Part shown: positions 1 through 64,000 of the stretch, in pieces | How positions within the stretch are numbered: the stretch's first letter is position 1 | Layout: the number at the start of each line of letters is the position of its first letter | DNA from: an uncultured Candidatus Saccharibacteria bacterium | Lineage (GTDB): Bacteria > Patescibacteriota > Andersenbacteria > UBA10190 | NCBI GenBank assembly: GCA_964371255.1 | Contig: CAYJKV010000001.1 | Coordinates: forward strand, 163,140 to 227,139 | DNA length: 64,000 nucleotides | Reading direction: 5' to 3' | Position numbers and translations under genes: made by a program | Notes under the pieces: generated by a model | Told to the model about the DNA's origin: nothing | Databases searched by the model: none | Seen by the model: only the letters and a program-made list of their open reading frames with translations

Positions 1-424
1 TCTTGACAGTGATGGCATAAGTCAAGGAATTGCCAGGGCGAGTGATATCGCGGTGATCCGTTTTTGTGACGGTTAAGCTGGCTTCCTCATCATTATCGTC
101 CTCTGGTTCTGGGCTTGGTTCGGGAGATGGACTGGGTGAAGGTGAGGGACTGGGGCTTGGAGACGGGCTGGGAGACGGTGATGGGCTAGGAGTTGGGGTA
201 GGTGAGGGGCTGGGGCTTGGAGACGGGCTGGGAGACGGTGACGGGCTGGGAGACGGTGATGGAGAGGGACTGGGGGACGGAGTTGGGCTGGGTGAAGGAA
301 CGACGCAAGCAACTGTGTCGTTTGGGCTTAGTAAAGCAAATAAAGTACCGGCCATGGCTACTACGACCATGAAGATTAGGACAACAAAGATCAATTGTTT
401 TTGGTGTTGAAAGTGGTTTTTCAT
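1..424 (-). CDS. Secreted/cell-surface protein, partial (3' end beyond window start): N-terminal hydrophobic signal/TM, long (Pro-Ser)n linker, then DUF11-like beta-repeat segment
   Basis: Reverse-complement translation from ATG at 422-424 gives MKNHFQHQKQLIFVVLIFMVVVAMAGTLFALLS...PSPSPTPSPSPSPS...EPSPEPEDD...LTVTKTDHRDITRPGNSLTYAITVK with no stop before position 1. It is missing from the ORF track because it has no in-window stop. The Gly-rich plus-strand ORF 66..410 is its antisense mirror. Confidence 0.6.
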   Translation of the reverse strand, partial: MKNHFQHQKQLIFVVLIFMVVVAMAGTLFALLSPNDTVACVVPSPSPTPSPSPSPSPSPSPSPSPSPSPSPSPSPTPTPSPSPSPSPSPSPSPSPSPSPSPEPSPEPEDDNDEEASLTVTKTDHRDITRPGNSLTYAITVK

Positions 425-660
425 ACTTATGTTTAGTTAGAGATTAAACCCCCCCGGCTATTGATAATGGATAAAACATGTGATTATCCTCCCTTTGAAC
501 ATTTTTGTCAATAGGAGCAGCTTAGGAGCGGCTAGGGAATGATTTTTCAGGGCAAAGATAGGCGTTGGCCGGGTTAGTGACGCATCAGAAACCTATATAA
601 CAGGAAGAAAAGAGAAAAATTGACGGGGCAAAGTGAACGGAAGCGCTATATAATGATAAG

Positions 661-1410
661 ATGATCAAAAGGGAGAAAATTGAAGGGCTGGTATTATCGC
701 GCCGGAGCATGGGGGAGGCGGATAGACTGATAACCTTATTTACGGCTAATCGAGGGTTGATAAAGGTAATGGCTAAAGGAGTGAGGGTAATGCCTTCGAG
801 AAGAGGCAGTCATATTGAGCCGTTTACGGAGATACTGACGGTGGTGAGCGGTAGTGAAGGAAGATACTGGCTGACAGCCGTGGAAACCAAAGAATACTTT
901 CAGGAGTTACATCAGGACCGAGAGGGGTTGATGCGAGCGCATTTCTTAGCCAGGGCTTTAATTGGATTATTTCATCCTGAGGAGCCACAAGGCCATATAT
1001 ATGAAGCGGTCAGGGATAGTTGGAAAATTTGGCCAAGTTGTGAAAAGGGGCAAGGGTCGATGTTGGAAGTCACTCTTTATTTAATGATTCTGAAAGCGGC
1101 TGGTTATCAGCCTCAATTAGGGAGTTGCCGAGTGTGCGGACGGTCACGAGCAGAGGAGACGATTGTTTTAGACGAAGGTCTGGGTGGTTGGGCGTGTATT
1201 TCATGCCGGTCGTCCTTGGCAGAGGCAAATAACTCTATCACAGTGGATGGCTTAAGGGTTATTAAATATTTGGCAGAAAAACCCAACTTAGCCTTGCGTC
1301 TGGCAATTGATAATGGATTGGGTCAGCAGCTGGAAGAAGCGATGAGAAAATATGTGAGCGGTGTGTTAGATGCGCAATGGCGCGATGCGCGCGTTAAAGA
1401 TTTACGGTAA
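661..1410 (+). CDS. recO: DNA repair protein RecO
   Basis: N-terminal OB-fold-like region (GLVLSRRSMGEADRLITLFT) and C-terminal Cys4 zinc motif (CRVCGRS...CISCRS). TATAAT lies 5 nt upstream of the ATG. Confidence 0.88.
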   Translation: MIKREKIEGLVLSRRSMGEADRLITLFTANRGLIKVMAKGVRVMPSRRGSHIEPFTEILTVVSGSEGRYWLTAVETKEYFQELHQDREGLMRAHFLARALIGLFHPEEPQGHIYEAVRDSWKIWPSCEKGQGSMLEVTLYLMILKAAGYQPQLGSCRVCGRSRAEETIVLDEGLGGWACISCRSSLAEANNSITVDGLRVIKYLAEKPNLALRLAIDNGLGQQLEEAMRKYVSGVLDAQWRDARVKDLR

Positions 1411-1419
1411 ACTTATAAT

Positions 1420-3435
1420 ATGGCTGAAGAAGCAAATAAACCGGAAGGTAAAAATAACAAAAACAACCAGGCTGAGAGCTGGAGGCCGGGTGAAGAAGGC
1501 GGTATTCAGATGACGCACCGCGGTTTGTATGTACGAGATGAACCGGCTGAGCTTAAAGCCAGACAACAGGAATTACATCGTCTGGGTATTACACGGCATC
1601 CGCGCGGGGACCTGGAACAGACCGGGGATACTTTGGCGTCAACAAAATATAAGAATTTAGTGCTGCAAAGAGCGAAGCAGTGGGGTAAAATTATTCGCTT
1701 TAGCGGATCATTATTGTTAGTAATATTCTTGGCGGTCTGGGCGGTAGTGGCCTTATTGTGGTACCGCTCACGCGTGACGGTAACGGAGGAACAAGTCAGT
1801 ATCAGGATTGAGGCACCGGCGGAATTCACGGCCGGTGAGGAGATTATTTATAAGATTATTTATAAAAATGATAGTCGAGTAGCGTGGCAGAATGTAGAGT
1901 TGGTGGTAGCGCCCCCCAGGGGTTTTATTTACCGTGGCAGCAACCAGGCAGTAGAGGTGTCGGGAAAAAACGTCATCTGGCGACCAGGTGATTTGACTAG
2001 CGACCAAGGCGGTGAGCTGCATGTGCGAGGACAATTAATCGGCGAGCAAAATGAAACGGCTACATTTAAAACGGACATTATTGTGACACCGATAAATTTT
2101 CCCAGTGGACGTTTTGTGAAGTCAGCGGTGATGGCAACGACGATCACGGCTTTGCCTCTGGAAGTGGCTTTAGATATACCCAGGGATGCGGCGAGCGGCG
2201 AACGAGTGAGGGCTGGTATCCATGTCAGAAACCTAAGCAATAATGTGCTAGGTGATATTTATTTACGATTAAAACCGGCCGACGGTGTGGAATTAGACAC
2301 AGAAGACCCTGAATTTACGTCTGGTTATTTTAGTGTGCCAGGCGAATGGCGGATAACGACGCTTAATTCTCTGGAGAGCAAAGAATTTGATTTTGTATTT
2401 TATTTAACCGGACAACCAGGGGAAACTAGGATAGTCGATGTGGAGGCGGGGATTAGGCAAAACGACGAGGATTTTACGCAGCGTAAATTAACGCATGTGG
2501 TGGCGGTGTCCGCCAGTGAGGTGTTGGTGGAACAAAGGTATAACGGTGAGACTGGTCCGTTGGTAATTACCGCTGGGCAAACGGTTAATGGCGAGGTTAT
2601 TTATAGCAATGTCGGTACGGTTGGATTAAAAGGCGTGATTGTAAAAGTAAGTTTTGAAGGTATTGGTTTTGATCCCGCTACCCTGGAGTTATCCGGCGGG
2701 GCATACAGTTCGGCTGATCAAACAATTACCTGGTCGGCGGCGACTGTGCCGGAGTTGGCGGTCGTGCAACCGCAGCAGGCAGGGGTGATCAAATATAAAT
2801 TTAAAACGCTGGAAGCATCACGCTATCCGGCGATGGGCGTCGGATCAAAGAATAACATTATTGTTAGTATGGCTACGGTGGACAGTCCCGATATCCCAAC
2901 CCCAGCCGGCGGAGAAAAGAAAGTGGTATCAAGCCGGGCCGTTTTGTCACTGCGCACAGATTTAAGTTTGGGTGTAGACGCGTTTTATGATGATGGGAGA
3001 TTAGGTATTAAAAGTACAGGACCGGTGCCGCCTGAAGTGGGTCAAACAACATCGTATACTGTACGTTTTCGTGTGGGCAGCAGCTTGAATGATGTGTCTG
3101 ACATGAGACTGACAGCAGTGCTCCCTGATGGCATAAGGTATACAGGCCAATCGTATAAAACAGGCGGAGATATGACTTTTAGCGATCGCACAGGGGAGCT
3201 GGTATGGTCGTTGCCGTTGGTGGAAGGAGGAGTGGGCCGGACTAAACCGCCACAAGAGCTTCATGTCCAGGTGTCGATCACGCCCGGTGAAGATTTGCGC
3301 GGGGCGGCCGTGGCTTTCCTGAACCAGGCTGCCTTAGTCGCGACTGATCAGTTCGTGGACGAGAGTATAAATGAAACGACTAAGAATTTCCCATCCACAG
3401 AAACGGCGGTGGTAGGGAAAGGCATGGTGCAATAG
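1420..3435 (+). CDS. Membrane-anchored large repeat protein (single N-proximal TM, multiple DUF11/CARDB-like beta-sandwich repeats), hypothetical
   Basis: 671 aa ORF with a TM helix (LLLVIFLAVWAVVALLW) followed by repeated segments with alternating hydrophobic patterns typical of Ig-like/DUF11 domains. Tightly follows recO. Confidence 0.75.
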   Translation: MAEEANKPEGKNNKNNQAESWRPGEEGGIQMTHRGLYVRDEPAELKARQQELHRLGITRHPRGDLEQTGDTLASTKYKNLVLQRAKQWGKIIRFSGSLLLVIFLAVWAVVALLWYRSRVTVTEEQVSIRIEAPAEFTAGEEIIYKIIYKNDSRVAWQNVELVVAPPRGFIYRGSNQAVEVSGKNVIWRPGDLTSDQGGELHVRGQLIGEQNETATFKTDIIVTPINFPSGRFVKSAVMATTITALPLEVALDIPRDAASGERVRAGIHVRNLSNNVLGDIYLRLKPADGVELDTEDPEFTSGYFSVPGEWRITTLNSLESKEFDFVFYLTGQPGETRIVDVEAGIRQNDEDFTQRKLTHVVAVSASEVLVEQRYNGETGPLVITAGQTVNGEVIYSNVGTVGLKGVIVKVSFEGIGFDPATLELSGGAYSSADQTITWSAATVPELAVVQPQQAGVIKYKFKTLEASRYPAMGVGSKNNIIVSMATVDSPDIPTPAGGEKKVVSSRAVLSLRTDLSLGVDAFYDDGRLGIKSTGPVPPEVGQTTSYTVRFRVGSSLNDVSDMRLTAVLPDGIRYTGQSYKTGGDMTFSDRTGELVWSLPLVEGGVGRTKPPQELHVQVSITPGEDLRGAAVAFLNQAALVATDQFVDESINETTKNFPSTETAVVGKGMVQ

Positions 3436-3515
3436 CAGGGAATCTTGAAGAAGCCGTGGGCGAGACTTTTTAGCGGGATGAGAAAATTATAAGCCTCTTA
3501 CAATAAATAAATGGA

Positions 3516-4061
3516 ATGGCTGGATTTTTAAACACACAATTGTTTGGTGGGTCTAGTGCTAGCAAGGAGAGAGCGGAGAAACGGCAACGGCGGCAGCGGG
3601 CAATGAATATGGCGCGGCGAGGGGGATTGCAGGGATTGGTAGAACGTTTTGATCCTCTTAAGAAAGATCAACTGGGCCTTGAGAGGCAGCAGCAGCAAAA
3701 GTTAGTACGTGACCAGTATTTTCGGGATAAACAGAGAAAACATGTGGAGGAGAGGCGGGCAGAGGAGCAATTAAAGCGGCAGATGCACAGGAAAAAAGAG
3801 GAAATTGCCAATTATTACCGGGTGGGAGAACTGAGGAAGACAGATGCGCGTTGGGAATCGGCAAGCCTAAAAGCGCAGCGTAAATATGGCCGTTACGAAC
3901 AGAAAGTGCAGCAGAAACATCATCGCCAATGGTTACAAACGTTTAGGAGAATGAGGATGCAGCGAGATAAACAGTATCGGCAGATTACAAAAAATATTAA
4001 AAAGGACATTCGGCGCAGCCGCGGCTTGCCGGATAAAATGCAAGGGCCGTGGAATATATGA
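3516..4061 (+). CDS. Highly basic R/Q/K-rich coiled-coil protein, hypothetical
   Basis: 181 aa ORF with extreme Arg/Gln/Lys/Glu content (RQRRQR, QQQQK, RRAEEQLKRQMHRKKEE). Unique sense ORF in an intergenic-sized gap. Confidence 0.55.
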   Translation: MAGFLNTQLFGGSSASKERAEKRQRRQRAMNMARRGGLQGLVERFDPLKKDQLGLERQQQQKLVRDQYFRDKQRKHVEERRAEEQLKRQMHRKKEEIANYYRVGELRKTDARWESASLKAQRKYGRYEQKVQQKHHRQWLQTFRRMRMQRDKQYRQITKNIKKDIRRSRGLPDKMQGPWNI

Positions 4062-4185
4062 GAAATTTGAATAGAGGGTAAGGATCTAAATCTGCGTTGA
4101 ATGAGGAAAAGGTCAGTAGGTCTGGACAGGATGGTGTTGTAGACTTACTGTACGGAGGTTAAGCGATAAAAAGGATTACCTAATA

Positions 4186-5493
4186 ATGGAAAAGATCATA
4201 AATTTAGCAAAAAATCGGGGGTTTATATATCCTAATTCAGAAATTTATGGGGGATGGGCTAATACTTGGGATTATGGTCCGTTGGGAGTTGAATTGAAAA
4301 ATAATGTTAAGCAGGCGTGGTGGAAACGGTTTGTGCAAAGCCGGTTAGATATGGTGGGGCTGGAAACAGCTATCATTATGAACCCGAGAGTCTGGGAAGC
4401 GAGCGGCCATGTTAAAGAGTTTACTGACCCGTTAGTGGAATGCAAAACCTGTCACGTGCGGTCGCGGGCTGATGAATTAAAAGCCGAGGGTGTCTGTCCG
4501 GCCTGCGGGGAAAAAAGTTTAACTAAGCAGGCGAATTTTAATCTTTTATTTAAGACGTTTGTCGGGCCCAAAGAAGACGATGCGGCCGTGGCATATTTGC
4601 GACCGGAGACAGCCCAGGGTATGTTTGTCGATTGGCCGGCGGTCTTGGCCTCGACTCGTAAGCGGTTACCGTTTGGGATCGCGCAAATTGGCAAGGCTTT
4701 TCGCAATGAGATCACGCCCGGTAACTACATATTTCGTACGCGGGAGTTTGAGCAAATGGAAATTGAGTATTTTATTGAGCCGCAAAACTGGGAGGCGGCG
4801 TTTGATGAATGGCTGAAGGAGATGCGGGCTTGGATCGAGTGGTGTGGGATTGATAATAAATTAGTGAAGGAAGTGGAGATTGGTGAGGGGGATCGGGCTT
4901 TTTATTCCCAACGCACAGTGGACATTGAATTCGTGTGGCCGTTTGGGCAGAAGGAGTTATACGGCTTAGCTTATCGGAGTGATTACGATTTGAACATGCA
5001 TGCTAAGCAGTCCGGCCGTGAAATGAATTACCTTGATACGAAAACAGGCAATAGATTTGTACCGCATGTCATTGAACCAACTTTTGGCGTAGAGCGGACG
5101 GTACTGGCGATGTTGGTGTCAGCTTACCGTGAAGAAGACGTGAAAGGTGAAAAGCGAGTGGTGTTGGGGTTACCGGGATGGGCGGCGCCTTACCAGATAG
5201 CTGTTTTACCTTTATCCAATAAGCCAGAGCTCATAGACAAGGCGCGCAAGCTGGCTGAGCAATTGGCAAAAAATTACCACTGTGAGTTTGATAGCACACA
5301 ATCAATCGGTAAGCGTTATCGTCGGCAGGACGAGATTGGGACACCATTGTGTGTCACAGTCGACTTTGATACCCTGGAGGACCAAGCGGTCACAATTCGC
5401 GATCGGGATACGATGGCACAGGAAAGGGTAGCAATAACAGCAGTGAACGCGCGCTTGGGCGATAAGTTAAAGGGGTACAGTGTTTCTAAATAG
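4186..5493 (+). CDS. glyQS: Glycyl-tRNA synthetase (dimeric class II GlyQS type)
   Basis: MEKIINLAKNRGFIYPNSEIYGGWANTWDYGPLGVELKNN is the canonical GlyRS N-terminus. Class II motifs and a C-terminal anticodon-binding domain are present. Confidence 0.93.
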   Translation: MEKIINLAKNRGFIYPNSEIYGGWANTWDYGPLGVELKNNVKQAWWKRFVQSRLDMVGLETAIIMNPRVWEASGHVKEFTDPLVECKTCHVRSRADELKAEGVCPACGEKSLTKQANFNLLFKTFVGPKEDDAAVAYLRPETAQGMFVDWPAVLASTRKRLPFGIAQIGKAFRNEITPGNYIFRTREFEQMEIEYFIEPQNWEAAFDEWLKEMRAWIEWCGIDNKLVKEVEIGEGDRAFYSQRTVDIEFVWPFGQKELYGLAYRSDYDLNMHAKQSGREMNYLDTKTGNRFVPHVIEPTFGVERTVLAMLVSAYREEDVKGEKRVVLGLPGWAAPYQIAVLPLSNKPELIDKARKLAEQLAKNYHCEFDSTQSIGKRYRRQDEIGTPLCVTVDFDTLEDQAVTIRDRDTMAQERVAITAVNARLGDKLKGYSVSK

Positions 5494-5530
5494 TCCTTAT
5501 TAAAATTGACTAACTATTTTATTTTTTGAT

Positions 5531-6832
5531 ATGTCATCATTTATTGTCAAAGAAAAAGAATTACATGAAGGCTTAAGGGCAGTGTTAATACCACGGCAGG
5601 AGGTGTTGACGGCTACTTTATTAGTGTTGATTGGCACTGGTTCAAGATATGAAACAGACAAGCAGGCTGGCTTATCGCATTTCTTAGAACACATGTTTTT
5701 TAAAGGGACAAAGAATCGCCCGACCACGAAAGAGATAGCGGAAGCAATTGATAATATCGGGGGCGAATTCAATGCTTTTACTGGTGAGGAATACACCGGG
5801 TTCTACGTTAAAGTGGCGGCCACGCAATTACCAACAGGGATGGACGTAGTGGCTGATATTCTATTGAATCCATTATTTCCCGCTGAGGAAATTGAACGGG
5901 AGAGAGGAGTGATAATTGAGGAAATACGAATGTATACGGATGCTCCCATGCACCACATCAGCCATTTGTGGCAAGAAGCATTGTTCGGTCACCACCCGTT
6001 AGGGCGCAGAATAGATGGATCAATCGCGACGGTGTCCAGGTTCAAACGCAGTGATTTTATGAAGTACACCAGCACACATTACCATACCAGGAATGCGGTG
6101 GTAGCGGTGGCCGGCAATTATGATGAAGACAGAATTATGGATTTGTTGCAGAGCATGTTTGCCGCATTGCCGGGAGGTCTGGAAACGTCACCAAAACGAG
6201 CGCCCAAGACAATGCCTCACGTGAATATTGTCACCGAGGTACGAGATAATATCGATCAAACACATATGATCGTGGGTGTACCAGGAGTGAGCTTGGAGGA
6301 TAAGAGAAGATTTGCGGCCAATTTACTGGCGATAATTTTGGGAGGAGGCATGAGCAGCCGTTTGTTCTTATCGGTTAGGGAAAGGCATGGTTTGGCTTAC
6401 GCCGTGCAGACGGGAGTGCAAGCTTATATGGATGCTGGCGGTTTCGCGACACAATTAGGGGTACGAAGTGAAAAAGCTGATGAAGCGCTGCGATTAGTAA
6501 TGGAAGAATATGACCGGGTACAAGATGAATTGGTAACAGAAGAGGAGTTAAAAAAGGCGTTAGAAATGATCAAGGGAAGGCTATTGTTAGATTTAGAGGA
6601 GACTAATGCCTTGGCGCAATTTACTGGGGTACAAGAATTGTTGCAGGGAAAAGTTGAAACACCGGAGCAGTTAATGCAGGAATACAGTATGGTAACGGCT
6701 GAACAAATTAAGCAACTGGCGCGGGAATTATTTGTAAACAAGAAACGTGCCGTAGCCGTATTAGGATCAAGTAAGTCGGTGGAGCGTGTGCGGCAGGAGG
6801 CGGCTAAAAGCCTGGATAAAGCTAAAGAATAA
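5531..6832 (+). CDS. M16 family zinc peptidase (insulinase/pitrilysin-like)
   Basis: Inverted zinc-binding motif HFLEHMFFKGT (HxxEH) plus downstream E. Length about 430 aa is typical of an M16B subunit. Confidence 0.88.
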   Translation: MSSFIVKEKELHEGLRAVLIPRQEVLTATLLVLIGTGSRYETDKQAGLSHFLEHMFFKGTKNRPTTKEIAEAIDNIGGEFNAFTGEEYTGFYVKVAATQLPTGMDVVADILLNPLFPAEEIERERGVIIEEIRMYTDAPMHHISHLWQEALFGHHPLGRRIDGSIATVSRFKRSDFMKYTSTHYHTRNAVVAVAGNYDEDRIMDLLQSMFAALPGGLETSPKRAPKTMPHVNIVTEVRDNIDQTHMIVGVPGVSLEDKRRFAANLLAIILGGGMSSRLFLSVRERHGLAYAVQTGVQAYMDAGGFATQLGVRSEKADEALRLVMEEYDRVQDELVTEEELKKALEMIKGRLLLDLEETNALAQFTGVQELLQGKVETPEQLMQEYSMVTAEQIKQLARELFVNKKRAVAVLGSSKSVERVRQEAAKSLDKAKE

Positions 6833-6846
6833 GGAAGTCGCATCTG

Positions 6847-7917
6847 GTGAAGGGTGTGGGGTATAATAAAACCATGAAATTGAAAGCCTTAAAAAAAATA
6901 GACATTTCATCGAGCACCATCTTCAGGGTGATACTTATCTTACTGGGTTGTTGGTTCATTTATCAGGTATTTGATATTGTCATCATGCTGTTCGCGGCTT
7001 TTATTGTTGCTTCGCTGGTAGAACCGATCGCGAAGTACTTTGACCGCTGGAAGATACCGAGGGCATTGTCAGTGATTGTGTTTTACATACTGGTGCTGCT
7101 GTTACTGGCGGGATTGGTAACTTTAATAGTAGAGCCCGTGGCCGTCCAATCGCGGCAGTTGGCCACCGTGGTGCCGAACGTGATTAATAGTTTGAACGAT
7201 CTGACTCCGCTGATACCAAGAATTGAACAGGCGGCCTTAATCGATTCAATCCAGTCAGGCTTACTGAATTTTGGTGAGAATATTGCGAACTTAAGCTGGA
7301 ACGTCTTTACCGGGACCAGGTCGGTCATTACTGGATTTGTCAGCTTCTTATTTGTGTTTGTGATCGCCTTGTATTTAGTTGTAGAAAGAGACGCACTGAA
7401 GAAGTTGGCGAAGTTATTAACACCGGCTGAGCACTATCCTTATGTAGCACGAATGATTGAGCGGGCGCAGAAAAGCGTCGGGCGGTGGGTGGTAGGGCAA
7501 ATTGTGTTGGGTTTGCTGGTGGGATCGCTGGTGGGGGTCAGTATGTGGATGATTGGCGTCCCCTACGCGCTGCTGCTGGGTATTTTGGCCGGGGTGTTGG
7601 AACTGGTACCCGCCATTGGTCCATTGATAGCCGCCACGCCGGGAGTGTTGGTGGCGTTGACGCAGGGTTGGGTGATCGGGCTGACGGCCTTTATCGTGTA
7701 CGTGATTATCGGGCAAGTAGAAAGCCATGTTTTGATTCCCAATGTGATGCGACGAGCAGTAGGTTTACCGCCACTGGTAACGATTATTGCCGTGATTTTA
7801 GGCGCTAGGCTGTTGGGCGTGCTGGGTATTATTTTGGCGGTACCAGCCGCAACAATCATTGCAATTTTCTTGTCTGATATTGCCCGTATAGATAGCGCCG
7901 AGGAACTCAGCGGTTAA
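6847..7917 (+). CDS. AI-2E family transporter (PerM/UPF0118) membrane protein
   Basis: Polytopic membrane protein with the characteristic AI-2E architecture (LVGSLVGVSMWMIGVPYALLLGILAGVLELVPAIGP). The track start is GTG at 6847. An ATG at 6874 sits 6 nt after a TATAAT, so this may be a leaderless start. Confidence 0.8.
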   Translation: MKGVGYNKTMKLKALKKIDISSSTIFRVILILLGCWFIYQVFDIVIMLFAAFIVASLVEPIAKYFDRWKIPRALSVIVFYILVLLLLAGLVTLIVEPVAVQSRQLATVVPNVINSLNDLTPLIPRIEQAALIDSIQSGLLNFGENIANLSWNVFTGTRSVITGFVSFLFVFVIALYLVVERDALKKLAKLLTPAEHYPYVARMIERAQKSVGRWVVGQIVLGLLVGSLVGVSMWMIGVPYALLLGILAGVLELVPAIGPLIAATPGVLVALTQGWVIGLTAFIVYVIIGQVESHVLIPNVMRRAVGLPPLVTIIAVILGARLLGVLGIILAVPAATIIAIFLSDIARIDSAEELSG

Positions 7918-7954
7918 AAAATAGACGAATTAAGGGCAGAACCACTGCTTTGTT

Positions 7955-8395
7955 TTAAATCACTATTAATAAGACAATTGTGATCAGCGCTATTTGTGAT
8001 ATCAGACCAAGCGCAATATTAGTGGTTTCCCATTGGATGTAGTCATGAAAATGAAATAAGGGATAGACAAATCGCCACCAGCCTTTAGTGGGCTGCCCGG
8101 CAAAGTACCAGAGGCTTTGTATGATGTCTGGCATATTACCGCCGAGGATAGTGGCCAAGATTGGCCATGACAGGAACCTATCGCCCAGTAAAAAGAAAGC
8201 GACAAGCAGGCCGAAGCTAATATCCAGACTTACTTTAAAATAGGGGAAATGGCCACGACGGGGAGGATATATATTCCAATGTAAAAAACTATCTAAAACA
8301 AAATGGAAACCAAAAGCTAAAAGAAAAATGGATATGGGGTGGAGGGGCAGGAGACCGAAGGGAAGACTAATAATAGTGTGAGCGAGTGAGAGCAT
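7955..8395 (-). CDS. Small polytopic membrane protein, possibly a YdjM/DUF457-like metal-dependent hydrolase (tentative)
   Basis: 146 aa, 3-4 predicted TM helices, His-rich loops (HFHDY, HWN). Function is a guess. Confidence 0.5.
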   Translation of the reverse strand: MLSLAHTIISLPFGLLPLHPISIFLLAFGFHFVLDSFLHWNIYPPRRGHFPYFKVSLDISFGLLVAFFLLGDRFLSWPILATILGGNMPDIIQSLWYFAGQPTKGWWRFVYPLFHFHDYIQWETTNIALGLISQIALITIVLLIVI

Positions 8396-8505
8396 ACCAA
8401 AGTTTTAACAATAATAAGCCAAAAAGCAATCTAATATTAAGTTAGTATATATGAGGTTAACAGGACTTTGTAGTTTTTTAATAGTAATGTCTAATTCTAA
8501 TAGCT

Positions 8506-9291
8506 ATGTTTGATTCACATGCCCACGTCGCAGATGGGAGGTTTGACGATGATCGGCTGGCCGTGACGCAAAGAGCGCGTGAAGCTGGTTTAACCGGATG
8601 GCTGGAAATAGCCAGTACAGTGTTGGGGAGTAAAGAAGCAATTGCTTTGGCGGAACGAACTGGAGGAGTGTTGGCGAGTATTGGTGTGCACCCGGAAGAA
8701 ATTGGAACGATCCAAGAGAAAGACTGGCAAATTTTGGATAACTTAGCGAGTAAGGAAAAGGTAGCAGCTATTGGTGAGGTTGGTTTAGATTTTCATCGCG
8801 ACGGCAACTATGAAAAACAGATAATCATTGTGGAAAAGTTTGTGGCCTTGGCTGTTAAGCATAAGAAACCGATTGTGTGGCATCTGAGGAGCGGCCAGGG
8901 GTTAGACGCGAACGACTTATTGCTTGATTATTTAGGCAGTCTGTCGGCGGATATAAGACCACGAGGCGTAGCTCACACTTTCAGCGGGACGGTTGAGCAA
9001 GCAGCCAGATGCGTGGAATTAGGTTTAAATATTGGCATATCCGGTATTGTGACGTTTAAGAACGCGGGGAGGCTATTAGATGTCGTGCGCACGATTGAAC
9101 TGAAACATCTGTTGATTGAGACTGATTGTCCTTATTTGGCACCGGAGCCTTGTCGGGGACAGCGTAATGAACCGGCGTACGTGAGGTTTATTGCGGAAAA
9201 AATCGCCCAATTGAAGGAAATGGATGGGGAGGAAATCGCTTTGACCACCGAGCGAAATTTTTGGAAAATGATTGGGAGAGAAGAAGTTTGA
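8506..9291 (+). CDS. tatD: TatD family metal-dependent DNase/hydrolase
   Basis: MFDSHAHV... N-terminus with the conserved His/Asp/Glu ladder of the TatD TIM-barrel (HPEE, HLRSG, AHTFSG, ETDCPYL). Confidence 0.88.
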   Translation: MFDSHAHVADGRFDDDRLAVTQRAREAGLTGWLEIASTVLGSKEAIALAERTGGVLASIGVHPEEIGTIQEKDWQILDNLASKEKVAAIGEVGLDFHRDGNYEKQIIIVEKFVALAVKHKKPIVWHLRSGQGLDANDLLLDYLGSLSADIRPRGVAHTFSGTVEQAARCVELGLNIGISGIVTFKNAGRLLDVVRTIELKHLLIETDCPYLAPEPCRGQRNEPAYVRFIAEKIAQLKEMDGEEIALTTERNFWKMIGREEV

Positions 9292-9472
9292 CTGACTGAA
9301 ACGGGAAAGAAACGCGCGTAGAAGCGTCTAGTGAGGATGTGACAAGGCTGTGACTAAATAAGTAGCCGAGGCGACTTTGGTTTAGTATAGTAGATGAATG
9401 AAGCGAACAAGATTAGAACTGGGTGATGAGACAGGAGTAAAAAGGTGGTTCAATCGGGCAGAAAAGGGAGAG

Positions 9473-10747
9473 ATGAAGCCTTTGGCAGCCCGCAGCCGTC
9501 CCATGGACTGGAACGGCTTTATCGGTCATGACAAAGTGGTTGGGCGGGGGACGGGACTGAGAAAAGCTATCGAACAAGGAACGGCCGGGTCGTTGATATT
9601 GTGGGGACCGCCGGGTGTGGGCAAGACCACCTTGGCATATATTATTGCCAAGTACATGAGAGCCAAGGCGGAAAGAATTAGTGCCGTGGCAGCCGGCGTC
9701 AAGGAACTGCGGGTGGTGATTGATCGAGCGATCGAATGGCAAAAAATTGACCAGCGGACAGTTTTGTTGGTGGACGAAATTCATCGTTTCAACAAAGCGC
9801 AGCAAGATGTCTTGCTGCCATATGTGGAGGAAGGGCTGGTCACGTTGATTGGCGCGACCACAGAGAACCCCTATTTTGAAGTTATCGCCGCGCTGGTATC
9901 CCGAGCGGAAGTAGTGCGTTTGGAACGTCTAACAGACAAGGATGTGAGCCGAATAATAGACCGAGCGCTTAGGCAAGGAGCGGAAGACGCAAAAATTGTA
10001 ATGAGCGCACCGGCCAAGAAAGCCTTAGTGACTATGGCTGGTGGGGACGCGAGACGAGCCTTAAATATTTTAGAGAGAGCGTCTTTGGTCGGACGAGGCA
10101 AAAAAATTGAACAAAAGGATATTGAGTCAGCCGCACAACAATCGGTCGTGCATTATGACAAGGGCGGTGACGCGCATTACGATACGATTTCCGCGTTCAT
10201 AAAAAGTATGCGCGGGTCAGACGTGGACGCGGCGCTGTTTTATTTGTTTAGAATGCTAATGGCTGGGGAAGATCCTAAGTTTATAATGCGCCGGATGTTT
10301 ATTTTCGCGTCGGAGGATATTGGTAATGCCGATCCCCATGCTTTGATGGTAGCGGCGGGTGCGTCACAGGCGTTGCAATGGGTGGGGCTACCGGAAGCGG
10401 AATATGCTTTGGCCCACGCGGCTTGTTATTTAGCGGCCGCACCGAAGAGTAATAAAGTGAAAGTTGCCATGGAAAGAGTTAAGCAGGACGTTGTTCGGCA
10501 TGGCAACGCGGTGCCGCCCGGGCATATAACAAATGCGCCGATTGAAGGGATGAAGAAACACGGGAAAGGAGTTAATTATTTGTATCCGCATGACTGGCCG
10601 GAGGGACTTGTTAAGCAACAATATCGGCCGGATGTGGTGCAGGGGCATGTTTATTATGAGCCGGGGACAGAAGGGTTTGAGAAGGAAGTGAAGAGGAGAG
10701 TGGATAAGGCGAGGGAAATACTTTTCATAAATCCCAATGGCCAATGA
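9473..10747 (+). CDS. rarA: Replication-associated recombination protein A (RarA/MgsA AAA+ ATPase)
   Basis: Walker A LWGPPGVGKTTLA, Walker B LLVDEIHRFNK and the MgsA C-terminal domain. The start was chosen at ATG 9473 (MKPLAARSRPMDW...), preceded by GGGAGAG. The ORF-track start at 9398 is a probable over-extension. Confidence 0.88.
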   Translation: MKPLAARSRPMDWNGFIGHDKVVGRGTGLRKAIEQGTAGSLILWGPPGVGKTTLAYIIAKYMRAKAERISAVAAGVKELRVVIDRAIEWQKIDQRTVLLVDEIHRFNKAQQDVLLPYVEEGLVTLIGATTENPYFEVIAALVSRAEVVRLERLTDKDVSRIIDRALRQGAEDAKIVMSAPAKKALVTMAGGDARRALNILERASLVGRGKKIEQKDIESAAQQSVVHYDKGGDAHYDTISAFIKSMRGSDVDAALFYLFRMLMAGEDPKFIMRRMFIFASEDIGNADPHALMVAAGASQALQWVGLPEAEYALAHAACYLAAAPKSNKVKVAMERVKQDVVRHGNAVPPGHITNAPIEGMKKHGKGVNYLYPHDWPEGLVKQQYRPDVVQGHVYYEPGTEGFEKEVKRRVDKAREILFINPNGQ

Positions 10748-10827
10748 CCAATTCCCAATCAAGTTCCAAGTCCCAAATCCCAATGACCGATCTATAACCA
10801 AATTATAAATCCTAAAACCTTAAATCC
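10741..10827 (+). repeat. G-poor C/A-rich degenerate short-unit repeat (units like AATCCCAAT / CCAATGACCAA), begins in the last codons of rarA
   Basis: ccaatgaccaattcccaatcaagttccaagtcccaaatcccaatgacc..., a strong C>G skew. Confidence 0.6.
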
Positions 10828-10848
10828 TTCCTAGGGGATCCCTTCGGG
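10828..10848 (+). promoter_or_regulatory. Conserved 3'-UTR motif TTCC(C)TA(A/G)GGGATCCCTTCGGG, copy 1 (about 80 nt after the rarA stop)
   Basis: Shares a 12 bp palindrome-like core around GGATCC plus a CCC-UUCG-GGG tetraloop hairpin with the copies at 49782 and 63294. Confidence 0.55.
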
Positions 10849-11107
10849 AGAAACAAATATAAAATAAGGGAAAATGCAAAACGACAAGCGCAAAGCAACA
10901 ACGTAAAACCTAAGACTACCAGAGGTTTTTCAAATGACTATAGCGCAGACTGGAAATAATAGATTGTTATATAAAGTCTTTGTATAGTTCTAATTAGCGT
11001 CGAAGAAGTTGACAAGTAGGTATAATTAGAGTATGATTTAGCGTTAATTTTGGACAGTACCTTTTATTTCATTGTGGTATTAGCCACAGCCGAGAGCTTT
11101 ATTTTTC

Positions 11108-11136
11108 CCCATGTCCACCTCCGGGGTGGACATGGG
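11108..11136. promoter_or_regulatory. Perfect 12 bp-arm palindrome CCCATGTCCACC-tccgg-GGTGGACATGGG preceded by a T-run, about 135 bp upstream of the atypical gene at 11272
   Basis: Read directly. A second copy is at 48664..48692. Confidence 0.6.
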
Positions 11137-11271
11137 AAACATGGTGCGGAGAGATGCGAGATAAAAAGTTCTCTGCTGTGGCTAAGTTATGTGGCTTGTC
11201 TTTACAGCAGTTTTCTGAATCCGCAACGATGTTCATCGGAACAATGTTGCACTGCACAAAGGAGCGGAACT

Positions 11272-11862
11272 ATGGACAATGAGCTGATGCTCGATGTCGG
11301 TCAAGCGAATGAGTTCAAGTTGGCGTGCCGAAGAGCGGGGTATACGAATGGAGATATCAAGCGGATGTGCGAGGGAGACATACTCGAGCGGATTCTGCCG
11401 GTTGTTCGCGGCCAAGCCGAAATGACACAGGTAACACACACTATCGACCTCGATGCCGATCCGCTCATCCCCTACGAAGGATGGAAGGTGGAAGAGCACC
11501 GGAAAGGCGGCCAGTTCACCTGGGATCCTGAAGTGGTCAAACTGTACCTGTTCCCAAACCAAAGGGGCGACAAGAGCATTAGGGGGCATGAACTGCGCAA
11601 GGAGCTGGCAGGCCAGATGGTGTTCAACGCCAACCTGCTGGATTATCTGCTGGACCATCCCCACCTCATCCCGGAAGCGTGGAAGGCAGATGAAAACGGA
11701 GATACCAGCTACATCTACTTTTGGGGAACAGTGTACCAGGACTCCGTCGGTAGCCTCTGTGTCCGGTGCCTGTATTTCAATAGGGGTCGCTGGAAGCAGA
11801 GCTTCGGCTGGCTCGGCCATGATTGGGGTCGTGTTAGGCCGGCTGCTGTCGGGGCAAGTTAG
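11272..11862 (+). CDS. Hypothetical protein, compositionally atypical (about 57% GC, different codon usage), Trp/Gly-rich C-terminus (YIYFWGTVY...GRWKQSFGWLGHDWG)
   Basis: ATG at 11272 is preceded by a strong SD (AAAGGAGcggaactATG), unlike most neighbouring genes. The in-frame upstream extension to 11050 in the ORF track runs through a 12 bp-arm palindrome and is unlikely to be coding. Confidence 0.6.
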   Translation: MDNELMLDVGQANEFKLACRRAGYTNGDIKRMCEGDILERILPVVRGQAEMTQVTHTIDLDADPLIPYEGWKVEEHRKGGQFTWDPEVVKLYLFPNQRGDKSIRGHELRKELAGQMVFNANLLDYLLDHPHLIPEAWKADENGDTSYIYFWGTVYQDSVGSLCVRCLYFNRGRWKQSFGWLGHDWGRVRPAAVGAS

Positions 11863-11930
11863 TTCTTTGGACTTGGTATTTTACCCTGGCCTTGGGAAAT
11901 TTGTTCTTAGTCTTTGCGGTAAGCAAGTTT

Positions 11931-11973
11931 GAGCCTGATGTAATTTGAAAAAATTGCAGCGGGCTCTTTTTTT
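11931..11973 (+). terminator. Rho-independent terminator candidate after the 11272 gene (compound hairpin GAGCCTG...CAGCGGGCTC followed by T7)
   Basis: gagcctgatgtaatttgaaaaaattgcagcgggctcttttttt. Confidence 0.5.
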
Positions 11974-12085
11974 GTGCGATATTTAATAGCAAGATTCAAA
12001 ACTCCACAGGAAATGTCTTAAGAAAGGTATTTTGTGGGTTTATGGGGCTTTAGTATATAGTGGAGGGGTAGTTATTATTTTACAT

Positions 12086-14533
12086 ATGGATGAATACGAT
12101 TTTAAGATAATTGAAGCTAAGTGGCAGAAACGGTGGGAGGAGGAGAAGCTATTTGCACCGCGGGAGGAAACACCGGGAAGAAAAATGTATGTATTGGATA
12201 TGTTTCCTTATCCATCGGGGGATGGATTGCATGTCGGGCATGTGAAGATTTACACTGCCTCCGATGTGGTATCGCGGTATTTACGGATGAAAGGGATGAA
12301 TGTCTTGCATCCGACCGGGTGGGATGCGTTTGGACTGCCGACGGAAAATACGGCCATTAAGAAGAAAATCCATCCAGCTGTTTTAACCAAACAGAATATT
12401 GAAAGGTTTAAGAAGCAGATGCAGGCTGTGGGATATTCTTATGACTGGGAACGTGAAATAAACACTTCTGATCCGGACTATTATCGATGGACGCAATGGA
12501 TCTTCACTAAATTGTTCGATATGGGTTTAGCTTACGAGGCGACGATACCCATTAACTGGTGTCCGAGCTGTAAGACAGGTTTAGCGAACGAGGAAGTGGA
12601 AGGCGGCGTTTGCGAAAGGTGCAAGACAGCCGTGGTCAAGAAACCCATCAGGCAGTGGATGCTAAAAATTACCAAGTACGCCGACCGGTTATTGCAGGGA
12701 ATAGATGGTTTGGATTGGCCGGAGGCGATTCTGGAAATGCAGCGTAACTGGGTTGGACGAAGTGAAGGGGCTGAAGTGGATTTTAGAGTGGAAGGCAGCG
12801 ATGAAACCATCAAGGTGTTCACGACCAGGCTGGATACGATTCACGGCGCGACATATTTAGTCGTGGCGCCGGAGCATGAATTGGTTATAAAGTTGCTGAG
12901 CGATCAAGGGCAAGGGATTGTGTTGGCCAATAAGGAGGAGGCGCAAGCTTACGTCACGCAGGTAAAGGACCGCAGCGACCGGGACAGGGTGGCGGAAGGG
13001 AAGAAAAAATCCGGAGTGGAACTAAAGGGGGTAACCGTTATTAATCCTGTTAATCACCAGCCAATGCCGGTATGGATAGCAGACTATGTGCTGGGGGGGT
13101 ATGGGACAGGCGCGGTGATGGCGGTGCCGGCTCATGACGAACGGGACTTTTTGTTTGCTAATGAATATAAGCTGCCGATTGTCCAGGTTATACAACCAAA
13201 ATTAGCGCAGAGCGGCGCACAGTTGCCTTATACCAGCGAGGGAATTTTGATTAACGCCGGTGATCAAAGTGGGCTGAAAAGCGAAGCCGCTCGGGAGGTA
13301 TTGGTTAAGGTGCTGCAACTAAAAGGGTTGGGACGGAAAAAGGTCAATTATTTCCTACGGGATTGGGTTTTTTCGAGACAACGCTACTGGGGAGAACCGA
13401 TTCCGATAATCCATTGTGAAGAATGTGGCGCGGTGGCGGTGCCTGAAGATGAGTTACCGGTTAAACTGCCCGAGCTTAAAGAATTTGAGCCAACTGGAAC
13501 CGGTGAGTCGCCCTTGGCTGCGGCTGAGGATTGGATAAAAGTCAAATGTCCAAACTGCCCGCGCATAGGCCGAAGGGAAACGAATACTATGCCCCAATGG
13601 GCGGGATCAAGCTGGTATTGGCTGCGTTATTTGGATCCAAAAAATCAGGCAGCATTGGCCAATCGGGACGAGATGGACAAATGGCTGCCGGTAGACTTAT
13701 ACGTGGGTGGGGCGGAACACGCTGTCTTGCATTTACTCTATGCCAGGTTTTGGAACATGGTGTTATTTGATCAGGGAGTGGTAGCACATGAGGAGCCGTT
13801 CACGCGTTTTAGAACAGTCGGGTTGCTGTTGGGGGAGGATGGACAAAAAATGAGCAAGTCGCGCGGGAATGTGATTAATCCTGACACCGTCATTAGCAGA
13901 GTGGGGGCGGACGCGCTGCGCGTTTACGTGATGTTTATGGGTCCTTTCAGCAATGCCATGCCGTGGAGCGAAGCTAGTTTGAATGGAGTGAATCGATTTT
14001 TACGTCGGGTATGGCAGAGGGTTAACACGCTGCTCGATAAGCTGACGGAAGAAGATACGGGAGAAATGAATTATGTTTTGCACGATACGATCAGGCGTGT
14101 GTCAGAAGGAATTGAGCAATTCAAATTCAATACCGCCGTGGCCGCTTTAATGGAAATGTTAAATAAGTTGGAGACCATACAAACGGTGCCGCGCATTGTC
14201 TTGGAGGACTTTGTGGTCATGCTGGCACCCTTGGCTCCACATTTGGCGGAAGAGTTGTGGGAGAAATTGGGACATCCGGAATCGTTAACATATCGGGCAT
14301 GGCCGAAGTTGAACCAAGCTGTCTTGGCTGATGCCAAAAAACGGATGGCCGTGCAGGTGAATGGCAAGGTGAGAGGCGAAATTGATGCAATGCCTGGTAT
14401 GGCGCAGAGTAAGGCGGAAGAGATGGCACGTTTGGATAAAAATGTGTCGAAGCATTTAGGGGCGGGCGTTGTGAAAAAGGTGATTTATATTGAAGGACGC
14501 ATGCTTAATTTTGTAGTTGAAAACAAAGCATAA
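12086..14533 (+). CDS. leuS: Leucyl-tRNA synthetase
   Basis: HVGH-type motif (PYPSGDGLHVGHVKIYTASDV), KMSKS (GQKMSKSRGN) and the LeuRS editing domain. The start was moved to ATG 12086 (MDEYDFKIIEAKWQKRWEE). Confidence 0.95.
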   Translation: MDEYDFKIIEAKWQKRWEEEKLFAPREETPGRKMYVLDMFPYPSGDGLHVGHVKIYTASDVVSRYLRMKGMNVLHPTGWDAFGLPTENTAIKKKIHPAVLTKQNIERFKKQMQAVGYSYDWEREINTSDPDYYRWTQWIFTKLFDMGLAYEATIPINWCPSCKTGLANEEVEGGVCERCKTAVVKKPIRQWMLKITKYADRLLQGIDGLDWPEAILEMQRNWVGRSEGAEVDFRVEGSDETIKVFTTRLDTIHGATYLVVAPEHELVIKLLSDQGQGIVLANKEEAQAYVTQVKDRSDRDRVAEGKKKSGVELKGVTVINPVNHQPMPVWIADYVLGGYGTGAVMAVPAHDERDFLFANEYKLPIVQVIQPKLAQSGAQLPYTSEGILINAGDQSGLKSEAAREVLVKVLQLKGLGRKKVNYFLRDWVFSRQRYWGEPIPIIHCEECGAVAVPEDELPVKLPELKEFEPTGTGESPLAAAEDWIKVKCPNCPRIGRRETNTMPQWAGSSWYWLRYLDPKNQAALANRDEMDKWLPVDLYVGGAEHAVLHLLYARFWNMVLFDQGVVAHEEPFTRFRTVGLLLGEDGQKMSKSRGNVINPDTVISRVGADALRVYVMFMGPFSNAMPWSEASLNGVNRFLRRVWQRVNTLLDKLTEEDTGEMNYVLHDTIRRVSEGIEQFKFNTAVAALMEMLNKLETIQTVPRIVLEDFVVMLAPLAPHLAEELWEKLGHPESLTYRAWPKLNQAVLADAKKRMAVQVNGKVRGEIDAMPGMAQSKAEEMARLDKNVSKHLGAGVVKKVIYIEGRMLNFVVENKA

Positions 14534-14578
14534 AATGAAGTAGGTTGGCGGTAAGAGCGGAATGAAAGAGGAGAATGA

Positions 14579-17500
14579 ATGGGGTACACTGGTAATATGT
14601 CCGTGCATAAAGCGAGGATGAAAATTAAATACGGTCCACGGGCCGGATATCTTTGGTCATCATTACGATGGAGTGCGACTGTAATACTGTTTTGTTTATT
14701 GCTGGTGGGCGGGTTTCGCTATTTAACGACTAGCCGACAGGCCGGTGCATTAGATTTCACCACTCATTTGTTGAGTGGTGACACAACAGCCGTAGGTGTT
14801 TTGAGTGTCGAGGCGACCGATATTGATGATGACGGTGATATTGACGTTATCACGTGCGGCAAAGACGGTTTAAAAGTTTATACCCAGTCTACCGGCGTGA
14901 CGTTCGGAGCCAAGCTGATAGACGACAAAGCTTGTGAACGGGTGGTGGTGGCAGACCTGGATAAAGATGGGGCCAGCGATTTATTGTTGACGATGTGGGG
15001 AACGCAGCCGAGCGTGCGATGGTACCGTAACACGGGTAACGTGGAATTCTCCGGCACGAATATCGGGACGGGATCGGATGGCAAGGCAGCGGTGGGAGAC
15101 GTGGATGGTGATGGGGCGCTGGATGTCGTGGCGGCCACTACGCAAGGGTCGTTGGTGGTATTGGAACGATGGATGAACAATGGCAGCGGCACTTTCACGT
15201 CAACGCAATTGTCGGCAGACAGCGGGGTGCAAGCGATAGCTATTGGTGACGTAGACGGCAATGGTTTTCGGGATATTGTGACTAGCGGGTCACAGGGTCT
15301 GCAGCGCTGGCACACGTCTGATGGGTTAACATTCTCGCGGATAGACTTGGATGACGCGCATACCGGCCAAAGGCATTTGGCGATCGCGGATATGAATAAT
15401 GACAATAAGACTGATATCATAGCCGCGGAACCGGGCGGTAACCAAGTAATATATTATCGGAACATAGATGAGTGGGCATTCCAGCGGATTGATATTGGTT
15501 CGGACATTGATGCTGCGACGGTGCAGGCAGTTGATTTAGACGAAGATGGTGATGGTGATGTTTTGGTAGCGGCTCAGGATGACAACCAAATTGCTTGGCT
15601 GGAAAATGATGGCAGCGATTCATTCACTAAACGGACGATTGCCGAGGGGTTACAAAGCATTTTCGGCGTGAAAGCGATTGACCTGGATAATGATAATGAT
15701 TTAGACGTAATCGGCGGTAATCACATGCGGGGCACTGTGTACTGGTATGAACGAGTGGTGGCGAAGCCGGTAGCCAGTAAACCAGCTAATATCGAACAGA
15801 GTACTGACGGTAAAGGTATTATTACTTTTTCAACCGCTATCTCAGACGGGGACTTTGATGCGACACGAATACGTGTGCAATATTCGATTGATGGCGTGAA
15901 TTGGTATAAGCCATGGTTAACCGCTGCCTCGCCGTCCGCCGGAACGGTGAATTTAAAAAACAGCCACGGTTATCAGGTTGGGACAACTAATGCGATTGAT
16001 ACAAATAGCAATAGCTCGGTTACGATCACCATGAAATGGGACACTAAGTCGGCGGAAAACACCGGCGGGCCAATTAGCGGCGAGCAATCAGCTGTCCGCC
16101 TGAGAATTATTCCGCGTGATGGGGTAGGGAATGGGGCAACAAGCGACAGCGATGTTTTTGAAATAGATAACCGGGGGCCATCAGCTTCGGGGGTGACGGT
16201 AGAACAACTAAGCAGCGACTCTGTGTATTTGGACTGGGGAAAGGTGGCAGACAGTAGCGGGGTGAGTTTCCAAGTCTATTACGGAACAGATGCCGCCAAG
16301 GTGCTAACTAAAGACTCGGATATCTGGGATACCAGTGACGATGAAGCAATGAGCGACCTGGATAGTACGGGGACAACGGTTACGGGCTTAGTAGCAAATA
16401 CACTGTATACCTTTAAGCTGGTTATGGAGGATGCCTTTGGGAACGAGACTAGCCTGGGCAGCGTCAGTGGTCGGACGACTGCCGACGGGAGCGATGCCGT
16501 GATAGAAACTCCGAGTATATCGCCCGTCATTACCACAATTGTTGTGCCGTCCGCAATACCGATGCCGGAAGCTTCACCTTTACCGAGCAGCGAACCAAGC
16601 GTGGAGCCGTCGCCGGAGGCAACCGTGGTGGCCTCACCGACACCGGAAACGGAAGGGGAAAACTTGCCGCCGAGAGCGGAGGCGGGTAAGGATTTGGTGG
16701 TGAATAGCGGTCAGTTGGTAATTTTAGACGGCACAGGATCCAGGGATCCGGAAGGCGCTTCGTTGGTGTATAGTTGGCGCCAAGTAGTCGGCAAGCCGGT
16801 CAGTTTGTCATCAAGCAATACGGCAACCCCGTCCTTTACAGCAGAACATGAGGACGATTCGTATGTCTTCGCCTTGACCGTTCGGGACATTGGCGGACGA
16901 GTAGCCACCGACACGGTCACGGTTGTTACCAGACCGCCATTGGCGCCTATTACCAAACAACAAAATTTGTCGCCCGAGGAGCAAATGATCGACGTCCCAT
17001 TTATTGTGAGCGGGTTATTGGCACCGGCAAACTATGCCCTGTTATTACTATCTTTTTTTGTGACCGGTGTAGGGGGGCATGGACGAGTTCCCGACCTTTT
17101 CATGCTGAAAATAAAACAAGTAATGAATCAGAGAAAAAAAACGAAAGGACGGCGCGGCGGGCATGTTATAAGGGTTGTGGATGCGCAAACCGGGCGCAGA
17201 TTGGCTGGTATAAAGTTAGTGGTGAAAGGGATGGATGACAAAATATGGAGTAAGGCGATCACAACAGAACAAGGAGAAGCGGCAATGCAGCTACCGGTCG
17301 GTCAGTATCGGGTGCAGTTAAAAGAGGATGTTTATTCATTTACTCCGGCGGGATCAAAAATCCCGGTGCAGCCTGGGGAAGTGGTTTACGCGGGCGGTAA
17401 TTTGCAAGTGAAGCGGCAGGATGAACCGATGACAATTCTGGTACCGTTGAAGCGAGCAGGCGGAGAAATTAAGTCCTGGCGAATGTCAATTCTAAAGAGT

Positions 17501-17968
17501 TGGCAATTTGTGCAACGACGAAGCCACCTATTAGCATGGCCGGTATATATAGCTGGGTCAGGCTTGAATACAATATTGTTATTGTGGGTGCCACAGCTGC
17601 AATGCCTGATTATTGAAATTATTTATATCGTACTAGTGTTGATAAAAGTTTGGATGGAAGTGAGACAAACCCCATCTTATGGAGTGGTGCGGGACGCGAT
17701 CTCTAGGGTGCCACTTGATCTGGCAGTAGTACGTCTGTATGAAGAGAAATCAAACAAATTGGTGTTAACCAGGGCAACCAATGGACAAGGAAAATTTTTC
17801 GCCTTACCTCCCTCCGGTCTATATACAGTGACGGTGACGAAGCCCGGTTATGCCACCTTCACTAAACATGGGGTGGCGGTAGGCCGGGAACAAAATACCG
17901 CTATGCAGATTCAAACTGATTTGATGCCGGTTGTGCCGAAGGTCAGACCAATGATGGCGATGGGATAG
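14579..17968 (+). CDS. Giant cell-surface protein: N-terminal TM, FG-GAP/VCBS-type beta-propeller repeats, FN3/PKD-like domains, Pro/Ser/Glu linker, TM segments, C-terminal carboxypeptidase-regulatory-like beta-sandwich domains
   Basis: Repeated DxDxDGxxD motifs (DIDDDGDIDVI, DLDKDGASDLL, VGDVDGDGALDVV, IGDVDGNGFRDIV, DLDEDGDGDVL, DLDNDNDLDVI). PKD-like segment (SWRQVVGKPVSLSSSNTATPSFTAE). CarbopepD_reg-like segments (GLYTVTVTKPGYATF). Confidence 0.78.
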   Translation: MGYTGNMSVHKARMKIKYGPRAGYLWSSLRWSATVILFCLLLVGGFRYLTTSRQAGALDFTTHLLSGDTTAVGVLSVEATDIDDDGDIDVITCGKDGLKVYTQSTGVTFGAKLIDDKACERVVVADLDKDGASDLLLTMWGTQPSVRWYRNTGNVEFSGTNIGTGSDGKAAVGDVDGDGALDVVAATTQGSLVVLERWMNNGSGTFTSTQLSADSGVQAIAIGDVDGNGFRDIVTSGSQGLQRWHTSDGLTFSRIDLDDAHTGQRHLAIADMNNDNKTDIIAAEPGGNQVIYYRNIDEWAFQRIDIGSDIDAATVQAVDLDEDGDGDVLVAAQDDNQIAWLENDGSDSFTKRTIAEGLQSIFGVKAIDLDNDNDLDVIGGNHMRGTVYWYERVVAKPVASKPANIEQSTDGKGIITFSTAISDGDFDATRIRVQYSIDGVNWYKPWLTAASPSAGTVNLKNSHGYQVGTTNAIDTNSNSSVTITMKWDTKSAENTGGPISGEQSAVRLRIIPRDGVGNGATSDSDVFEIDNRGPSASGVTVEQLSSDSVYLDWGKVADSSGVSFQVYYGTDAAKVLTKDSDIWDTSDDEAMSDLDSTGTTVTGLVANTLYTFKLVMEDAFGNETSLGSVSGRTTADGSDAVIETPSISPVITTIVVPSAIPMPEASPLPSSEPSVEPSPEATVVASPTPETEGENLPPRAEAGKDLVVNSGQLVILDGTGSRDPEGASLVYSWRQVVGKPVSLSSSNTATPSFTAEHEDDSYVFALTVRDIGGRVATDTVTVVTRPPLAPITKQQNLSPEEQMIDVPFIVSGLLAPANYALLLLSFFVTGVGGHGRVPDLFMLKIKQVMNQRKKTKGRRGGHVIRVVDAQTGRRLAGIKLVVKGMDDKIWSKAITTEQGEAAMQLPVGQYRVQLKEDVYSFTPAGSKIPVQPGEVVYAGGNLQVKRQDEPMTILVPLKRAGGEIKSWRMSILKSWQFVQRRSHLLAWPVYIAGSGLNTILLLWVPQLQCLIIEIIYIVLVLIKVWMEVRQTPSYGVVRDAISRVPLDLAVVRLYEEKSNKLVLTRATNGQGKFFALPPSGLYTVTVTKPGYATFTKHGVAVGREQNTAMQIQTDLMPVVPKVRPMMAMG

Positions 17969-17975
17969 ATAGGTT

Positions 17976-18075
17976 AGAAATCCCAATGACCAAGCTCCAA
18001 TGACCAAATAAACTTCAATCCCCAAGGCCTCAATAAATCCTAAAACCGAAATCACAAATCTGAAATAAATAAAAA
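17976..18075 (+). repeat. Same repeat family downstream of the giant surface-protein gene
   Basis: aaatcccaatgaccaagctccaatgaccaaataaacttcaatccccaagg...aaatcctaaaaccgaaatcacaaatc. Confidence 0.6.
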
Positions 18076-18165
18076 ATTCTAAACAGGTAGAATTATAAAA
18101 AGTAGCTGCTGGGTTGCTAAAGTGTGTAAAAATGTTAAAAAGAAAATAGTTATCATTAAGAATAT

Positions 18166-18879
18166 TTGTTTATGAAAGCAGTTGTTTTAGTGGCGGGAAA
18201 AGGGACGAGGATGGCTAAGCATTATGAAGGGCCGAAGCATTTACTGCCGGTCGCCGGTAAGACGGTAGTGGAGTATGCGCTGGACAATCTACCAAAGGAA
18301 ATTGACGGTTTAGTGATGGTGGTAGGCGGGCCGCATGAAGCGAAGATTAGGGAATTTTTCGCGGCAGGTGAGTACGGGGGCAGGCCGATTGAGTTTGTGG
18401 TGCAGAAAGAGCAACTGGGGCTGGCGCATGCGTTCAAGTGCGCCGCAGATTTGGTGGAAGGCCGATGGCTGGGCATGGTCGGTGATGACATTTTTGGTCC
18501 CAACGGGATGCAAGGTTTGGTTGAGAATGAGTTATCAGTGTTGGCATCGCGAGTAGAGCATCCGGAAAACTTTGGCGTATTGGTATCGGATGAAGAGGGT
18601 TATTTGGTGCGATCGGTAGAGAAGCCGAAAGAATTTATTTCCGATCTAGTATGGAATGGAGCGATGGTTATGGACAGATCTTTTTTTGAAAGTGACGTTG
18701 AACCATCGGCGAGGGGTGAGTATGAGACGCCGGATGTATGGATGGAATTAATTAAACAGGGGAGGAAAATTAAAGTGGTGGAAGCAGATTTTTGGTTGCC
18801 GATAAACGATAAGGAACAGTTAGAAGAAGCGGAGAAAATAATAGAGGAAATCCGAAAGCCGAAACCAAAGAAATCCTAA
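18166..18879 (+). CDS. Sugar-phosphate nucleotidyltransferase (NTP_transferase family, e.g. glucose-1-phosphate thymidylyl/uridylyltransferase-like)
   Basis: N-terminal VLVAGKGTRM (GxGTR signature) and a nucleotidyltransferase fold of about 230 aa. Confidence 0.82.
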   Translation: MFMKAVVLVAGKGTRMAKHYEGPKHLLPVAGKTVVEYALDNLPKEIDGLVMVVGGPHEAKIREFFAAGEYGGRPIEFVVQKEQLGLAHAFKCAADLVEGRWLGMVGDDIFGPNGMQGLVENELSVLASRVEHPENFGVLVSDEEGYLVRSVEKPKEFISDLVWNGAMVMDRSFFESDVEPSARGEYETPDVWMELIKQGRKIKVVEADFWLPINDKEQLEEAEKIIEEIRKPKPKKS

Positions 18880-18968
18880 ACAAATATGAAACCGTAAAAG
18901 TCCAAGGAAAAAAATATAAACGATAAATCAGTGTCAACACGATTAAAAATATCAAAAACCTAAAAAGT

Positions 18969-19095
18969 GGATATCATACCAACCGAACTTGATGTCTGCT
19001 ATGCCAGTGACGGCCAAACCCCCTCAATCCCCCTTATCAGGGGGAAGAACGACAGTGGAATATAGCAGGAATTAACTTCGGTTGGTATCATAACC
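18969..19095. repeat. About 127 bp element bounded by 22 bp imperfect inverted repeats (GGATATCATACCAACCGAACTT ... AACTTCGGTTGGTATCATAACC) with an internal CCCCC-TTATCA-GGGGG hairpin; MITE-like or structured ncRNA
   Basis: Read directly. Lies in the convergent intergenic region between the nucleotidyltransferase and dehydrogenase genes. Confidence 0.5.
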
Positions 19096-19229
19096 AAAAG
19101 GAAGGAAAATAGAAAAAACTAGTCTTGGCCGACTGAGTGATAAACCCCACTGCGTCCGCTTCATCAGCGGACTACGCGAGGCGAGTGTTCATGACGACAC
19201 AGTGTGTGCTTTTGCTGTTCTGGGCAATA

Positions 19230-20570
19230 TTAGCCTCGACCGACGGAATGATATACAAATCCTTTGGTGGCCATGTCGGCGGGATCGAACATGTTGCGGC
19301 CGTCGATGATAATTGGATTTTTTAGAAGTGAAGACACTTTTTCCCAGTTAGGAGTTTTGAATTCGTCCCAATCGGTGAGAATTATCAAAGCATCGGCGTC
19401 TTTAAGAGGCTCATACATGTCCTTGCAATAAAGTAACTGATGACCCAGTTCAACTTTCGCAGTAGCGGTTGCTTCAGGGTCATAGGCATGGACGGAGGCG
19501 CCGTCGTTGTGAAGGTGTTCAATGATGGGCACGGAAGGGGCATTCCGCATGTCGTCGGTATTTGGTTTAAAAGCTAACCCCCAGACTGCGATTTTTTTAC
19601 CTTTAATGACCCAGAGAGCCTGCTCAATTTTTTGCAGGAACAAGGTACGGGCTTGTTTGTTAATCTTTTCCACCTCTTCCAATAAACCAAACTTGTAACC
19701 CAACTCCTCCGCGATCGTTATGAAGGCCGAGACGTCTTTGGGGAAGCAGGAGCCGCCATAGCCAATGCCGGCGTTTAGGAAGTGGGTATTAATGCGCGAA
19801 TCCATACCCATGCCTTGGGCGACGCGATCAATGTTGGCGCCAGAGAGCTCACAGATGCGGGCGACGGCATTGGCAAAGGAGATTTTCAACGCTAGAAAGG
19901 AGTTGCTGGCGTGTTTAATGAGTTCGGCGCTCTTGACGTCGGTGACGATAAATGGAGCGTCAATCGGGGCATATATTTCCCGCATAATTTTTTCTGCGCG
20001 CTGGTTGGATACACCGACCACTATGCGGTCTGGTTCGAGAAAATCTTTAATAGCTGATCCTTCGCGAAGGAATTCGGGATTGCTCACGATATCAAAATCA
20101 ATCTTTGCTCCTTGATGGTGGAGACCGCGCTTGGTATATTGCGCGATTGTTTGAGCTACCCTTTCACCGGTTTGCACTGGAACGGTGCTTTTGTCGACGA
20201 CAACTTTATAGCTAGTGGCTACTTCGGCAATTTCGCGAGCGGCGGCCGCGACATAAGATAAGTCAGCTTTCCCTGATGGCAGAGGCGGTGTGTTGACGGC
20301 TATAAAGATGACGTCGGAATCGTTTACGGCGTCTTTGAGACTGGAAGTGAAGGATAGGCGTTTGGCTTTGACATTTTTTGCGACTAACTTGTCCAAGCCG
20401 GGCTCATAGATAGGCATAACACCTTTTTTCAACTTGGCGATCTTCTCTTTGTTATTGTCGACAAGAATGACTTGGTGACCTATCTCGGACAAGGCAGTAC
20501 CAGAAACCAAACCAACATAACCGGCGCCGATGAATGACAAACGATGTTTTTTAAACTTAGTTTTGGGCAT
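19230..20570 (-). CDS. UDP-glucose/GDP-mannose dehydrogenase family protein (nucleotide-sugar 6-dehydrogenase)
   Basis: N-terminal Rossmann GAGYVGLVSG, catalytic Cys motif GGSCFPKD, and a C-terminal UDP-binding domain. Confidence 0.9.
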   Translation of the reverse strand: MPKTKFKKHRLSFIGAGYVGLVSGTALSEIGHQVILVDNNKEKIAKLKKGVMPIYEPGLDKLVAKNVKAKRLSFTSSLKDAVNDSDVIFIAVNTPPLPSGKADLSYVAAAAREIAEVATSYKVVVDKSTVPVQTGERVAQTIAQYTKRGLHHQGAKIDFDIVSNPEFLREGSAIKDFLEPDRIVVGVSNQRAEKIMREIYAPIDAPFIVTDVKSAELIKHASNSFLALKISFANAVARICELSGANIDRVAQGMGMDSRINTHFLNAGIGYGGSCFPKDVSAFITIAEELGYKFGLLEEVEKINKQARTLFLQKIEQALWVIKGKKIAVWGLAFKPNTDDMRNAPSVPIIEHLHNDGASVHAYDPEATATAKVELGHQLLYCKDMYEPLKDADALIILTDWDEFKTPNWEKVSSLLKNPIIIDGRNMFDPADMATKGFVYHSVGRG

Positions 20571-20740
20571 AAGAGGTTAAAGATTAATAAAAGATGTTTT
20601 TATTCTGTTGGTAAGAAGTGAGCTAATATGGCTGATTGAGGCCTTTGAGGACTGAGACTGTAGATCTAGAGGAGATTGATTTATCGATATGCGTCAAAGT
20701 TAGCAGATGTCGAGGGAGGGAGCAAGAGGGGAGGTAAATA

Positions 20741-20880
20741 CGAAATCCTAAATCATAAACTACGGAAATCCTAACTGACTTGATTAAATGACCAATGACC
20801 AATTCCCAATGTCCAATCAATCCGCCAGTTGGCGGACCAAACCCTAATGACCAAGAAGTTAGAAATCCGAAATCCTAAAC
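20741..20880 (+). repeat. Same repeat family in the divergent intergenic region between the NDP-sugar dehydrogenase gene and the MFS transporter gene; contains an embedded hairpin CCGCCAGTTGGCGG
   Basis: aaatcctaaatcataaac...aaatgaccaatgaccaattcccaatgtccaatcaatccgccagttggcgg...aaatccgaaatcctaaac. Confidence 0.6.
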
Positions 20881-20967
20881 ACAGACTAATTTTTGAGTCT
20901 TAAACTGTGACTGTTCGCTTTTTTAAAAATATGGGAGCCGGAGCGGCGGGGTGTTATACTGCAGCAC

Positions 20968-22119
20968 ATGCAGGGGTTACGTAATTTATTTGCCCTAAGG
21001 TCTAAACGGGAATTGATGGAACTCTATGGATTCTCTGTTCTATATTCCTTCGCGGCGGCATTGATCCTGATTTTCGAGCCGGTCTTCTTCTTTGTCGAAG
21101 GTTTTTCCTTGGCTTGGATTGCCGGTTATTACGCGGCCCATTATATCTTATACCTGATTTTATTGCCGATTGGAGCCAGGTTGGCCGGACGGTTTGGCAT
21201 GGAGAGGTCGCTGGCGGTTTCCATGCCGCTGTTTGTCGTTTATTTCTTAACATTGGCCACCATCCCAACCTTCCCAGGACTTTTTTATATGGCCTGGATC
21301 TTATTGTCGTTATTTAAGACGTTTTACTGGCCGGCTTACCATGCGGAGATTAGCAAGTTTGGTGACCAGAGAAACTTGGGAACAGAAATTTCTTGGTTGA
21401 TGGCTATTAATAGCGGGGTTGGCGTGTTCGGTCCCCTGATCGGCGGAGTGGTGGTGACAATATTCGGTTTTCCGGTGTTGTTTGTCATGGCAGCCTGTTT
21501 AGCATTAGTGGCAGGATTTCCTCTGCTGAGAACGAAAGAAAGGCTTAAACCAGTGAAAATTAAATATGCCACACCGTGGAAACTGTTGAGTCAGGACAGT
21601 CTAAGAATGGTGCGATGGGGAATGGCGGGCTGGGCGGCGGATTTAGTTTATTTGGTATTTTGGCCAATCATGATGTTTACTGTGCTAGGGACAGCCAGTT
21701 CACTTGGTTTAGTATCGTCACTGAATGCTTTGGTGATGACAGCGGTAGGTTTTGTAGTGGGTGAAGCCAGTGATCGGATGGCCAGACGGAAGATTTTGCG
21801 GTTTCATCTGCCCTTCATGGTGATTGGTTATCTGCTAGGTCCTTTGGCCGGTGGAGCGATGAGAGTGTTTCTCACGGACACTTTAATGAAGGTGTCTTAT
21901 GTCGGGGTGCAGTTACCTATGTGGTATCGACTTTATCAGCGGGGAGGGCGGGTGGGGCCTTTGTTATACGCCACGGTATTAGAGATGCTAATTTGTATAT
22001 TTAAGGCGTTGTGCGCGCTTGTCTTGGTCATAATATTTTCGACGACAGCGCCAGCGGCTGGATTAGGGATCGCGTTCGTGATGGCGGCGGTGATGAGTCT
22101 TTTCTTCGTGTTTATATAA
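20968..22119 (+). CDS. MFS-type transporter-like membrane protein
   Basis: About 12 TM segments and an MFS motif A-like loop (LPIGARLAGRFGMERS). The start is 9 nt after TTATACT, with no SD. Confidence 0.72.
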   Translation: MQGLRNLFALRSKRELMELYGFSVLYSFAAALILIFEPVFFFVEGFSLAWIAGYYAAHYILYLILLPIGARLAGRFGMERSLAVSMPLFVVYFLTLATIPTFPGLFYMAWILLSLFKTFYWPAYHAEISKFGDQRNLGTEISWLMAINSGVGVFGPLIGGVVVTIFGFPVLFVMAACLALVAGFPLLRTKERLKPVKIKYATPWKLLSQDSLRMVRWGMAGWAADLVYLVFWPIMMFTVLGTASSLGLVSSLNALVMTAVGFVVGEASDRMARRKILRFHLPFMVIGYLLGPLAGGAMRVFLTDTLMKVSYVGVQLPMWYRLYQRGGRVGPLLYATVLEMLICIFKALCALVLVIIFSTTAPAAGLGIAFVMAAVMSLFFVFI

Positions 22120-22233
22120 AACTAACCTTGCTATCAGAAAGGTGTGGTATCTGGAGTGAGATGCGTCCCTTGGACCGCGTAGCGCGCGGGGCAGACACCC
22201 GCATGGGATTAACAAAATGGTATCAGGGGTTAG

Positions 22234-22316
22234 TGCCGGGAGTGGGACTCGAACCCACAAGGTCTAGGACCACACGCTTTTGAGGCGTGCGCGTATACCA
22301 GTTCCGCCATCCCGGC
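22234..22316 (-). tRNA. tRNA-Leu (anticodon CAA), long variable arm, CCA not encoded
   Basis: Reverse complement folds by hand. Acceptor GCCGGGA/TCCCGGC, D-stem GCG/CGC, anticodon stem CACGC/GCGTG with loop CTCAAAA (anticodon CAA), a roughly 15 nt variable arm, T-arm GTGGG-TTCGAGT-CCCAC, discriminator A. Confidence 0.85.
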
Positions 22317-22596
22317 TTGTTCATAAATTACAAGATGGCTGATGACTAGAATACATGGTTTTGTCGGCTAATTCCAGCTAGGTTGAGCGATGGGCTGGTA
22401 AAATGTGCCGCAGGCGCCTGCTCATGGTAATATAACAGAAGGCAGCGCTCTTAAGGTGTGAGTAAATTGTGATTAAGTTAGTTGTGCTTCAAGGCTGGAT
22501 GTGTCTACACTTAGGATATATTAAACGAGGAAATTTTTAATTTTATAGTGTCCTTCTTACTTATTTAGCATAAAGCGCAGCGCATAATGAAGTTAT

Positions 22597-23361
22597 ATGA
22601 GTGAAGTATTGGCGGTGACTAATCAAAAAGGGGGAGTAGGCAAAACGACCACCAGTATAAATTTGGGCAGTTACTTGGCGGCGGCAGGAGCTAAGGTGGC
22701 AATTATAGACTTGGACCCGCAGGCCAATGCCACATCAGGTCTGGGGATTAAGGTCACGGAGGAGACACCAACATTATACGAGGTGCTGACAGGCCAAGTG
22801 GATGCGACTAAAGCTTTGCAGGCGACCGATCATGATAATTTGAACATTATTCCGTCAAACACTAATTTGGCTGGAGCAGCGATTGAATTGATGGACAAGC
22901 CTTATCGGGAGTACAGATTGCGCCGGGCCGTAAGAGCCCTGAAGGAATATTATGATTTTATTTTAATTGATTGCCCGCCCAGTTTGGGATTATTAACGAT
23001 TAACGGTTTAGTGGCGGCAGATCGTTTGCTGATACCGGTCCAGTGTGAATTTTTTGCAGTGGAAGGCCTGAGCCAGTTGCTGGAAACAGTGGAGTTGGTC
23101 CGGGCTCACTTGAATCCCCGGCTGCAAGTATTGGGAGCGCTGCTGACTATGTATGATCGAAGAACGGCTATGGCGCGAAAAATTGTTAAGCAAGTGCGCC
23201 AGACCTTTCCGGGCCATGTGTTCGAAAGTGTCATACCGAGAAATACCGAGCTGGCGGAGGCGCCAAGTAAAGGCCGGTCTATTTTAGGTTATGCTAAGTA
23301 TTCGAGAGGGGCGAAAGCTTATGAATTTTTATCCGCTGAACTAATTAATCTATATAAATGA
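22597..23361 (+). CDS. parA: Chromosome partitioning ATPase ParA/Soj
   Basis: Deviant Walker A KGGVGKTTT with ParA-family architecture. Stop overlaps the parB start (ATGA). Confidence 0.9.
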   Translation: MSEVLAVTNQKGGVGKTTTSINLGSYLAAAGAKVAIIDLDPQANATSGLGIKVTEETPTLYEVLTGQVDATKALQATDHDNLNIIPSNTNLAGAAIELMDKPYREYRLRRAVRALKEYYDFILIDCPPSLGLLTINGLVAADRLLIPVQCEFFAVEGLSQLLETVELVRAHLNPRLQVLGALLTMYDRRTAMARKIVKQVRQTFPGHVFESVIPRNTELAEAPSKGRSILGYAKYSRGAKAYEFLSAELINLYK

Positions 23362-24761
23362 TGAAAAATGTATTTCGAGGGGGATTAAGATCATTAATAC
23401 CTAACCGTAAGGTGCAGGACGCTGATGAAGTGTTAGATGAATTAGAAGAAGATGAATTGGACCAAGAAGAGGAAACCGAAGAAGCAAAACCACGACGTAA
23501 GCTGCCAATTCAAGTGGAAGGTGAGCAAGGGGATGATGAAGAGATGACACAAGAGCAACCGATGGAAAAGCCTGGCGGCGGGCAGGAAGATGAAGAATTA
23601 TGGCAGGCGCCTGCCGCACCGAAGGTAACGCCGCTACGGATCGATTTTGATGACGATGAAGGGCCTGATCTGAGATTGCAACAAAAAAAGACTCGGCCTG
23701 CCAGTGCGCCAGTACCGGTAAAGCAAAAAGAAACCATAGCTAAAAAGGAAGAACTGGTCAGGGAGAAGAAGCCAGCAGCGGAAAATAAAACAGTAGAGCT
23801 GGAACAGGAAGTGAAGCGAGACGAAAAAGAGGCAACGGTAAACGTCAATCCACCAGTGAGTGTGGCAGCAAAACCGACCAGTGGAAATATTTGGGATAAA
23901 CACGAGGGAGATGTACAACACGTGAAAGTGGATGAAATTGGGATAAATCCGAACCAGCCGCGTCGCCAGTTTGATAAAGTCGATATGGGAGAGTTGAAAA
24001 GCTCGATTGCCCAACACGGCATATTGCAGCCGTTAGTGGTGCGACGCACGGAGGATGGATTTGAATTGGTGGCGGGAGAGCGGCGCCTGCGCGCGGCCAG
24101 GGATTTGGGTTGGGAAAAAGTACCGTGTGTGATCAGACGGGACGTGACCTCCGGGGCATCACGTTTAGAATTGGCGTTAATTGAGAATATTCAAAGAGAA
24201 GACTTGAATCCGGTGGAAGAAGCGTTGGCATACAAGCAACTCAATGAAGAATACGGGATGACGCATGAAGAGATTGGCGAGCGAGTGGGGCGGAGCCGAG
24301 TCGGCATAACTAATATTATTAGGGTGCTGCAGCTGCCGGAAGAAATACAGCGCGGGCTAATTGACAACAAGATCTCGCCGGGACATGCCAAGGCGATTTT
24401 GATGATACCGGACGAAGAAAAACAATTGCGCTTCTATCGGCACTTAGTGGAGGAAGGACTGACGGTTCGCAAGGCGGAAACCCGAGCCCGCCGGATCCAG
24501 CGAACGATGCGATTGGATGATCCAATGCGTCGGAAGCGCAAGGGCAGGACCGCGTTTGAGATGAAGTACAGCGGTGTGTTAGAAGACCGGTATGGTTTTG
24601 ATGCCAAGGTGCGGTTTGATGAGCACAAAAATCGTTATGAAGTAGTATTTCGATGCTTCAATAAGGATGAGATAGATCAGCTGCTTGGCCGTTTAACGGG
24701 AACAGAGTCGCTGCCAGAAGAAAGCCAAGATAAAGACGTGATTGAGGCAGACGAAGACTAG
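23358..24761 (+). CDS. parB: Chromosome partitioning protein ParB/Spo0J with an unusually long acidic/Lys-rich N-terminal extension (about 200 aa)
   Basis: ParB box GERRLRAAR, an HTH, and a C-terminal dimerisation region. The N-terminus is low-complexity D/E/K-rich. Confidence 0.88.
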   Translation: MMKNVFRGGLRSLIPNRKVQDADEVLDELEEDELDQEEETEEAKPRRKLPIQVEGEQGDDEEMTQEQPMEKPGGGQEDEELWQAPAAPKVTPLRIDFDDDEGPDLRLQQKKTRPASAPVPVKQKETIAKKEELVREKKPAAENKTVELEQEVKRDEKEATVNVNPPVSVAAKPTSGNIWDKHEGDVQHVKVDEIGINPNQPRRQFDKVDMGELKSSIAQHGILQPLVVRRTEDGFELVAGERRLRAARDLGWEKVPCVIRRDVTSGASRLELALIENIQREDLNPVEEALAYKQLNEEYGMTHEEIGERVGRSRVGITNIIRVLQLPEEIQRGLIDNKISPGHAKAILMIPDEEKQLRFYRHLVEEGLTVRKAETRARRIQRTMRLDDPMRRKRKGRTAFEMKYSGVLEDRYGFDAKVRFDEHKNRYEVVFRCFNKDEIDQLLGRLTGTESLPEESQDKDVIEADED

Positions 24762-25202
24762 ATTACGTAATTTAAGATGGTAGCGGGGGAGTCTTATATT
24801 GTGTCACTTTTTTAAAAACCCCCCTACGGTATTGCAGGGCTGAGAGTGAAACGCATAATCCTTGATCCGAATTGTAGAGCATGGCTTAGGTTACGTCCTT
24901 AATGATCAGGGCATACATGTTATTAAGGATAGTTAGATTCCGTCGTCTTTGTCGCGTAACAATGTATCCCGTGCTTTGACCGGTCGACCGTCGAGGTAAT
25001 AACACCACGACTCACCGTCCTCAAATAGCTCTAGCGGCATGGGCTCTGTCATGTGTTGGTCGATCATTGGCAACCTCGATTGTTCAGGAAATAGATGGTA
25101 GGGACGGCGATGCAGTTGGAAGGCCTAGGACAAAAAAACACCGCCAACGAGGACGGTGAATAACGAACAACAGAGTCATTTACGCTGCGAAGGCTGCCAC
25201 GC

Positions 25203-25610
25203 TCATACCCCGTCTCGATGCTGCCACGTTAGATGATTACCGTCATAGCCATCGGCAATCATAAGGCAGTTACCGTGCACAACATCAAGAACTGTGAACA
25301 GCGCAAAACCATAACAAAGGCGTGCTGGCAGCTCCTTGCCAATATTGTAGTGCGCTCCTTCGGGACCAGTAAGTGCTGGACCAGGTCCTACTTGGAGAAC
25401 AACAATACGATCTCCGGTCTGGTCAACAAAGGTTCCAAGAAACTTCAGGTAAGCACCTCCTCCATAACTCGAGTAGAAGTTTTCTTGGTTCTTGCCTTCA
25501 AGAGGAAAATCATACCCGATAAAGAGGCTAGTTGTCCTCAGCGGTCTACCTGCTCGGTCTTTCCACTCGCTCATATTAAGTCTCCAGTCCAGAAAGTGGT
25601 GATAAAACAT
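25203..25610 (-). CDS. Hypothetical protein in a compositionally atypical gap downstream of topA (possibly a gene remnant)
   Basis: 135 aa ORF (internal M at codon 13), higher GC than neighbours, no recognisable motifs. Weak call. Confidence 0.35.
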   Translation of the reverse strand: MFYHHFLDWRLNMSEWKDRAGRPLRTTSLFIGYDFPLEGKNQENFYSSYGGGAYLKFLGTFVDQTGDRIVVLQVGPGPALTGPEGAHYNIGKELPARLCYGFALFTVLDVVHGNCLMIADGYDGNHLTWQHRDGV

Positions 25611-25761
25611 GTGCTAGAACTTCGTGTCGTTGCTTGGTGTTGATCCAGCAACACAAGGCTGGATTGAGGTGGGAAGCGCGTTGGTGAATTGCATAGTGAA
25701 CAAGGGTATAGTATTACAGCCCAATCTATGGTTTGTCAACCTCACTGACAGATGTTGTGTT

Positions 25762-27999
25762 TTAGTCTGGAGCCGGGGCGGTGTAGCTGCATTCTTTATT
25801 GGAGCAGCGGACAGTATTTTTCGCGGCAAAAACGACCAGACTTTGGCACATCGGACACTTGTCGCCAGTTGGTTTGCTCCAGTAGGCATTCTCGCATTTG
25901 GGGTATTGGTTGCAGGCGTAGAAAACCCGGCCGCGTTTGGATTTTTTCTCGACGATGTCGCCTTCATTACATTTAGGACATTTTACACCGACGGTCTTTT
26001 CAATTTTCTTAATAAATTTGCAGTCGGGATAACCGGAGCAGCCCATAAACGGTCCGAAGCGGCCGCGCTTAAGAGTCAAGGGTTTGCCACAATCAGGACA
26101 GGTTTCTTTAGCGGCTAGTTGCTCCAATTCTTTATCCGGTCCGATGTTCTCGGTGAATTTACAGTCAGGATAATTGCTGCACGCTTTGAATTTACCGAAG
26201 CGTCCCAGTTTGATAACTAATTCATTCTGGCATTTAGGACATGACTCGCCGGTTTTTTCCTGGGTTAGTTCATCCTTATTGAGTTCTTTTTGTTTCTGCT
26301 TGATGGTCTTATGAAATGGTCCGTAGAATTCTTTAATAATTGGCTGCCATTTCTTTTTACCGGAGGCGATTTGATCTAAATCGGCTTCAACAAGAGCGGT
26401 AAAGTCAGTATCCACGATGGTGGGGAAATGATCTTTTAATAAATTAGTGACCAGTGTACCGATTTCGGTGGGTTCTAATCTTTTCGCGTCATTTTTTTGT
26501 ACGTACTCTCTTTTTTGAACGGTATCGATGGTGGGGGCATAGGTGCTTGGCCGGCCAATACCAAAGTGTTCCAATGCTTTAACGAGGGTGGCTTCCGAGT
26601 AGCGGGCGGGCGGCTCCGTAAAGTGTTGCTCGGGTGCGAGCTTGAGGAAATCCAGTTGATCTTTAGCGGCTAGCGCGGGCAGCAAGGCTTCCTTAAAGTA
26701 AGCTTTGTCCTGAGAGAAAGCACGGGTATAGCCGGGGAAAGCGATAGTGGTGCCAATAGCTTTAAATTGAAATGAGTGGTTGTCAGTCTGTTTAGCAGGA
26801 ACTGCGTCAATTAAAGCCGTGACCATTTTTAGTTTGGCATCAGCCATTTGGCTGGCAATCATGCGCTCCCAGATTAACCGATATAGTTTTAGTTGATCGG
26901 GAGAGAGATAGGCGGTGATTTGCTCCGGCAGGCGGGACGGTTTGGTGGGACGGATTGCCTCATGCGCTTCCTGCGCGCCCTTGGACTTGTTTTTGAATTT
27001 GCGAGCCTCCGGTAGAGCAAAGTCTGGTCCAAAATTTTGCGTGATAACGTCATGGGCTTGTTTTGTTGCCTCATCGGCGAGGCTGACAGAGTCAGTACGC
27101 ATATAAGTAATCAAACCGACGGGACCTTTGGCTCCGAGTTCGATACCTTCATATAACTGCTGGGCTAACATCATGGTTTTTTTACTGGAAAAACCAAGTT
27201 TACTAAAGGCTGTTTGCTGCAGCGTACTGGTGGTGAAAGGGGGCGGAGCAGATCGTTTCTTATCGGTCGTCGCAACATCGTTCACAATGTAGGCGGCTGA
27301 GCCGAGTGCTTTTAAGATGGTGTCCACTTCCGTTTTGGACTTAAGGTCCTTCTTGGCCACTTTTTGGCCGTTATTAATAAATATTTCGGCGGTAAAGGGT
27401 GTATCGTTCTTGGATAAATGAGCAGTCAAAGACCAATACTCTTCAGGTTTGAAAGCATTGATTTCTTCTTCGCGTTCGACGATCAAGCGGACCGCGACGG
27501 ATTGCACACGCCCAGCGGAAAGACCGCGACGGATTTTTTTCCAGAGCAGGGGGGAAAGTTCGTAACCAACTAGCCGATCTAGAATGCGGCGGGCTTGCTG
27601 CGCGTCCACCAAATTCTGATCGATGGAGCGGGGATTAGTAATGGCTTTTTGAATAGCCGACTTAGTAATTTCATCGAAAGTGATGCGTTGGCAGGTGGCG
27701 GGATCGGCGCCAAGAATGTTAGCCAGATGCCAGGCAATGGCTTCTCCTTCACGATCTTCGTCAGTGGCGAAGTAAATCTCGGCAGCGTGCTTGGCAGATT
27801 TTTTTAACGCCGCGACGTTTTTTTTCGCTTTGTCTGGAATAACATAGGTGGGCAAGAAGTTCTTTTTTGTATCGACGCCGAGTTTGCTTTTAGGCAGATC
27901 GCGGATATGGCCGTAACTGCTGGTTACCTTATATCCAGTGCCTAGATATTTCTGAATTGTTTTCGCTTTGGCCGGTGACTCGACAATGACTAATTTCAT
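25762..27999 (-). CDS. topA: DNA topoisomerase I with C-terminal Cys4 zinc-ribbon repeats
   Basis: TOPRIM N-terminus (MKLVIVESPAKAKTI), the catalytic Tyr region, and three C-terminal CxxC...CxxC zinc ribbons. Confidence 0.95.
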   Translation of the reverse strand: MKLVIVESPAKAKTIQKYLGTGYKVTSSYGHIRDLPKSKLGVDTKKNFLPTYVIPDKAKKNVAALKKSAKHAAEIYFATDEDREGEAIAWHLANILGADPATCQRITFDEITKSAIQKAITNPRSIDQNLVDAQQARRILDRLVGYELSPLLWKKIRRGLSAGRVQSVAVRLIVEREEEINAFKPEEYWSLTAHLSKNDTPFTAEIFINNGQKVAKKDLKSKTEVDTILKALGSAAYIVNDVATTDKKRSAPPPFTTSTLQQTAFSKLGFSSKKTMMLAQQLYEGIELGAKGPVGLITYMRTDSVSLADEATKQAHDVITQNFGPDFALPEARKFKNKSKGAQEAHEAIRPTKPSRLPEQITAYLSPDQLKLYRLIWERMIASQMADAKLKMVTALIDAVPAKQTDNHSFQFKAIGTTIAFPGYTRAFSQDKAYFKEALLPALAAKDQLDFLKLAPEQHFTEPPARYSEATLVKALEHFGIGRPSTYAPTIDTVQKREYVQKNDAKRLEPTEIGTLVTNLLKDHFPTIVDTDFTALVEADLDQIASGKKKWQPIIKEFYGPFHKTIKQKQKELNKDELTQEKTGESCPKCQNELVIKLGRFGKFKACSNYPDCKFTENIGPDKELEQLAAKETCPDCGKPLTLKRGRFGPFMGCSGYPDCKFIKKIEKTVGVKCPKCNEGDIVEKKSKRGRVFYACNQYPKCENAYWSKPTGDKCPMCQSLVVFAAKNTVRCSNKECSYTAPAPD

Positions 28000-28150
28000 A
28001 AATTAAAAAAAATAGAAGGGACCGGGTGAAGTGCAATATAAATTAATCAATATTTGAATAGTATAGCGTATTGATATATGTAAATGGTATCTGGTGTCAA
28101 ATAGGAAATGAAAAAGTCAAAATCCAAATTATGAATATGTAGTTCTGAAT

Positions 28151-28182
28151 AACATTACGATATTATGTAATATCGTAATGTT
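28151..28182. promoter_or_regulatory. 12-6-12 palindrome ACATTACGATAT-TATGTA-ATATCGTAATGT, copy A, between the dprA stop and topA start
   Basis: Read directly from the sequence. Perfect 12 bp inverted arms with an asymmetric 6 bp spacer. Confidence 0.7.
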
Positions 28183-28215
28183 ATGAGAAAAGAATTGGCA
28201 TAATTTTAACCGGTT

Positions 28216-28247
28216 ATTATTACGATATTATGTAATATCATAATAAT
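28216..28247. promoter_or_regulatory. Same palindrome, copy B (variant ...ATATCATAATAAT), 65 bp from copy A, same orientation
   Basis: Core TTACGATATTATGTAATATC(A)TAA is identical apart from one position. Confidence 0.65.
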
Positions 28248-28299
28248 CAGATAACAAGAAGCGGATTGGTAAATCGATGGATCAACTTTGAGCGGATGG

Positions 28300-29175
28300 T
28301 CATTTTTTCACATATTTCATGCCGCCGAGGTTGTCGACGGCGTCGATCAATTCTAGTTCGGTTAAGGTGACTGACAGGATGGGCGAGGGTAGACGGGTGA
28401 TAGATACTAACTGATCGACATGCAGAGGGGTGGAGGATAGAGCGGCCATGACAATTTTTTGCTGGTCGGTGAGAGTGGCTGCTAAAACGTGGTTTGCAGT
28501 GGCGACGACTGGATCAATGTTAAGCAGTGCGAAAACATCTTCGGCAGTCAGTAGGGGTGTGGCGCCTTGTTGTATAAGTTGATTTGTGCCGGCTGATAAT
28601 AAGTCTGTAATATTGCCGGGGATGGCAGCAACATCTCGACCGTATTCCAGCGCGAGACGGGCGGTGATAAGCGAGCCGGAGCGGGCGGCGGCTTGAACGA
28701 CTAACGTGGCCATCGTCAGACCGGCGATGATGCGGTTGCGAGCGGGGAAATGAAATTGCAGCGGGGCTGTGCCGGCAGGAAATTCTGAAATTATCACTCC
28801 GCCGTGGTCGATTATGGCGTTGGCGAGCTTCACATGGAGTCGAGGGTAAATTGAAGCATCGTCAATACCGGAGCCTAATACCGCAATAGTTGGCGTGTTA
28901 TTAGCGAGACACAAATTGTGGGCAATAGAATCGATGCCGTAGGCTAAACCGGAAACAAGCGGCACACCGTTTTTAACTAAAGGGGTTAACAGGCGCTCGA
29001 TGGCTTGTTTGCCATAGAAAGATGATTTACGACTGCCGACGACGGCGAGTAGGGGAGAAGCATTAAGAATGGCGGCGTTGCCTCGATAAAAAAGTGGAGT
29101 TGGCGGGTCGGAAATTTCATTCAGCAGGGCGGGGTAGAGAGGACTGTCGAGGGTAAGTGTCTGGATGTCGGACAT
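28300..29175 (-). CDS. dprA: DNA processing protein DprA (Smf)
   Basis: Rossmann-like DprA core (LLAVVGSRKSSFYGKQAIERL...GLAYGIDSIAH). Sits immediately upstream of topA, the conserved smf-topA arrangement. Confidence 0.88.
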   Translation of the reverse strand: MSDIQTLTLDSPLYPALLNEISDPPTPLFYRGNAAILNASPLLAVVGSRKSSFYGKQAIERLLTPLVKNGVPLVSGLAYGIDSIAHNLCLANNTPTIAVLGSGIDDASIYPRLHVKLANAIIDHGGVIISEFPAGTAPLQFHFPARNRIIAGLTMATLVVQAAARSGSLITARLALEYGRDVAAIPGNITDLLSAGTNQLIQQGATPLLTAEDVFALLNIDPVVATANHVLAATLTDQQKIVMAALSSTPLHVDQLVSITRLPSPILSVTLTELELIDAVDNLGGMKYVKK

Positions 29176-29369
29176 GAATATAGTTTAACCTAAACAGCTT
29201 CAGTAATATAAATATTCGGTGATTACAGTCTAAGGTCCAATCATGTGTCCCCGCCCTAGACATAGCACTGCCCGCTGCGGACGAGAAAACCCTAATGACA
29301 AAAACACGGAAAAATTAAGACAAAATCCCACGAGCAAATTGGTATCAAAAGTTCAAGACGAAGGCGGGT

Positions 29370-32264
29370 TCAGTCGAGCGTGTTTAGCATAATGATAATT
29401 TGTTGCAATGTGTGCGGCGTTATCGACGGGGCAGTGAGGACCAGGTCGTTGTTGTTGATAGACCAATCATCGGTGAGACGTGGAGTCAGGCCGTCACCTT
29501 TAGGGAGACGCGCAAAGGAGAGAATTATCCGATAAAATGGCCGCCGCTTTGACGGAGTGATGTGGCGGGTGTCGATCAAGAGAACCTGGTGGCGGGCGGC
29601 CAAGTGTTGTATTTGCAGTAGGCGATAGAGGTTTTGTAAAGGCATAGGCGGAGGGCCATATTGATGAGTGATTTGGGTCATATTTTCCGCTAAGTCTGCC
29701 AGGGTTCGCGAGCGGGATAGTTTTTGGTAAAAGCTGGTGCGCTCGGCTAAATCCGGTAAGTAGGACGTCGGAATGTGAGCAGAAACGGGCAGGTTCGTAT
29801 TAATATCGTGGCGCAAGGCGGGACCGCCGGTGGTTTGATCAATGGCGTCATTAACCATATCTAAATAGAGTTGGACGCCAACAGCGTTGACGGAGCCAGA
29901 CTGTTGTTCTCCCAGAAGATTGCCGGCCCCCCTAATTTCCAGATCGCGACGGGCCAGGGACCAACCCGATCCTAGACGTGAAGCTTCGGTGAGAGCGGTT
30001 AGGCGCTGGCGTTGAATGGAGGTTAGTTCGGTTTGGTTGTAAAGAAATAGGGCATAGCCCTGCTGCTTCCGGCGACCAATGCGACCGCGGAGCTGATACA
30101 GGTCAGACAGACCAAAATGAGTCGCGTGAGTCACGACGAGAGTGTTGGCGTGAGGCAAGTCCAGCCCGTTAGAAATAATGGTGGAACTGATCAAAATATC
30201 GACCAGGCGCTGATCAAACCGTTGCATAGTCGTGGCGATTTGCTGGCTGGACATTTGGCCGTGCAGTAAGGCGATGCGGGCAGTCGGTGCCAGGCCGGCG
30301 ATGCGATGGGCGAGCGCAGCCAGCTGACGCACCTTGGGGGCGACAATATATATTTGTCCTTGGCGTTTAAGCTCGCGATGCAGGGCTTGTTTGATGACAG
30401 CATCACTGTCCCGGCCGACCCAGGTAAAGACGTTTTTGCGGCCGGGCGGGGCGGTACTGATAACTGACAGTTGTTTTAGGTTAGACAAGGCCATGGATAA
30501 GGTGCGGGGAATGGGTGTAGCGGTGAGAGAAAGGAGGTCTAAGCGGGACCGAAGTTTTTTAAAATGCTCCTTATGGGCAACGCCAAACCGTTGCTCTTCG
30601 TCGATGATCACCAAGCCTAAATTATGCCAGGTAGTTTTTTTAGACAGCAGAGCATGGGTGCCGATGACGATACTCACTTCCCCGGCCGCAATTTTATTTC
30701 GGACAGCCTGCCGGTCCGCGGTCGTGGAAAAACGTGATAGGGAGGCAATCTGTCTGGCCTGATGAGGCAGACGGCTAATAAATAGGTCATAGTGCTGCTG
30801 GACTAAAATGGTGGTGGGGGCTAAGATGGCGACTTGCTGATGATTGTTGGTCGCGTGACAGGCAGCCCGGATGGCCAATTCAGTTTTTCCAAATCCAACA
30901 TCACCGATAATTAATCGATCCATGGGAGTGGCCGCAGTTAAGTCGCTTTGAATATCTCGCCAAGCCGCGGCTTGGTCAGGCGTTAGCTCGTAGGGAAAAG
31001 TATTGGTCAGCCACTCGTCTAAAACTGGGTCTAAGTAGTAGAGAGGACGGGTAGTTTGCTGCCGCAGAGCTTCATTCTTAAGAAGTTCGCGCGCGAATGC
31101 CGCGGCATCGCGCTGGGCATGACGGCGGCTCTTAAGCCAAATCTGACCGCCCAAGCGATGAATAATGGGAGTGGTTTCGCCGAGGTAGGGGGAAACTTTA
31201 TAAGCGTGTTCGACGGGCACAGACAACGTATCGCCGGCAGCGTAACGAAGAATTAAATAGTCTTTAGTGTAATCGTTGATGGTGCGTTTTTTCATCCCCT
31301 CGTAAATGCCGATACCGTGATCACTATGCACGGCTGGCTTGTTTTCTTGCAGCTCTGTAAGGAGGGCTAGCCCGCGCGCGGAGGAAATCGGTCGAGGCTG
31401 ATGAGTGTTGGGGGGTTGGAGAGCGGGTGGAAGAGAGAGGGTCGGAAACGGGAAAGCTGGCGATAACGAATCGTAGGTTACAGTGCTGGTACCAGATAAT
31501 TGTACATAGGAGGGACGGATAACCGTGGCAAAATCAATTATCTTGTTCAAAGGGTAAAGTTGATCGGGAAAAGCGACCGGCGGGAGATTGAGCATATTCA
31601 ATGTTTGCCGGCGAGGGCCGGAATCATGCTCGATTTTTTCTAAATTGGGACCGTACAGGGTGACGGTATAATATCCTTGATGCAGCGGATGCTGAATCAT
31701 TATTTGTTCGCCGCGGATCATAAATGAGCCTGGCTCCACGGTGGATCGATGCCGGCGGTAACCATGCGCTTGCAACTGTTTAATCAATTCCGCTTGAGAA
31801 ACGCGGGCGTTAACATGCCAAATAAGCTGGTTATGCTGATAGTCAATCGGGCTGGGAAGATTAAGGTCGGCTAAGGATACGGGAATGACAAAGTGATGGT
31901 GCGCGGTACCTGCTAATAAATGGTGAACACCTAAGCTTAAGGTGGAGCAAATGTCGCCGGTAATCTCCTGTTCGGTTAATTGGCCGGAAATAAAATGCCA
32001 TGCCTCATTACCTTTAAGCTGCTGAGTCAAAAAATTTAGATAATTTGTCAGCGCCTGGCCTTGATGAAGCGGCTGGTCAATAAAAAGGATCTTATGTGGT
32101 TGATAGAATGTGGCTAGAAATAACGGTAAATGTTCTGAGGGGATGCTGAGAGGAATGATCCCCGGATGAGTTTTTAATAACCGAACAACGCGGTCGCTAA
32201 AATTGAGCAGTGGCCGTTCCGGCTTGGCGGAGTCTGATAAGGGGGTTTTTAGTATTATATTCAT
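29370..32264 (-). CDS. mfd: Transcription-repair coupling factor Mfd (shortened N-terminus)
   Basis: CarD/TRCF RNAP-interaction domain (DHGIGIYEGM...LSVPVEHAYKVSPYLG) and SF2 helicase motifs (GDVGFGKTE, DEEQRFGV, LTATPIPRTL). Confidence 0.88.
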   Translation of the reverse strand: MNIILKTPLSDSAKPERPLLNFSDRVVRLLKTHPGIIPLSIPSEHLPLFLATFYQPHKILFIDQPLHQGQALTNYLNFLTQQLKGNEAWHFISGQLTEQEITGDICSTLSLGVHHLLAGTAHHHFVIPVSLADLNLPSPIDYQHNQLIWHVNARVSQAELIKQLQAHGYRRHRSTVEPGSFMIRGEQIMIQHPLHQGYYTVTLYGPNLEKIEHDSGPRRQTLNMLNLPPVAFPDQLYPLNKIIDFATVIRPSYVQLSGTSTVTYDSLSPAFPFPTLSLPPALQPPNTHQPRPISSARGLALLTELQENKPAVHSDHGIGIYEGMKKRTINDYTKDYLILRYAAGDTLSVPVEHAYKVSPYLGETTPIIHRLGGQIWLKSRRHAQRDAAAFARELLKNEALRQQTTRPLYYLDPVLDEWLTNTFPYELTPDQAAAWRDIQSDLTAATPMDRLIIGDVGFGKTELAIRAACHATNNHQQVAILAPTTILVQQHYDLFISRLPHQARQIASLSRFSTTADRQAVRNKIAAGEVSIVIGTHALLSKKTTWHNLGLVIIDEEQRFGVAHKEHFKKLRSRLDLLSLTATPIPRTLSMALSNLKQLSVISTAPPGRKNVFTWVGRDSDAVIKQALHRELKRQGQIYIVAPKVRQLAALAHRIAGLAPTARIALLHGQMSSQQIATTMQRFDQRLVDILISSTIISNGLDLPHANTLVVTHATHFGLSDLYQLRGRIGRRKQQGYALFLYNQTELTSIQRQRLTALTEASRLGSGWSLARRDLEIRGAGNLLGEQQSGSVNAVGVQLYLDMVNDAIDQTTGGPALRHDINTNLPVSAHIPTSYLPDLAERTSFYQKLSRSRTLADLAENMTQITHQYGPPPMPLQNLYRLLQIQHLAARHQVLLIDTRHITPSKRRPFYRIILSFARLPKGDGLTPRLTDDWSINNNDLVLTAPSITPHTLQQIIIMLNTLD

Positions 32265-32305
32265 TGACGTTAAGGTAGAATAAGTGTAGACTAGTTTGTT
32301 ATTCT

Positions 32306-33085
32306 ATGGTATTTGAAAAAGAACTCAATAGCTTGGGATTAAAAGAAAAGGAGGCAGCGGTTTATTTGTCGTGTTTGCAATTAGGTCCAGCGTCGGTGCA
32401 GGCTATTGCCAGGAAATCCCGAGTGGTCAGGGCAACCACTTACGTGGTGCTGGAGTCACTAGCACATCTAGGTTTAGTGACACATTATAAGGTTGGTAAA
32501 AAAACATTATTTGCAGCGGAGCCACCAAGACAGTTGACAAGATTGTTGGAAAAGGAGAGAGAAGTAATTGATGAAAAACAGCATAATTTAGAGTTAATTC
32601 TGCCTGAATTGCAGGTGCTGATCAAGGCGGCTGGGGGGCGACCATCAGTGCGGTATTTCAGCGGGCTTGACGGGTTGAGGGCTATTAGACAGGAGATGGT
32701 GATGTATTGTAAGGCTGGTGATGTTTGGTATAATTACACACCAACCGATCATCTAGAGGCCGTTTTTGGCAGAGGTGCAGAGCTTACATATACTGATCAG
32801 CGGGTGGTGAAAGGCATTCGGGCAAAAACATTGTTTTCCACTAAGTCTGATTCTTTGAAGAAAGAATTATTAGAAATGAAAGATAAATATGTAGAGAGGC
32901 GGTATTTACCGGCTAAATATTATAATAGCGCTAGCGGCATAACAATTTATCGTGATCGGGTGGCCATCGGTATATTTGTGGGTAAAATCGGAGGAGTGAT
33001 AATAGATAGTCAGGTCATAGCTGACACAATGCGCAGTTTATTTGAGATGGCTTGGCAAAGTGCAGAAAAGGTTGACAGAGCTTGA
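32306..33085 (+). CDS. TrmB-family transcriptional regulator-like protein
   Basis: N-terminal TrmB-type wHTH (LGLKEKEAAVYLSCLQLGPASVQAIARKSRVVRATTYVVLESLAHLGLV). Confidence 0.72.
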   Translation: MVFEKELNSLGLKEKEAAVYLSCLQLGPASVQAIARKSRVVRATTYVVLESLAHLGLVTHYKVGKKTLFAAEPPRQLTRLLEKEREVIDEKQHNLELILPELQVLIKAAGGRPSVRYFSGLDGLRAIRQEMVMYCKAGDVWYNYTPTDHLEAVFGRGAELTYTDQRVVKGIRAKTLFSTKSDSLKKELLEMKDKYVERRYLPAKYYNSASGITIYRDRVAIGIFVGKIGGVIIDSQVIADTMRSLFEMAWQSAEKVDRA

Positions 33086-33293
33086 ATTGATGTTTAAGTT
33101 AATAGTACAGAAGTAAGGTGCTTCTGCTCACACAATAGGTGTGTGATTTGCTCTTTAGGAATCACAGGAGGAGGACAATGAAATGGTCCATTAAATCACT
33201 CCACTGTGGTCCCGGCCAATGTAGTTGACAGGAGGTTGTTTCGGTGTTCCCAAAGAATAAGGAGAGAACTGGGAAGGGGCTTTCTGTTTGCCG

Positions 33294-33367
33294 CTTGGGT
33301 TCTGGATTGGAATTATCTTGAATACTTTATCCAAATCGTTTCCAGAACCCAAGACGGCTTTTTTCTT
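33294..33367 (+). terminator. Strong hairpin (13 bp perfect stem CTTGGGTTCTGGA / TCCAGAACCCAAG, structured loop) followed by CTTTTTTCTT
   Basis: Read directly. Lies in the 780 bp non-coding gap after the TrmB-like gene and tiny ORFs. Confidence 0.55.
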
Positions 33368-33865
33368 GCGCATTGGTAAATTTTTGATAAGCTTTATGGG
33401 GTTTGTGTTTGTTCTTTGTTGTTGAAATTGGCCGGGGTACCACCCCGTTGGGTTCGTCAAGAAGTTCTTTACTGCCTAAAAACCATCAGGTTAAAAAGCA
33501 GCCTGGAACATTATTGACGAACCCTTTTTCTTTATATTGCGGAGATTAGGTGGTTAGCCGATATAAGCAAAAAGTTGGTTAAGCAGTCTGTGCCGGTTAG
33601 CATTATTAATGCAGTCTTTATTCGATGTATAAATTTGCCAGATGGCGCACTTATTAATGGCTGATTTCTTGACGGGAAATGGTAGTTTGTTATGATTTTA
33701 TGTTCATTGAAATATGTCTTTTTGTCCTGATGATCCCGCTCGGCGCAGTAATATTCCAGAACAACCCCTCCTATAGTTCTGGGTGTTACTCGTCAGTGGG
33801 ATTGTCCGGATAAACAAAGGTAAAAACCAGTGTCGTAAAGAAGAAACTTTATCTATGATAAGGAT

Positions 33866-34369
33866 ATGAAGATAATTTTTGGTTTGGGAAATACCGGGAA
33901 AGAATTTGCCGGCACCAGACATAATTTGGGTGCAGCCACTTTAGCGGCTTGGGAGGAACAGGCGACGGAAGATGAATGCCGATTGGCAACGGTAGTGTTT
34001 CCGCTAGGATTCATGAACAAATCCGGGCCGGACCTGATGACTGAAATGAAAAGGCAACCGGTGGCGGGTGAATTGTTGTTGATCCATGACGACCTGGAAC
34101 TGCCTTTGGGCGAATGTAAGGTAGTGAAGTGCGGAAGCGCTAAGGGGCACAAGGGGGTGCGGTCGGTACTGGAGGTTTGGGAGAGCGATGAGGAAGTAAC
34201 ACGGCTACGAATGGGCATTGGCCGACCACCTGTAAATATGGAGGCAAGCGATTTTGTTTTGGCGCGATTTAGCCAGGACGAGAAAGAGGCCGTGGCGGAA
34301 ATGACCAAGCAGGCGATTTTGCTAATCGATCAGTTTTTATCCCCACACCCAGAAAATGCCGGCCTTTAA
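33866..34369 (+). CDS. pth: Peptidyl-tRNA hydrolase
   Basis: MKIIFGLGNTGKEFAGTRHNLG is the Pth signature. The ATG is 6 nt after TATGAT with no SD. Confidence 0.9.
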   Translation: MKIIFGLGNTGKEFAGTRHNLGAATLAAWEEQATEDECRLATVVFPLGFMNKSGPDLMTEMKRQPVAGELLLIHDDLELPLGECKVVKCGSAKGHKGVRSVLEVWESDEEVTRLRMGIGRPPVNMEASDFVLARFSQDEKEAVAEMTKQAILLIDQFLSPHPENAGL

Positions 34370-34437
34370 AGCCGGTGGTGAATGGTTTTTATAATATCCA
34401 CTAAATAGCCCTGGCCTAAAGGCCAGGGTGTGGGGGT

Positions 34438-36009
34438 TTACTCAGCGTCCAGGCCTAAGATAATCAGCAGGTCGGCAGTCGTGGCGGTTTCACCATCCGG
34501 AAAGGCGGCGAGAGTCTTAGCGTTCAAGATTTGAGCGACTAGAGCGGCGGCGGCTTGTTGGTCTGGTGATGTGTAATAGACTGTTGTCTGCGGTGCGTTT
34601 CTAATGGTCGCGTTACCAACAGCGGTGATTTTATAATCCTCAACTGCGAGTTTATCACCGGTGCGTTTGGCCAAACCGGTTATCGTTGTGCCGTTGCGGA
34701 TTTCAATGGTTGGTAGAGTAACCGGCTCGGGGCTGACTGCCGGTGAGGGGGTAGGGGAGGCTTCCGGGGAAGGATCGGGTGAAGGCACGGGAACAGGAGG
34801 AGAGACAGACAACGCTGCGGGCTCAGATGTTTGATCAAGAATAGTGGAAGATAAGGTTTGTATCTCTGAATAGTCACCGGTGCGAGTACGCAGGATGGAA
34901 GCGGGTACACCGCCCAGAATTTCAGTCCCGCCCACTAACACACCCTTGGGACCAGTTGTTAGAACAACCGAATGGACCTGAGCTGGCTCAACAACACGAA
35001 TGATTTCATATAGGCGTTTCATTTCCCAGAGCTGCATGTCGGTTCGGATTTCATCAGAAACCGAGTTAAGAATGGCGTTGAGTTTAGTGAAGTCGAGTGC
35101 CGTTTGAACGGAAAAAACTTTGTCTCGAGCAGCTAATAAGACTTGTTGCTGGCGGGCGGCCCGTTTAAAATCCCCACCCTCGGGACCTTCGATGTAGCGG
35201 GCGCGGACATAAGCCAAAGCACGTTCCCCGCTCATTTTTTCCTTGCCGGCGGGGAAAGATATTTTGTGCCAATAGTCATAAAAGGAATTATCGATAGTGA
35301 TGTTAACGCCGCCAATGGCATCGACAATACTTTTAAAAGCGGTGAAATCCACCCGAGCGTAATAGTGGATGGGCTGGCCGGTAATATTTTCTACCAATTC
35401 ACTGAGCAAGATCGGGCCGGAATCCATTTTTTGTGATTCGCCATAGGCATGAACGGCATTTATTTTACTGAAGTAATCCCGACCGGGGACCTGGACATAA
35501 AGGTCGCGCGGGATCGACAATAGGGCAGCGCGATTGGTAGAAGGGTCAATACTGGCTACCATAACAGTATCAGCCAGTGATTCTCCTTTGTGTCCGTCAC
35601 CGCCAACAGCGATTAACAGGATATTAACGCGGCCATCACTTTCACCGTAAAGCATTGATCCTTGTTTTAATAAAAGATCTTTTAGCTGGCCGAGTATGGA
35701 ACGATCGGTAACGGTGATCTTATCCCCTGCGGCGATGATCTTATAGCCAAAAATTCCCATAGCGATGATGATGATAACGGTGAGCAGAACGGAGGTGCGC
35801 TTAAGCCAAGAGTGCTTTTTGTGACCGCGCCGGACAAGGTTTTGGCGTTGGTCGGACCGCAAAGCGGTACGACTCTGGTCGGCTGGAACGGCTTTCTGGC
35901 CATGGTTTGATAGGTGGGCAGAAGCAGAGGCAGGCTGGTCTAGACCATAGCGACGTCGGATGATGCCGAACGCTCTTTTTCGTGAGTGGGGCGATGTTTG
36001 TCTAATCAT
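34438..36009 (-). CDS. LCP (LytR-CpsA-Psr) family cell-envelope phosphotransferase with N-terminal TM and C-terminal LytR_C-like domain
   Basis: LCP core (NILLIAVGGDGHKGESLADTVMVASIDPSTNRAALLSIPRDLYVQVPG), a Pro/Ser linker and a C-terminal domain. Confidence 0.88.
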   Translation of the reverse strand: MIRQTSPHSRKRAFGIIRRRYGLDQPASASAHLSNHGQKAVPADQSRTALRSDQRQNLVRRGHKKHSWLKRTSVLLTVIIIIAMGIFGYKIIAAGDKITVTDRSILGQLKDLLLKQGSMLYGESDGRVNILLIAVGGDGHKGESLADTVMVASIDPSTNRAALLSIPRDLYVQVPGRDYFSKINAVHAYGESQKMDSGPILLSELVENITGQPIHYYARVDFTAFKSIVDAIGGVNITIDNSFYDYWHKISFPAGKEKMSGERALAYVRARYIEGPEGGDFKRAARQQQVLLAARDKVFSVQTALDFTKLNAILNSVSDEIRTDMQLWEMKRLYEIIRVVEPAQVHSVVLTTGPKGVLVGGTEILGGVPASILRTRTGDYSEIQTLSSTILDQTSEPAALSVSPPVPVPSPDPSPEASPTPSPAVSPEPVTLPTIEIRNGTTITGLAKRTGDKLAVEDYKITAVGNATIRNAPQTTVYYTSPDQQAAAALVAQILNAKTLAAFPDGETATTADLLIILGLDAE

Positions 36010-36251
36010 GGTATAAAGGTGAGGCGATGAGGATTTTTAGGGATTATATCTGACAGCTATCCTAGGCTAAAGATAAGGATTGAGCAAGGTCAGATTAAAT
36101 ATGTATTCACACTACCATTTTTGCGGGTCTAAAGTATACAAGGGGCAATGATTGGGATATAATAAATACTTATAGGTGGTTAACGTACGGTTTTTTTTGA
36201 GTCGTGGAGCGAGGATGATATGAGAGATATAATTATCAACAAAATATAAGG

Positions 36252-36869
36252 ATGGCTGAGGAAGAACATAAAATAAACAGCGAAGAAATGAAGCCGCACA
36301 TTTTATGGGCGGCGGGACGGTTTTTTTGGGAGCTGATAAAAGTCTTTTTATTAGCGATGGTGATTATTGTACCGATTCGCTATTTCTTGGTGCAGCCATT
36401 TTTTGTCCGCGGCGCTAGTATGGAGCCTAACTTTTACGATGGCGAATATTTAGTAGTGGATGAACTGTCATATTTCTTACGGGAGGCGCGCCGGGGTGAA
36501 GTGATTGTCTTTCGTTTTCCACAAAACCGGTCGCAGTTTTTTATAAAGAGAATAGTTGGGTTGCCGGGCGAAACCGTTAGAATTAATAATGGACGGGTGG
36601 AAATAATGAACGATGATTTCCCCTCAGGCGTGGTGCTTGATGAAGCACAATATCTACCGGACGATATGAGGACGGGCGGCCAAATTATGGTGGAGCTTAA
36701 GGATCAGGAATATTTTGTACTGGGAGATAACCGTCCGGCCAGCTCCGACTCGCGATCATGGGGCGTGTTAAGTGAAGAGGAGATCGTGGGCCGGGCATGG
36801 ATACGTGCCTTTCCGGTAGACAGGCTGGGTGTCATTGATTTTGCGAGACCCGGTTTTGTCTCTTTATAA
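36252..36869 (+). CDS. lepB: Signal peptidase I
   Basis: Catalytic Ser box GASMEPNF, Lys box, and GDNRPASSDSRSWG. Confidence 0.9.
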   Translation: MAEEEHKINSEEMKPHILWAAGRFFWELIKVFLLAMVIIVPIRYFLVQPFFVRGASMEPNFYDGEYLVVDELSYFLREARRGEVIVFRFPQNRSQFFIKRIVGLPGETVRINNGRVEIMNDDFPSGVVLDEAQYLPDDMRTGGQIMVELKDQEYFVLGDNRPASSDSRSWGVLSEEEIVGRAWIRAFPVDRLGVIDFARPGFVSL

Positions 36870-36975
36870 AGACAAGTTGACAAAGGGGGAGATAACGTCT
36901 AATTTTTGAGAACTAACTTTTATGGTAGGAAAGACAAAAAAAAAGCAAGCAGCCAAAACGGATGAGGTGGTAAAG

Positions 36976-38283
36976 ATGCAACAAGCACAGCCGATTCAGG
37001 CGGCGCGTGGTATGCAAGATATTATGCCGGTGGAACAGAAGTATTGGGAGTATGTCGTCGAAGCGGCGAAAATGGTAGCGCGCGGCTGGGACTTTCAACG
37101 GCTCGATACACCATTAGTAGAAGAAACCAGATTGTTTGTCAGGGCGGTGGGGGAAGAAACAGACTTGGTGGGCAAGGAACTGTTTGAATTAAAATCGCGA
37201 GGCAAAGGGTCACAGTATAGCTTGAGACCAGAAGGAACAGCGGCGGTAGTGCGGGCTTATATTGAGCACGGGATGAGGAGCTGGCCTAAGCCGGTCAAGC
37301 TGTTTTATGTTGGGCCGTTCTTCCGATATGATCGACCGCAGAAGGGGCGATGGCGCCAACATCATCAGTTCGGATTGGAGATTTTTGGGGCTAGTTCGCC
37401 TATCAGTGAAGTGGAATTAATGTACATTGAGCATGGGTTCTTGCAGCAGCTGGGTTTGGAAGACTATGTTTTTCACGTCAATAGTCTGGGCGAAGCCGCT
37501 GATCGGAAGACGTATCTTAAATTACTAAAAGAACATTATCGTCGAAATCGATCGAAATTATGCCAGAATTGCAAGCAACGTTTAAATACTAACCCCCTGC
37601 GCATACTGGACTGCAAGCAGGAAAAATGTCAGCAGCTAGCTAAGACGGCACCAAGTATTATTGATCATCTATCAGAGGAAGCCAGGACACACTTTAATAC
37701 GGTGACGCATTTATTGGATGGTTTGGAAATACCTTATACAGTAATGCCATCATTGGTCAGAGGATTAGACTACTACACTCATACAGTATGGGAAATTATG
37801 CCAAAGAAAGTTGTGAACGAAGCGGGCGAGGTGAGTCAACAAAGCAGTTTGGGCGGCGGCGGTCGATACGACGGACTGGTCAAACAACTGGGCGGTAAAA
37901 GAGTAGCAGCACTGGGAGCAGCGCATGGTATTGAGAGGATCATTGACCAGATCAAAGCTGAAAATATTGAGCTGTCATTAACGGACGGTCCGCAGGTATT
38001 TATCGCGCAATTGAGCGAGTCGGCTAAGCTAACAGCCTTAAAAGTCATGCGGGGATTGCAGGAAGCCCAGATTAGATTTGCTGAGAGCATTGACCGGGAT
38101 GGTATGCAGCCGCAGCTAAAGCTAGCTGATCGATTGCATGTCCAATGGGTGGTTGTCGTCGGACAGAAAGAAGCGCTAGACCAGACGGTTATTTTACGAA
38201 ACTTGGATAGCGGAATGCAAGAAGTAGTCGCGCAAAAAGATTTGGTAAATGAACTGAAGAGACGGCTGAATATTATTGATTAG
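36976..38283 (+). CDS. hisS: Histidyl-tRNA synthetase
   Basis: Class II HisRS motifs (RGMQDIMP, FRYDRPQKGRWRQHHQFGLE, GGGRYDGL) and the anticodon-binding domain. Start set at ATG 36976. Confidence 0.9.
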   Translation: MQQAQPIQAARGMQDIMPVEQKYWEYVVEAAKMVARGWDFQRLDTPLVEETRLFVRAVGEETDLVGKELFELKSRGKGSQYSLRPEGTAAVVRAYIEHGMRSWPKPVKLFYVGPFFRYDRPQKGRWRQHHQFGLEIFGASSPISEVELMYIEHGFLQQLGLEDYVFHVNSLGEAADRKTYLKLLKEHYRRNRSKLCQNCKQRLNTNPLRILDCKQEKCQQLAKTAPSIIDHLSEEARTHFNTVTHLLDGLEIPYTVMPSLVRGLDYYTHTVWEIMPKKVVNEAGEVSQQSSLGGGGRYDGLVKQLGGKRVAALGAAHGIERIIDQIKAENIELSLTDGPQVFIAQLSESAKLTALKVMRGLQEAQIRFAESIDRDGMQPQLKLADRLHVQWVVVVGQKEALDQTVILRNLDSGMQEVVAQKDLVNELKRRLNIID

Positions 38284-38343
38284 AGGGAAGAACAATAGAA
38301 AAGGGGCTTGGTTTTCACGCTATATGAATTTATACTGTTGAAT

Positions 38344-38724
38344 ATGAAGTCTAGCACGGCAGTGGCGAGTGACGATCAAGGCGGGGAATGTATTTTTTGT
38401 GCCATCGCCAATGGGAGCACGGAGGCGGAGGTAGTATATGAAAGCGACGAGACAATTTTTTTTCATGACATATCACCCAAGGCTTCGGTGCATGTGGTTG
38501 GGATTACGAAAACACACCTAACTTCATTGACGGAAGCTATCGATAAGAACTTTGAGTTAGCCGCACGTCTATTAAGAGACATTACTATTGTGGCAAAGAA
38601 GTTGGATTTGGATGAGGGTGGGTACCGGGTAATCACTAATGTCGGAAGTAATGCCGGACAAGAAGTGAAACACTTACATTGGCATATTCTGGGTGGAGAG
38701 GGATTGGGGCCGCTGCGTTGCTAA
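38344..38724 (+). CDS. HIT family (histidine triad) hydrolase
   Basis: CIFCAI N-terminus and the histidine triad HLHWHILGG. Start moved to the internal ATG at 38344. Confidence 0.85.
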   Translation: MKSSTAVASDDQGGECIFCAIANGSTEAEVVYESDETIFFHDISPKASVHVVGITKTHLTSLTEAIDKNFELAARLLRDITIVAKKLDLDEGGYRVITNVGSNAGQEVKHLHWHILGGEGLGPLRC

Positions 38725-38756
38725 GAACGGCTAATGTTTTAAATTAAAAAATTGTT

Positions 38757-39191
38757 ATGGAAAACGCAAAGAAAAAGGGCAAGATACTGACTGGGCATTA
38801 TCTGGCCTTCGCCCTTTTTTTAGTTTTGTTGCAGTTAACACCGCAGATAGCGTACCAAGCGTCTTTTGTGGGATGCAGCGGCCTTGATTGCACATTATTG
38901 GACTTAGTAGCAGTGCCAATAAATATATTTAATTATTTGTTGTCGGCGGGAGCACTGGTATTATTATTGGTGATCATATGGGCAGGCATCAGAATGGCCA
39001 TGTACTGGTTTAATGAGCAGCCTGAGCAAGAATTAAATGCAGCTAAGCTAACATTAACTCGCGGTTTAGTCGGTTTTGTTATCATTGTCTCAGCTATTTT
39101 AATCATCAATGTTTTGGCAGTAACAATTTTGGGTTTGTACAGAAATGCTGAAATCAAAAGTCTATTGGAGAACTTAATCTATTTTGACTAA
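38757..39191 (+). CDS. Small membrane protein with signal peptide and two TM helices (pilin-like, TrbC/VirB2-like topology), hypothetical
   Basis: 144 aa with the hydrophobic segments LAFALFLVLLQL and LLSAGALVLLLVIIWAGI. Confidence 0.55.
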   Translation: MENAKKKGKILTGHYLAFALFLVLLQLTPQIAYQASFVGCSGLDCTLLDLVAVPINIFNYLLSAGALVLLLVIIWAGIRMAMYWFNEQPEQELNAAKLTLTRGLVGFVIIVSAILIINVLAVTILGLYRNAEIKSLLENLIYFD

Positions 39192-39354
39192 TCATAGTAC
39201 CTGAGAGCAGGACTGAGCCGTAATAATGAATGGTGTGACGTCCTTTGGTGTTGGGTGTTCCTAGACCATTGACATTTGCATAATGTGATGGCAGGATAGG
39301 AATGAAGGTTAATTCTTATTTATTTGGTGGGAGGTGTAAAAATTGCTTCGGTGA

Positions 39355-39630
39355 TTGCCGGGGTACAACAATATGGTTGAGGTAAAAAAACGTGATAATG
39401 AAAGCACGGATAATTTGTTGCGTCGTTTTAGTCGAAAGGTGCAACATAGTGGTGTTTTACTGCAAGCGCGTAAAATTAGATTTCATATTCGTAAGAAAGG
39501 AAGACGCAAGATGCGTGAGGATGCTATTCGGCGAGCGGGCCTAAAAGCGGAAAGGGATCGCCTGATTAAACTGGGAGAGATTGATGAGTTTGCGTATCCA
39601 CAACAAAAACAGCGGTATCCGAGACGTTAA
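39355..39630 (+). CDS. rpsU: 30S ribosomal protein S21
   Basis: MVEVKKRDNESTDNLLRRFSRKVQHSGVLLQARKIRFH matches the S21 pattern. Start may be the internal ATG at 39373. Confidence 0.8.
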   Translation: MPGYNNMVEVKKRDNESTDNLLRRFSRKVQHSGVLLQARKIRFHIRKKGRRKMREDAIRRAGLKAERDRLIKLGEIDEFAYPQQKQRYPRR

Positions 39631-39908
39631 GAGGGTCGCAATGATTACAGCGTAGGCTGGTTTGGCCAGCCCTGGATTTGACAATGGCGGCAAGCGTTCA
39701 GACGACAAAAAGTTGGATAAGTAGTAAGGGTATTGATTAACTACACTGAAGGAGTGCTTGGTGTGATGTGTCTTATGGATTTCACGCGCTGCTGATCGTG
39801 GAAGTGCGGCAGGAGAGAAAATGATTATTAATTGCGGGTTGTGAGAGGGGTATAGTATAATTGCTTATATTAATAACAGGGAGAGGATAAGCAATAAAGT
39901 TTTATATT

Positions 39909-40967
39909 ATGACAGCCCAAGTGCCACCACCTAATTTACCTTTGTCATCAAGCGGTGATAATAAACCTGGTGGAGGGAGAGGCATGGAGCCAGGCAAGTT
40001 TGGACCAAAGCCGATGCCGCGGCCTACCGGTACGCCAGTAGTTCCCCAGGCGTCACCTGTACCGAGCAGCCGGCCACCTTTGCCTGCGCAGTTAATAAAA
40101 GAACAAGAGAAAAGTGTTCCAAATAATCCACCGGGCGGAGGGGTAGACGCACCGGATCCATTCATGACGGGTGGAACAGGTAAAACTGCTGTGCCGAGCA
40201 AACCGTTGGTAGACAGTGGACAGCAAGGGGCCGCAACTACACCAAGCGGAATAAAAGGAATCAGCGGGGCGGCTTGGCAGGGCGGTAACCCGAATATGCC
40301 GGATAGTTTTAGTGCCGTACCTCCTAGTATAGACGAAGCAAAACCGATTGCTCCGACTGCGTTTAGAGAACCAGAGATGCCGCGCAAAGGACGAAGGCGA
40401 GCGGCGTTAATCGTGGGTATAGTGGTGATTGTTATTATGCTGGCCGCGATTGGGTATGCTGCGGTAAGGTTTTTTATGGTTAATTTAGGGACAGCGGAAA
40501 ATTCAGAAACAACAACACCTCTAGCAGAAGAGACGGCGGAGGAAACACCGGACACGATACCTAGCGGCGAAGGAGACTTGTTACTGCCGACAGTACCCAC
40601 CGTTGAGCCCGCAACAACAGCATCACCGGGAGTGACTTTAATGCCAACAACCGGGACAGATGCAGAGGTGCTTGATACAGACCAAGATGGATTAACAGCG
40701 GCGGAAGAGAGGTTTTATGGTACGGATGTAAATAAGGCCGACACGGATGAAGACGGTTTTAATGATGGTGAAGAGATTCGCTCGGGCTACGATCCGCTGG
40801 GACCCGGAAAATTAGACTCGGACAATGATGGATTTGCGGATCCGGAAGAGAGAGAATTTGGGAGCGATCCTTTCAATCCTGACACCGATGGTGATGGTTA
40901 CAGCGATGGTGATGAGATACAGAACGGTTATAATCCGCTGATTCCTTCACCGGGCGATAAGTTATAG
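39909..40967 (+). CDS. Pro-rich membrane protein with C-terminal thrombospondin type-3-like calcium-binding repeats
   Basis: N-terminal P/G-rich region, TM ([22 protein letters not shown]), then four DxDxDGxxDxxE repeats ([48 protein letters not shown]). The antisense ORF 39902..40600 is spurious. Confidence 0.7.
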
Positions 40968-41067
40968 GCTTGATAAGGCGATGAGCCTTGTTAATGAATA
41001 AAACACGGTTCAATTTTAAGTTGTTGGGTTGTTGTTAAAGTTTTGTTTATAGAAGGGGAGAACGCTT

Positions 41068-41487
41068 ATGCCAATAATAATTGCTGAGGATAATTTTATT
41101 TTAAGCCAAAGTGAAATTGATGCGATATGGCAAGCAGTACAGCGGGAATGCCGTACTCCGGATGACATAATTAGCTTCAAAAGTGTAGACGAGGCAGAAA
41201 TTAAGCGGTTGAATAATAAATATCGGCAGACGAATAAAGCGACCAATGTCCTGACTTTTTCGTATGGAGAAGGTGAGCATGATGTAGCTATTTGTTTAAC
41301 AGTAGCGGAAAGAGAAGCTCGGGATCGCAAAATGGATTTAAAGCCTTATGCGGCTTTATTGGTAACACATGCATTATTACACGCAGCGGGAGTGGATCAT
41401 GAAGCGTCAGTGGAAAAAGCAGAGACGATGGCAGGTTTGGAGGAAAAGATAGTAAGGGAACAAGGGTGGGGAGCAACGCATTTGTAA
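41068..41487 (+). CDS. ybeY: rRNA maturation endoribonuclease YbeY
   Basis: HALLHAAGVDHE is the YbeY H3xH5xH zinc motif. Preceded by an SD (AAGGGGAG). Confidence 0.8.
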   Translation: MPIIIAEDNFILSQSEIDAIWQAVQRECRTPDDIISFKSVDEAEIKRLNNKYRQTNKATNVLTFSYGEGEHDVAICLTVAEREARDRKMDLKPYAALLVTHALLHAAGVDHEASVEKAETMAGLEEKIVREQGWGATHL

Positions 41488-41546
41488 GAGGAAGAGGCGA
41501 AAAAAGAACATGATTGAAGGACTAACTTTGTGCTACTCTGTCATAT

Positions 41547-41960
41547 ATGAGTGATCAAAACAATGGGATGGAAAATTTTCCGACGGGATACCATAAGAGT
41601 CACGGGTTTGGCGAAGCGAGCAAGCATGCTTGGAACGGAGTGAAAACCGCCTTTGCCAGCGAGAGGAATTTAAAGTTGCAAATGGTTATTTATGTGATTA
41701 TTCTGGTCGTGGCTGTTCTGGTCGGATTGTCTTTTTTAGAAATCGCGATGATTATATTGACGGCCACGGTAGTAGTGGCTTTAGAAATGGTTAACACGGC
41801 AGTAGAGCATTTTGCTGATGTAGTGGAACCTCAATATAGCAAGGTGGTGGAGCGGATTAAGGACTTTACCGCTGGAGCAGTGCTTATTACGAGCATAGCA
41901 GCTGTTATTGTTGGTTTGTTGCTGATTGTTCCCCCGCTACTGTTACGTTTAGTCAATTAG
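41547..41960 (+). CDS. dgkA: Diacylglycerol kinase / undecaprenol kinase family (DgkA)
   Basis: Three TM helices and the DgkA family motif (LEMVNTAVEHFAD). Confidence 0.78.
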   Translation: MSDQNNGMENFPTGYHKSHGFGEASKHAWNGVKTAFASERNLKLQMVIYVIILVVAVLVGLSFLEIAMIILTATVVVALEMVNTAVEHFADVVEPQYSKVVERIKDFTAGAVLITSIAAVIVGLLLIVPPLLLRLVN

Positions 41961-42034
41961 CGTGGTAAATATTGGAAGTAGATTTTATGCTTAGGGTGGA
42001 TGAGCGTACTGGGAGAAGGCAATTTATTTATTAA

Positions 42035-43282
42035 TTGAATGATAGGATGGCACAAGCGACACATATAACGGGCATTGATCTGGGATCATCGACGGTGCGG
42101 GTCGTTGTGGCGAAAGTTGAGAGTGGCAGTGATGTACCGACAATTCTGGGTGTTGGGAAAGCAGCCATGGAAGGAATGCAAAAGGGAGTGGTCAATGATG
42201 TGGACGATGCGGTAAAAAGCGTCAGCACCGCCCTGGATATGGCCGAAAGAGTGGCGGGTGTACCGATTGACCGGGCCTATGTGAGTATTAACGGCTCGCA
42301 TATATCCTCACAAAATTCACGGGGTGTAATCGCCGTGAGCAGGGCGGATGGAGAAATAACTGAAGAAGACGTGGATCGGGTGATTAATGCTGCACAGGCT
42401 GTGTCCTTGCCCAGCAATCGGGAGGTCTTACATGTTTTGCCCCAGAATTTTGTGGTAGATGGGCATGAGCACATTAAGGATCCGGTAGGAATGACGGCGG
42501 TCAGACTAGAGGTGGAAACGCATATGGTTGATGGCTCCACGCCTTTTATTAAAAACATTACTAAAGTTATTAACCAATCCGGAGTGCATATTGAGGATTT
42601 TGTATTTTCACCGCTGGCCGCGGCCACCGCTGTTTTGGATAAGAAACAGAAAGAATTGGGCGTCGTCCTGGTAGACTTGGGGGCAGGGACCAGCAGCCTA
42701 ATTGTTTATGAAGAGAATATGTTACTGGATACCGCTGTCTTACCACTTGGCTTCGCCCATGTGACCAATGACATCGCGATCGGCCTGAGAACTTCCATTG
42801 AAGTAGCGGAAGAGATTAAAAAACAGTACGGGACAGCATTGGCGGAGACGGTAAAAAAATCGGAGTCAATCATGATCGACTCAGACAGTGAACAAGATTC
42901 GGTTTCCCGCAAAGAAGTGGCGGACATAATTAGTGCGCGACTGGATGAAATTTACTCGTTTGTCGATAAGGAGCTGAAGAGTATCGGACGATCTGGTTTA
43001 TTACCGGCGGGTGTCATCTTTACGGGAGGAGGAGCCAGTCTGCCCGGAGTAGTAGAATTGGCAAAAAGTAAACTGCGTTTGCCAGCGAGAGTCGGGATGA
43101 TCAGACCGTTAGAGGGCTTGAGTGAGCAGGTTGGCGACCCAGCTTACGCGGTAGTGGTTGGATTGGTGTTGTGGGCAATGGAGCAGGAAAAATCAACGCA
43201 TCGCCGATCAAAATTACACGTACCGGATATGAGGGTGACTGTGAGCCGAGTGCGCAGCTGGTTAAAGTCGTTCATGCCATAG
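42035..43282 (+). CDS. ftsA: Cell division protein FtsA
   Basis: Actin-like ATPase N-terminus (ITGIDLGSSTVRVVVAK) with FtsA domain order including the 1C insert. Confidence 0.9.
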   Translation: MNDRMAQATHITGIDLGSSTVRVVVAKVESGSDVPTILGVGKAAMEGMQKGVVNDVDDAVKSVSTALDMAERVAGVPIDRAYVSINGSHISSQNSRGVIAVSRADGEITEEDVDRVINAAQAVSLPSNREVLHVLPQNFVVDGHEHIKDPVGMTAVRLEVETHMVDGSTPFIKNITKVINQSGVHIEDFVFSPLAAATAVLDKKQKELGVVLVDLGAGTSSLIVYEENMLLDTAVLPLGFAHVTNDIAIGLRTSIEVAEEIKKQYGTALAETVKKSESIMIDSDSEQDSVSRKEVADIISARLDEIYSFVDKELKSIGRSGLLPAGVIFTGGGASLPGVVELAKSKLRLPARVGMIRPLEGLSEQVGDPAYAVVVGLVLWAMEQEKSTHRRSKLHVPDMRVTVSRVRSWLKSFMP

Positions 43283-43500
43283 CGCGAAGTTAGAAAAATT
43301 TAGTTAAAATAGTTTTATGTACACAATATGTGTGCATATTGTTTATTGACATAGTTTAATGATGCTTTACTCTGTTCTTGATGAGCACGGTTTGCGCAAA
43401 TATGAAAAATATCAGTGATAGCGACCGGGATATTTGCGATCAGGAAGTTTTTAGGAATTATTAACCAGTCAGTATATTAATAAATTTGACTAAAGATTAG

Positions 43501-44736
43501 ATGCCCTTAAAGAAACCGACAATCGAGAACGTGGCCAACATTAAGGTCGTTGGCGTGGGCGGGTCCGGTAACGCAGCCTTGAACCGCATGATGGAAGCAA
43601 AAATCAAAGGCGTAGAGTTTGTGGCAGTTAATACTGACGCGCAGGCTTTGCACTATTCAGGCGCACCGACCAAATTGCATATCGGACAGAACCTAACGAG
43701 GGGCCTCGGAGCTGGGATGAATCCATCTATTGGTCAGCAAGCGGCGGAAGAGAGTCGAGAAGAGATACACGAAGTTTTGAAGGGTTCAGATATGGTGTTC
43801 GTAACGTGCGGTTTCGGCGGCGGCACCGGCTCCGGGGCAGGACCATTGATCTGTGAAATTGCTAAAGAGACGGGAGCGTTGACGGTAGCAGTGGTAACCA
43901 AACCGTTTTCTTTTGAGGGACAGCAGCGGATGACGTTGGCGGAGGAAGCGATCGCTGAACTAAATGACCGAGTGGACGCCTCGGTAATCATTCCCAATGA
44001 CCGATTGCTGCAGATTATAGACAAAAAGACCAGTTTGCTAGATGCGTTTAAAGTGGTGGATGACGTGCTGCGGCAGGGTGTACAAGGTATTTCGGACTTA
44101 ATAACACAGCACGGTATGGTTAATGTCGACTTTGCGGATATCAGGGCTATCGTGCAGGATGCAGGATCAGCCTTGATGGGCATCGGCCGAGCGACAGGGG
44201 AGAACCGGGCGGTAGAAGCGGCTCGGGCGTCGATAGCCAGTCCAATGATGGATGTAACAATAGATGGGGCGCGAGGGATTGTATTTAATATAACAGCGGG
44301 CAATGATTTGCGGATGTTTGAAGTGGAGGAAGCGGCGCGAGTCATAACCGAGAATGCCGATCCGAACGCGAAAGTAATCTTTGGGGCGGTGATTGACTCA
44401 GAACAAGTAGAAGAAGGAGAAATCAAGATTACGGTCGTGGCGACCGGGTTTGAAAAGCCAGAGATAGTCAGGCAGCAGCGAGAAAGGTATAGTGGTTCGG
44501 TGCAGTTTACGCCACCGGCCGGGATGGGCCAGGCCAGGCCGACTGCGCCTTTGAGCCGTCCAATGGAGCCTTTGCCGCCGCCAGCAACTGAGGCCCATAC
44601 CATCATCTATCCAAGAGCAGCGGAACCAATGCCGCAGGATCGTCGGGTTGAAGAAGAAGACTTGGATGTTCCGACTTTTATCCGCCGGAAGATGCGGGAG
44701 CAAAAGGAATCGAGGAGCCGAGGGGAAGAAGTGTAA
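43501..44736 (+). CDS. ftsZ: Cell division GTPase FtsZ
   Basis: Tubulin signature GFGGGTGSGAGP, T7 loop, and a C-terminal variable tail. Confidence 0.95.
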   Translation: MPLKKPTIENVANIKVVGVGGSGNAALNRMMEAKIKGVEFVAVNTDAQALHYSGAPTKLHIGQNLTRGLGAGMNPSIGQQAAEESREEIHEVLKGSDMVFVTCGFGGGTGSGAGPLICEIAKETGALTVAVVTKPFSFEGQQRMTLAEEAIAELNDRVDASVIIPNDRLLQIIDKKTSLLDAFKVVDDVLRQGVQGISDLITQHGMVNVDFADIRAIVQDAGSALMGIGRATGENRAVEAARASIASPMMDVTIDGARGIVFNITAGNDLRMFEVEEAARVITENADPNAKVIFGAVIDSEQVEEGEIKITVVATGFEKPEIVRQQRERYSGSVQFTPPAGMGQARPTAPLSRPMEPLPPPATEAHTIIYPRAAEPMPQDRRVEEEDLDVPTFIRRKMREQKESRSRGEEV

Positions 44737-44766
44737 GAGAGACTTGCGGACGCAAAGCTTGAGAGT

Positions 44767-44786
44767 CGCGCCGGGCGCGGCTTTTT
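44767..44786 (+). terminator. Terminator candidate after ftsZ (CGCGC-cgg-GCGCG then GCTTTTT)
   Basis: gtcgcgccgggcgcggctttttg, 30 nt after the ftsZ stop. Confidence 0.5.
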
Positions 44787-45047
44787 GTATTAAAGAAAAA
44801 ACGTATTGGTAAAACACCAAGAGCCAGCCTTAGTCTTTCAACTTCGATCAGGGCTTCGGACGACAAGTTAGCCGGTAGGCCTGTCTATCGGTAGGCCAAG
44901 TTATTGTTTCACTCAAAATGCGCGGCTCCGCAAAATCGCTTTGCGATCAAGAAGCACGTTTATTTTGGCGAAATAATAAAAAACCGCTAAGGCTGAGAGC
45001 ATTAGCGGTGCAGGTTTTGGAAAGACTCAATGGTTTGCCGTCAAGAC

Positions 45048-45956
45048 CTAAGCAGTTTGCAAGTGAAACAGACGCTTAGCGACAATCTCGTAGTTGATGA
45101 CGCCAAAGGCAGCACCGAGAAGGCCACCGAAGATTATCACGAGTCCTGCGTCAAGAAATGAGCCGATGTAGGAATGGAGCAGGAGCAAGGATAGCAGGCC
45201 GCCGAGTGTTCCGTCGATGGCGCACAGTATGCGTTCGTGGCAGTGGACAAATTTGAAAGTAAGCCAGAGAGGGCGGAGGATACCGAAGAAACAAATGCCA
45301 GCCAATAAAACTATAGCTACTGTAGGTATGACCAGAAAAAGTCCCTCTAACAGCCAACGCAGAACGTTAAGGTAGGTTACCGGTTTTTCTTTAAATCCAC
45401 CCGCTTTCAGCAGGTAGGGACTGAGAGCCATCAGTCTGGTACGCCAGAAAGATGTTTCGACAAAATGCGCACCCAGTGCGGCCAAACCGTATATGATGGT
45501 ACAACACATTACACCATAAAAGGTGCAAAGAACTGCTGCAGCGAACCACTGCTCTGCATCCCACGAATCGGGTAATATTCTCAAGTGTAGAAGTGGAGAA
45601 AAAGTGGCTAAATCTAGCAAAATGCCGAAACATAAAAAGGGGTGGGGTTTCCTGAACCAAGCCCACATTTCGGCAAGCACGCACCCACTAACTCCTAGAA
45701 AAGTGTGCCAGCATACTGGTGCTTCCTGATAGGCTTTTCGCCAGGCTTGGGGGATGGCAGCTAGCACATCGCGCAAATCATAACAAAGATACCCAGCGGC
45801 CATACCAGCTAAAATGGCTATGCCCCATAAGTGCGGAGAGACCAAGAGAGCCAGACTGACACACAGAATACCTCCCATAAAACAAGCCACTGCAATTTTT
45901 TTTGTTTCCATTGACAAACTCCCGGGAAAAGTGAAAAGAGCTGACCGAAAAAGCAC
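45048..45956 (-). CDS. Polytopic membrane protein, Trp/Cys/His-rich, hypothetical (divergent from comEC)
   Basis: About 300 aa with 7-8 predicted TM helices and slightly elevated GC. Alternative start at 45911 (METKK). Confidence 0.55.
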   Translation of the reverse strand: MLFRSALFTFPGSLSMETKKIAVACFMGGILCVSLALLVSPHLWGIAILAGMAAGYLCYDLRDVLAAIPQAWRKAYQEAPVCWHTFLGVSGCVLAEMWAWFRKPHPFLCFGILLDLATFSPLLHLRILPDSWDAEQWFAAAVLCTFYGVMCCTIIYGLAALGAHFVETSFWRTRLMALSPYLLKAGGFKEKPVTYLNVLRWLLEGLFLVIPTVAIVLLAGICFFGILRPLWLTFKFVHCHERILCAIDGTLGGLLSLLLLHSYIGSFLDAGLVIIFGGLLGAAFGVINYEIVAKRLFHLQTA

Positions 45957-46005
45957 TTACATAGAGGTACGCTATTATTTAATAAAAATCAAGAAAGGTT
46001 TATGG

Positions 46006-47520
46006 ATGCAGATGACGAGTGCTTTGAGAGGCTTGTCTGAAGCGGAACGGATTATTTATGCTGTGTATGTGCGCAAGTTTTTGTTGTTATTAGTTATCGC
46101 GTGGGTGCTAGGGATAGCTGCTGGTGTGGCCGAGGAGGGTAGTTGGTGGTTGATGGCACTCGGAATAGGCATAATCGGAGCAGCTATAAAAAATAAAGAA
46201 CGATGGACGTTAGTAACGGCCATGATTTTATTGCTCGCGTTAGGATGGGTGGATGGATGGGGACAGGGACATAAATCGGTTGCGGCGTGTGAAAACGTTG
46301 AGAATAGGGCCGCTACCGTAGTAAATCGACCAGAAAGTTTGGAGAGACAGGTACGGTTTATCGCACAAATTGATGACTGCCGAATATTGGTGTCAGTGTC
46401 GCCGTGGCTCAGCGTCGGTCAAAATGACCAAGTGGTTATTACCGGTGGAAAAAAGCAATCGCTGGAAGAGGTAAAAGAATTCTCGGTCGGGTATGCGAAG
46501 TACTTAAGCCGGCGGGGGATCAGTGCGACCTGGTTTTTTCCGGACGTGGAAATTGTGAAAGTGAACAACTTAGGCGGTTGGTGGTCTTGGGGTAACACAC
46601 AAAATTTGTCCAATACATTTCAGGATCGAATACAGATACTCTTCGTGGAGCCGGACGCGAGTCTGGTGATGGGTATGCTGCTGGCGCAAAAAGGGACAAT
46701 CCCAAAAGAAATAACGCAGCAATTCCAGGCGACGGGCGTGAGCCACATACTGGCTATCTCCGGCATGAATATCTCGATTATTGCTGGAATTATCTATTTT
46801 TTAATCGCGCCGCTGCCGCTACGGAAATGGACGCAAACCGGACTGATGCTGACAGTACTATGGCTATACATAGTTTTTATCGGAGCGCCGGTGTCAGTGG
46901 TGCGAGCCGGGTCATTTATAACAGTGGCTATGGTGTTGCTGAGGTTAAGTAAATTAGTCAGTTTGCCTACGGCGTTGATAATAACTGTCGTAGTCACTGC
47001 GACAGCGGATCCATTAGTGCTGCTGGACGTGGGTTGGCAGTTATCGGTGGGAGCAGTAGTTGGGATTTTCTTAATATTGTTTGTTACTAAACAAACCCAA
47101 CCGCGACTCAGTAAAGGTGGGATTGGAATCTGGTTGTATAACCTTGTAATAGTATCGCTAGGCGCGTCACTGGCAACCTGGCCCTTGATTATGTATCACT
47201 TTGGAAACGTGTCCTTAGTGAGCTTGCTCGCTAATCTACTAGTAGTACCAGTAGTTTCGTTTATTTTGATTTTGGCGCCCGCCAGCATTGCTCTCTCTTG
47301 GGCATGGATGGGGGGAGGATTAATTCTGGGGGCAGTAAATCACTGGTGTATCAGCTGGCTGGTCGATATAACCGGGATGTTGTCGCAATGGCCGGGGATG
47401 TATTGGACGGAACTGGGGATACAGGCTTGGCTGGTGTGGGTATATTGGATAGGGTTGATGGGACTAATCCATTTTATATTGCGGCGGCAGAATAGATCAT
47501 GGCGGGAAGTGTGGGCGTAG
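46006..47520 (+). CDS. comEC: DNA internalisation channel ComEC/Rec2 (competence domain only)
   Basis: Competence-domain motif GVSHILAISGMNISIIAG and multiple TM helices. Start set at ATG 46006, preceded by AAAGG. Confidence 0.85.
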   Translation: MQMTSALRGLSEAERIIYAVYVRKFLLLLVIAWVLGIAAGVAEEGSWWLMALGIGIIGAAIKNKERWTLVTAMILLLALGWVDGWGQGHKSVAACENVENRAATVVNRPESLERQVRFIAQIDDCRILVSVSPWLSVGQNDQVVITGGKKQSLEEVKEFSVGYAKYLSRRGISATWFFPDVEIVKVNNLGGWWSWGNTQNLSNTFQDRIQILFVEPDASLVMGMLLAQKGTIPKEITQQFQATGVSHILAISGMNISIIAGIIYFLIAPLPLRKWTQTGLMLTVLWLYIVFIGAPVSVVRAGSFITVAMVLLRLSKLVSLPTALIITVVVTATADPLVLLDVGWQLSVGAVVGIFLILFVTKQTQPRLSKGGIGIWLYNLVIVSLGASLATWPLIMYHFGNVSLVSLLANLLVVPVVSFILILAPASIALSWAWMGGGLILGAVNHWCISWLVDITGMLSQWPGMYWTELGIQAWLVWVYWIGLMGLIHFILRRQNRSWREVWA

Positions 47521-47544
47521 TGTGGTATTTTTTGATATAGCGCT

Positions 47545-48393
47545 ATGAAAACGTTATTGATCGGCCTGGCTATATTCACCTTTTTTGCTTGGGAATTACC
47601 GTCGGCGGGCACAGAACAAAAGGTGGTGTTTTTAGATGTCGGACAAGGTGATTCGATTTTAATGCAGGATGGCAGTAATCAAATATTACTGGATGGGGGC
47701 CCTGGAATGAAGGTGCTGGAGGAACTGGGAAAACAAATGAGTTGGTTCGATAGACGGATTGAGGTGGTAATACTATCACATCCGCAAGAAGATCATATGG
47801 AGGGATTGCTGCATGTCATTGACAGATATCAGGTGGGTTTGGTGGTAATACCAAAAGTGGCGACAGATACGTTGATGCAGCAGGAGTGGATAAAAAAGAT
47901 TGAAGGACACAGGGTGCCATGGCGGTTTGCTTGGGCAGGACAGAGGATCACGGCGGGGGATATTGAGTTAAATATTCTTCATCCGTTTGATGGCGAAGTT
48001 GCGGCCAAGAATGTTAATGATGCGTCAGTGGTCGCGCGGGTTGATTTTGGAAAAAAAGATACCGAAGGAAGGAGACTGTCCTTTCTTTTAACGGGGGACG
48101 CAGAGAAGAAAGTGGAGAATATGCTGATAGCGCGTACCGACCCTAGTTTACTGGATGTAGATGTGTTAAAGGCTGGTCATCATGGCAGCAAAACTTCGAC
48201 GATACCGGCGATGGTTAACGTGACGACGCCACAGGCAGCGGTTGTTTCGGTCGGGGCGGACAATAAATTCGGGCATCCGGCAATGGAGGTGTTGGATAGA
48301 TTAAAGAATATACCGGTTTGGCGGACGGACATAGACGGAGCGGTGGAGTTTTTTTGGAGTAAGGGGGAGTGGAGAGTGAGGACAGGAAATTAA
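47545..48393 (+). CDS. MBL-fold metallo-hydrolase corresponding to the ComEC C-terminal beta-lactamase domain, encoded as a separate ORF
   Basis: LDVGQGDSILMQ...HPQEDHMEGL...AGHHGSKTS metal-binding motifs. Immediately follows comEC. Confidence 0.8.
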   Translation: MKTLLIGLAIFTFFAWELPSAGTEQKVVFLDVGQGDSILMQDGSNQILLDGGPGMKVLEELGKQMSWFDRRIEVVILSHPQEDHMEGLLHVIDRYQVGLVVIPKVATDTLMQQEWIKKIEGHRVPWRFAWAGQRITAGDIELNILHPFDGEVAAKNVNDASVVARVDFGKKDTEGRRLSFLLTGDAEKKVENMLIARTDPSLLDVDVLKAGHHGSKTSTIPAMVNVTTPQAAVVSVGADNKFGHPAMEVLDRLKNIPVWRTDIDGAVEFFWSKGEWRVRTGN

Positions 48394-48450
48394 TTTTCAA
48401 TTTCTAATTTTCAATTTTCAAATAATTCTCAAGGCAACAATTTTCAAACG
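48385..48450 (+). repeat. Related T-rich variant repeat (AATTTTCAA units) downstream of the MBL-fold gene
   Basis: ttaattttcaatttctaattttcaattttcaaataattctcaaggcaacaattttcaaacg. Confidence 0.55.
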
Positions 48451-48663
48451 TGAGATTAAAACGCAAAGCGAAAAACAACAGAGAAAAACTAAAAGAAGCC
48501 AAACGCTTGCACGGAATAGTGGGTTGAGATATCAACAAGGGGTTCTTTGGGTGTGCGATCTATGGTTTGTCGTTATGACATAAGGAGCACTGCACACTAG
48601 GAGTGGGATGAGGAGGCTTGTGTCTCTATGACGTTATTCATCGTGTCCCGCTCTTTTTATTTT

Positions 48664-48692
48664 CCCATGTCCACACCTGGTGTGGACATGGG
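48664..48692. promoter_or_regulatory. Second copy of the palindrome, CCCATGTCCACA-cctgg-TGTGGACATGGG, preceded by TTTTTATTTT, just 3' of the minus-strand coiled-coil ORF
   Basis: Arms match the copy at 11108 in 11 of 12 positions, and the flanking T-run is conserved. Confidence 0.6.
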
Positions 48693-48699
48693 GTAGTTG

Positions 48700-49044
48700 T
48701 TAGTAGTGAGGGCCGACGGGTATGCCGGAATGTTTTTCCAAAATTTGGATTCTGGTTTCGTGGTCCGGGATCAGCTGCTCTTTGATTAGCGAGATTTCGT
48801 CATGGTTGGCTCCGGCCACATCCTGGTGAATGTTTTCGGCCAAGGCTTTGAACTCATGAATGATTTCTTCCTTCATGGTGTCAATCTTAGCGTCAATTTC
48901 AGTGAATCTTTCGTCTATTTTAGTGAACCTTTCATTAACCTCGGTAAATCCTTTTTGTGTGGCGGCGGCGAGTTCGTCTACGGCCAGGCGGATATCCTTT
49001 TTTGTGGCTGGGTCGGCCGTGTGATGTTGTTTTGATCGGGGCAT
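48700..49044 (-). CDS. Small coiled-coil protein, hypothetical
   Basis: 114 aa from MPRSKQ with heptad-like FTEVNERFTKIDERFTEIDAKIDTMKEEIIHEFKAL. The longer track ORF would overlap the ndk start. Confidence 0.5.
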   Translation of the reverse strand: MPRSKQHHTADPATKKDIRLAVDELAAATQKGFTEVNERFTKIDERFTEIDAKIDTMKEEIIHEFKALAENIHQDVAGANHDEISLIKEQLIPDHETRIQILEKHSGIPVGPHY

Positions 49045-49172
49045 GCGATTAGTGTGCCAGTTACAGCAAAAGCAGGCAATGTTTTTGCTGAAGGAAGAAT
49101 AGATTACAATAATAGTTGAAATGTTTAAGAATTTAAGGTACTGATTACTCATTAATATTTTTAACAACAAAT

Positions 49173-49757
49173 GTGATGATTGAAAGAACATTGGCGATTA
49201 TAAAACCAGATGGAATACAAAGAGGATTGATGGGAGAAATAGTCGGCCGGTTTGAGAAAGCAGGCTTGAAGATCGTGGGGATGAAATTGGTTTGGCCAGA
49301 CAAGAAACTGGTCGGAGAACACTATGCTGATGATAAAGAATATTTAACTGGGGTAGGAGAGAGGGCGCTGGCAAATGCCCGGGAAAAAGGGGTTGAGATG
49401 AAAAAGACGGCACTAGAAATTGGCCAACGTGTTCGGGAGAGCAATATGAGATACATATCGACAGGTCCCGTACTGGCTTTTGTGCTGGAAGGAAACACAG
49501 CAGTGCAGTCGGTGCGGAATATGGTCGGCGGGACGAATCCACTGACGGCGGATATAGGGACGATTCGAGGGGACTTGACTATCGATGATTTTATGCAATC
49601 GGATACCGAGAACCGTTCGGTGCGAAATCTTATGCATGCGTCAGGGAATGTGGCGGAAGCGGAACGTGAGATACCCTTATGGTTTATGGAGAGCGAGTTG
49701 TATGAGTATCAGACCGTCATGGATAAGGTGCTGCATGATCCGAGCTGGGGAGCGTAG
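49173..49757 (+). CDS. ndk: Nucleoside diphosphate kinase (long form)
   Basis: MIERTLAIIKPDGIQRGLMGEIVGRFEKAGLKIVGMK and the active-site His region. Confidence 0.88.
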   Translation: MMIERTLAIIKPDGIQRGLMGEIVGRFEKAGLKIVGMKLVWPDKKLVGEHYADDKEYLTGVGERALANAREKGVEMKKTALEIGQRVRESNMRYISTGPVLAFVLEGNTAVQSVRNMVGGTNPLTADIGTIRGDLTIDDFMQSDTENRSVRNLMHASGNVAEAEREIPLWFMESELYEYQTVMDKVLHDPSWGA

Positions 49758-49781
49758 ACAATAATTTTCAATTTCCAATTT

Positions 49782-49803
49782 TTCCCTAAGGGATCCCTTC
49801 AGG
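49782..49803 (+). promoter_or_regulatory. Conserved 3'-UTR motif, copy 2 (TTCCCTAAGGGATCCCTTCAGG), 25 nt after the ndk stop
   Basis: Read directly. Confidence 0.55.
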
Positions 49804-50002
49804 ACAATTTTCAAAGAAAAACCAAGAAGAGAACTTTCAAACACGACCTAGATAACAGAAAGCGCAAAACGAAACACGTATAGCAATAATTTAGCGTAAC
49901 AACACTTGTGTTAGAGGTGATTGTTTTGTTCGATTGACTAAAAAATCCCGGCTTGCTAGGTTGGGAATGTTAGTTCGTTCAGGGAAGGGTGGTTGGAGGG
50001 GT

Positions 50003-50064
50003 CAGGCACAGCATAGTGGAGGTAGGTAGCTTGTAGCTAGATGTTGTGCCTGGCCCGTTTTTTT
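50003..50064 (+). terminator. Hairpin (about 12 bp stem CAGGCACAGCAT / ATGTTGTGCCTG with inner stem-loop) followed by T7, ending 17 nt before the ATG of the 50081 gene
   Basis: gtcaggcacagcatagtggaggtaggtagcttgtagctagatgttgtgcctggcccgttttttta. Confidence 0.5.
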
Positions 50065-50080
50065 ATCGTATAATATCGAC

Positions 50081-51496
50081 ATGCTTTTTAACTGGCGCGA
50101 GAGGGAAGTGCCATGGACGATATACGGCTTAGCGCTGGCACTGGGAGTGTTCATTATCCTGCGTTTGAATTATTCATTTCCACGGTTTTCTGACGGCAGC
50201 ATCTATTTGTACTTATCATATTTAGTGGGCCAAGGCTTGGTCCCCTATCGGGATTTTTTTTATTCTTCGCCGCCATTAATTCCTTATTTGTTCAGCTTAT
50301 ACGGGTGGATATTTGGATTTAGCTGGCAGGCGTTTGGATACATTCCTCTGTGGTTGTCGTTGGTCGACGCGGTTGTTATTTATTGGTTGATAGTTAAAAA
50401 CGGTTCGCACCTGGGGGCCTTAGCGGCGGCTGTGTTGTATGGTTTGTCATTCGCGACCTTAGCGACAACTGATTTTAACTCCGATGTACATCTGGTGCTG
50501 ACACTAATATTACTGGGCGCGGCGGCGGGACAAAAAAGATGGCCGATAATTAGCGGGATATTTTTTGGGCTGGCAGTTTTAGCGAAGTTATACGCGGTAG
50601 TGGTGCTGGTGGGCTGGGTGGCCGGCTTACTAGGAGATAAAAGGTGGCGGGAAGCGGGGAAGTTTGTATTAGCCAGTACGTTGGTAGCAGGGGTAGCCGT
50701 GGGTTTGATGTGGTGGTGGGTGGGAAATGTCTTTTACGAGCAAATGATTTTGAGTCACATGGGAAAGGTCGAGGGGTTAGCGCGGAAAGAAATATTTATC
50801 TTTTTTATACGACACGATTGGGCATTAGTTTTGGCACCAAGCGGATGGCTGCTGGTTAGAAAAAGAATACCGGGATGGATATGGTGGCCAACGATCGCGT
50901 TGGTTGGCTGGATGACCTGGTGGTCGGATTTTTATTTTCTTTATTTAAAAGTATTGGTGGCGTGGCTGGCATTATGGTGGGGCTGGATAATCACGCAACT
51001 GGATAAGAACATGCGCAAACGGGAGCTGGTGTACGCAGTGCTGGGCGGATTAATAATTGTCTCTACCATTATGATGGCTCGTTATATAGGAGAGCAGGCG
51101 GAGGCGGCCGTGATAGCGCCGTTAGATGAGATTGTTGAATATGTCGAGGACCAGACAGCGGAAGGGGAAGAAATTTACGGATCATTCGAAGTGACACCAT
51201 TAGTGGCACTGGGGGCTAACCGAGCGATATGGCGTCAAGCGGCAGATACAAATATAAAATTCTTTCAAAATGGTTGGTTTAATATGGAGCAGCGGGAACA
51301 AGAGATAAAACAAGATCAAGTCAGAGTGATAATAACAAAGGTGCTATTTGTGAATGGAGGCAGAATGGCTGCGGGACCGGAGCAAGTGCTGCCCCGCAGG
51401 TTCTTTAATGAGAATTGTCGGCTGGGAAAGAGCTGGCCAGTAGAAAATGATTATACGCATAATGCGGTGGCGGTGTGGGAGTGTGAATATAAGTGA
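50081..51496 (+). CDS. Polytopic membrane protein, putative GT-C fold glycosyltransferase (ArnT/PMT-like)
   Basis: 471 aa, about 11-12 TM helices, N-terminal loop with conserved acidic residues (YRDFFYSSPP). ATG is 6 nt after TATAAT. Confidence 0.62.
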   Translation: MLFNWREREVPWTIYGLALALGVFIILRLNYSFPRFSDGSIYLYLSYLVGQGLVPYRDFFYSSPPLIPYLFSLYGWIFGFSWQAFGYIPLWLSLVDAVVIYWLIVKNGSHLGALAAAVLYGLSFATLATTDFNSDVHLVLTLILLGAAAGQKRWPIISGIFFGLAVLAKLYAVVVLVGWVAGLLGDKRWREAGKFVLASTLVAGVAVGLMWWWVGNVFYEQMILSHMGKVEGLARKEIFIFFIRHDWALVLAPSGWLLVRKRIPGWIWWPTIALVGWMTWWSDFYFLYLKVLVAWLALWWGWIITQLDKNMRKRELVYAVLGGLIIVSTIMMARYIGEQAEAAVIAPLDEIVEYVEDQTAEGEEIYGSFEVTPLVALGANRAIWRQAADTNIKFFQNGWFNMEQREQEIKQDQVRVIITKVLFVNGGRMAAGPEQVLPRRFFNENCRLGKSWPVENDYTHNAVAVWECEYK

Positions 51497-51744
51497 GAAA
51501 CCTGAAATCTTGAAATCCCTGCCTGCCGGCCTATCTACCGGTAGGCAGGCAGGTGAAACAAATTCAAAATTATAAACTTAATTAATTAGAAACTGCGGCC
51601 GCGTTCAAGTCAGGTAAGAACCAAGCAGTCTTCATTGACCAAGGATTTGATGGGTAGATCCTACTGCGCTTAAGCTTTGTGGGGCAGGCAAACCGACTGC
51701 TATATCTGCTGGTCGGATATTACCTGCGATTCTTTTGCCAAGAA

Positions 51745-52881
51745 TCATAAGCGGTTATCTTGGATTTGTTGCCGGAGGTCGGCGATATAACTATTGAAGA
51801 AATGAAGGTTATGGAAGGTTAGGAGCTTTAAGCCGGTGATCTCTTGAGCCCTGATCAAATGTGCGATGTAACTTCGTTTATAATCCTGGCAAACATAGCA
51901 GGGGCACTTGGGGTCTAATGGTTTTTGGTCATTCATGAATACGGCATTTTTCAGATTTAATTTTCCGTTATTCGTAAAGGCCGTCCCATGACGGGCATAG
52001 TGGGTGGGAACAATACAGTCGAAGGTATCAATGCCGGCTTTGATAATGGCTGGAATATCTTCGAGGTGGCCGATGCCGAGCAGGTGGCGCGGCTTGTCCG
52101 GCGGTAATTCTTGAAGAACGGTCTGGAGAATCTCCGGCATGATAGTTTTGTCGTCACCGTATTCTCCGCCAATGCCAAAACCAGCGAAAGGTAGCGAGCC
52201 AATGAATTGGGCGGATTGCTGACGCAAGTCGGCAAACTTGCCGCCTTGCACGATGCCAAAAAGAGCTTGGTTAGACGTTTTGGCCGACAAGCATTGTTTG
52301 GCCCAGCGATGGGTGCGTGCCAATGATGCTTTGGTGTATTCCTTATTGGCCACCGGGGAGGTTGCTTCGTCAAAAGTGTAGATGATATCAGCGCCAAGCT
52401 TTTGTTGGATGGCGATCGATTCCGGGGGTCCGATAAAAAGCTGGCGACCATCAACGGGAGAGCGAAAAGTGACGCCCTCATCAGTAATTTTTATATTTTT
52501 TGGCTGCTGGCCGACGGTAACGGTCTCGTCGATCTTTTGTTTGAGAACTTTACCGACGCCATGGTCACGGCCGAACCCGAGGCTGAATACCTGAAAGCCC
52601 CCCGAGTCGGTCATGAGGGGATGACGCCAATTCATAAAATCGTGCAAACCGCCGGCTTGATCGACGAGCTCTTCGCCGGGCTTCAAATGCAGGTGAAAGG
52701 TATTCGCAATTAACATTTGGCAGCCGGCTGCCTCGGCTTCCTGACTGGTCAATGTTTTAATGACAGCTTGGGTTGCCACGGGAACGAGGGTCGGAGTGGC
52801 TACTTCACCATGAGGTGTTTTTAGAATGCCAAGACGAGCGTCGCTCTGGGTGGATTGTTGGCTGATACTAAATTCAATCAT
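51745..52881 (-). CDS. tgt: Queuine tRNA-ribosyltransferase (tRNA-guanine transglycosylase)
   Basis: TIM-barrel Tgt N-terminus (GILKTPHGEVATPTLVPVAT) and zinc site CPCYVCQDY...H. Confidence 0.9.
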   Translation of the reverse strand: MIEFSISQQSTQSDARLGILKTPHGEVATPTLVPVATQAVIKTLTSQEAEAAGCQMLIANTFHLHLKPGEELVDQAGGLHDFMNWRHPLMTDSGGFQVFSLGFGRDHGVGKVLKQKIDETVTVGQQPKNIKITDEGVTFRSPVDGRQLFIGPPESIAIQQKLGADIIYTFDEATSPVANKEYTKASLARTHRWAKQCLSAKTSNQALFGIVQGGKFADLRQQSAQFIGSLPFAGFGIGGEYGDDKTIMPEILQTVLQELPPDKPRHLLGIGHLEDIPAIIKAGIDTFDCIVPTHYARHGTAFTNNGKLNLKNAVFMNDQKPLDPKCPCYVCQDYKRSYIAHLIRAQEITGLKLLTFHNLHFFNSYIADLRQQIQDNRL

Positions 52882-52968
52882 GGGTGCGGAAGGGATGATA
52901 AGGTATTAATATAAAGAGGTTTGTTGTAGGTGTATCATAGAGCTCAATAAAGAAAAAGACCCGGTGAT

Positions 52969-53000
52969 AATATTACGATATTACATAATGTCGTAATATT
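52969..53000. promoter_or_regulatory. Same palindrome, copy C (opposite spacer orientation, one mismatch), in the tgt / yerC-like divergent promoter region
   Basis: AATATTACGATAT-TACATA-ATGTCGTAATATT, about 45 bp upstream of the regulator start codon. Confidence 0.7.
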
Positions 53001-53044
53001 ATTTAGGCAGGGAACAAGCGGTTTAATAAAGAAGGAGGTGTTAA

Positions 53045-53503
53045 ATGATGGGCAGATTTGATTATCGAGGATTGTCTGCCGAGAAGCGGCGCGAGTTTTT
53101 GGATAGGCTGGCTGATATAGTCGCGCACATTCGAAAAAAGGAAGAAGCACGATTTTTTCTTGAGAGACTTTTAACAGAAAGTGAAGTGGTGATGCTAATG
53201 CGCCGGTTGGAAGTGGCCGAACTGCTGCTGGACGGATTAACGTATGAAAAGATCAGGCGTAAATTGGGCGTGGGAACGTCAACGATTTATATCGTTGATA
53301 AGTGGCTGACTGAAGCAGCCTATGAATACAGAGAGATACGAGCGTATCAGAGAAGGATAGGCAAAGATGCCAAGCGAGCCAGAGAAAGAGACAGTAAACG
53401 CGCAAAGGGGCATGTGGAATCGACGATGCCTGGAACATTAAGGCAGATGATTCGTCATGATGCACGATTTATCCTGTTTCGTTTGCTGTTGGGCAATGTT
53501 TAG
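53045..53503 (+). CDS. TrpR-like YerC/YecD family DNA-binding regulator
   Basis: LTESEVVMLMRRLEVAELLLDGLTYEKIRRKLGVGTSTIYIV is the YerC/YecD TrpR-like HTH. The gene is flanked on both sides by the 12-6-12 palindrome. Confidence 0.8.
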   Translation: MMGRFDYRGLSAEKRREFLDRLADIVAHIRKKEEARFFLERLLTESEVVMLMRRLEVAELLLDGLTYEKIRRKLGVGTSTIYIVDKWLTEAAYEYREIRAYQRRIGKDAKRARERDSKRAKGHVESTMPGTLRQMIRHDARFILFRLLLGNV

Positions 53504-53572
53504 ATCGGAACCGAAGGAGTGTGACGCGGTCAGGAGATTTATATAAGTGGATTGATGGGGGGTGATGATTTA

Positions 53573-53604
53573 CATTACGATATTATGTAATATCGTAATA
53601 TGTG
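53573..53604. promoter_or_regulatory. Same palindrome, copy D (exact match to copy A), 70 bp downstream of the yerC-like regulator stop
   Basis: ACATTACGATATTATGTAATATCGTAATAT. Confidence 0.7.
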
Positions 53605-53712
53605 ATTTGGGGGTAATGTGTGGTTTGCGGGTGAATGGGGCGAGAGGCTGGTGAGGAGAGGGGCGGGTGAGGGCAGGGGGACGCAGAAATATTATTAAAA
53701 ATATTCATTGGT

Positions 53713-54003
53713 TTATTGATGGGCTGATGGCGAGATGGTTTGCTCGTAGTCGGGAAAGTAGGTACTGATCAGCGAGAGGTTAAACTTGGGCAGAATTGAT
53801 TGTTTGGATTCGCGTTTGAGGAGAAAGGCGAAGGATTTTTGAATTAGCTCATCGGGTGTAATGGTACCGGCCGTTAATTTTTGCCAGTATTTTTTATCTA
53901 AGGTGACGGTGTGCGAGGTGGTGTCGGGGTCGGTGCCTAGATCGACGTGGAATTGCCAACTGTCATTAGTTTTAGCCAGTTCTTCGATGTGTATTTTCTC
54001 CAT
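53713..54003 (-). CDS. Small hypothetical protein
   Basis: About 96 aa ORF from MEKIHIEELAK, with no motif recognised. Confidence 0.4.
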   Translation of the reverse strand: MEKIHIEELAKTNDSWQFHVDLGTDPDTTSHTVTLDKKYWQKLTAGTITPDELIQKSFAFLLKRESKQSILPKFNLSLISTYFPDYEQTISPSAHQ

Positions 54004-54077
54004 ATGGCAGGTTGATAAAGTGGTATTTACGCGGTACAAGTATATCACAGCACCTTTTAATTAAGGGCAAAATGATG

Positions 54078-54150
54078 CGGGGTGTAGTATAGAGGCAGTA
54101 CGCAAGGCTGGGGGTCTTGTAGCCCGGGTTCGATTCCCGGCACCCCGACA
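54078..54150 (+). tRNA. tRNA-Pro (anticodon GGG)
   Basis: Hand fold: acceptor CGGGGTG/CACCCCG, D-stem GTAT/GTAC, anticodon stem CAAGG/TCTTG with loop CTGGGGG (anticodon GGG, G37), T-arm CCGGG-TTCGATT-CCCGG, discriminator A. Confidence 0.75.
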
Positions 54151-54167
54151 GAGAGGGTGAAGCAGAA

Positions 54168-54294
54168 GTGGCTGGCTTCACGAGACATGTGTCGCCCCGC
54201 TGTGGCGGGGCGCACTCAATCTCAACCGCGCCCGCGGGGCGCGATTTCCGATATGGTCTCTTAAAGTCCAGCCACTTCTGCTTCGGGGGAATAA
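54168..54294. repeat. About 127 bp GC-rich element bounded by 17-18 bp near-perfect inverted repeats (TGAAGCAGAAGTGGCTGG ... CCAGCCACTTCTGCTTCG) with two internal GC hairpins, immediately 3' of tRNA-Pro
   Basis: Internal hairpins CGCCCCGC-tgtg-GCGGGGCG and CGCGCCC-gcg-GGGCGCG, with no ORF. Confidence 0.5.
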
Positions 54295-54528
54295 AATAAA
54301 CGTCCATTATAGAATGGTGCGGCTTTTGTCCCTAAATTATATACATCGAATATTTGTTACACTTTAAACAAAATTTCAACTGCCTTCACTGATAAGCCTG
54401 TCGTCGTTATTTTTTTGATAAAAGTTGAAATTGAAGTGATTTTGTTTTTGAACGAAAAAGCCTAGATAAAATGTTATTTATTTACTGCAATAAGGATAGA
54501 ATGATTGTATAATTTATGTTTGAGATTG

Positions 54529-56940
54529 ATGGACAGTATTATGAATGATAAAAATGCTATGCCGATGAATGAGCTGCGCGGTAAGAAGATTTTACTGGTG
54601 AATACTGGATCGGTAAAAAAGCGTTTTGTTTTACAAAAGCTAAAAAAGTTAGGCCTGGTGGTAGTAGTGTTGAACAAGGAAAAGAATTGGGCACAAGCTT
54701 ATATTGATGATTGGATTATCGCCGACACAGGAAATTTCAAAGAGTGTATTCAGGCTGTGCGTGAATACATGAAGAATAATCCGGCAAGTTTGTTTGATGC
54801 GGCAATAACTTTTTGGGAAGACGATGTCCTATTAACCAGTAAGATTACAGATTCGTTCAATCTGGTCGGTATACCATATAGGGTTGCACAAAAAGCGCGA
54901 AACAAATTTGTGTTTAGGGAATTTTGCGAACTGAACGGCATACGCGCGCCCCAGCACGCTTTGTTAAAATCGACTGAAGATTGCAAACGGGTGACACAGA
55001 GTTTCCATTTTCCACTGGTGGTCAAACCAGTATATGGCGCTTCGAGCGCATACGTTGTCAAAGTAGACGATGAAGATGATCTCTATAATACCTTTGAGTA
55101 CATACGGAAGAATATGTCCACCGAAATTGAATCGGCTTTAGCCAATGGGCGGGATATATTAGTGGAGGAATATATTGACGGCAACGAAGTGGACGTAGAT
55201 ATCCTATTGCAGAACGGAAAAGTGAAGTTTTACTCCATTACTGATAATTTCCAAACAAGGGAACCATTTTTTGTGGAAACGGGAGACGCTATACCTTCCA
55301 GCTTGCCGGCTTGGGAGCAGCATAAGTTAGTAGAACTCGCGGAAGAGGTTCTGGAAAAGTTAGCCATCCAGAATGGGTGCATTCATTTTGAAGCCAAAGC
55401 CGCGAAAGACGGACCGGTACCGATCGAAGTGAACTTACGGATGGGTGGAGATTATGTTTATTCGTTTATCAAGGGAGTTTGGGGTGTGGACTTAATTGAG
55501 AACGCCGTAAAAATTGCCTGTGGGATATATATCAGTCACATACCAAAGCCGGAGAGACCGCTGAAGTTCTTGGCCGGAAAATATTTCTTACCGGATAATT
55601 CTGGAATTCTGGCAAAGCTTGATATTAATGAGAAGATGAAAAATGATTATCACTTGGAAGAAGTGAATCTCAACAAGAAGATTGGCGATCCAATTCTAGT
55701 GCCACCGGAGGGATATGAGTTTCTCGGGTGGCTGACGGTAGCCGGAGAGAATGCAATTGATACCCAGGACAATATCAGGGACCTGAGTAAAAATGTGACT
55801 TTTGAGGTGGCGCGATTTGACCGTGATTCTTTTATTGGTAAAACCTCGCGAAAGAACAGATTTTCAGCGGCTAGGTTGAATAAAGACAGTCTGCTGCGCG
55901 CGTTTAAAAAAGAGAATATCAAGCGAATATCGATATCTGATCTGCGCAGTCTGAATATTGGTATAGCTTATAACAGTGATGGGGAAGGGGGTAACCAATC
56001 GGCAGAAAAACCAGCCGGAGCGGCTCAGATGATGGAGCAGACATTGAAAGAACTGGGTTATAAGACAAGTGTGTTTGATTACAATGTGCTGGCGGATGTG
56101 TTTGAAGCGTTGCGTATCAGTGAGGTTAATCTGGTGATCAATGCCGGAGCGCGGGTGCTGGATTCAGAATATGGAGAAGTGCACGCAGCTGCCTTGTTGG
56201 ACATGCTGGATATTCCATATACAGGGCCGAACCCGACAACCCTAGGCGTGTGTCGTGACCTAACGCGAATAAAAAAACTGCTGCAGTTTCATAGCATACC
56301 GACGCCTAAATGGGATTATGTTTATGAGCTGGATGATGAGATACGGGAAGACTTAAAGTTTCCATTAATTGTTAAACCGATGTATGAGGGGGGGCCGATT
56401 AAAATTGGGCAGCAATCGGTAGTAACGGATAAACAGATGCTGCAGGAGGCATTGAATGTATACATCAAAAAATTTAATATACCTGCGATTATTGAAGAAT
56501 TTATTGACGGCGATGAATACCAGGTGGTGATATTGGGTAATGAAAATAACGTGCGGGCACTGCCGCTATCGCGCTTAATTTTTCAAGAACAACCGGTAGG
56601 CGTCTGGCCCATTCATGTCCAGGGAAACGGGGGGATTGAGATAGAAACGAACGATGTCTTAATACAACATCCGCCTAGGAACATTCCTAAAAAACTTGAG
56701 TCCCTCATTACCGAAATGGCGCTCGATACATATAATATTTTGGAAGGCTCTGATTTAGGCCAGGTTAAAATCCGGGTAGATAAAGACCTTAATCCTCATA
56801 TCATTTGCTTTGATCCGCTACCATCTCTGCATCCGCAAGGAGGGGTGGCTGGTGCGGCGGCGGTAAGTGGCATTAGCTATAGCGAGTTGTTAGAAGAGAT
56901 TGTGCGCATTGCGATTACGCGATACAAAAACGAAGAATGA
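54529..56940 (+). CDS. Tandem ATP-grasp ligase (N-terminal ATP-grasp module plus C-terminal D-Ala-D-Ala-ligase-like module)
   Basis: First half: FPLVVKPVYGASSAYVVKV...EEYIDGNEVDVDIL. Second half: Ddl-like (EYGEVHAAALLDMLDIPYTGPNP...FPLIVKPMYEGGPIKIG...EEFIDGDEYQVVIL). The track start is TTG at 54505. The first ATG downstream of a TATAAT is 54529, and 54541 or 54565 are alternatives. Confidence 0.75.
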   Translation: MDSIMNDKNAMPMNELRGKKILLVNTGSVKKRFVLQKLKKLGLVVVVLNKEKNWAQAYIDDWIIADTGNFKECIQAVREYMKNNPASLFDAAITFWEDDVLLTSKITDSFNLVGIPYRVAQKARNKFVFREFCELNGIRAPQHALLKSTEDCKRVTQSFHFPLVVKPVYGASSAYVVKVDDEDDLYNTFEYIRKNMSTEIESALANGRDILVEEYIDGNEVDVDILLQNGKVKFYSITDNFQTREPFFVETGDAIPSSLPAWEQHKLVELAEEVLEKLAIQNGCIHFEAKAAKDGPVPIEVNLRMGGDYVYSFIKGVWGVDLIENAVKIACGIYISHIPKPERPLKFLAGKYFLPDNSGILAKLDINEKMKNDYHLEEVNLNKKIGDPILVPPEGYEFLGWLTVAGENAIDTQDNIRDLSKNVTFEVARFDRDSFIGKTSRKNRFSAARLNKDSLLRAFKKENIKRISISDLRSLNIGIAYNSDGEGGNQSAEKPAGAAQMMEQTLKELGYKTSVFDYNVLADVFEALRISEVNLVINAGARVLDSEYGEVHAAALLDMLDIPYTGPNPTTLGVCRDLTRIKKLLQFHSIPTPKWDYVYELDDEIREDLKFPLIVKPMYEGGPIKIGQQSVVTDKQMLQEALNVYIKKFNIPAIIEEFIDGDEYQVVILGNENNVRALPLSRLIFQEQPVGVWPIHVQGNGGIEIETNDVLIQHPPRNIPKKLESLITEMALDTYNILEGSDLGQVKIRVDKDLNPHIICFDPLPSLHPQGGVAGAAAVSGISYSELLEEIVRIAITRYKNEE

Positions 56941-58001
56941 TTATGAAGGAGATAAAGGTGGAGAAGCAGGAGCTTTCGTTTCGGGAGCCATTTGCAATCG
57001 CTTACGAAACAGTAGATTACGCCTCCGTAATTCTGTTAGGACTGGAAGACGAGAAGGGGAATGTAGGGCTGGGCAGCGCGGCACCGGACGAGACAGTGAC
57101 CGGAGAAAATATCGACGAAATAAAAACACTTTTAGAAAAACGCGTGGATTTGGATTTCTTTTGTCATGCTCTTGAGGATCGGGCATGGTATGAAAAAAGA
57201 ATTCGACAGCAGCTAGATGGCTATCCGTCAGCACAAGCAGCTGTGGAAACAGCTTTGATACATTTGGTAGCGCTACGAGAGGGAGTAAGCCCGCAAAAAT
57301 ATTTTGGAACATGCCGGCCGTCGTGTGCTTTGGTGGTGACGGTGGGAATAAAGCCGTTGCCAGATACGCTAGTTGAAGTTAATAAACGCGTGCAAGACGG
57401 GTTTAAATCAATCAAGTTGAAGGTGGGCTTAGATATGGATGGTGATATAGAAAAAATACAGGCAGTGCGTGAGGCCTTACCAGCTAACATCAAGTTAATT
57501 ATCGATGCTAATCAGGGATATAAGTACGCTGAAGCAAAGCGAGTACTAGAAGCGATTGGCGACTTGAATATTGCGGGAGTGGAGCAGCCTATTTCAGCTA
57601 AGCAAAAGGAAGAATTCAAAAGATTGCGGGCAATGGAGCGGCTGCCGCTGATCGCTGACGAGTTGGCCACCAAAGCGGATGAAGCGAAGCTATTAATGAA
57701 ACAAGATTACGCCGACGGTATTAATATAAAAATGATGAAGTTTGGCGGCCCGAGTTCTTGTCAGGAAATAATTGAATATGCTTTGGAAAGATCAAAGCTG
57801 GTTATGCTGGGGTGCATGTACGAGTCGAATGTTTCGATTACAGCCGCGGCCTATCTGGCGCTGGCTTATCCGATACAGTTTGTTGATTTGGATAGCGGAC
57901 ATTTTGATTTTGAAAATGATGGCACGGCAGGAGGCGCAGCGGTAAGCAATGGTATGTTGTATGTTGATGGGATGCCAAGATTGGTCAAAGGAAAATTTTA
58001 G
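56937..58001 (+). CDS. Enolase-superfamily dipeptide epimerase (MLE subgroup, L-Ala-D/L-Glu epimerase-like)
   Basis: KxK motif (FKSIKLKVG), metal ligands (IIDANQGY, VEQP, ADE) and a TIM-barrel of about 350 aa. Start overlaps the upstream stop (ATGA). Confidence 0.82.
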   Translation: MIMKEIKVEKQELSFREPFAIAYETVDYASVILLGLEDEKGNVGLGSAAPDETVTGENIDEIKTLLEKRVDLDFFCHALEDRAWYEKRIRQQLDGYPSAQAAVETALIHLVALREGVSPQKYFGTCRPSCALVVTVGIKPLPDTLVEVNKRVQDGFKSIKLKVGLDMDGDIEKIQAVREALPANIKLIIDANQGYKYAEAKRVLEAIGDLNIAGVEQPISAKQKEEFKRLRAMERLPLIADELATKADEAKLLMKQDYADGINIKMMKFGGPSSCQEIIEYALERSKLVMLGCMYESNVSITAAAYLALAYPIQFVDLDSGHFDFENDGTAGGAAVSNGMLYVDGMPRLVKGKF

Positions 58002-58004
58002 GCT

Positions 58005-58628
58005 ATGAAGAAAGTAATAAAAAACATTATCAGGTCGGACAAGTTCAATGAGAAATATTTCAAGACAGGAAATTATGAGAATTATGAGGAAAATGCGCGG
58101 TTCTGGACTGGACGGGTGGCAAGACAGATAAAAAGGACGAGCAAAAAGCCGAGGCCGCGGATTCTTGACGTGGGTTGTGCTCATGGATATTTGATGACAG
58201 CAGCTCAGAACATTGGCTGTGATGTAGAAGGATTGGAATATTCGGACTATGTAATAAAGGAAGCAATAGAGGGAGTGCGCGGGAAAATTAAGAAGGGCAG
58301 TATCCTTAGGGGTGGTTTTAAAAATGATGAATTTGATGTGGTGGCTTGTTTCAATGTTTTAGAATATATACCGGAGGAGAAAATCGAGTTGGCATTAAAC
58401 AATTTAGTGAAATGGACCAACGACTTAATATTTTTTACGACATGTTTTAAGCATTCGCGCTATTCGTCACAAAAACATAGCCCTGACGAGTTACGAATGA
58501 CCATAAAAACCGAAAAGGAATGGATAGAGCTTTTTCATGATGTTGGCGCAGCACACCTGGCAACATTTTACGACGGAGGTGGCGGCGATGTATTAATATT
58601 CACAAAGAAGCATGGACAAAGAAATTGA
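58005..58628 (+). CDS. Class I SAM-dependent methyltransferase
   Basis: Motif I ILDVGCAHGYLM, with an acidic motif II and motif III. Confidence 0.78.
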   Translation: MKKVIKNIIRSDKFNEKYFKTGNYENYEENARFWTGRVARQIKRTSKKPRPRILDVGCAHGYLMTAAQNIGCDVEGLEYSDYVIKEAIEGVRGKIKKGSILRGGFKNDEFDVVACFNVLEYIPEEKIELALNNLVKWTNDLIFFTTCFKHSRYSSQKHSPDELRMTIKTEKEWIELFHDVGAAHLATFYDGGGGDVLIFTKKHGQRN

Positions 58629-59997
58629 GGTGAGCACGACGATAGAAGCAGCGGGCATCAAAGTTATAGTTGATGGTCATGCGATGCTGTTAAAGTATCC
58701 TGATCAGGTTTGGCGTTCTTATCCCCAGCCGGCGAAAGAAGTGCTTAGGGATAACGTGGCTTTAAGCAGCACATTATTCGTACCGCAAATAATGGATAGC
58801 CAGCGGATAAAATATGATACATCGCGACCAGTGAGTGAGGCTTTCTTATTCAAGAATGGCATCTATGACATGCCAAACTCAGCACTAACGGATGGAGCGT
58901 CATCGATTTCTTACATAAAAAAGTTTTTTAACACAGTGGCGGTTTTTAGGAATAATGAGATTCGTCTCCAGCCATGCGATGCTAATCACCGGCAGGCAAA
59001 TAAAAATATTATGGTGGTTCCTTTCACCTTTGGGAAAGATAGTATGTTGACCGCTGCCCTGGCGCAGGAGATAGGTATCAAGCCATATTTAGTGTATTTT
59101 ATTGAACCGGCACATTTACACGAGCATAGACATAAGAAAAGATTAAAAAAATCATTCAGCCGAAAAACAGGTCTAATATTAGAAGAGGTGGAGAACGAGC
59201 CGGGGAGGATGCGATACGGCAGGTTGTGGGGGAAAGATACTGAATTGGGGTGGGGGTTGCAAACAACCGAATACGCAATGATGTTGTTACCATTCCTTCA
59301 TTTCTATGATGCGATGTATGTTGGTTTAGGCAATGAACATTCTTGCGGTGAAGCTGGTTTAAACGGAGAGGGGGTACTGACACATTGGACTGGTTACGAT
59401 CAACATCCAGATTGGACTGCACAACAAAGTTTGTTGGTATCGCTCATGGGGGGAGCACAAAGGAGAGTGGTAAGTTTGGTGGAACCATTGCACGAGATTG
59501 CAGAAGTAGCAATTTTGCATAGAAGGTATCCGCAATTTGGCCAGTTTCATACCTCGTGTTTGGCAATAGGGCGAGGGGCGGAGAGAAATCGATGGTGCCA
59601 ACGATGTGAGAAGTGCGGGGTGATGTATACTTTTTTAAAGGCTTTAAATGTCGATGTGCGTCGGATTGGATTTACCGAAAACTTGTTAGACAAAGAGCAC
59701 TATGAACTCTTTAAAAACTTGTTTAATGCAACCAACTCCCCTTTATTTTATGCAGTAGATGAAGAAATTTATTTAGCTATGTATATGGCTATGAAGCGGG
59801 GTGCAGAGGGGGAAGTACTGCGAGTCTTTGCGAAGAAAGTATTGCCAAGATATAAGAGGTTGGTGAGAAAATACAGCCAGGAATTTTTCAGCGCCCATCC
59901 GACTAATAATCTGCCAGATGATATCGGGCGTAAGTTGTTTAGGATATATGATGAGGAGTTGGGTAAAGTTCGTCTTGAAATTGAAGCGTTAGGATAA
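58612..59997 (+). CDS. PP-loop (adenine-nucleotide alpha-hydrolase) superfamily ATPase with C-terminal Cys4 cluster (amidotransferase/QueC/WbpG-like)
   Basis: Degenerate PP-loop FTFGKDS, and a C-x11-C-x2-C-x2-C cluster (CLAIGRGAERNRWCQRCEKC). Start overlaps the upstream gene by 17 nt. Confidence 0.65.
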   Translation: MDKEIEVSTTIEAAGIKVIVDGHAMLLKYPDQVWRSYPQPAKEVLRDNVALSSTLFVPQIMDSQRIKYDTSRPVSEAFLFKNGIYDMPNSALTDGASSISYIKKFFNTVAVFRNNEIRLQPCDANHRQANKNIMVVPFTFGKDSMLTAALAQEIGIKPYLVYFIEPAHLHEHRHKKRLKKSFSRKTGLILEEVENEPGRMRYGRLWGKDTELGWGLQTTEYAMMLLPFLHFYDAMYVGLGNEHSCGEAGLNGEGVLTHWTGYDQHPDWTAQQSLLVSLMGGAQRRVVSLVEPLHEIAEVAILHRRYPQFGQFHTSCLAIGRGAERNRWCQRCEKCGVMYTFLKALNVDVRRIGFTENLLDKEHYELFKNLFNATNSPLFYAVDEEIYLAMYMAMKRGAEGEVLRVFAKKVLPRYKRLVRKYSQEFFSAHPTNNLPDDIGRKLFRIYDEELGKVRLEIEALG

Positions 59998-59999
59998 TT

Positions 60000-61082
60000 G
60001 TGAAAAGTCAGGTAACGCACAACGAGATGGTGGCAATGCTCCCTTTGAGGTGGGAGGCGGGTGGGTGGCTAGGGGATATGGAGGATAGGTTTTTCTTGTC
60101 TTTTGCTGACGCTTGGCAGCAAATAATGAAACACCTAAGTCCGATAAATAGCACCATATTAGTACCGAACTTTTATTGTCCGGACACTTTAGCTTTGTAC
60201 GGAAAATACGGCACGCTAGTATTTTATAAGACCAATAATGATTTGACGATAAATATTCAGTCATACACAGAGGCTGTTCGCTTGTACAGCCCGGGAATGA
60301 TTATTAACTATGGCTATATTTCCTCGCCCGTATGCGATGATCGGGTAAGGCAAATATTAAAAGCGTCCCCGGACATAATTGTGATAGAGGATTGTGCGCA
60401 TCGGCTTTTGACCAAGGAAGACGTAATATTTGTACATCAGAACCATTTCTATATTGACAGCATAAGGAAACAAACCGGCATGCTGGGCAGTCATGTGATG
60501 GACCGGTCGCAATGCTTGAAGAAGGAGAAAATATCAAGAATCAATACGTATAAAATAAAAGTGACCGGGATGAAGTTTTTACAGGAATTAATTAATTTAA
60601 TGACTTACTGGACCCAGTCCAGAAGGTTGCATTTGATCAGTGATGCTGTTTTTGAAGCGCTGGATGGGATGATTGGAAGTGATGCGAAGCCAACCTTAGG
60701 TAATACAGTGTTTCACTCTTTGTGGAATCACCTCGATCTGGTGAAACTAACAGATTATAAAAAACAACTGGCAAGAGGTTATCTGGAAAAATTGAAGTTA
60801 GTACAACACAAGAATTTCTATGTGCCGCCTTTGGCTGACAGAAACCTTTCTTATTTTCCGTGTCTGGTTTATGGCGAGGACAATGAACGATTAGTTGAAT
60901 ACTTAGCGGCGAGGAATATTTCGATTGGATCATTGTGGGATTTACCGGTGAAACCGATGGAGGGTCTGAATAAATCTTTGTATGAATCTGTGCTGGTATT
61001 GCCCTTAACGTGGAAAACAAAAATAGAGGATGTCGCGCGGGTGGGTAGCGAGATAGAGAAATTCTTTATGAGAAAGAAATAA
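60000..61082 (+). CDS. DegT/DnrJ/EryC1/StrS family PLP-dependent enzyme (sugar aminotransferase-like)
   Basis: Alignable DegT blocks (VPNFYCPDT, IIVIEDCAHRL, SIRKQTG with a Lys). Starts 3 nt after the upstream stop. Confidence 0.7.
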   Translation: MKSQVTHNEMVAMLPLRWEAGGWLGDMEDRFFLSFADAWQQIMKHLSPINSTILVPNFYCPDTLALYGKYGTLVFYKTNNDLTINIQSYTEAVRLYSPGMIINYGYISSPVCDDRVRQILKASPDIIVIEDCAHRLLTKEDVIFVHQNHFYIDSIRKQTGMLGSHVMDRSQCLKKEKISRINTYKIKVTGMKFLQELINLMTYWTQSRRLHLISDAVFEALDGMIGSDAKPTLGNTVFHSLWNHLDLVKLTDYKKQLARGYLEKLKLVQHKNFYVPPLADRNLSYFPCLVYGEDNERLVEYLAARNISIGSLWDLPVKPMEGLNKSLYESVLVLPLTWKTKIEDVARVGSEIEKFFMRKK

Positions 61083-61112
61083 CTGGGACACGGGCGCTAA
61101 AAAGCGCAGCAG

Positions 61113-61301
61113 TTATTTTTTATTACGGTTTTGCTGTTTGATGCACTTGGTGCAAGCCAAAACTTTTTTCCCCAGGAAGGTAGTCTTTTGCAGGTTGGGC
61201 TTGAAGAACCGGTTGCCGGTGACGTTGCGGTGGCCGCGCAAAAGAACTCGGGTGTGACCGACTGATTTGCTTTTCTGACAGATTGCACATGATTTAGCCA
61301 T
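61113..61301 (-). CDS. rpmB: 50S ribosomal protein L28 (zinc-ribbon form)
   Basis: MAKSCAICQKSKSVGHTRVLLRGHRNVTGNRFFKPNLQKTTFLGKKVLACTKCIK has the L28 pattern with CxxC...CxxC. The track ORF is over-extended upstream. Confidence 0.75.
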   Translation of the reverse strand: MAKSCAICQKSKSVGHTRVLLRGHRNVTGNRFFKPNLQKTTFLGKKVLACTKCIKQQNRNKK

Positions 61302-61487
61302 GGATAATATATAGACGATAATTAAAGGTTTGGCAAGCCGGGAGGCTAAAGAACAACTACCAAGAAAGAGCAATGCAAAATCTTGGAATCTTGGTAAGGT
61401 GAGGAGGATGCTAATCGTGATTTGTTGGTTGAAGTGGTTAAGCTAATCAAACTTCACCTTTTGCTTTTTTAGCTTTAATCTAAAGTT

Positions 61488-62165
61488 ATGTTGTTACAAG
61501 CGATGGCGATTGATCCGACGCTCAGTATTGGGGCAATGGTGATTGCACTAGCAGTCGCAATTATTTTTCATGAAGTGGCGCACGGAGTGGCGGCGTTGTG
61601 GCTGGGTGATCCCACGGCAAAATATGCCGGCAGGCTCACGTTGAATCCCCTCAAGCACATCGACAAGTGGGGTACTATCCTGGTGCCGCTGATGCTTTTA
61701 TTGTTTGCCCGGATCGCCGGAGGCGGATTTATTTTTGGCTGGGCGAAACCGGTACCCGTTAACTACTATAACTTAAGAAATGGCAAATATGGGCCGATGA
61801 TGGTCGCTTTGGCCGGGCCCGCAACGAATTTGGCGATCTTGGTTGTAACGGGAATATTAGCCAGAATATCGCCAACTGGGACTTCGCTACCTTATTTATT
61901 CGGAGTAGTGGCGGTAGTTAACGGCTGGCTGATGATGTTTAATCTATTGCCGATACCACCGTTGGACGGGTCGAAAGTACTATATGTGCTGTTAGATAAA
62001 AGGCCGGATATTATTCAGATTTTAGAACGCAACGGAATGTATATTTTGATATTCTTTATTATTTTTGGCGGTAAAATATTAGAATTGATTTCCATTCCGG
62101 CCTTGTTGCTGGTAAACGCAACGGCGGGTACCGCAGTGCTGCAGATAGTATTGCAGAACATTTGA
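61488..62165 (+). CDS. M50-family (site-2 protease-like) membrane zinc metalloprotease
   Basis: HEVAH (HExxH) in a TM helix and a second conserved motif (LNLLPIPPLDGSKV). Confidence 0.8.
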   Translation: MLLQAMAIDPTLSIGAMVIALAVAIIFHEVAHGVAALWLGDPTAKYAGRLTLNPLKHIDKWGTILVPLMLLLFARIAGGGFIFGWAKPVPVNYYNLRNGKYGPMMVALAGPATNLAILVVTGILARISPTGTSLPYLFGVVAVVNGWLMMFNLLPIPPLDGSKVLYVLLDKRPDIIQILERNGMYILIFFIIFGGKILELISIPALLLVNATAGTAVLQIVLQNI

Positions 62166-62208
62166 CCGGAAATCTAAAAAATAAAAGCCAAATGCCAAGT
62201 CTGTTTTG

Positions 62209-62237
62209 TTGACAGGTAGGGCAGAGATTGTTTATAT
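62209..62237 (+). promoter_or_regulatory. Sigma70-like promoter candidate for the rpsL-rpsG-fusA operon (TTGACA - 17 nt - TTATAT)
   Basis: ttgacaggtagggcagagattgtttatat, about 105 nt upstream of the rpsL GTG. Confidence 0.45.
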
Positions 62238-62343
62238 TTAGGTTTGCATCAAAAGGTGGTGCAAAGGAAGACGCGAGTTTAATTACGTAATAAACTGGTT
62301 TTTGTAGTCGCCAGGCGGCGATAATTATTTATTAAGTCACATT

Positions 62344-62760
62344 GTGCCAACAGCAAACCAACTGATTCGCAAGGGGCGAAAAAGAAAAACAAGGAAATCT
62401 AAGACACCGGCTTTACGGAGCGCTTTTAACCTGCTAAGAAATAAGCCTGTTCATAAGGACTCGCCGTTCAAAAGAGGCGTGTGTTTGCAAGTGAAGACGA
62501 TGACACCGAGCAAGCCAAATTCAGCTTTGCGGAAAGTTGCCCGGGTCCGTTTAACGAATGGGCATGAGGTAACGGCCTATATTCCGGGCGAAGGGCATAA
62601 TCTGCAGGAACACTCGATAGTATTAGTTAGAGGCGGACGACGTAAGGATTTAGTAGGGGTGCGTTATATTATAGTGCGCGGCATGTTGGATACCTCCGGC
62701 GTGGAAGCGCGGAGAAATGCGCGCAGCCGGTATGGAGCTAAGAGACCCAAAGAAGCGTAA
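62344..62760 (+). CDS. rpsL: 30S ribosomal protein S12
   Basis: (M)[11 protein letters not shown]...[24 protein letters not shown], with a GTG start. Confidence 0.95.
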
Positions 62761-62805
62761 AGGCAGAGGGTATTTTAAGAAAGAGAATAAGTTTTAAAGC
62801 AAGAT

Positions 62806-63282
62806 ATGCCACGAAAGAAAAGAGTATATAAGAATAAGAAATTTTTAAAACCAGACCCCAAGTTCGGTAATTTGATGCTATCAAGGTTTATTAATCAGAT
62901 TATGCGCCGAGGCAAGAAGTCGATTGCGCAGAAAGTAGTATATGGGGCACTGGATATTGTGTCAGAAAAAACAAAGGATGATCCATTGATGGTGTTTGAC
63001 GCGGCGATCAGAAACGTAGCGCCCGTGTTAGAGGTAAAGGGCAAGCGAATTGGCGGAGCTAATTATCAGATAGCGCAAGAAGTGAGAGGAGATAGGCGTG
63101 AGACCCTAGCGATGCGCTGGCTTAAGGAGGCGGCTCGAACAAGAAGTGGCAAAGCGATGGCGGAAAAGTTGGCGGCGGAGCTGATTGACGCATCGAACAA
63201 AGAAGGCGGCGCGATGAAACGACGGGAAGAAGTGCACCGCATGGCAGAAGCAAATCGAGCATTTTCTCACTTTGCCCGATAA
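62806..63282 (+). CDS. rpsG: 30S ribosomal protein S7
   Basis: Canonical S7 sequence ([28 protein letters not shown]). Confidence 0.95.
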
Positions 63283-63293
63283 TAACTTTCAAT

Positions 63294-63316
63294 TCTTCCC
63301 TAAGGGATCCCTTCGG
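63294..63316 (+). promoter_or_regulatory. Conserved 3'-UTR motif, copy 3 (TTCCCTAAGGGATCCCTTCGGGG), 12 nt after the rpsG stop, in the rpsG-fusA spacer
   Basis: Read directly. Confidence 0.55.
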
Positions 63317-63365
63317 GGCAAGGCTCAATTTTCAAATAAATTTCAATAACAAATTTTTAAACGAC

Positions 63366-64000
63366 GTGGCTGACAAAAAACAATTTCCTCAAGTAGCAAT
63401 CGATAAGGTAAGAAACTTTGGTATTATTGCGCATATTGATGCCGGGAAGACGACCGTGTCGGAACGCGTTTTATTTTATACCGGACTGACGCATAAGATC
63501 GGGGAAGTGCATGAGGGAGCAGCGGTTATGGACTGGATGGATCAGGAGAGAGAGCGGGGCATTACTATTACCTCGGCGGCGACGACGGCTTTCTGGAAAG
63601 ACCACCGCTTAAATCTAATTGATACGCCGGGGCACGTAGATTTTACTATTGAAGTGGAACGCAGCTTGCGGGTGTTGGATGGCGCGGTCGTAGTATTTGA
63701 CGGAGTAGCCGGAGTAGAACCACAGAGTGAAACTGTCTGGAGACAAGCTGACAAATATAAAGTGCCGCGGATGTGTTTCATTAATAAATTAGACCGCACC
63801 GGCGCTGACTTTTGGAAAGCAGTTGCTTCTATCCATGAGCGGCTGACTAAAAATACGGTCGTGATGACGCTGCCGATTGGGACGGAGGAAAAGTTTGATG
63901 GATTAGTTGATCTGATAACGGAAAAAGCCTGGTATTTTATGGGTGAGCGAGGCGAGAAGATCGAGACCAAGGAAGTACCAGAAGAGATGAAAGAAGAAGT
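63366..64000 (+). CDS. fusA: Elongation factor G, N-terminal part (continues beyond window)
   Basis: GTG start, then [40 protein letters not shown]...DTPGHVDF (G1-G3 motifs). Missing from the ORF track because it has no in-window stop. Confidence 0.9.

Follow-up and report, generated by a model that had tools for sequence, protein, structure and literature searches.

Two copies of a 26-bp palindrome stand upstream of topA in the window, as we call the whole 64-kb stretch of DNA analysed here. They are probably high-affinity sites of a helix-turn-helix (HTH) protein of the TrpR/YerC family, and protein and site would form a co-diversifying pair in Andersenbacteria (CPR), with the topA sites being lineage-specific and not a conserved operator. 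Each lineage, or each paralogue within a genome, has its own palindrome, which is nearly identical at all of its copies.

The features of the window around the topA promoter region are as follows.

25762-27999, minus strand: topA, 745 aa, with Toprim, Topoisom_bac and three zinc ribbon domains (Pfam).
28073-28100, minus strand: putative topA core promoter, TTGACA (28100-28095)-N16-TATATC (28078-28073).
28154-28179: palindrome copy nearer topA, ATTACGATATTATGTAATATCGTAAT, centre at about −100 counted from the putative topA start.
28219-28244: palindrome copy farther from topA, ATTACGATATTATGTAATATCATAAT, one mismatch (...ATCATAAT), centre at about −165 counted from the putative topA start.
28300-29175, minus strand: dprA, 291 aa, with DNA_processg_A and DprA_WH domains (Pfam).

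The dprA-topA spacer comprises 300 bp between the dprA stop (28300, minus strand) and the topA start (27999, minus strand). Its two palindromes are 65 bp apart, start-to-start as well as centre-to-centre, which corresponds to 6.2 helical turns, and its A+T content is 72% versus 53% in the 64-kb window. The initial annotation had described an AT-rich spacer with two copies 65 bp (about six turns) apart, and in this it was right. Its 12-6-12 layout is only approximate: the unit of 26 bp is built as 12-2-12 with the core CGATAT-N6-ATATCG. In the copy nearer topA the symmetry reaches further and gives a perfect 17-2-17 palindrome (28149-28184); the farther copy has the dprA stop 56 nt upstream.

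At up to three mismatches the window contains exactly four sites, two on the topA side and two around the regulator gene described below. Chance expectation was assessed with 100 dinucleotide-preserving shuffles, and none of the 100 shuffled windows (0/100) contained a single match. No weaker sites, with 2-8 mismatches, were found across the 64-kb window. We also considered a MITE-like extended element and rejected it, since the likeness between copies ends exactly at the 26-bp edges; no sequence similarity was found beyond them.

The other two sites bracket the gene of the putative regulator.

52972-52997: palindrome with one mismatch and an inverted centre (TACATA), in the divergent tgt/regulator spacer, 47 nt before the regulator ATG.
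53045-53503, plus strand: gene of the TrpR/YerC-family HTH protein, 152 aa, ~25 kb from topA.
53574-53599: perfect palindrome, 70 nt after the regulator stop codon.

The protein product matches Pfam PF01371 (Trp_repressor) with 49.6 bits (cut-off 27) and NCBIfam TIGR02531 (YerC/YecD) with 44.3 bits (cut-off 42.2), which bears out the earlier statement that a TrpR-like regulator is encoded 25 kb away. The score against TIGR01321, the model of true TrpR, was only 24.7 with a cut-off of 67.25; the protein is therefore not a TrpR equivalog. Trp_repressor and HTH_23 were the only domains found, and there was no HUH/Y1 motif. A profile built from 35 homologues matched PDB entries 3FRW, 3KOR and 3G1C. 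The AF2 model has a mean pLDDT of 78.6 (84-95 over residues 11-90), and its best PDB matches in Foldseek were 3KOR, 3FRW, 3G1C and E. coli TrpR (1TRR), with probability 1.00. The modelled fold is thus TrpR-like, all-helical with an HTH, plus added helices. The predicted recognition helix runs on into a long basic helix (residues 78-121), and there is a conserved C-terminal motif (P129, D139, R141, L148-L149-G150). Classical HisR/TrpR proteins, with fewer than 100 aa, have neither the long basic helix nor this motif, whereas the regulator described here has ~150 aa.

At E<1e-10 the profile search gave 488 clusters formed at 50% identity, and most of the matches listed were 130-170 aa long. The closest homologues belong to Candidatus Andersenbacteria. 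Phages, plasmids and IMG/VR contigs yielded only weak, generic YerC-like matches. An identical regulator protein is present in other assemblies; every such place is 100% identical to the window and so offers no alternative gene context.

To compare gene contexts we used the DNA around regulator homologues at 36-68% identity. In all nine loci, window included, the regulator gene is preceded and followed by a copy of its own 26-bp palindrome. The arms differ between lineages and the layout does not; examples are ATTACGATAT.., TACTCGATAT.., CCCTCGATAT.. and ACTCCTATAT.., and further lineage-specific arms are ACTACGATAT.., ACTACTACAT.., ACATCGACGC.. and ACTTCAATAT... The palindromes of the individual loci are listed below.

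Window: ATTACGATATTAYRTAATRTCGTAAT.
L001: TACTCGATATAACGTTATATGGAGTA, two copies upstream and one downstream of the regulator gene.
L002/L012: CCCTCGATATTACGTAATATCGAGGG.
L004: ACTCCTATATTTTGAAATATAGGAGT.
L018: ACTACGATATTACGTAATATCGTAGT.
L114: ACTACTACATTACGTAATGTAGTAGT.
L115: CTTCCACATTACGTAATATAGGAGTA.
L116: ACATCGACGCGTCAACGCGTCGATGT, two copies upstream and one downstream of the regulator gene.
L117: ACTTCAATATTTTAAAATATTGAAGT.

The arms change completely even between relatives at 50-68% identity. The genome DATDVI01 carries two regulator paralogues (L012 and L116), each with its own palindrome. Proteins of the TrpR/HisR family are known to bind lineage-specific palindromes and often to autoregulate, with a site before their own gene; in the HisR/TrpR operators, which are palindromes with a 20-bp motif, ~6 nt separate the arms (PMC9413887). 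Because of the co-variation of palindrome and gene, and of this HisR/TrpR precedent (PMC9413887), we take the palindrome to be the cognate site of the regulator. Its assignment to the TrpR-like protein, already proposed in the initial annotation, is in our judgement strongly supported by this comparison of loci. With 26 bp, the palindrome exceeds the HisR/TrpR operators (20 bp) in length, a difference that we count against the preferred reading.

The distance from the upstream palindrome to the start codon is 11-83 nt in the nine loci (11-47 nt in eight of them). A −10-like hexamer, in some cases of the extended type, is located 11-17 nt past the palindrome edge in several lineages, and some regulator messages look leaderless. 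The pattern TANNNT at offsets of 13-16 nt from the palindrome edge was seen in 14 of 68 flanks, compared with ~5 expected from other offsets. On this evidence the upstream site sits roughly over the −35 region of the regulator promoter. Binding, oligomeric state and effects on transcription we infer as follows. A dimer of the regulator would bind each symmetric site, and the long basic helix together with the conserved helices of the C-terminus might mediate higher oligomers. The upstream site of the regulator gene covers roughly the −35 region or touches the gene start, so that autoregulation is to be expected. What the downstream copy, present in all nine loci, would do in simple autoregulation is not obvious, and this too counts against the preferred reading.

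The neighbourhood of the regulator gene is different in every lineage. Small ORFs beside the regulator genes showed no homology when compared with each other, hence there is no conserved partner gene. At L116 the order is site, 88-aa ORF, site, regulator, site.

If the palindromes upstream of topA were a conserved operator, they should be found at the same place in relatives. The spacer comparison was built on individual TopA homologues; a metagenome TopA scan gave at most 57% identity among the matches listed. The nearest relative available (L101) has a 92% identical TopA and the same dprA-topA order, while TopA identity is 75% for L102/L103 and 72% for L104/L105. The spacer lengths are 402 bp in L101, 258 bp in the 75% relatives and 114 bp in the 72% relatives. 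The 26-bp palindrome is absent from the dprA-topA spacers of all five loci (L101 to L105), the orthologous position being empty. Homology between the window and L101 starts at 28108, ~108 bp upstream of the topA ATG and 8 bp before the −35 hexamer; the palindromes are therefore in the distal portion of the spacer, where the sequence varies. The hexamer pair TTGACA-N16-TATATC is a likely topA promoter judging by consensus and conservation, and a TTGACG-N16-TATAAC element is present in the spacers of the 75% and 72% TopA relatives.

Both palindromes stand upstream of the putative −35 hexamer of topA, at distances of 53 and 118 bp, and there is no third palindrome at the topA promoter itself. This placement is positionally atypical for a TrpR-type repressor. 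The pair appears to be a recent, lineage-specific acquisition, with no sign in these relatives of a conserved topA operator. Regulation of topA through the palindromes is possible as a lineage-specific trait; protein bound at −100/−165 would at most act as an upstream modulator of topA or as a block to read-through from dprA.

Copies of the palindromes elsewhere were searched for with a scan for the core pattern in one genome per species. DATDVI01, which is also an Andersenbacteria genome, yielded at least 10 copies that are near-identical; they adjoin genes for glycosyltransferases, gatB/dcd, prfA, an HhH-GPD glycosylase, an IMPase and genes of unknown function, and none of the copies found is next to topA. 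Two exact copies are present in the sister genome MHHQ01, and topA adjoins neither of them. The site-adjoining genes have no function in common and vary from lineage to lineage, which again speaks against the preferred reading. Neither his nor trp genes were seen beside the palindromes, whose neighbours include topA, dprA, tgt and fmt, and the regulon is in this respect not that of HisR. Doublets are spaced by 65, 91 and 448 bp, and by 52 bp where two different palindromes are paired. Since the spacing is not conserved, nothing indicates that it was selected for cooperative binding, which the initial annotation took the topA spacing to suit.

Within one genome the copies are near-perfect or absent, with no intermediates at 3-8 mismatches in DATDVI; such a distribution is unusual for an ordinary regulon. 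In L001 and in L115, whose palindromes are imperfect, every copy has the same imperfection, an indication of copying or gene conversion. Several copies are located just after stop codons or between convergent genes, and at L009 two copies 595 bp apart surround an unrelated small ORF. In CAYSID01 one palindrome is situated inside the coding sequence of fmt, where it encodes TTILRNIVV. The homologous fmt sequence of L118 is non-palindromic, of the same length, and differs from the CAYSID01 site at 6 of 26 positions. This homologous sequence of equal length rules out an in-frame insertion of the palindrome; the site was written into, or kept in, existing coding sequence.

Presence and absence of the regulator gene itself could be compared at one locus.

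52972-53573, plus strand: 602-bp segment made up of palindrome, regulator gene and 3′ spacer; absent at the syntenic locus in MHHQ01000015.1.

The tgt/tRNA-Pro locus of MHHQ01000015.1 has a single palindrome and no regulator gene, with syntenic proteins 66-91% identical to those of the window. In this single case the occupied and the empty site differ by exactly one unit. The indel could be a site-specific insertion or excision, or equally a deletion between the two repeats. GC skew, considered as a sign of recent insertion of the segment, was uninformative, as it is the same as in the surroundings. The presence/absence difference suggests recombination at the site, and we count it against the preferred reading.

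The 602-bp difference brings up the question whether the palindrome is a recombination or copying site, at which the gene together with one palindrome moves between resident palindromes; solo copies, including the topA pair, would then be dispersed copies or landing sites of a cassette or REP-like element, with the TrpR-like protein recognizing the site. We regard this as possible but doubtful. The clean indel fits it, as do the lineage-dependent surroundings of a gene that is always tightly bracketed, the array-like order at L116, the pair around a small ORF at L009, the near-identical copies without intermediates (with the same imperfection repeated in L001 and in L115), and the two orthogonal systems in one genome. 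The 10-6-10 layout, moreover, resembles the core sites of tyrosine recombinases. Yet the regulator has no catalytic domain, its TrpR fold being joined only by further helices; the 20 window ORFs scanned included no recombinase; and no relatives were detected on phages, plasmids or IMG/VR contigs. The indel is explained as well by deletion through recombination between the 26-bp repeats, the fmt-internal copy corresponds to a relative's sequence and was not inserted, copy number is low, and the GC skew of the segment does not stand out. A broader form of the idea, in which regulator gene and palindrome are a self-bracketing, cassette-like CPR module, gained and lost by recombination at the palindrome and homogenized by copying or gene conversion, seems to us rather unlikely. 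Site and protein specificity would diversify together in such a module, like those of REP/RAYT or pdif modules, the site being recognized by a non-catalytic HTH protein, and the topA pair would be a dispersed doublet of the element instead of an evolved operator.

Three further explanations assign the sites other roles. Were the pair a tandem operator, the TrpR-like protein would control the topA promoter through two sites by cooperative binding or looping. Two sites 65 bp (6.2 turns) apart in an AT-rich spacer upstream of topA would suit this, as would the same palindrome in the promoter region of the regulator itself and a TAAAAT hexamer on the topA strand 10 nt beyond the distal palindrome; the near-identical multi-copy operators of KorB of IncP plasmids also act at a distance. 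Set against this are the position 53 and 118 bp upstream of the conserved −35 element with no site at the promoter, the missing palindrome at relatives with 92%, 75% and 72% identical TopA, the DATDVI01 copies found, which never adjoin topA, and the variable doublet spacing (65, 91, 52 and 448 bp). This explanation thus appears unlikely, and the claim of the initial annotation that the pair ties topA to the regulator is not supported, with the sites outside the conserved promoter block and no palindrome in L101-L105. RNA hairpins acting without any protein, as terminator, stabilizer or processing signal at the dprA 3′ end or in the topA leader, are very improbable. Each copy does fold into a stem of 14-17 bp with −12 to −19 kcal/mol (z −3.9 to −8.3), energies to be expected trivially of any palindrome; a stop codon is no more than 35 nt away from many copies; and the mismatches in both imperfect window copies would become G-U pairs in the sense transcript. 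In other lineages, however, the mismatches are G-G, A-A, T-T or G-A, with no wobble, so the pattern is mixed and lends no support to RNA structure. An intrinsic terminator requires a G+C-rich stem and a T-run, whereas the stems are A+T-rich, no T-run follows and a terminator scan of 27900-28400 was empty. The copies are identical in sequence, not only in structure, and co-vary with a DNA-binding protein; some are present in divergent promoter regions; Rfam had no match, and Rfam and tRNA scans found no RNA family overlapping the palindromes. We likewise give little credence to chromosome-organization or replication sites, comparable to parS/ParB, matS/MatP or Ter/Tus-RTP, where a small dimeric protein would have ~10 near-perfect sites, one set of them beside its own gene, and no transcriptional purpose. 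The bimodal, near-perfect-or-absent distribution, copies in convergent spacers and inside a coding region, a gene that adjoins its sites, predicted long and C-terminal helices that could bridge sites, and parAB next to topA are all in keeping with such a function. Against it, lineages differ in site sequence through very fast diversification, which is not the case for parS or matS; the majority of solo sites are promoter-compatible, with the −10-like hexamer enriched beside them; and perfect symmetry is unsuited to polar fork arrest.

The preferred reading, a TrpR/YerC-family protein with its own high-affinity sites, is closest to the HisR (YerC)/TrpR systems (PF01371), which share family and fold and have palindromic, lineage-specific operators, often upstream of the regulator gene. 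The differences are that the site measures 26 bp and not 20 bp, that a second copy always follows the regulator gene, that the sites within a genome are near-identical and that no his/trp genes adjoin them. The REP/RAYT systems are similar in that a single-copy gene is bracketed by a short palindrome that is also dispersed in intergenic DNA, that each paralogue has its own palindrome family and that doublets occur. In these respects, a palindrome-flanked gene and a dispersed palindrome, our loci agree with REP/RAYT, while the Y1 (HUH) transposase is missing: in its place there is a TrpR-like HTH protein with no HUH/Y1 domain, and copies number about ten compared with tens to hundreds. Integron cassettes (attC) and Xer pdif modules likewise consist of a small gene tightly bounded by a site of ~26-28 bp with inverted arms and a 6-bp centre, have occupied and empty sites that differ by one unit, and show array-like order (as at L116). 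They differ in that no linked integrase or Xer gene was found here among the 20 window ORFs scanned, the arms co-vary with the cargo protein and not with a host recombinase, and some sites are perfectly symmetric. KorB/OB of IncP plasmids and ParB/parS have about a dozen near-identical palindromes per protein, some at promoters and some far from them; the regulator fold here is unrelated, and the likeness concerns the distribution of sites, not partition or CTP-dependent sliding.

Knowledge of the transcription factors and cis-elements of CPR bacteria is extremely scant, and the protein-site pair described here is a concrete instance. The literature searched contained the HisR/TrpR operator paper and no account of the CPR subfamily or of gene-bracketing palindromes. 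New is the behaviour of the extended, CPR-specific TrpR/YerC subfamily, with the bracketing of the gene by its own site, the fast co-diversification of the two, the near-identical dispersed copies and the cassette-like indel; the rapid turnover of specificity and the orthogonal paralogue systems are unusual too. Should the cassette-like reading prove true, the module, small and mobile or recombining, would be of a new kind. A functional topA link would couple the control of DNA supercoiling to the regulator in one lineage; the comparative data show that the link is not conserved and guard against over-reading a motif match in a single genome.

Apart from the palindromes, the conserved part of the topA spacer contains another symmetric element.

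28046-28075, minus strand: inverted repeat ATCAATA-N16-TATTGAT.

This repeat is part of a 35-nt block that is identical in the window and L101. From this conservation, the inverted repeat is a candidate for a genuine conserved control element, or 5′-UTR element, of topA.

A stretch of approximately 35 nt upstream of topA (region 28046–28100, minus strand) is identical in the window and in L101, the nearest relative at the dprA–topA locus, as compared with only ~82% identity in coding DNA. Two sequence features of this region are conserved with L101:

28046–28100 (within), minus strand: TTGACA-N16-TATATC and the inverted repeat ATCAATA-N16-TATTGAT

The conserved region is a candidate for the genuine topA promoter/operator or a leader element. 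Both in the window and in relatives, topA is adjoined by parA-parB.

A distinct palindrome, ACAATATG-TGTG-CATATTGT, was observed in the ftsA–ftsZ spacer (43320–43345), directly ahead of a TTGACA sequence. Its xxATAT...ATATxx layout resembles regulator palindromes of other lineages, e.g. ACTTCAATAT... at L117, the locus of a regulator homologue; it could be a site for another TrpR-like paralogue or for a different factor.

On the 3′ side of the TrpR/YerC-family regulator gene, the downstream palindrome (53574–53599) is directly followed by an extremely G-rich non-coding tract (53600–53700; GC skew 0.75, with GGGG runs), which is partly missing at the syntenic locus of MHHQ01000015.1. The following small ORF lies beyond the tract:

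53713–54048, minus strand: small ORF of 111 aa, conserved in L004, a regulator-homologue locus (45% identity)

A Pfam search with this ORF produced no match. Since the ORF is conserved in L004 and its DNA sequence is also conserved at the syntenic MHHQ01000015.1 locus, it probably represents a true gene, oriented convergently to the regulator; the downstream palindrome would therefore sit between convergent genes.

Palindrome copies were also seen in other genomes. In DATDVI010000021.1 (2729–2806 of locus L010), the palindromes of both TrpR-like paralogues of the same genome are adjacent, 52 bp start to start, upstream of a gene encoding 436 aa with no match in Pfam. At L008 (CAYSID010000016.1, 4315–4340), a perfect copy of the genome's own regulator palindrome is located within the fmt coding sequence and falls in a variable linker of the encoded protein; the homologous counterpart in an 81% identical relative (L118, 115–140) is non-palindromic.

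Two further genes of the window encode the following proteins:

23358–24761: ParB homologue, 467 aa, with the ParB_N domain from residue 186 only
54505–56940: 811-aa protein, an ATP-grasp/L-amino-acid-ligase-like module fused to a D-Ala-D-Ala ligase C-terminal domain

Given the late start of ParB_N, the ParB homologue has a long N-terminal extension, for which no family match was found.

GC skew of the plus strand is very strongly positive throughout the window (1–64000), with a mean of 0.23 in 576-nt windows and a range of 0.12–0.33 across all 2-kb bins. The entire window seems to be situated on a single replichore, one whose strand bias is unusually pronounced; the positive plus-strand skew persists across minus-strand genes (topA, 0.13; dprA, 0.27; mfd, 0.22; tgt, 0.14).

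Follow-up and report, generated by a model that had tools for sequence, protein, structure and literature searches.

We propose that the 22-nt sequence that recurs behind stop codons on this Andersenbacteria chromosome is a dispersed double-hairpin palindromic element, comparable either to the REP sequences of Proteobacteria or to the double-hairpin elements (DHEs) of mitochondria, which is probably mobile and which is transcribed here into 3' untranslated regions (UTRs). This is the best explanation we can offer, and we give it about an even chance of being correct. The unit can be written as TCCCTAAGGGA followed by TCCCTTCGGGA, i.e. two abutting mini-palindromes of 11 nt each (TCCC-TAA-GGGA and TCCC-TTC-GGGA). 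Since the same 22-mer is also found in the intergenic DNA of unrelated phyla, it looks more like a tiny REP-like repeat than like a regulatory signal that belongs to particular loci.

The window, by which we mean the whole stretch of 64,000 nucleotides that was analyzed, contains three copies. With TCCC...GGGA taken as the natural register of the 22-mer, copy 1 (TTCCTAGGGGATCCCTTCGGGA) occupies positions 10828-10849 of the plus strand, 80 nt past the stop codon of rarA (9398-10747, assigned to MgsA/RarA by Pfam). Copy 2 (TCCCTAAGGGATCCCTTCAGGA) is located at 49783-49804, also on the plus strand and 25 nt past the stop codon of ndk (49173-49757, NDK in Pfam). Copy 3 (TCCCTAAGGGATCCCTTCGGGG) lies between two cistrons at 63297-63318 of the plus strand, 14 nt past the stop codon of rpsG (62806-63282, ribosomal protein S7 in Pfam) and 47 nt ahead of the start of fusA at 63366. 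An earlier note on this DNA had reported three near-identical copies on the coding strand after stop codons, and our analysis confirms it. When the 22-mer of that note was searched with up to 3 mismatches, exactly three matches were obtained in the window, all on the plus strand, at 10827-10848 (3 mismatches), 49782-49803 (1 mismatch) and 63296-63317 (no mismatch), and none in 100 dinucleotide-preserving shuffles of the window. All three sites of the note were thereby recovered, but its coordinates were off by 1-2 nt for copies 1 and 3. The note had also named copies at random positions, including inside genes, as an argument against its proposal. Neither a relaxed pattern nor a search with up to 5 mismatches revealed any further copy in the window, in genes or elsewhere, and the five copies present in about 83 kb of the source genome all follow stop codons. 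On the other hand, the conservation of an exact 20-mer had been overstated, as the longest stretch common to copies 1 to 3 is GGGATCCCTTC, which measures 11 nt.

The description of the copies as embedded in repeats was correct, all three being inside G-poor A/C/T repeat tracts of the plus strand. The tract that hosts copy 1 (10729-10935) is heptamer-like, with CCCAAT, GACCAAT and AAATCC, and starts within the final six codons of rarA, the TGA stop codon being inside CCAATGACC. Copy 2 is hosted by a TTTCAAT-type tract that follows ndk (49758-49890), and copy 3 by the 83-nt spacer between rpsG and fusA (63283-63365). The window belongs to a metagenome contig of 223 kb, and the homologues of its S7 protein assign it to Candidatus Andersenbacteria (Patescibacteria). 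Outside the window, a fourth copy (TCCCTAAGGGATCCCTTTGGGA) is found directly after rpsJ, 10 kb past the window end on the same contig, and a variant copy (CCCCTATGGGGTCCCATAGGGA) about 130 nt beyond it, whereas the 8.6 kb upstream of the window contain none. The total of five copies in about 83 kb corresponds to approximately one copy per 17 kb, each of them single, in sense orientation and 14-80 nt past a stop codon. They are all on the plus strand, which is the coding strand in the five cases and is strongly G-rich. Given this position on the coding strand just past stop codons, the copies must be transcribed, either within a 3' UTR or within an intercistronic RNA.

The 22-mer is nevertheless not the element that ends these transcripts. 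No U-tract follows any of the window copies, the downstream sequence being A-rich, and a scan for the intrinsic-terminator consensus calls none of them. About 200 nt past copy 2, a hairpin similar to that of intrinsic terminators and followed by U7 was detected at 49998-50064 of the plus strand (-36.2 kcal/mol, z -4.8), and it is likely this hairpin, not the 22-mer, that constitutes the ndk terminator. A strong terminator-like hairpin with a U-tract (AAAGUCGCGCGAGGGUGCGGCUUUUU, z -3.5) is also found downstream of the rpsJ copies, and is kept with changes in a relative (z -5.5). The presence of such hairpins farther downstream indicates that the 22-mer is not a terminator and that it sits in the 3' UTR.

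The fold of the unit was examined by covariation in a set of 56 family members, none of which had been chosen through our search patterns. A model with two 11-nt hairpins (pairs 1:11 to 4:8 and 12:22 to 15:19) accounts for 14 compensatory double changes with 56 broken pairs, against 2 compensatory changes and 110 broken pairs for a single long hairpin in the same 56 members. The compensatory changes concern pairs 2:10, 3:9, 13:21 and 14:20, and are exemplified by TACC-GAA-GGTA, TGCC-GAA-GGCA and TGGC-GAA-GCCA. As far as sequence comparison can tell, covariation favours two 4-bp hairpins over one long hairpin, in agreement with the two mini-hairpins that had been drawn in the earlier note. The same pattern would be expected equally from a protein site with dyad symmetry, and RNA, single-stranded DNA and duplex readings are not separated by it. 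The minimum-energy fold calculated for the 22-mer with ViennaRNA is a single hairpin (UCCC.AAGG-GAUC-CCUU.GGGA, -9.5 kcal/mol). The folding energy of the 22-mer is no better than that of shuffles, and the copies taken with their flanks give z values between -0.9 and +0.8.

Two features to which importance had been attached, a perfect 12-bp palindrome and a UUCG tetraloop, have to be reconsidered. Copies 2 and 3 contain the palindrome (AAGGGATCCCTT), but copy 1 does not. As to the tetraloop, CCCTTCGGG, on which the UUCG reading is based, exists only in copies 1 and 3, and in copy 2 the G19A substitution opens the last pair of the second hairpin. In about one third of the family members TTTG is found in place of TTCG, while A22 is nearly invariant, and these two observations speak for a second hairpin made of a 4-bp stem and a UUC triloop. 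The UUCG tetraloop is therefore not conserved. Five substitutions distinguish the four canonical copies, of which two are in loops and two lead to G-U pairs that can form on the plus strand only (C2T and A22G). Generic pairs of 4-bp hairpins placed side by side are about as frequent in the window as in simulated sequences (11 occurrences against 10.7), so that what matters is the specific sequence and not the bare architecture.

Comparison of filled and empty sites shows that the 22-mer behaves as one discrete unit, whose presence or absence in A/T-rich and G-poor spacers is exact to the base. An empty paralogue of the copy-2 site exists at 48386-48434 of the plus strand, after a gene for a protein of the metallo-beta-lactamase fold. 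The left and right flanks of copy 2 directly adjoin one another at this site (junction 48411/48412), and the alignment of 48386-48452 is gapped exactly over the 22-mer, which is thus a clean presence/absence difference. Another slot, made of AAATCC and GAAACAAAT, exists in three states, i.e. empty, filled with the 22-mer or filled with a different GC hairpin. It is uninterrupted at 18871-18885 of the plus strand, at the end of a nucleotidyl-transferase gene, where AAATCC is followed by TAAACAAAT, and also in L192 (15296). Copy 1 sits exactly between AAATCC and GAAACAAAT, and copy 4 fills the same slot with one extra C. The different GC hairpin (CTGCCTGCC...GGCAGGCAGG, -27.8 kcal/mol) occupies the slot at 51519-51553 of the plus strand, after the PMT_2 gene, as well as in L192 (15042); at a strict definition, the CTGCCTGCC...GGCAGGCAG hairpin is not common to different phyla. 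The region behind rpsJ provides an orthologous comparison. In a relative whose S7 protein is 98% identical, the corresponding spacer displays 82% identity to that of the source genome. Exactly 22 nt are cleanly missing from it where the variant hairpin is located, and a CTGCC hairpin stands in place of copy 4. No target-site duplication or direct repeat was detected at the AAATCC/22-mer/GAAACAAAT, AATTTT/22-mer/CAATTTT or after-rpsJ junctions. These indels could represent either the gain or the precise loss of the 22-mer, the direction being compatible with both, and it is because the 22-mer is a repeated module gained or lost in this precise manner that its copies are alike.

The 22-mer turns over quickly between close relatives. 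In five relatives whose S7 proteins are 98, 97, 90, 86 and 84% identical, the rpsG-fusA spacer measures 55, 54, 46, 8 and 42 nt, respectively, and none of these spacers contains the 22-mer or bears any resemblance to that of the window. The core GGGATCCC is also absent from the loci of the relatives with 84-97% S7 identity, about 20 kb of which were covered for each. A difference of the same kind is seen at the level of strains. The co-occurring strain L166 encodes a PMT_2 protein and an ndk 3' end that are identical to those of the window; its ndk-PMT_2 spacer, however, is 167 nt long instead of 323 nt and possesses neither the G-poor tract nor the 22-mer, the divergence beginning at the third base of the ndk stop codon. 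In all the other strains sampled, the empty site and the sites of copies 1 to 3 have the same sequence as in the window. The sites are therefore fixed within the sampled population with the exception of L166, and no ongoing movement is observed. The earlier note had concluded that conservation at unrelated loci implies function. This conclusion does not follow for a module that is gained and lost precisely, is absent from orthologous spacers and is missing in L166.

The same 22-mer sequence is spread over several bacterial phyla. One genome per species was scanned with the pattern TYCCTARGGGATCCCTTCRGG, which represents 185,579 species and 596 Gb, and 34 loci were obtained in about 15 genomes. 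One exact 21-mer is found in 31 of them, and the next base is an A in nearly all. By chance, about 2 matches to the pattern and about 0.3 to the exact 21-mer are expected in 596 Gb if base composition is assumed to be uniform. The host groups are Saccharibacteria, Parcubacteria, other Patescibacteria, a metagenome-assembled genome (MAG) labelled as Chitinophagaceae, other Bacteroidota, Ignavibacteria, Balneolaceae and Desantisbacteria, and there was no match in Proteobacteria, Firmicutes or Actinobacteria. The Chitinophagaceae-labelled MAG contains 16 loci in which the motif is part of a longer repeat, many of them at contig ends. On one contig of this MAG, the closest named homologues of purM belong to Ignavibacteriales/Bacteroidota, with 80-82% identity, which indicates that this motif-bearing contig does not originate from a bacterium of the candidate phyla radiation.

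When both loop dinucleotides were left free, a scan of metagenomes detected at least 120 loci on more than 100 contigs. The loop dinucleotides are far from random in these loci, the listed ones comprising 29 AA/TC, 15 AA/TT, 7 AG/TC, 5 AG/TT and 5 AT/TT combinations, and the fully symmetric AA/TA version (TCCCTAAGGGATCCCTTAGGGA) is not found among the approximately 134 matches listed. The variants encountered most often differ from the master sequence by transitions, namely C18T in a CpG and A7G. The flanks are unrelated between genomes, apart from a slight tendency towards T-T-R 5' of the motif and towards Y 3' of it. Their complementarity is in weak excess, with a mean flank stem of 4.1 against 3.7 in controls and a z of about 3.5 at two positions only. 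In some loci (L002, L012, L047 and L068), the motif is at the apex of a longer, genome-specific hairpin, and in L132 a repeat unit of about 100 nt, which contains the 22-mer, is present four times, with 2-3 substitution events among the four copies.

Family members are nearly always intergenic and are found in either orientation. The motif is antisense to tandem genes at 20 loci and sense at 11, and it is located between divergent genes at 7 loci and between convergent genes at 4. Apparent copies in open reading frames (ORFs) mostly correspond to the edges of over-extended frames, and three lie within long open frames. An exact copy is found within a PorV-like ORF in L034, the match inside an asparagine synthase in L083 is probably due to chance, and the copy in L116 is upstream of a LysE domain. 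The strand of the motif bears no relation to local GC skew, nor, outside a few lineages, to the G-poor flank (C>G in 39 flanks and G>C in 32). Searches in databases gave negative results. At the gathering threshold, Rfam recognized only 2 tRNAs in the window, and only one tRNA was obtained for nine motif-bearing loci at E<=1. No viral contig matched the degenerate pattern, and blastn produced chance partial matches only, with 17 identical nt for the PLSDB plasmids and 20/22 in one virus record for the GenBank phages. The full-text literature was searched with the 22-mer and its sub-strings, in DNA and RNA spelling and on both strands, and returned no match; a search for REP sequences or terminators in Patescibacteria found nothing relevant.

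One could assume, in line with the main proposal of the earlier note, that the 22-mer is a selected cis-acting RNA element, i.e. a transcribed twin hairpin that sets the 3' end or the stability of the upstream mRNA, either because it is bound by a conserved RNA-binding protein or RNase or because it blocks 3' exonucleases. Supporting this idea, the five copies of the source genome are all sense and 14-80 nt past stop codons, two of the five substitutions are in loops and two others give G-U pairs on the plus strand only, and the sequence is conserved across phyla, loops included. In addition, some GC hairpin is often found at orthologous or paralogous slots, as if a hairpin were wanted there. 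Nevertheless, we consider this hypothesis rather unlikely, given that antisense copies exceed sense copies elsewhere (20 against 11 in tandem contexts), that 7 copies are between divergent genes, and that the motif is missing from the orthologous spacers of close relatives and from L166. It also has to be reconciled with the true terminator-like hairpins downstream, with folding energies similar to those of shuffles (z -0.9 to +0.8), with the lack of an Rfam match and with a variation (C18T in a CpG, A7G) that resembles decay from a master copy. Another reading is a site in duplex DNA. The parS site is conserved across phyla, and the 22-mer could similarly be the target of a dimeric or tetrameric protein conserved in Patescibacteria and in the Bacteroidota group, with GGGATCCC as the core and TCCC/GGGA half-sites spaced by one turn of the helix. 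Candidates for such a protein would be recombinases, nucleoid proteins or proteins related to restriction-modification. Such a site would be consistent with the identity of the sequence across phyla, with the lack, in other genomes, of a fixed orientation relative to the neighbouring genes, with the 12-bp perfect palindrome, which includes GGATCC, and with the 11-bp period of the unit, of which tandem 11-mer arrays exist in other contigs. The compensatory changes within each 11-mer, moreover, keep the dyad symmetry. However, the motif is tied neither to promoters nor to a particular gene set and is absent at orthologous sites. A fully symmetric TCCCTAAGGGATCCCTTAGGGA occurs in 0 of the approximately 134 matches listed, the frequencies of GGATCC (12) and GATC (226 against about 235 expected) in the window are not unusual, and no candidate protein was identified. 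Altogether, we regard a duplex DNA site as unlikely.

The G-poor tracts call for a hypothesis of their own, in which they would be rut loading sites for Rho-dependent termination, and trimming of the released transcript by 3' exonucleases would stop at the small hairpin. Such tracts are rare on the G-rich plus strand (16 windows against 186 C-poor ones), several of them are just past the stop codons of plus-strand genes, and the hairpin is inside them. However, the rpsG-fusA tract is only 83 nt long and is directly followed by fusA, the motif of other lineages is not bound to the G-poor strand (C>G 39, G>C 32), and hairpins like those of intrinsic terminators are present after ndk and rpsJ. 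Rho loading is a plausible reading of the tracts at some sites only and leaves the 22-mer itself unexplained, so that we find it improbable as an account of the motif. It is, finally, very improbable that the 22-mer is an intrinsic terminator or a DNA uptake sequence, or that it is repeated by chance or through an error of assembly. Its position past stop codons does resemble that of terminators, with which it has in common a GC hairpin, and that of the paired uptake sequences of Neisseria; some Bacteroidota loci (L012) hold the 22-mer in the loop of a longer stem that is followed by a T-run, and the source genome encodes ComEC and DprA. But intrinsic terminators have a stem of at least 5 bp and a direct U-tract, whereas the window copies have 4-bp stems, no U-tract and separate terminator-like hairpins downstream, and we rejected this candidate. 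We also rejected uptake sequences, which occur about once per kb and are lineage-specific, because a density of about 1 per 17 kb and a cross-phylum sequence are the opposite of a self-recognition signal. A chance repeat was discarded in view of the 0 copies in shuffles, and an artefact because independent assemblies of many samples, made with several assemblers, contain the same sites.

A parallel can be drawn between the dispersed element that we favour and several families of small repeats. REP and REPIN sequences number in the hundreds in a genome, where many of them form inverted pairs, and are species- or genus-specific. They are linked to RAYT proteins, which are Y1 transposases of the IS200/IS605 type and whose genes typically have REP sequences on their flanks. 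Like the REP, BIME and REPIN sequences of Proteobacteria, the 22-mer is a short (20-40 nt for the former) imperfect palindrome, extragenic past stop codons or in operons, multicopy, co-transcribed and devoid of target-site duplication. Unlike them, it starts with TCCC and does not carry the 5' GTAG/GTGG head, its copies are single and of low density (about 5 in 83 kb) instead of forming inverted pairs, it consists of two abutting 4-bp hairpins and not of one long stem, and its sequence is common to different phyla. No transposase, HUH or RAYT gene was found when 29 ORFs of the window were compared with Pfam, the sequence at hand representing about 83 kb of the genome, and an inverted motif pair in L068 encloses a gene for a membrane-anchored hypothetical protein, not a transposase. 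The 22-mer can thus be called REP-like in a broad sense, as it departs from the REP definition on several points. The miniature inverted-repeat elements (MITEs) and other small repeats such as Correia/NEMIS, RUP, BOX, ERIC, the Rickettsia palindromic elements and SMAG are similarly non-autonomous, dispersed, mostly intergenic, hairpin-forming and co-transcribed. The Rickettsia palindromic elements are also rarely inserted into ORFs, which was seen once for the 22-mer, in the PorV-like ORF. The 22-mer is, however, about 5-10 times shorter than these repeats, has no terminal inverted repeats around a unique sequence and, unlike MITEs, is associated neither with a target-site duplication nor with a cognate insertion sequence.

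By analogy, the nearest described counterpart of the 22-mer would be the mitochondrial DHE. DHEs are potentially mobile, intergenic and identical between species (PMC10085805), and the DHEs and hairpin elements of the mitochondria of Allomyces, Schizosaccharomyces and sponges have no known enzyme or function (PMC10085805, PMC2800124). When set against these descriptions, the 22-mer likewise consists of a pair of GC-rich hairpins next to each other within intergenic DNA that is AT-rich, and displays the same occasional copies in genes, the same presence/absence differences between relatives and the same occurrence of identical copies in different species. It differs from them in being carried by a bacterial (Andersenbacteria) chromosome. 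Compared with the DHEs of S. octosporus, which were found through 35-bp windows of more than 75% GC, it is also shorter and less rich in GC (59%). Two AT-rich, organelle-like contigs of our scan, which carry many tRNAs, group I introns and a weak match to LSU rRNA, contain tandem TCCCTATGGGA units with the same 11-mer architecture.

If the 22-mer is indeed such a REP-like or DHE-like element, we infer that it spreads as DNA. The hairpin would form in single-stranded DNA and would then be handled by a hairpin-specific nuclease of the HUH/RAYT type or be copied by template switching, and the element would also spread horizontally between bacteria. It would persist where it is harmless, i.e. just past stop codons and between cistrons. 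In the source genome, it would be transcribed together with rarA, ndk, rpsG and rpsJ, and could fold in the transcript, ahead of the true terminators, into a stack of two stem-loops of 4 bp each. REP sequences can act as a barrier to 3' exonucleases, as illustrated by the malE-malF REP. A similar side effect could exist here, in which a barrier to 3'-5' exonucleases would favour the upstream cistron, for example S7 over EF-G. The 22-mer may thereby stabilize the upstream mRNA; its function within the window may also be nil.

On the other hand, some observations are not easily accommodated by a dispersed mobile element. The identity of the 22-mer across phyla, loops included, also fits a conserved recognition site. 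The uniform orientation of the five copies, all sense and on the G-rich strand, need not be displayed by a purely neutral element, and the copy number, about 5 in 83 kb, is modest. We regard the finding as real and as being of greater interest than a repeat of local occurrence, and its cross-phylum distribution calls for an explanation. A tentative answer, which we hold to be possible but doubtful, is that the 22-mer is a double-hairpin element complete in itself, which enters A/T-rich spacers without duplicating its target and which has been transferred between Patescibacteria and the Bacteroidota/Ignavibacteria group, or else that it is recognized by an as yet undescribed protein that these phyla have in common.

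From a practical point of view, the 22-mer breaks short-read assemblies, as seen from the many copies located at contig ends in one MAG. In Patescibacteria, it marks 3' UTRs and intercistronic spacers that evolve fast. More generally, a double hairpin of 22 nt that crosses phyla, and for which no enzyme was found, departs from the picture of REP sequences as private to a species or genus and tied to a transposase. If it is a mobile element, it would be the equivalent in bacteria of the DHEs of mitochondria, would rank as about the smallest known unit of mobile DNA, and would imply an undescribed insertion activity specific for hairpins or an undescribed copying mechanism. If it is a recognition site, it would point to a conserved partner. 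Mobility, for its part, would mean that there is an unknown way to move very short hairpin DNA between distant bacteria, and would provide a link to the unexplained DHEs of mitochondria.

The 22-mer is not the only element that can occupy its site. A second family of GC hairpins, CTGCCTGCC...GGCAGGCAGG, is found at 51519-51553 of the window and at 15042-15061 of L192, another of the compared loci, and it uses the same slot as the 22-mer, between AAATCC and GAAACAAAT. At the orthologous position after rpsJ, one species carries the 22-mer and the other the CTGCCTGCC...GGCAGGCAGG hairpin, a situation that can be described as a hairpin swap. The downstream region of ndk also varies between strains. 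In the co-occurring strain L166 (from ERZ13692955), the proteins flanking the ndk-PMT_2 spacer are identical to those of the window, whereas the spacer itself (472-638) is shorter and wholly different, the two sequences diverging from base three of the stop codon of ndk onwards. The terminator-like hairpin found at 49998-50064 of the window is missing from this spacer.

Outside the window, the 22-mer was observed in several other settings. In a Desantisbacteria MAG (L034, 7150-7171), an exact copy lies in frame within a PorV-like outer-membrane beta-barrel ORF, inside the Pfam-matched region of this 338-codon frame, and the same sequence is carried by L102 and L158. On the minus strand of L132 (2500-4682), the 22-mer is one of three hairpins, together with TTCGCGCGTGCGAA and GACGGCTGGTTCCGTC, that make up a repeated unit roughly 100 nt long; the four copies of this unit are spaced by 590-850 nt, each located 44-74 nt past a small plus-strand ORF and antisense to it. 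In the MAG CAYXEE01, labelled Chitinophagaceae, the 22-mer forms part of a composite, MITE-like repeat some 190 nt long and delimited by GGTCATGCTGAGC...GCTCAGGATGACC (L004, L007-L011, L017, L021-L028 and L032). The number of UUCG-type mini-hairpins differs among the copies of this repeat, and many contigs of the MAG end inside it.

The 11-mer architecture of the bacterial 22-mer is shared by tandem arrays of the mini-hairpins TCCCTATGGGA / TCCCATAGGGA on L153 (for example 8988-9050 and 10606-10660) and L157. These two contigs are probably mitochondrial, since they are AT-rich (31% GC), encode numerous tRNAs, contain group I introns and match LSU rRNA weakly.

The window contains other palindromes. 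Four copies of ATTACGATATTATGTAATATCGTAAT (26-34 nt) were found, two of which (52964-52997 and 53566-53599) bracket a Trp-repressor-like gene (53045-53503), while the other two (28146-28179 and 28211-28244) lie downstream of dprA (28300-29175, minus strand). They look like operators of the Trp-repressor-like regulator. A hairpin with a 14-bp stem, CCCATGTCCAC...GTGGACATGGG, occurs twice (11097-11136 and 48653-48692), preceded by a T-run on the plus strand; its first copy falls within a predicted ORF, yet gene calls in other assemblies start this gene further downstream, at about 11272. The window also encodes parA (22597-23361) and comEC (45814-47520). An ORF at 66-410 consists of 18-nt periodic GGNGAN/GGGCTG repeats encoding a Gly/Asp/Leu-rich tandem repeat, for which the sole Pfam match was a weak, sub-threshold one to TrAA12-like. 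GC skew is strongly positive over all 64 kb (+0.12 to +0.33 per 2 kb), even in minus-strand gene regions.

Finally, G-poor, A/C/T-rich tracts are present at 10729-10935, 17978-18085, 20750-20880, 48382-48510, 49758-49890, 51497-51596 and 63283-63365, on a plus strand that is elsewhere strongly G-rich (186 C-poor 40-nt segments versus 16 G-poor ones in the window). They are built from the heptamer-like repeats CCCAAT, GACCAAT, TTTCAAT and AAATCC, which resemble cyanobacterial STRR heptamers; TGACCAA is the reverse complement of STRR2. Most tracts begin at or directly after the stop codons of plus-strand genes, and the repeat of tract 10729-10935 contains the rarA stop codon itself. The G-poor tracts could serve as Rho loading sites.

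Follow-up and report, generated by a model that had tools for sequence, protein, structure and literature searches.

A TrpR/YerC-like regulator gene bracketed by palindromes: a candidate self-regulating switch in Patescibacteria

Palindromes and genes at the locus

The window, that is, the whole 64-kb stretch of DNA analysed here, contains a gene for a TrpR/YerC-like DNA-binding protein with a palindrome on either side (copies C and D), and two further copies of the palindrome (A and B) near topA (Table 1). The 30-mer that defines the repeat has a single exact match in the window, copy A (28152–28181); it is found with one mismatch in copy D and, in the opposite orientation, with three mismatches in copy C (52970–52999), while no copies of this kind are expected by chance. 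A search for the 24-nt core TTACGATAT-N6-ATATCGTAA with 0–1 mismatch retrieved four sites (28155, 28220, 52973, and 53575) against 0.02 expected; copy B is degenerate, with one mismatch in the core and different outer bases. All four copies are intergenic, which confirms the preliminary description of this DNA, where four palindromes had been listed, none of them in coding sequence. Likewise, a weight matrix built for the whole family scored these four sites at 26–32 bits, against a maximum of 16.2 in 20 shuffles, and found no fifth site in the 64 kb. Similarity among the four copies ends at 37 bp or less, and no homology was found among them past this length.

The placements proposed earlier also held. 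Copy C ends 45 bp before the ATG of the regulator gene and lies 89–118 bp upstream of the divergent tgt; copy D starts 68 bp past the stop codon of the regulator gene; and copies A and B, with centres 65 bp apart, lie 153–247 bp upstream of the topA start codon, within the 300-bp gap between this codon and the dprA stop (28300).

Table 1. Coordinates of the genes and palindromic sites in the window
Feature	Coordinates	Strand	Remarks
TrpR/YerC(YecD)-family DNA-binding protein gene	53045..53503	+	152 aa; Pfam Trp_repressor, NCBIfam TIGR02531
Copy C, upstream operator (predicted)	52967..53002		PWM 31.0; 16-bp arms; in the 163-bp divergent tgt/regulator spacer; centre 61 bp before ATG
Copy D, downstream operator (predicted)	53572..53601		PWM 32.0; between the regulator gene and a convergent ORF of about 96 aa
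Copy A, solo site	28148..28185		PWM 32.0; dprA-topA spacer; centre about 167 bp upstream of topA ATG
Copy B, degenerate solo site	28216..28247		PWM 26.3; 65 bp from A; 54 bp past dprA stop
tgt (queuine tRNA-ribosyltransferase)	51745..52881	-	Pfam TGT, E = 6.6e-129
topA	25762..27999	-	Pfam Topoisom_bac, Toprim, zinc ribbons

The element had been read as two 12-bp arms around an asymmetric 6-bp spacer, with copy C inverted. The palindrome is real, but it is better described as 14-2-14 (ACATTACGATATTA-TG-TAATATCGTAATGT), as its asymmetry is confined to the central TG/CA: the supposed spacer, TATGTA, is self-complementary apart from this dinucleotide, which is a single transition away from CG, and the arms reach 17 bp in copy A. 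Copy C does align in the opposite orientation, but the sole basis for calling it inverted is its central CA in place of TG.

Scans for sigma-70 promoters and terminators around the sites gave match counts no higher than those in shuffled sequences, with the exception of one terminator-like match inside a coding sequence (1 vs. 0.4 expected), and no terminator-like site or U-tract was called at copy D. An Rfam scan of the window retrieved two tRNAs only, and no match at the palindromes. As a separate observation, parAB adjoins topA; matches to parS-like sites, examined for this reason, were at chance level.

The encoded protein and comparison with known systems

The deduced product of the regulator gene matches the Pfam family Trp_repressor (PF01371; 49.6 bits, cut-off 27) and, by a small margin, the NCBIfam model TIGR02531 (YerC/YecD; 44.3 bits, cut-off 42.2), and falls below the cut-off of the TrpR equivalog model TIGR01321 (24.7 bits, cut-off 67.25). 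Its sequence matches in PDB are 3FRW, 3KOR, and 3G1C. An AlphaFold model (pLDDT 80.7; means of 84–96 for blocks of 10 residues over residues 11–100) has the all-helical TrpR-like fold with a helix-turn-helix, including a long helix at residues 78–122, and the best Foldseek matches of this model were 3KOR, 3FRW, 3G1C, and 1TRR, with a probability of 1.0 and a TM-score to the target of 0.62–0.72. No catalytic domain was found in the protein, which consists of the TrpR-like helix-turn-helix and helices only. The TrpR-like core spans residues ~12–97, with the helix-turn-helix at ~64–92 (nt 53234–53320), and is followed by an extension of about 55 aa (~98–152, nt 53336–53500) comprising a basic helix and a conserved tail of the DSRFILFRLLLGDF type. 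With this extension, the protein exceeds the single-domain size of about 90–110 aa that is typical of the family; the extension is conserved in 28 of 28 aligned subfamily members and marks a distinct subfamily. The C-terminal 61 aa alone retrieved no match among 1.8 billion representative proteins, although this query is probably too short for the library.

The subfamily is a patescibacterial branch of the TrpR/YerC(HisR) repressor family. YerC from B. subtilis corresponds to HisR, whose target is a 20-bp palindrome and which regulates its own gene in about half of the genomes (PMC9413887). Our regulator shares with the HisR/YerC branch its family (TIGR02531, PF01371; PDB 3FRW, 3KOR, and 3G1C) as well as a palindromic operator, predicted in our case, with a lineage-specific consensus and located upstream of its own gene (PMC9413887). 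Conversely, HisR is shorter than 100 aa and lacks the C-terminal extension conserved here, its motif is the 20-bp cacTTTAnnnnnnTAAAgtg instead of a sequence of 26–30 bp with ACTnCGATATTAC and GTAATATCGnAGT on either side of the centre, and its targets are his and histidine-transport genes, none of which stands beside a site here. The hallmark of a HisR orthologue, cacTTTAnnnnnnTAAAgtg upstream of such genes, was thus not found; the sites are at the regulator gene, tgt, and topA. Additionally, HisR is not known to have a second operator just past the stop codon of its gene, as predicted here.

E. coli TrpR (1TRR/1TRO, the former a tandem-binding complex) has a fold like that of the regulator, with a Foldseek TM-score of about 0.7, and is autoregulated, as we predict for the protein described here. 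The spacing of TrpR half-sites is reported as 8 bp (PMC9413887), which is also the distance between the CpG-type steps of our palindromes; in the operators from the window there are CG, TG, and CG steps at positions -8, 0, and +8 from the centre. Since half-sites recur every 8 bp in both cases, overlapping dimers could bind. The two systems differ in the half-site, which is CTAG for TrpR and a series of C-G/T-A-T steps here, and E. coli TrpR has no downstream operator.

The layout appears to resemble that of lambda CI with OL and OR, where a repressor gene lies between operator sets, looping tightens autoregulation, and repressor and operators coevolve as a module. However, CI belongs to an unrelated protein family, and lambda has triple sites 2.4 kb apart, associated with promoters on both sides, whereas here there are single palindromes of 26–40 bp, about 500–700 bp apart, and only the upstream one is promoter-associated. 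There is also a likeness to REP/RAYT systems, in which a single-copy gene is flanked by cognate palindromes of 20–40 bp, with solo intergenic copies and lineage-specific sequences. Nevertheless, RAYTs are HUH/Y1 nucleases and REPs number tens to hundreds per genome, whereas the regulator is a TrpR-like helix-turn-helix protein lacking a nuclease motif and there are four copies in the 64 kb. We rejected a REP/RAYT system, as the regulator had no Y1_Tnp match, only that to TrpR, and a scan with the exact pattern found only two and three sites in the sister assembly and assembly STB_112, respectively.

Conservation of the layout and predicted autoregulation

We found the palindrome both upstream and downstream of the regulator gene in all 11 lineages of the subfamily (the window and loci L020, L021, L023, L025, L037, and L042–L046; 53–68% protein identity), each with its own lineage-specific sequence, while the neighbouring genes differed among lineages. 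The palindromes are 24–40 bp long; the upstream copies, in the putative promoter region, are centred about 23–61 bp before the start codon, and the downstream copies lie 15–200 bp past the stop codon (15–40 bp in most lineages), six of the 11 between convergent genes. The distances from upstream to downstream copies (448–699 bp), examined by hand for helical phasing, showed no pattern.

The palindromes share a family core in which the half-site ACTnC[G/T]ATATTAC faces GTAATAT[C/A]GnAGT across the centre; within it C9 and A7 never vary, and A5 and T4 hardly do. Symmetry runs past this core, with arms of up to 20 bp, and in most lineages the centre is perfectly palindromic (TTACGTAA, TCGA, or TTTTAAAA). 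The first residue of the recognition helix (residue 78; T, M, or V/K) covaries with the bases leading to the centre (..T, ..AC, or ..TC) in lineages that are not sisters. Applied across the loci, the weight matrix found the known sites only, with two exceptions: close to the end of L042 there is one additional palindrome with a lower score, and L025 gave no match, its GC-rich copies scoring below the threshold. In the latter locus a third copy precedes an unrelated 88-aa ORF, so that this ORF is also bracketed by palindromes. Copies within one genome are nearly identical over 25–37 bp and show no homology in their flanks, a uniformity higher than that of typical regulon operators, which, like the arms running past the core, counts against ordinary operators and hints at spread by copy-and-paste.

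A more distant homologue of 103 aa (39% identity), from the patescibacterial assembly STB_112, is preceded, 20 bp upstream of its start, by the array (TTACGATA)x2(TATCGTAA)x2, and each of the STB_112 sites matches the family matrix at two registers offset by 8 bp. We found no downstream copy at this homologue or at that from L041 (40% identity), and therefore the bracket belongs to the subfamily of about 150 aa. Scanning with the exact pattern retrieved the few sites from the sister assembly and STB_112 mentioned above, with 2–3 exact copies per related assembly. Matches to an 18-base pattern outside Patescibacteria, from a scan of a genome collection, were discarded as chance matches with unrelated spacers. 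Viral contigs, scanned for both protein and pattern, gave one weak match limited to the helix-turn-helix and 11 chance pattern matches with no regulator gene nearby, and a metagenome scan for the protein retrieved six loci, three of them duplicates of known ones. The protein search found no close homologue in NCBI records besides the genome of the window itself, though the sister genome keeps two intact sites; that genome may be an incomplete MAG, or the sites may have another binder.

The upstream copies differ from the downstream ones in their relation to -10-like hexamers. A hexamer starting 22–33 nt from the centre, in the direction of the gene, was found in seven of 13 upstream copies, and at the same distance away from the gene in none of the 13; it was likewise absent from the 24 downstream copies. 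By our own hypergeometric estimate, the probability of this distribution (7/13 vs. 0/37) is about 2e-5, the box being a match to a consensus that may not be that of these organisms, whose promoters are uncharacterised. Copy C has no box at +22 to +33 and contains TATTAT at +12 instead, with TATTAT hexamers at its outer ends on both strands; copy D has no box at 22–33 nt on either side.

Together, these results favour, with a probability of roughly two in three, the palindromes being operators for the product of the gene that copies C and D bracket, a protein that would regulate its own gene from the upstream operator and use the second one, which is not associated with a promoter, for looping or as a roadblock. 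The autoregulated TrpR/YerC-like repressor recognising the palindrome, as put forward in the preliminary description, thus gains support from the presence of a cognate palindrome beside every orthologue examined, as well as from the TTACGATA half-sites preceding the STB_112 homologue, the -10-like boxes, and the covariation of residue 78. As the layout is kept in 11 of 11 lineages, the gene looks like a self-regulating switch and not an invertible cassette, nor is a circuit controlling topoisomerase proven.

Half-sites follow one another in an 8-bp register in each of these predicted operators, and we propose that two overlapping dimers bind there, as in E. coli TrpR. The upstream operator would sit on the -35 region, overlapping the regulator's own promoter, so that the level of the protein would be under its own control; in the window, copy C faces tgt as well as the regulator gene. 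The downstream operator would serve for binding only, either forming a loop with the upstream one or stopping RNA polymerase on its way into or out of the gene, and the C-terminal extension, with its long basic helix and hydrophobic tail, may mediate the contacts between dimers needed for looping. The solo copies A and B look like recently acquired units of operator plus -10 box, particular to this species.

To our knowledge, almost nothing is known about the control of transcription in Patescibacteria (Candidate Phyla Radiation). Our analysis yields a concrete and testable pair of regulator and operator, with a 26-bp consensus, a predicted 8-bp tandem register and covariation between residue 78 and the centre. 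The conserved layout, with a predicted operator at the promoter and another shortly after the stop codon, is unusual; should the latter site serve for looping or as a polymerase block, this would be a compact and insulated autoregulatory module, suited to small and gene-dense genomes and a possible part for synthetic biology.

Alternative roles of the palindromes and possible additional targets

The palindromes could instead be stem-loops of RNA or DNA in the 5′-UTR and at the 3′ end, stabilising or terminating transcripts and only incidentally linked to the gene, although we consider this improbable. If transcribed, they would form stems of 13–17 bp with -12 to -18 kcal/mol and z-scores of -5.6 to -6.8; the symmetry extending past the conserved core, and a change in both arms between the upstream and downstream copies of L023, are in line with hairpins, and the usual position of downstream copies shortly past the stop, with six between convergent genes, makes a hairpin or terminator role conceivable. 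However, mismatches in the arms have no strand bias (G-U vs. A-C), copy D lacks a U-tract and a terminator-like call, and there is no Rfam match at the sites. Moreover, a hairpin needs neither an identical sequence at unlinked loci nor invariant C9 and A7 across lineages, and leaves the covariation of residue 78 and the directional -10 boxes unexplained. Less probable still, in our view, are core sites for a tyrosine recombinase (dif/pdif-like) bounding an invertible or excisable cassette, as had also been suggested. The likeness to XerC/XerD sites resides in the length of 28–30 bp and AT-rich centre, in short gene modules with sites of about 28 bp at their ends, and in the gain or loss of genes between such sites, for which the presence of the regulator gene in the window and its absence from the sister species L017 would be an example; also, copies C and D differ in central orientation and one STB_112 site lies 25 bp past a gene for a XerC-like integrase. 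Nevertheless, the arms are identical inverted repeats and not two distinct recombinase arms around an asymmetric centre of 6–8 bp: the supposed spacer is symmetric but for one base pair in the window, and fully so in most lineages, and the bases that are conserved show the 8-bp register of the TrpR type and not an 11-6-11 plan. The relative orientation of the two copies varies among lineages, with direct repeats in L020, L025, L042, and L045 and opposite orientations in the window and L023. There is no recombinase among the 35 largest ORFs of the window, in agreement with the preliminary description, nor beside the gene in the 11 lineages. An inversion of the 53.0–53.6 kb segment, proposed as a check of that idea, did not appear in 10 assemblies from other samples, which represent the majority form only and are collinear, with the same orientation of the gene, so that the invertible cassette finds no support.

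A different question is whether palindrome, gene and palindrome relocate together by recombination between palindrome copies, through an excised circle carrying one copy that re-enters at another, leaving solo palindromes behind and seeding new ones. The protein could act as a repressor in this case too; we regard the relocation as unlikely. A case for it is L017, where the sequence runs from the left flank of copy C through a single palindrome into the right flank of copy D, with no gene between them, in a region otherwise about 83% identical; the segment past its palindrome matches the window stretch past copy D, and its similarity to the stretch before copy D is not above that of shuffled sequences. 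Yet L017 can be accounted for just as well by one deletion, through ordinary recombination between 30-bp repeats. A conserved DUF386-CTP_transf_3 gene pair has the cassette on one side in L043 and on the other in L046, but neither locus has a solo site at the alternative position. Different neighbours in all 11 lineages would also fit relocation, although loss of synteny is normal for these genomes at 50–70% protein identity. Further points in favour are the near identity of copies within a genome over 25–37 bp in the absence of flanking homology, the bracketed 88-aa ORF of L025, and the absence of the topA solo sites from close relatives; against it stand the lack of a catalytic domain in the protein and of a linked recombinase in the 11 lineages, and the collinearity of ten assemblies of the strain from the window. 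Mobility of the module, if it proved real, would mean that a transcription factor seeds binding sites for itself. The stronger version, a self-contained cassette that hops from operator to operator around patescibacterial genomes and leaves the solo operators at tgt and topA as portable, regulator-dependent promoter or insulator units, appears to us unlikely too; it would imply a transcription factor that spreads its own regulon by copy-and-paste, and not by the evolution of binding sites through point mutation.

Returning to the palindromes as operators of the bracketed repressor, their extension to topA, and perhaps tgt, in a circuit for the control of supercoiling, as the preliminary description proposed, is doubtful. 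It draws on the two sites in the dprA-topA spacer and on -10-like hexamers on the topA strand, CATAAT (28133..28128) at 33 nt from the centre of copy A and TAAAAT (28208..28203) at 23 nt from that of copy B, with the same geometry as in the autoregulatory sites; additionally, an STB_112 site lies 65 bp upstream of priA, another gene for DNA transactions. However, both sites are absent from the orthologous dprA-topA spacer of L048 and L049, whose TopA are 92% and 72% identical. Of the region upstream of topA, the proximal ~125 bp are conserved and devoid of sites, and the distal part, which holds copies A and B about 50–150 bp upstream of the conserved block, could not be aligned. Seven other lineages have no extra site within 4–10 kb of the regulator gene, L025 and L042 being the exceptions. 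Furthermore, copies A and B are just downstream of dprA and could thus be end-of-gene sites like copy D. Copies A and B would then not be part of a conserved regulon, with topA as a possible target specific to this species; supercoiling control is likewise a possibility for this species and not a conserved feature of the family.

The same proposal fares better for tgt, which has copy C in common with the regulator gene and would for this reason be the likeliest further target. In L017 a site is kept 80–108 bp upstream of tgt, with the 26-bp core identical to that of the window (26/26) between flanks that are about 83% identical, a contrast that would reflect purifying selection on the site and that we counted in favour of operators.

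Palindromes bracketing the regulator gene

The palindromes of the dprA-topA spacer (copies A and B) and of the flanks of the gene for the 152-aa TrpR/YerC-like protein, here called the regulator (copy C upstream, copy D downstream), are real. Searching 100 shuffles retrieved no match to the 30-mer ACATTACGATATTATGTAATATCGTAATGT, and the 24-nt core TTACGATAT-N6-ATATCGTAA occurs at four window sites with 0–1 mismatch, versus 0.02 expected. Similarity among the four copies stops at 37 bp or less. The preliminary description gave their geometry as 12-6-12 with an asymmetric 6-bp spacer; this is corrected here to 14-2-14, self-complementary apart from the central TG/CA, the arms extending over 17 bp in copy A and over 16 bp in copy C. 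It also placed the copies outside coding sequence at given distances from the neighboring genes, and both points were borne out by our check of the window genes with ORF maps and Pfam (4/4 intergenic).

Palindromes, genes and related features (window coordinates unless a locus fetched from another genome, L plus number, is named)
Feature	Position	Strand or orientation	Description
Copy A	28152-28181		Exact match to 30-mer ACATTACGATATTATGTAATATCGTAATGT
Copy B	28220-28243		Found by the 24-nt core only, not by the 30-mer
Copy C	52970-52999	opposite orientation	30-mer with 3 mismatches
Copy D	53572-53601		30-mer with 1 mismatch
topA	25762-27999	minus	ORF map and Pfam
dprA	28300-29175	minus	ORF map and Pfam
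tgt	51745-52881	minus	ORF map and Pfam
Trp_repressor-family gene	53045-53503	plus	152 aa; ORF map and Pfam
~96-aa ORF	53713-54003	minus	MEKIHIEEL...; no family match
parA-parB, topA-dprA-mfd	22597-32264		Adjoining genes
Second palindrome family	11105-11139		Arms CCCATGTCCAC
Second palindrome family	48663-48693		Arms CCCATGTCCAC; between convergent genes
Extra copy, L020			Second upstream copy
Extra copy, L046			Second downstream copy
Extra copy, L025			Third copy, bracketing the 88-aa membrane ORF with the regulator-side copy
88-aa ORF, L025	3504-3977		Predicted membrane ORF, no family match, directly upstream of regulator gene
Palindrome, L042	20317-20342		Perfect, CTTTCCACATTTC|GAAATGTGGAAAG; family matrix score 22.8, lower than others
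STB_112 site, L003	1748-1782		
STB_112 site, L013	449-480		
STB_112 site, L007	2418-2452		
Solo palindrome, L002	2087-2114		Andersenbacteria MHHQ01; downstream of typA and an 82-aa ORF

A protein search with the regulator found 38 relatives, and the surrounding DNA was fetched for those on longer contigs, which allowed a comparison of 11 lineages (the window, L020, L021, L023, L025, L037, and L042-L046). The gene neighbors are unlike in every lineage (e.g., a mur/fts cluster, sugar-nucleotide genes, mreB, ribonucleotide reductase plus V-ATPase, or secA), and a palindrome of 24-40 bp lies on both sides of the regulator gene in all 11, centered 23-61 bp 5′ of the start codon and 15-200 bp 3′ of the stop codon. 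Upstream and downstream copies are alike within a locus and unlike between lineages. Additional copies are rare, and no further sites were found within ±4-10 kb of the gene in the remaining lineages; the L042 palindrome lies where the fetched locus ends, ~10 kb from the gene. The L025 array reads palindrome-ORF-palindrome-regulator-palindrome, the two palindromes around the 88-aa ORF being identical. Two more distant homologs, the 103-aa one from STB_112, another patescibacterium, and the 40%-identical one in L041, have no downstream copy.

A −10-like box, defined as a hexamer at least 5/6 identical to TATAAT and starting 22-33 nt from the palindrome center, was present gene-ward of 7 of the 13 upstream copies, on the gene-distal side of none of these 13, and at no downstream copy, searched in both directions (0/24). 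This spacing would place the operator over the −35 region; the box is instead at +12 at copy C of the window, in L023 and at the additional copy of L025. Downstream copies lie between convergent genes in 6/11 cases, and copy D faces the convergent ~96-aa ORF, conserved in the sister-species locus L017. There this ORF is conserved at the protein level but frameshifted, and it is not among the public gene calls on identical contigs.

The bracket in all 11 lineages, the shared core and the −10 boxes fit the earlier proposal of autoregulation, and the palindromes are best explained as operators cognate to an autoregulator, a patescibacterial member of the TrpR/YerC family. Novel here are the conserved second operator just 3′ of the stop codon, which might act by a loop or as a roadblock, and a C-terminal extension on the protein.

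Probable operator core and its putative recognition

Center-aligned sites define a family half-site, ACTnC[G/T]ATATTAC, in which C9 and A7 never vary and A5 and T4 hardly do, with CpG-type steps at −8, 0, and +8 relative to the center. A weight matrix built with one site per lineage scored copies A-D at 26-32 bits, versus a shuffle maximum of 16.2, and found no other site in the whole window. The STB_112 sites have the structure (TTACGATA)x2(TATCGTAA)x2, and the matrix matches each of them in two registers with an offset of exactly 8 bp, which is the register of TrpR half-site repeats (spacing of 8 bp, cited in PMC9413887). The operators are best explained as built on the 8-bp tandem register of the TrpR/YerC family.

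The regulator passes the Pfam Trp_repressor model (49.6 bits, threshold 27) and, barely, NCBIfam TIGR02531, "YerC/YecD family TrpR-related protein" (44.3 bits, cut-off 42.2); it fails the TrpR equivalog model (24.7 bits vs. 67.25). Its nearest solved structures are the YerC-type 3FRW, 3KOR, and 3G1C, then Escherichia coli TrpR, and Foldseek with the AlphaFold model (pLDDT 80.7) matched the same three plus 1TRR, a TrpR tandem-binding complex. The model contains the TrpR-like core and a long basic helix that extends the recognition helix to residue 122, beyond which are two short helices of low confidence; residues ~98–152 are an extension peculiar to the regulator subfamily, with a conserved DSRFILFRLLLGDF-type tail at its end. 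Bacillus subtilis YerC is the histidine repressor HisR, of <100 aa, whose operator is a 20-bp palindrome found upstream of its own gene in about half of genomes (PMC9413887).

Position 78, where the recognition helix begins, covaries with the operator center: half-sites end at the center in ..T with T (three lineages, not mutual closest relatives), in ..AC with M (six), and in ..TC with V or K (two). Residue 78 may therefore read the center directly, a possibility for which these raw lineage counts (n = 11) are suggestive only.

Additional targets and alternative readings

In a pattern scan covering one genome per species, the TATGTA/TACATA-centered version of the palindrome occurred only in Candidatus Andersenbacteria MHHQ01 (L002, L017), and a variant occurred three times in STB_112; other matches had unrelated spacers. 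All three exact sites of the STB_112 assembly are on a single 76-kb contig: one is 20 bp 5′ of the gene for the 103-aa homolog, and of the solo operators, one precedes priA by 65 bp and the other follows a XerC-like integrase gene at 25 bp. The 1.1-kb stretch around the solo L002 palindrome contains no ORF of at least 80 aa and no Rfam match.

L017 shows synteny (~83% identity) with the 48.8-54.1 kb part of the window; its single palindrome lies 80-108 bp upstream of tgt and has an identical 26-bp core despite diverged flanks. TopA relatives are annotated as Andersenbacteria. Two loci with related TopA (L048, 92% identical; L049, 72%) keep the mfd-dprA-topA-parBA neighborhood, and the palindrome was not found in the dprA-topA spacer of either; of the sequence upstream of topA, the gene-proximal ~125 bp align well to L048, and the distal part, with A and B, does not align. 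On the topA strand a −10-like hexamer lies 33 nt from the center of A and 23 nt from that of B. Of the regulon proposed earlier, tgt is thus better supported than topA as an additional target, and a topA "supercoiling circuit" is possible as species-specific control at most.

The palindromes had alternatively been read as recombinase sites bounding an invertible cassette. This is unlikely: the center is fully symmetric in most lineages (TTACGTAA, TCGA, TTTTAAAA), the TG/CA of the window being only one transition from CG, the relative orientation of upstream and downstream copies is not constant between lineages, and the window is matched collinearly by all 10 contigs that come from other samples; no recombinase is among its 35 largest ORFs. 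That regulator and palindromes form a mobile, self-seeding repressor-operator cassette is also improbable, although this reading is kept alive by three observations. In L017 one palindrome copy is absent together with the regulator gene, and the left flank of C leads through a single palindrome into a homolog of the flank to the right of D; a conserved DUF386/CMP-sugar-transferase gene pair has the cassette on one side in L043 (10001-12037) and on the other in L046 (3342-5447), two related genomes; and copies are near-identical within each genome. Nevertheless, a catalytic domain is absent from the protein, the cassette has no linked recombinase, and simple repeat-mediated deletion accounts for L017. 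A role mainly as RNA hairpins would agree with the stable folding of the palindromes if transcribed (−12 to −18 kcal/mol), but is argued against by arm mismatches without strand bias, the lack of a terminator-like feature at D, invariant bases common to lineages, the residue 78 covariation, and the directionality of the −10 boxes.

Other features of the window

The par-topA-dprA-mfd neighborhood is the same in L048 and L049, and no convincing parS-like sites were found in the window. Over 1-64000 the GC skew stays strongly positive (+0.13 to +0.29) regardless of gene strand, the plus strand being G-rich throughout, and no skew switch (origin or terminus) was found in this interval. The second palindrome family, with members TTCCCCATGTCCACCTCCGGGGTGGACATGGGAAA and TCCCATGTCCACACCTGGTGTGGACATGGGG, could represent a shared terminator or the site of another regulator.
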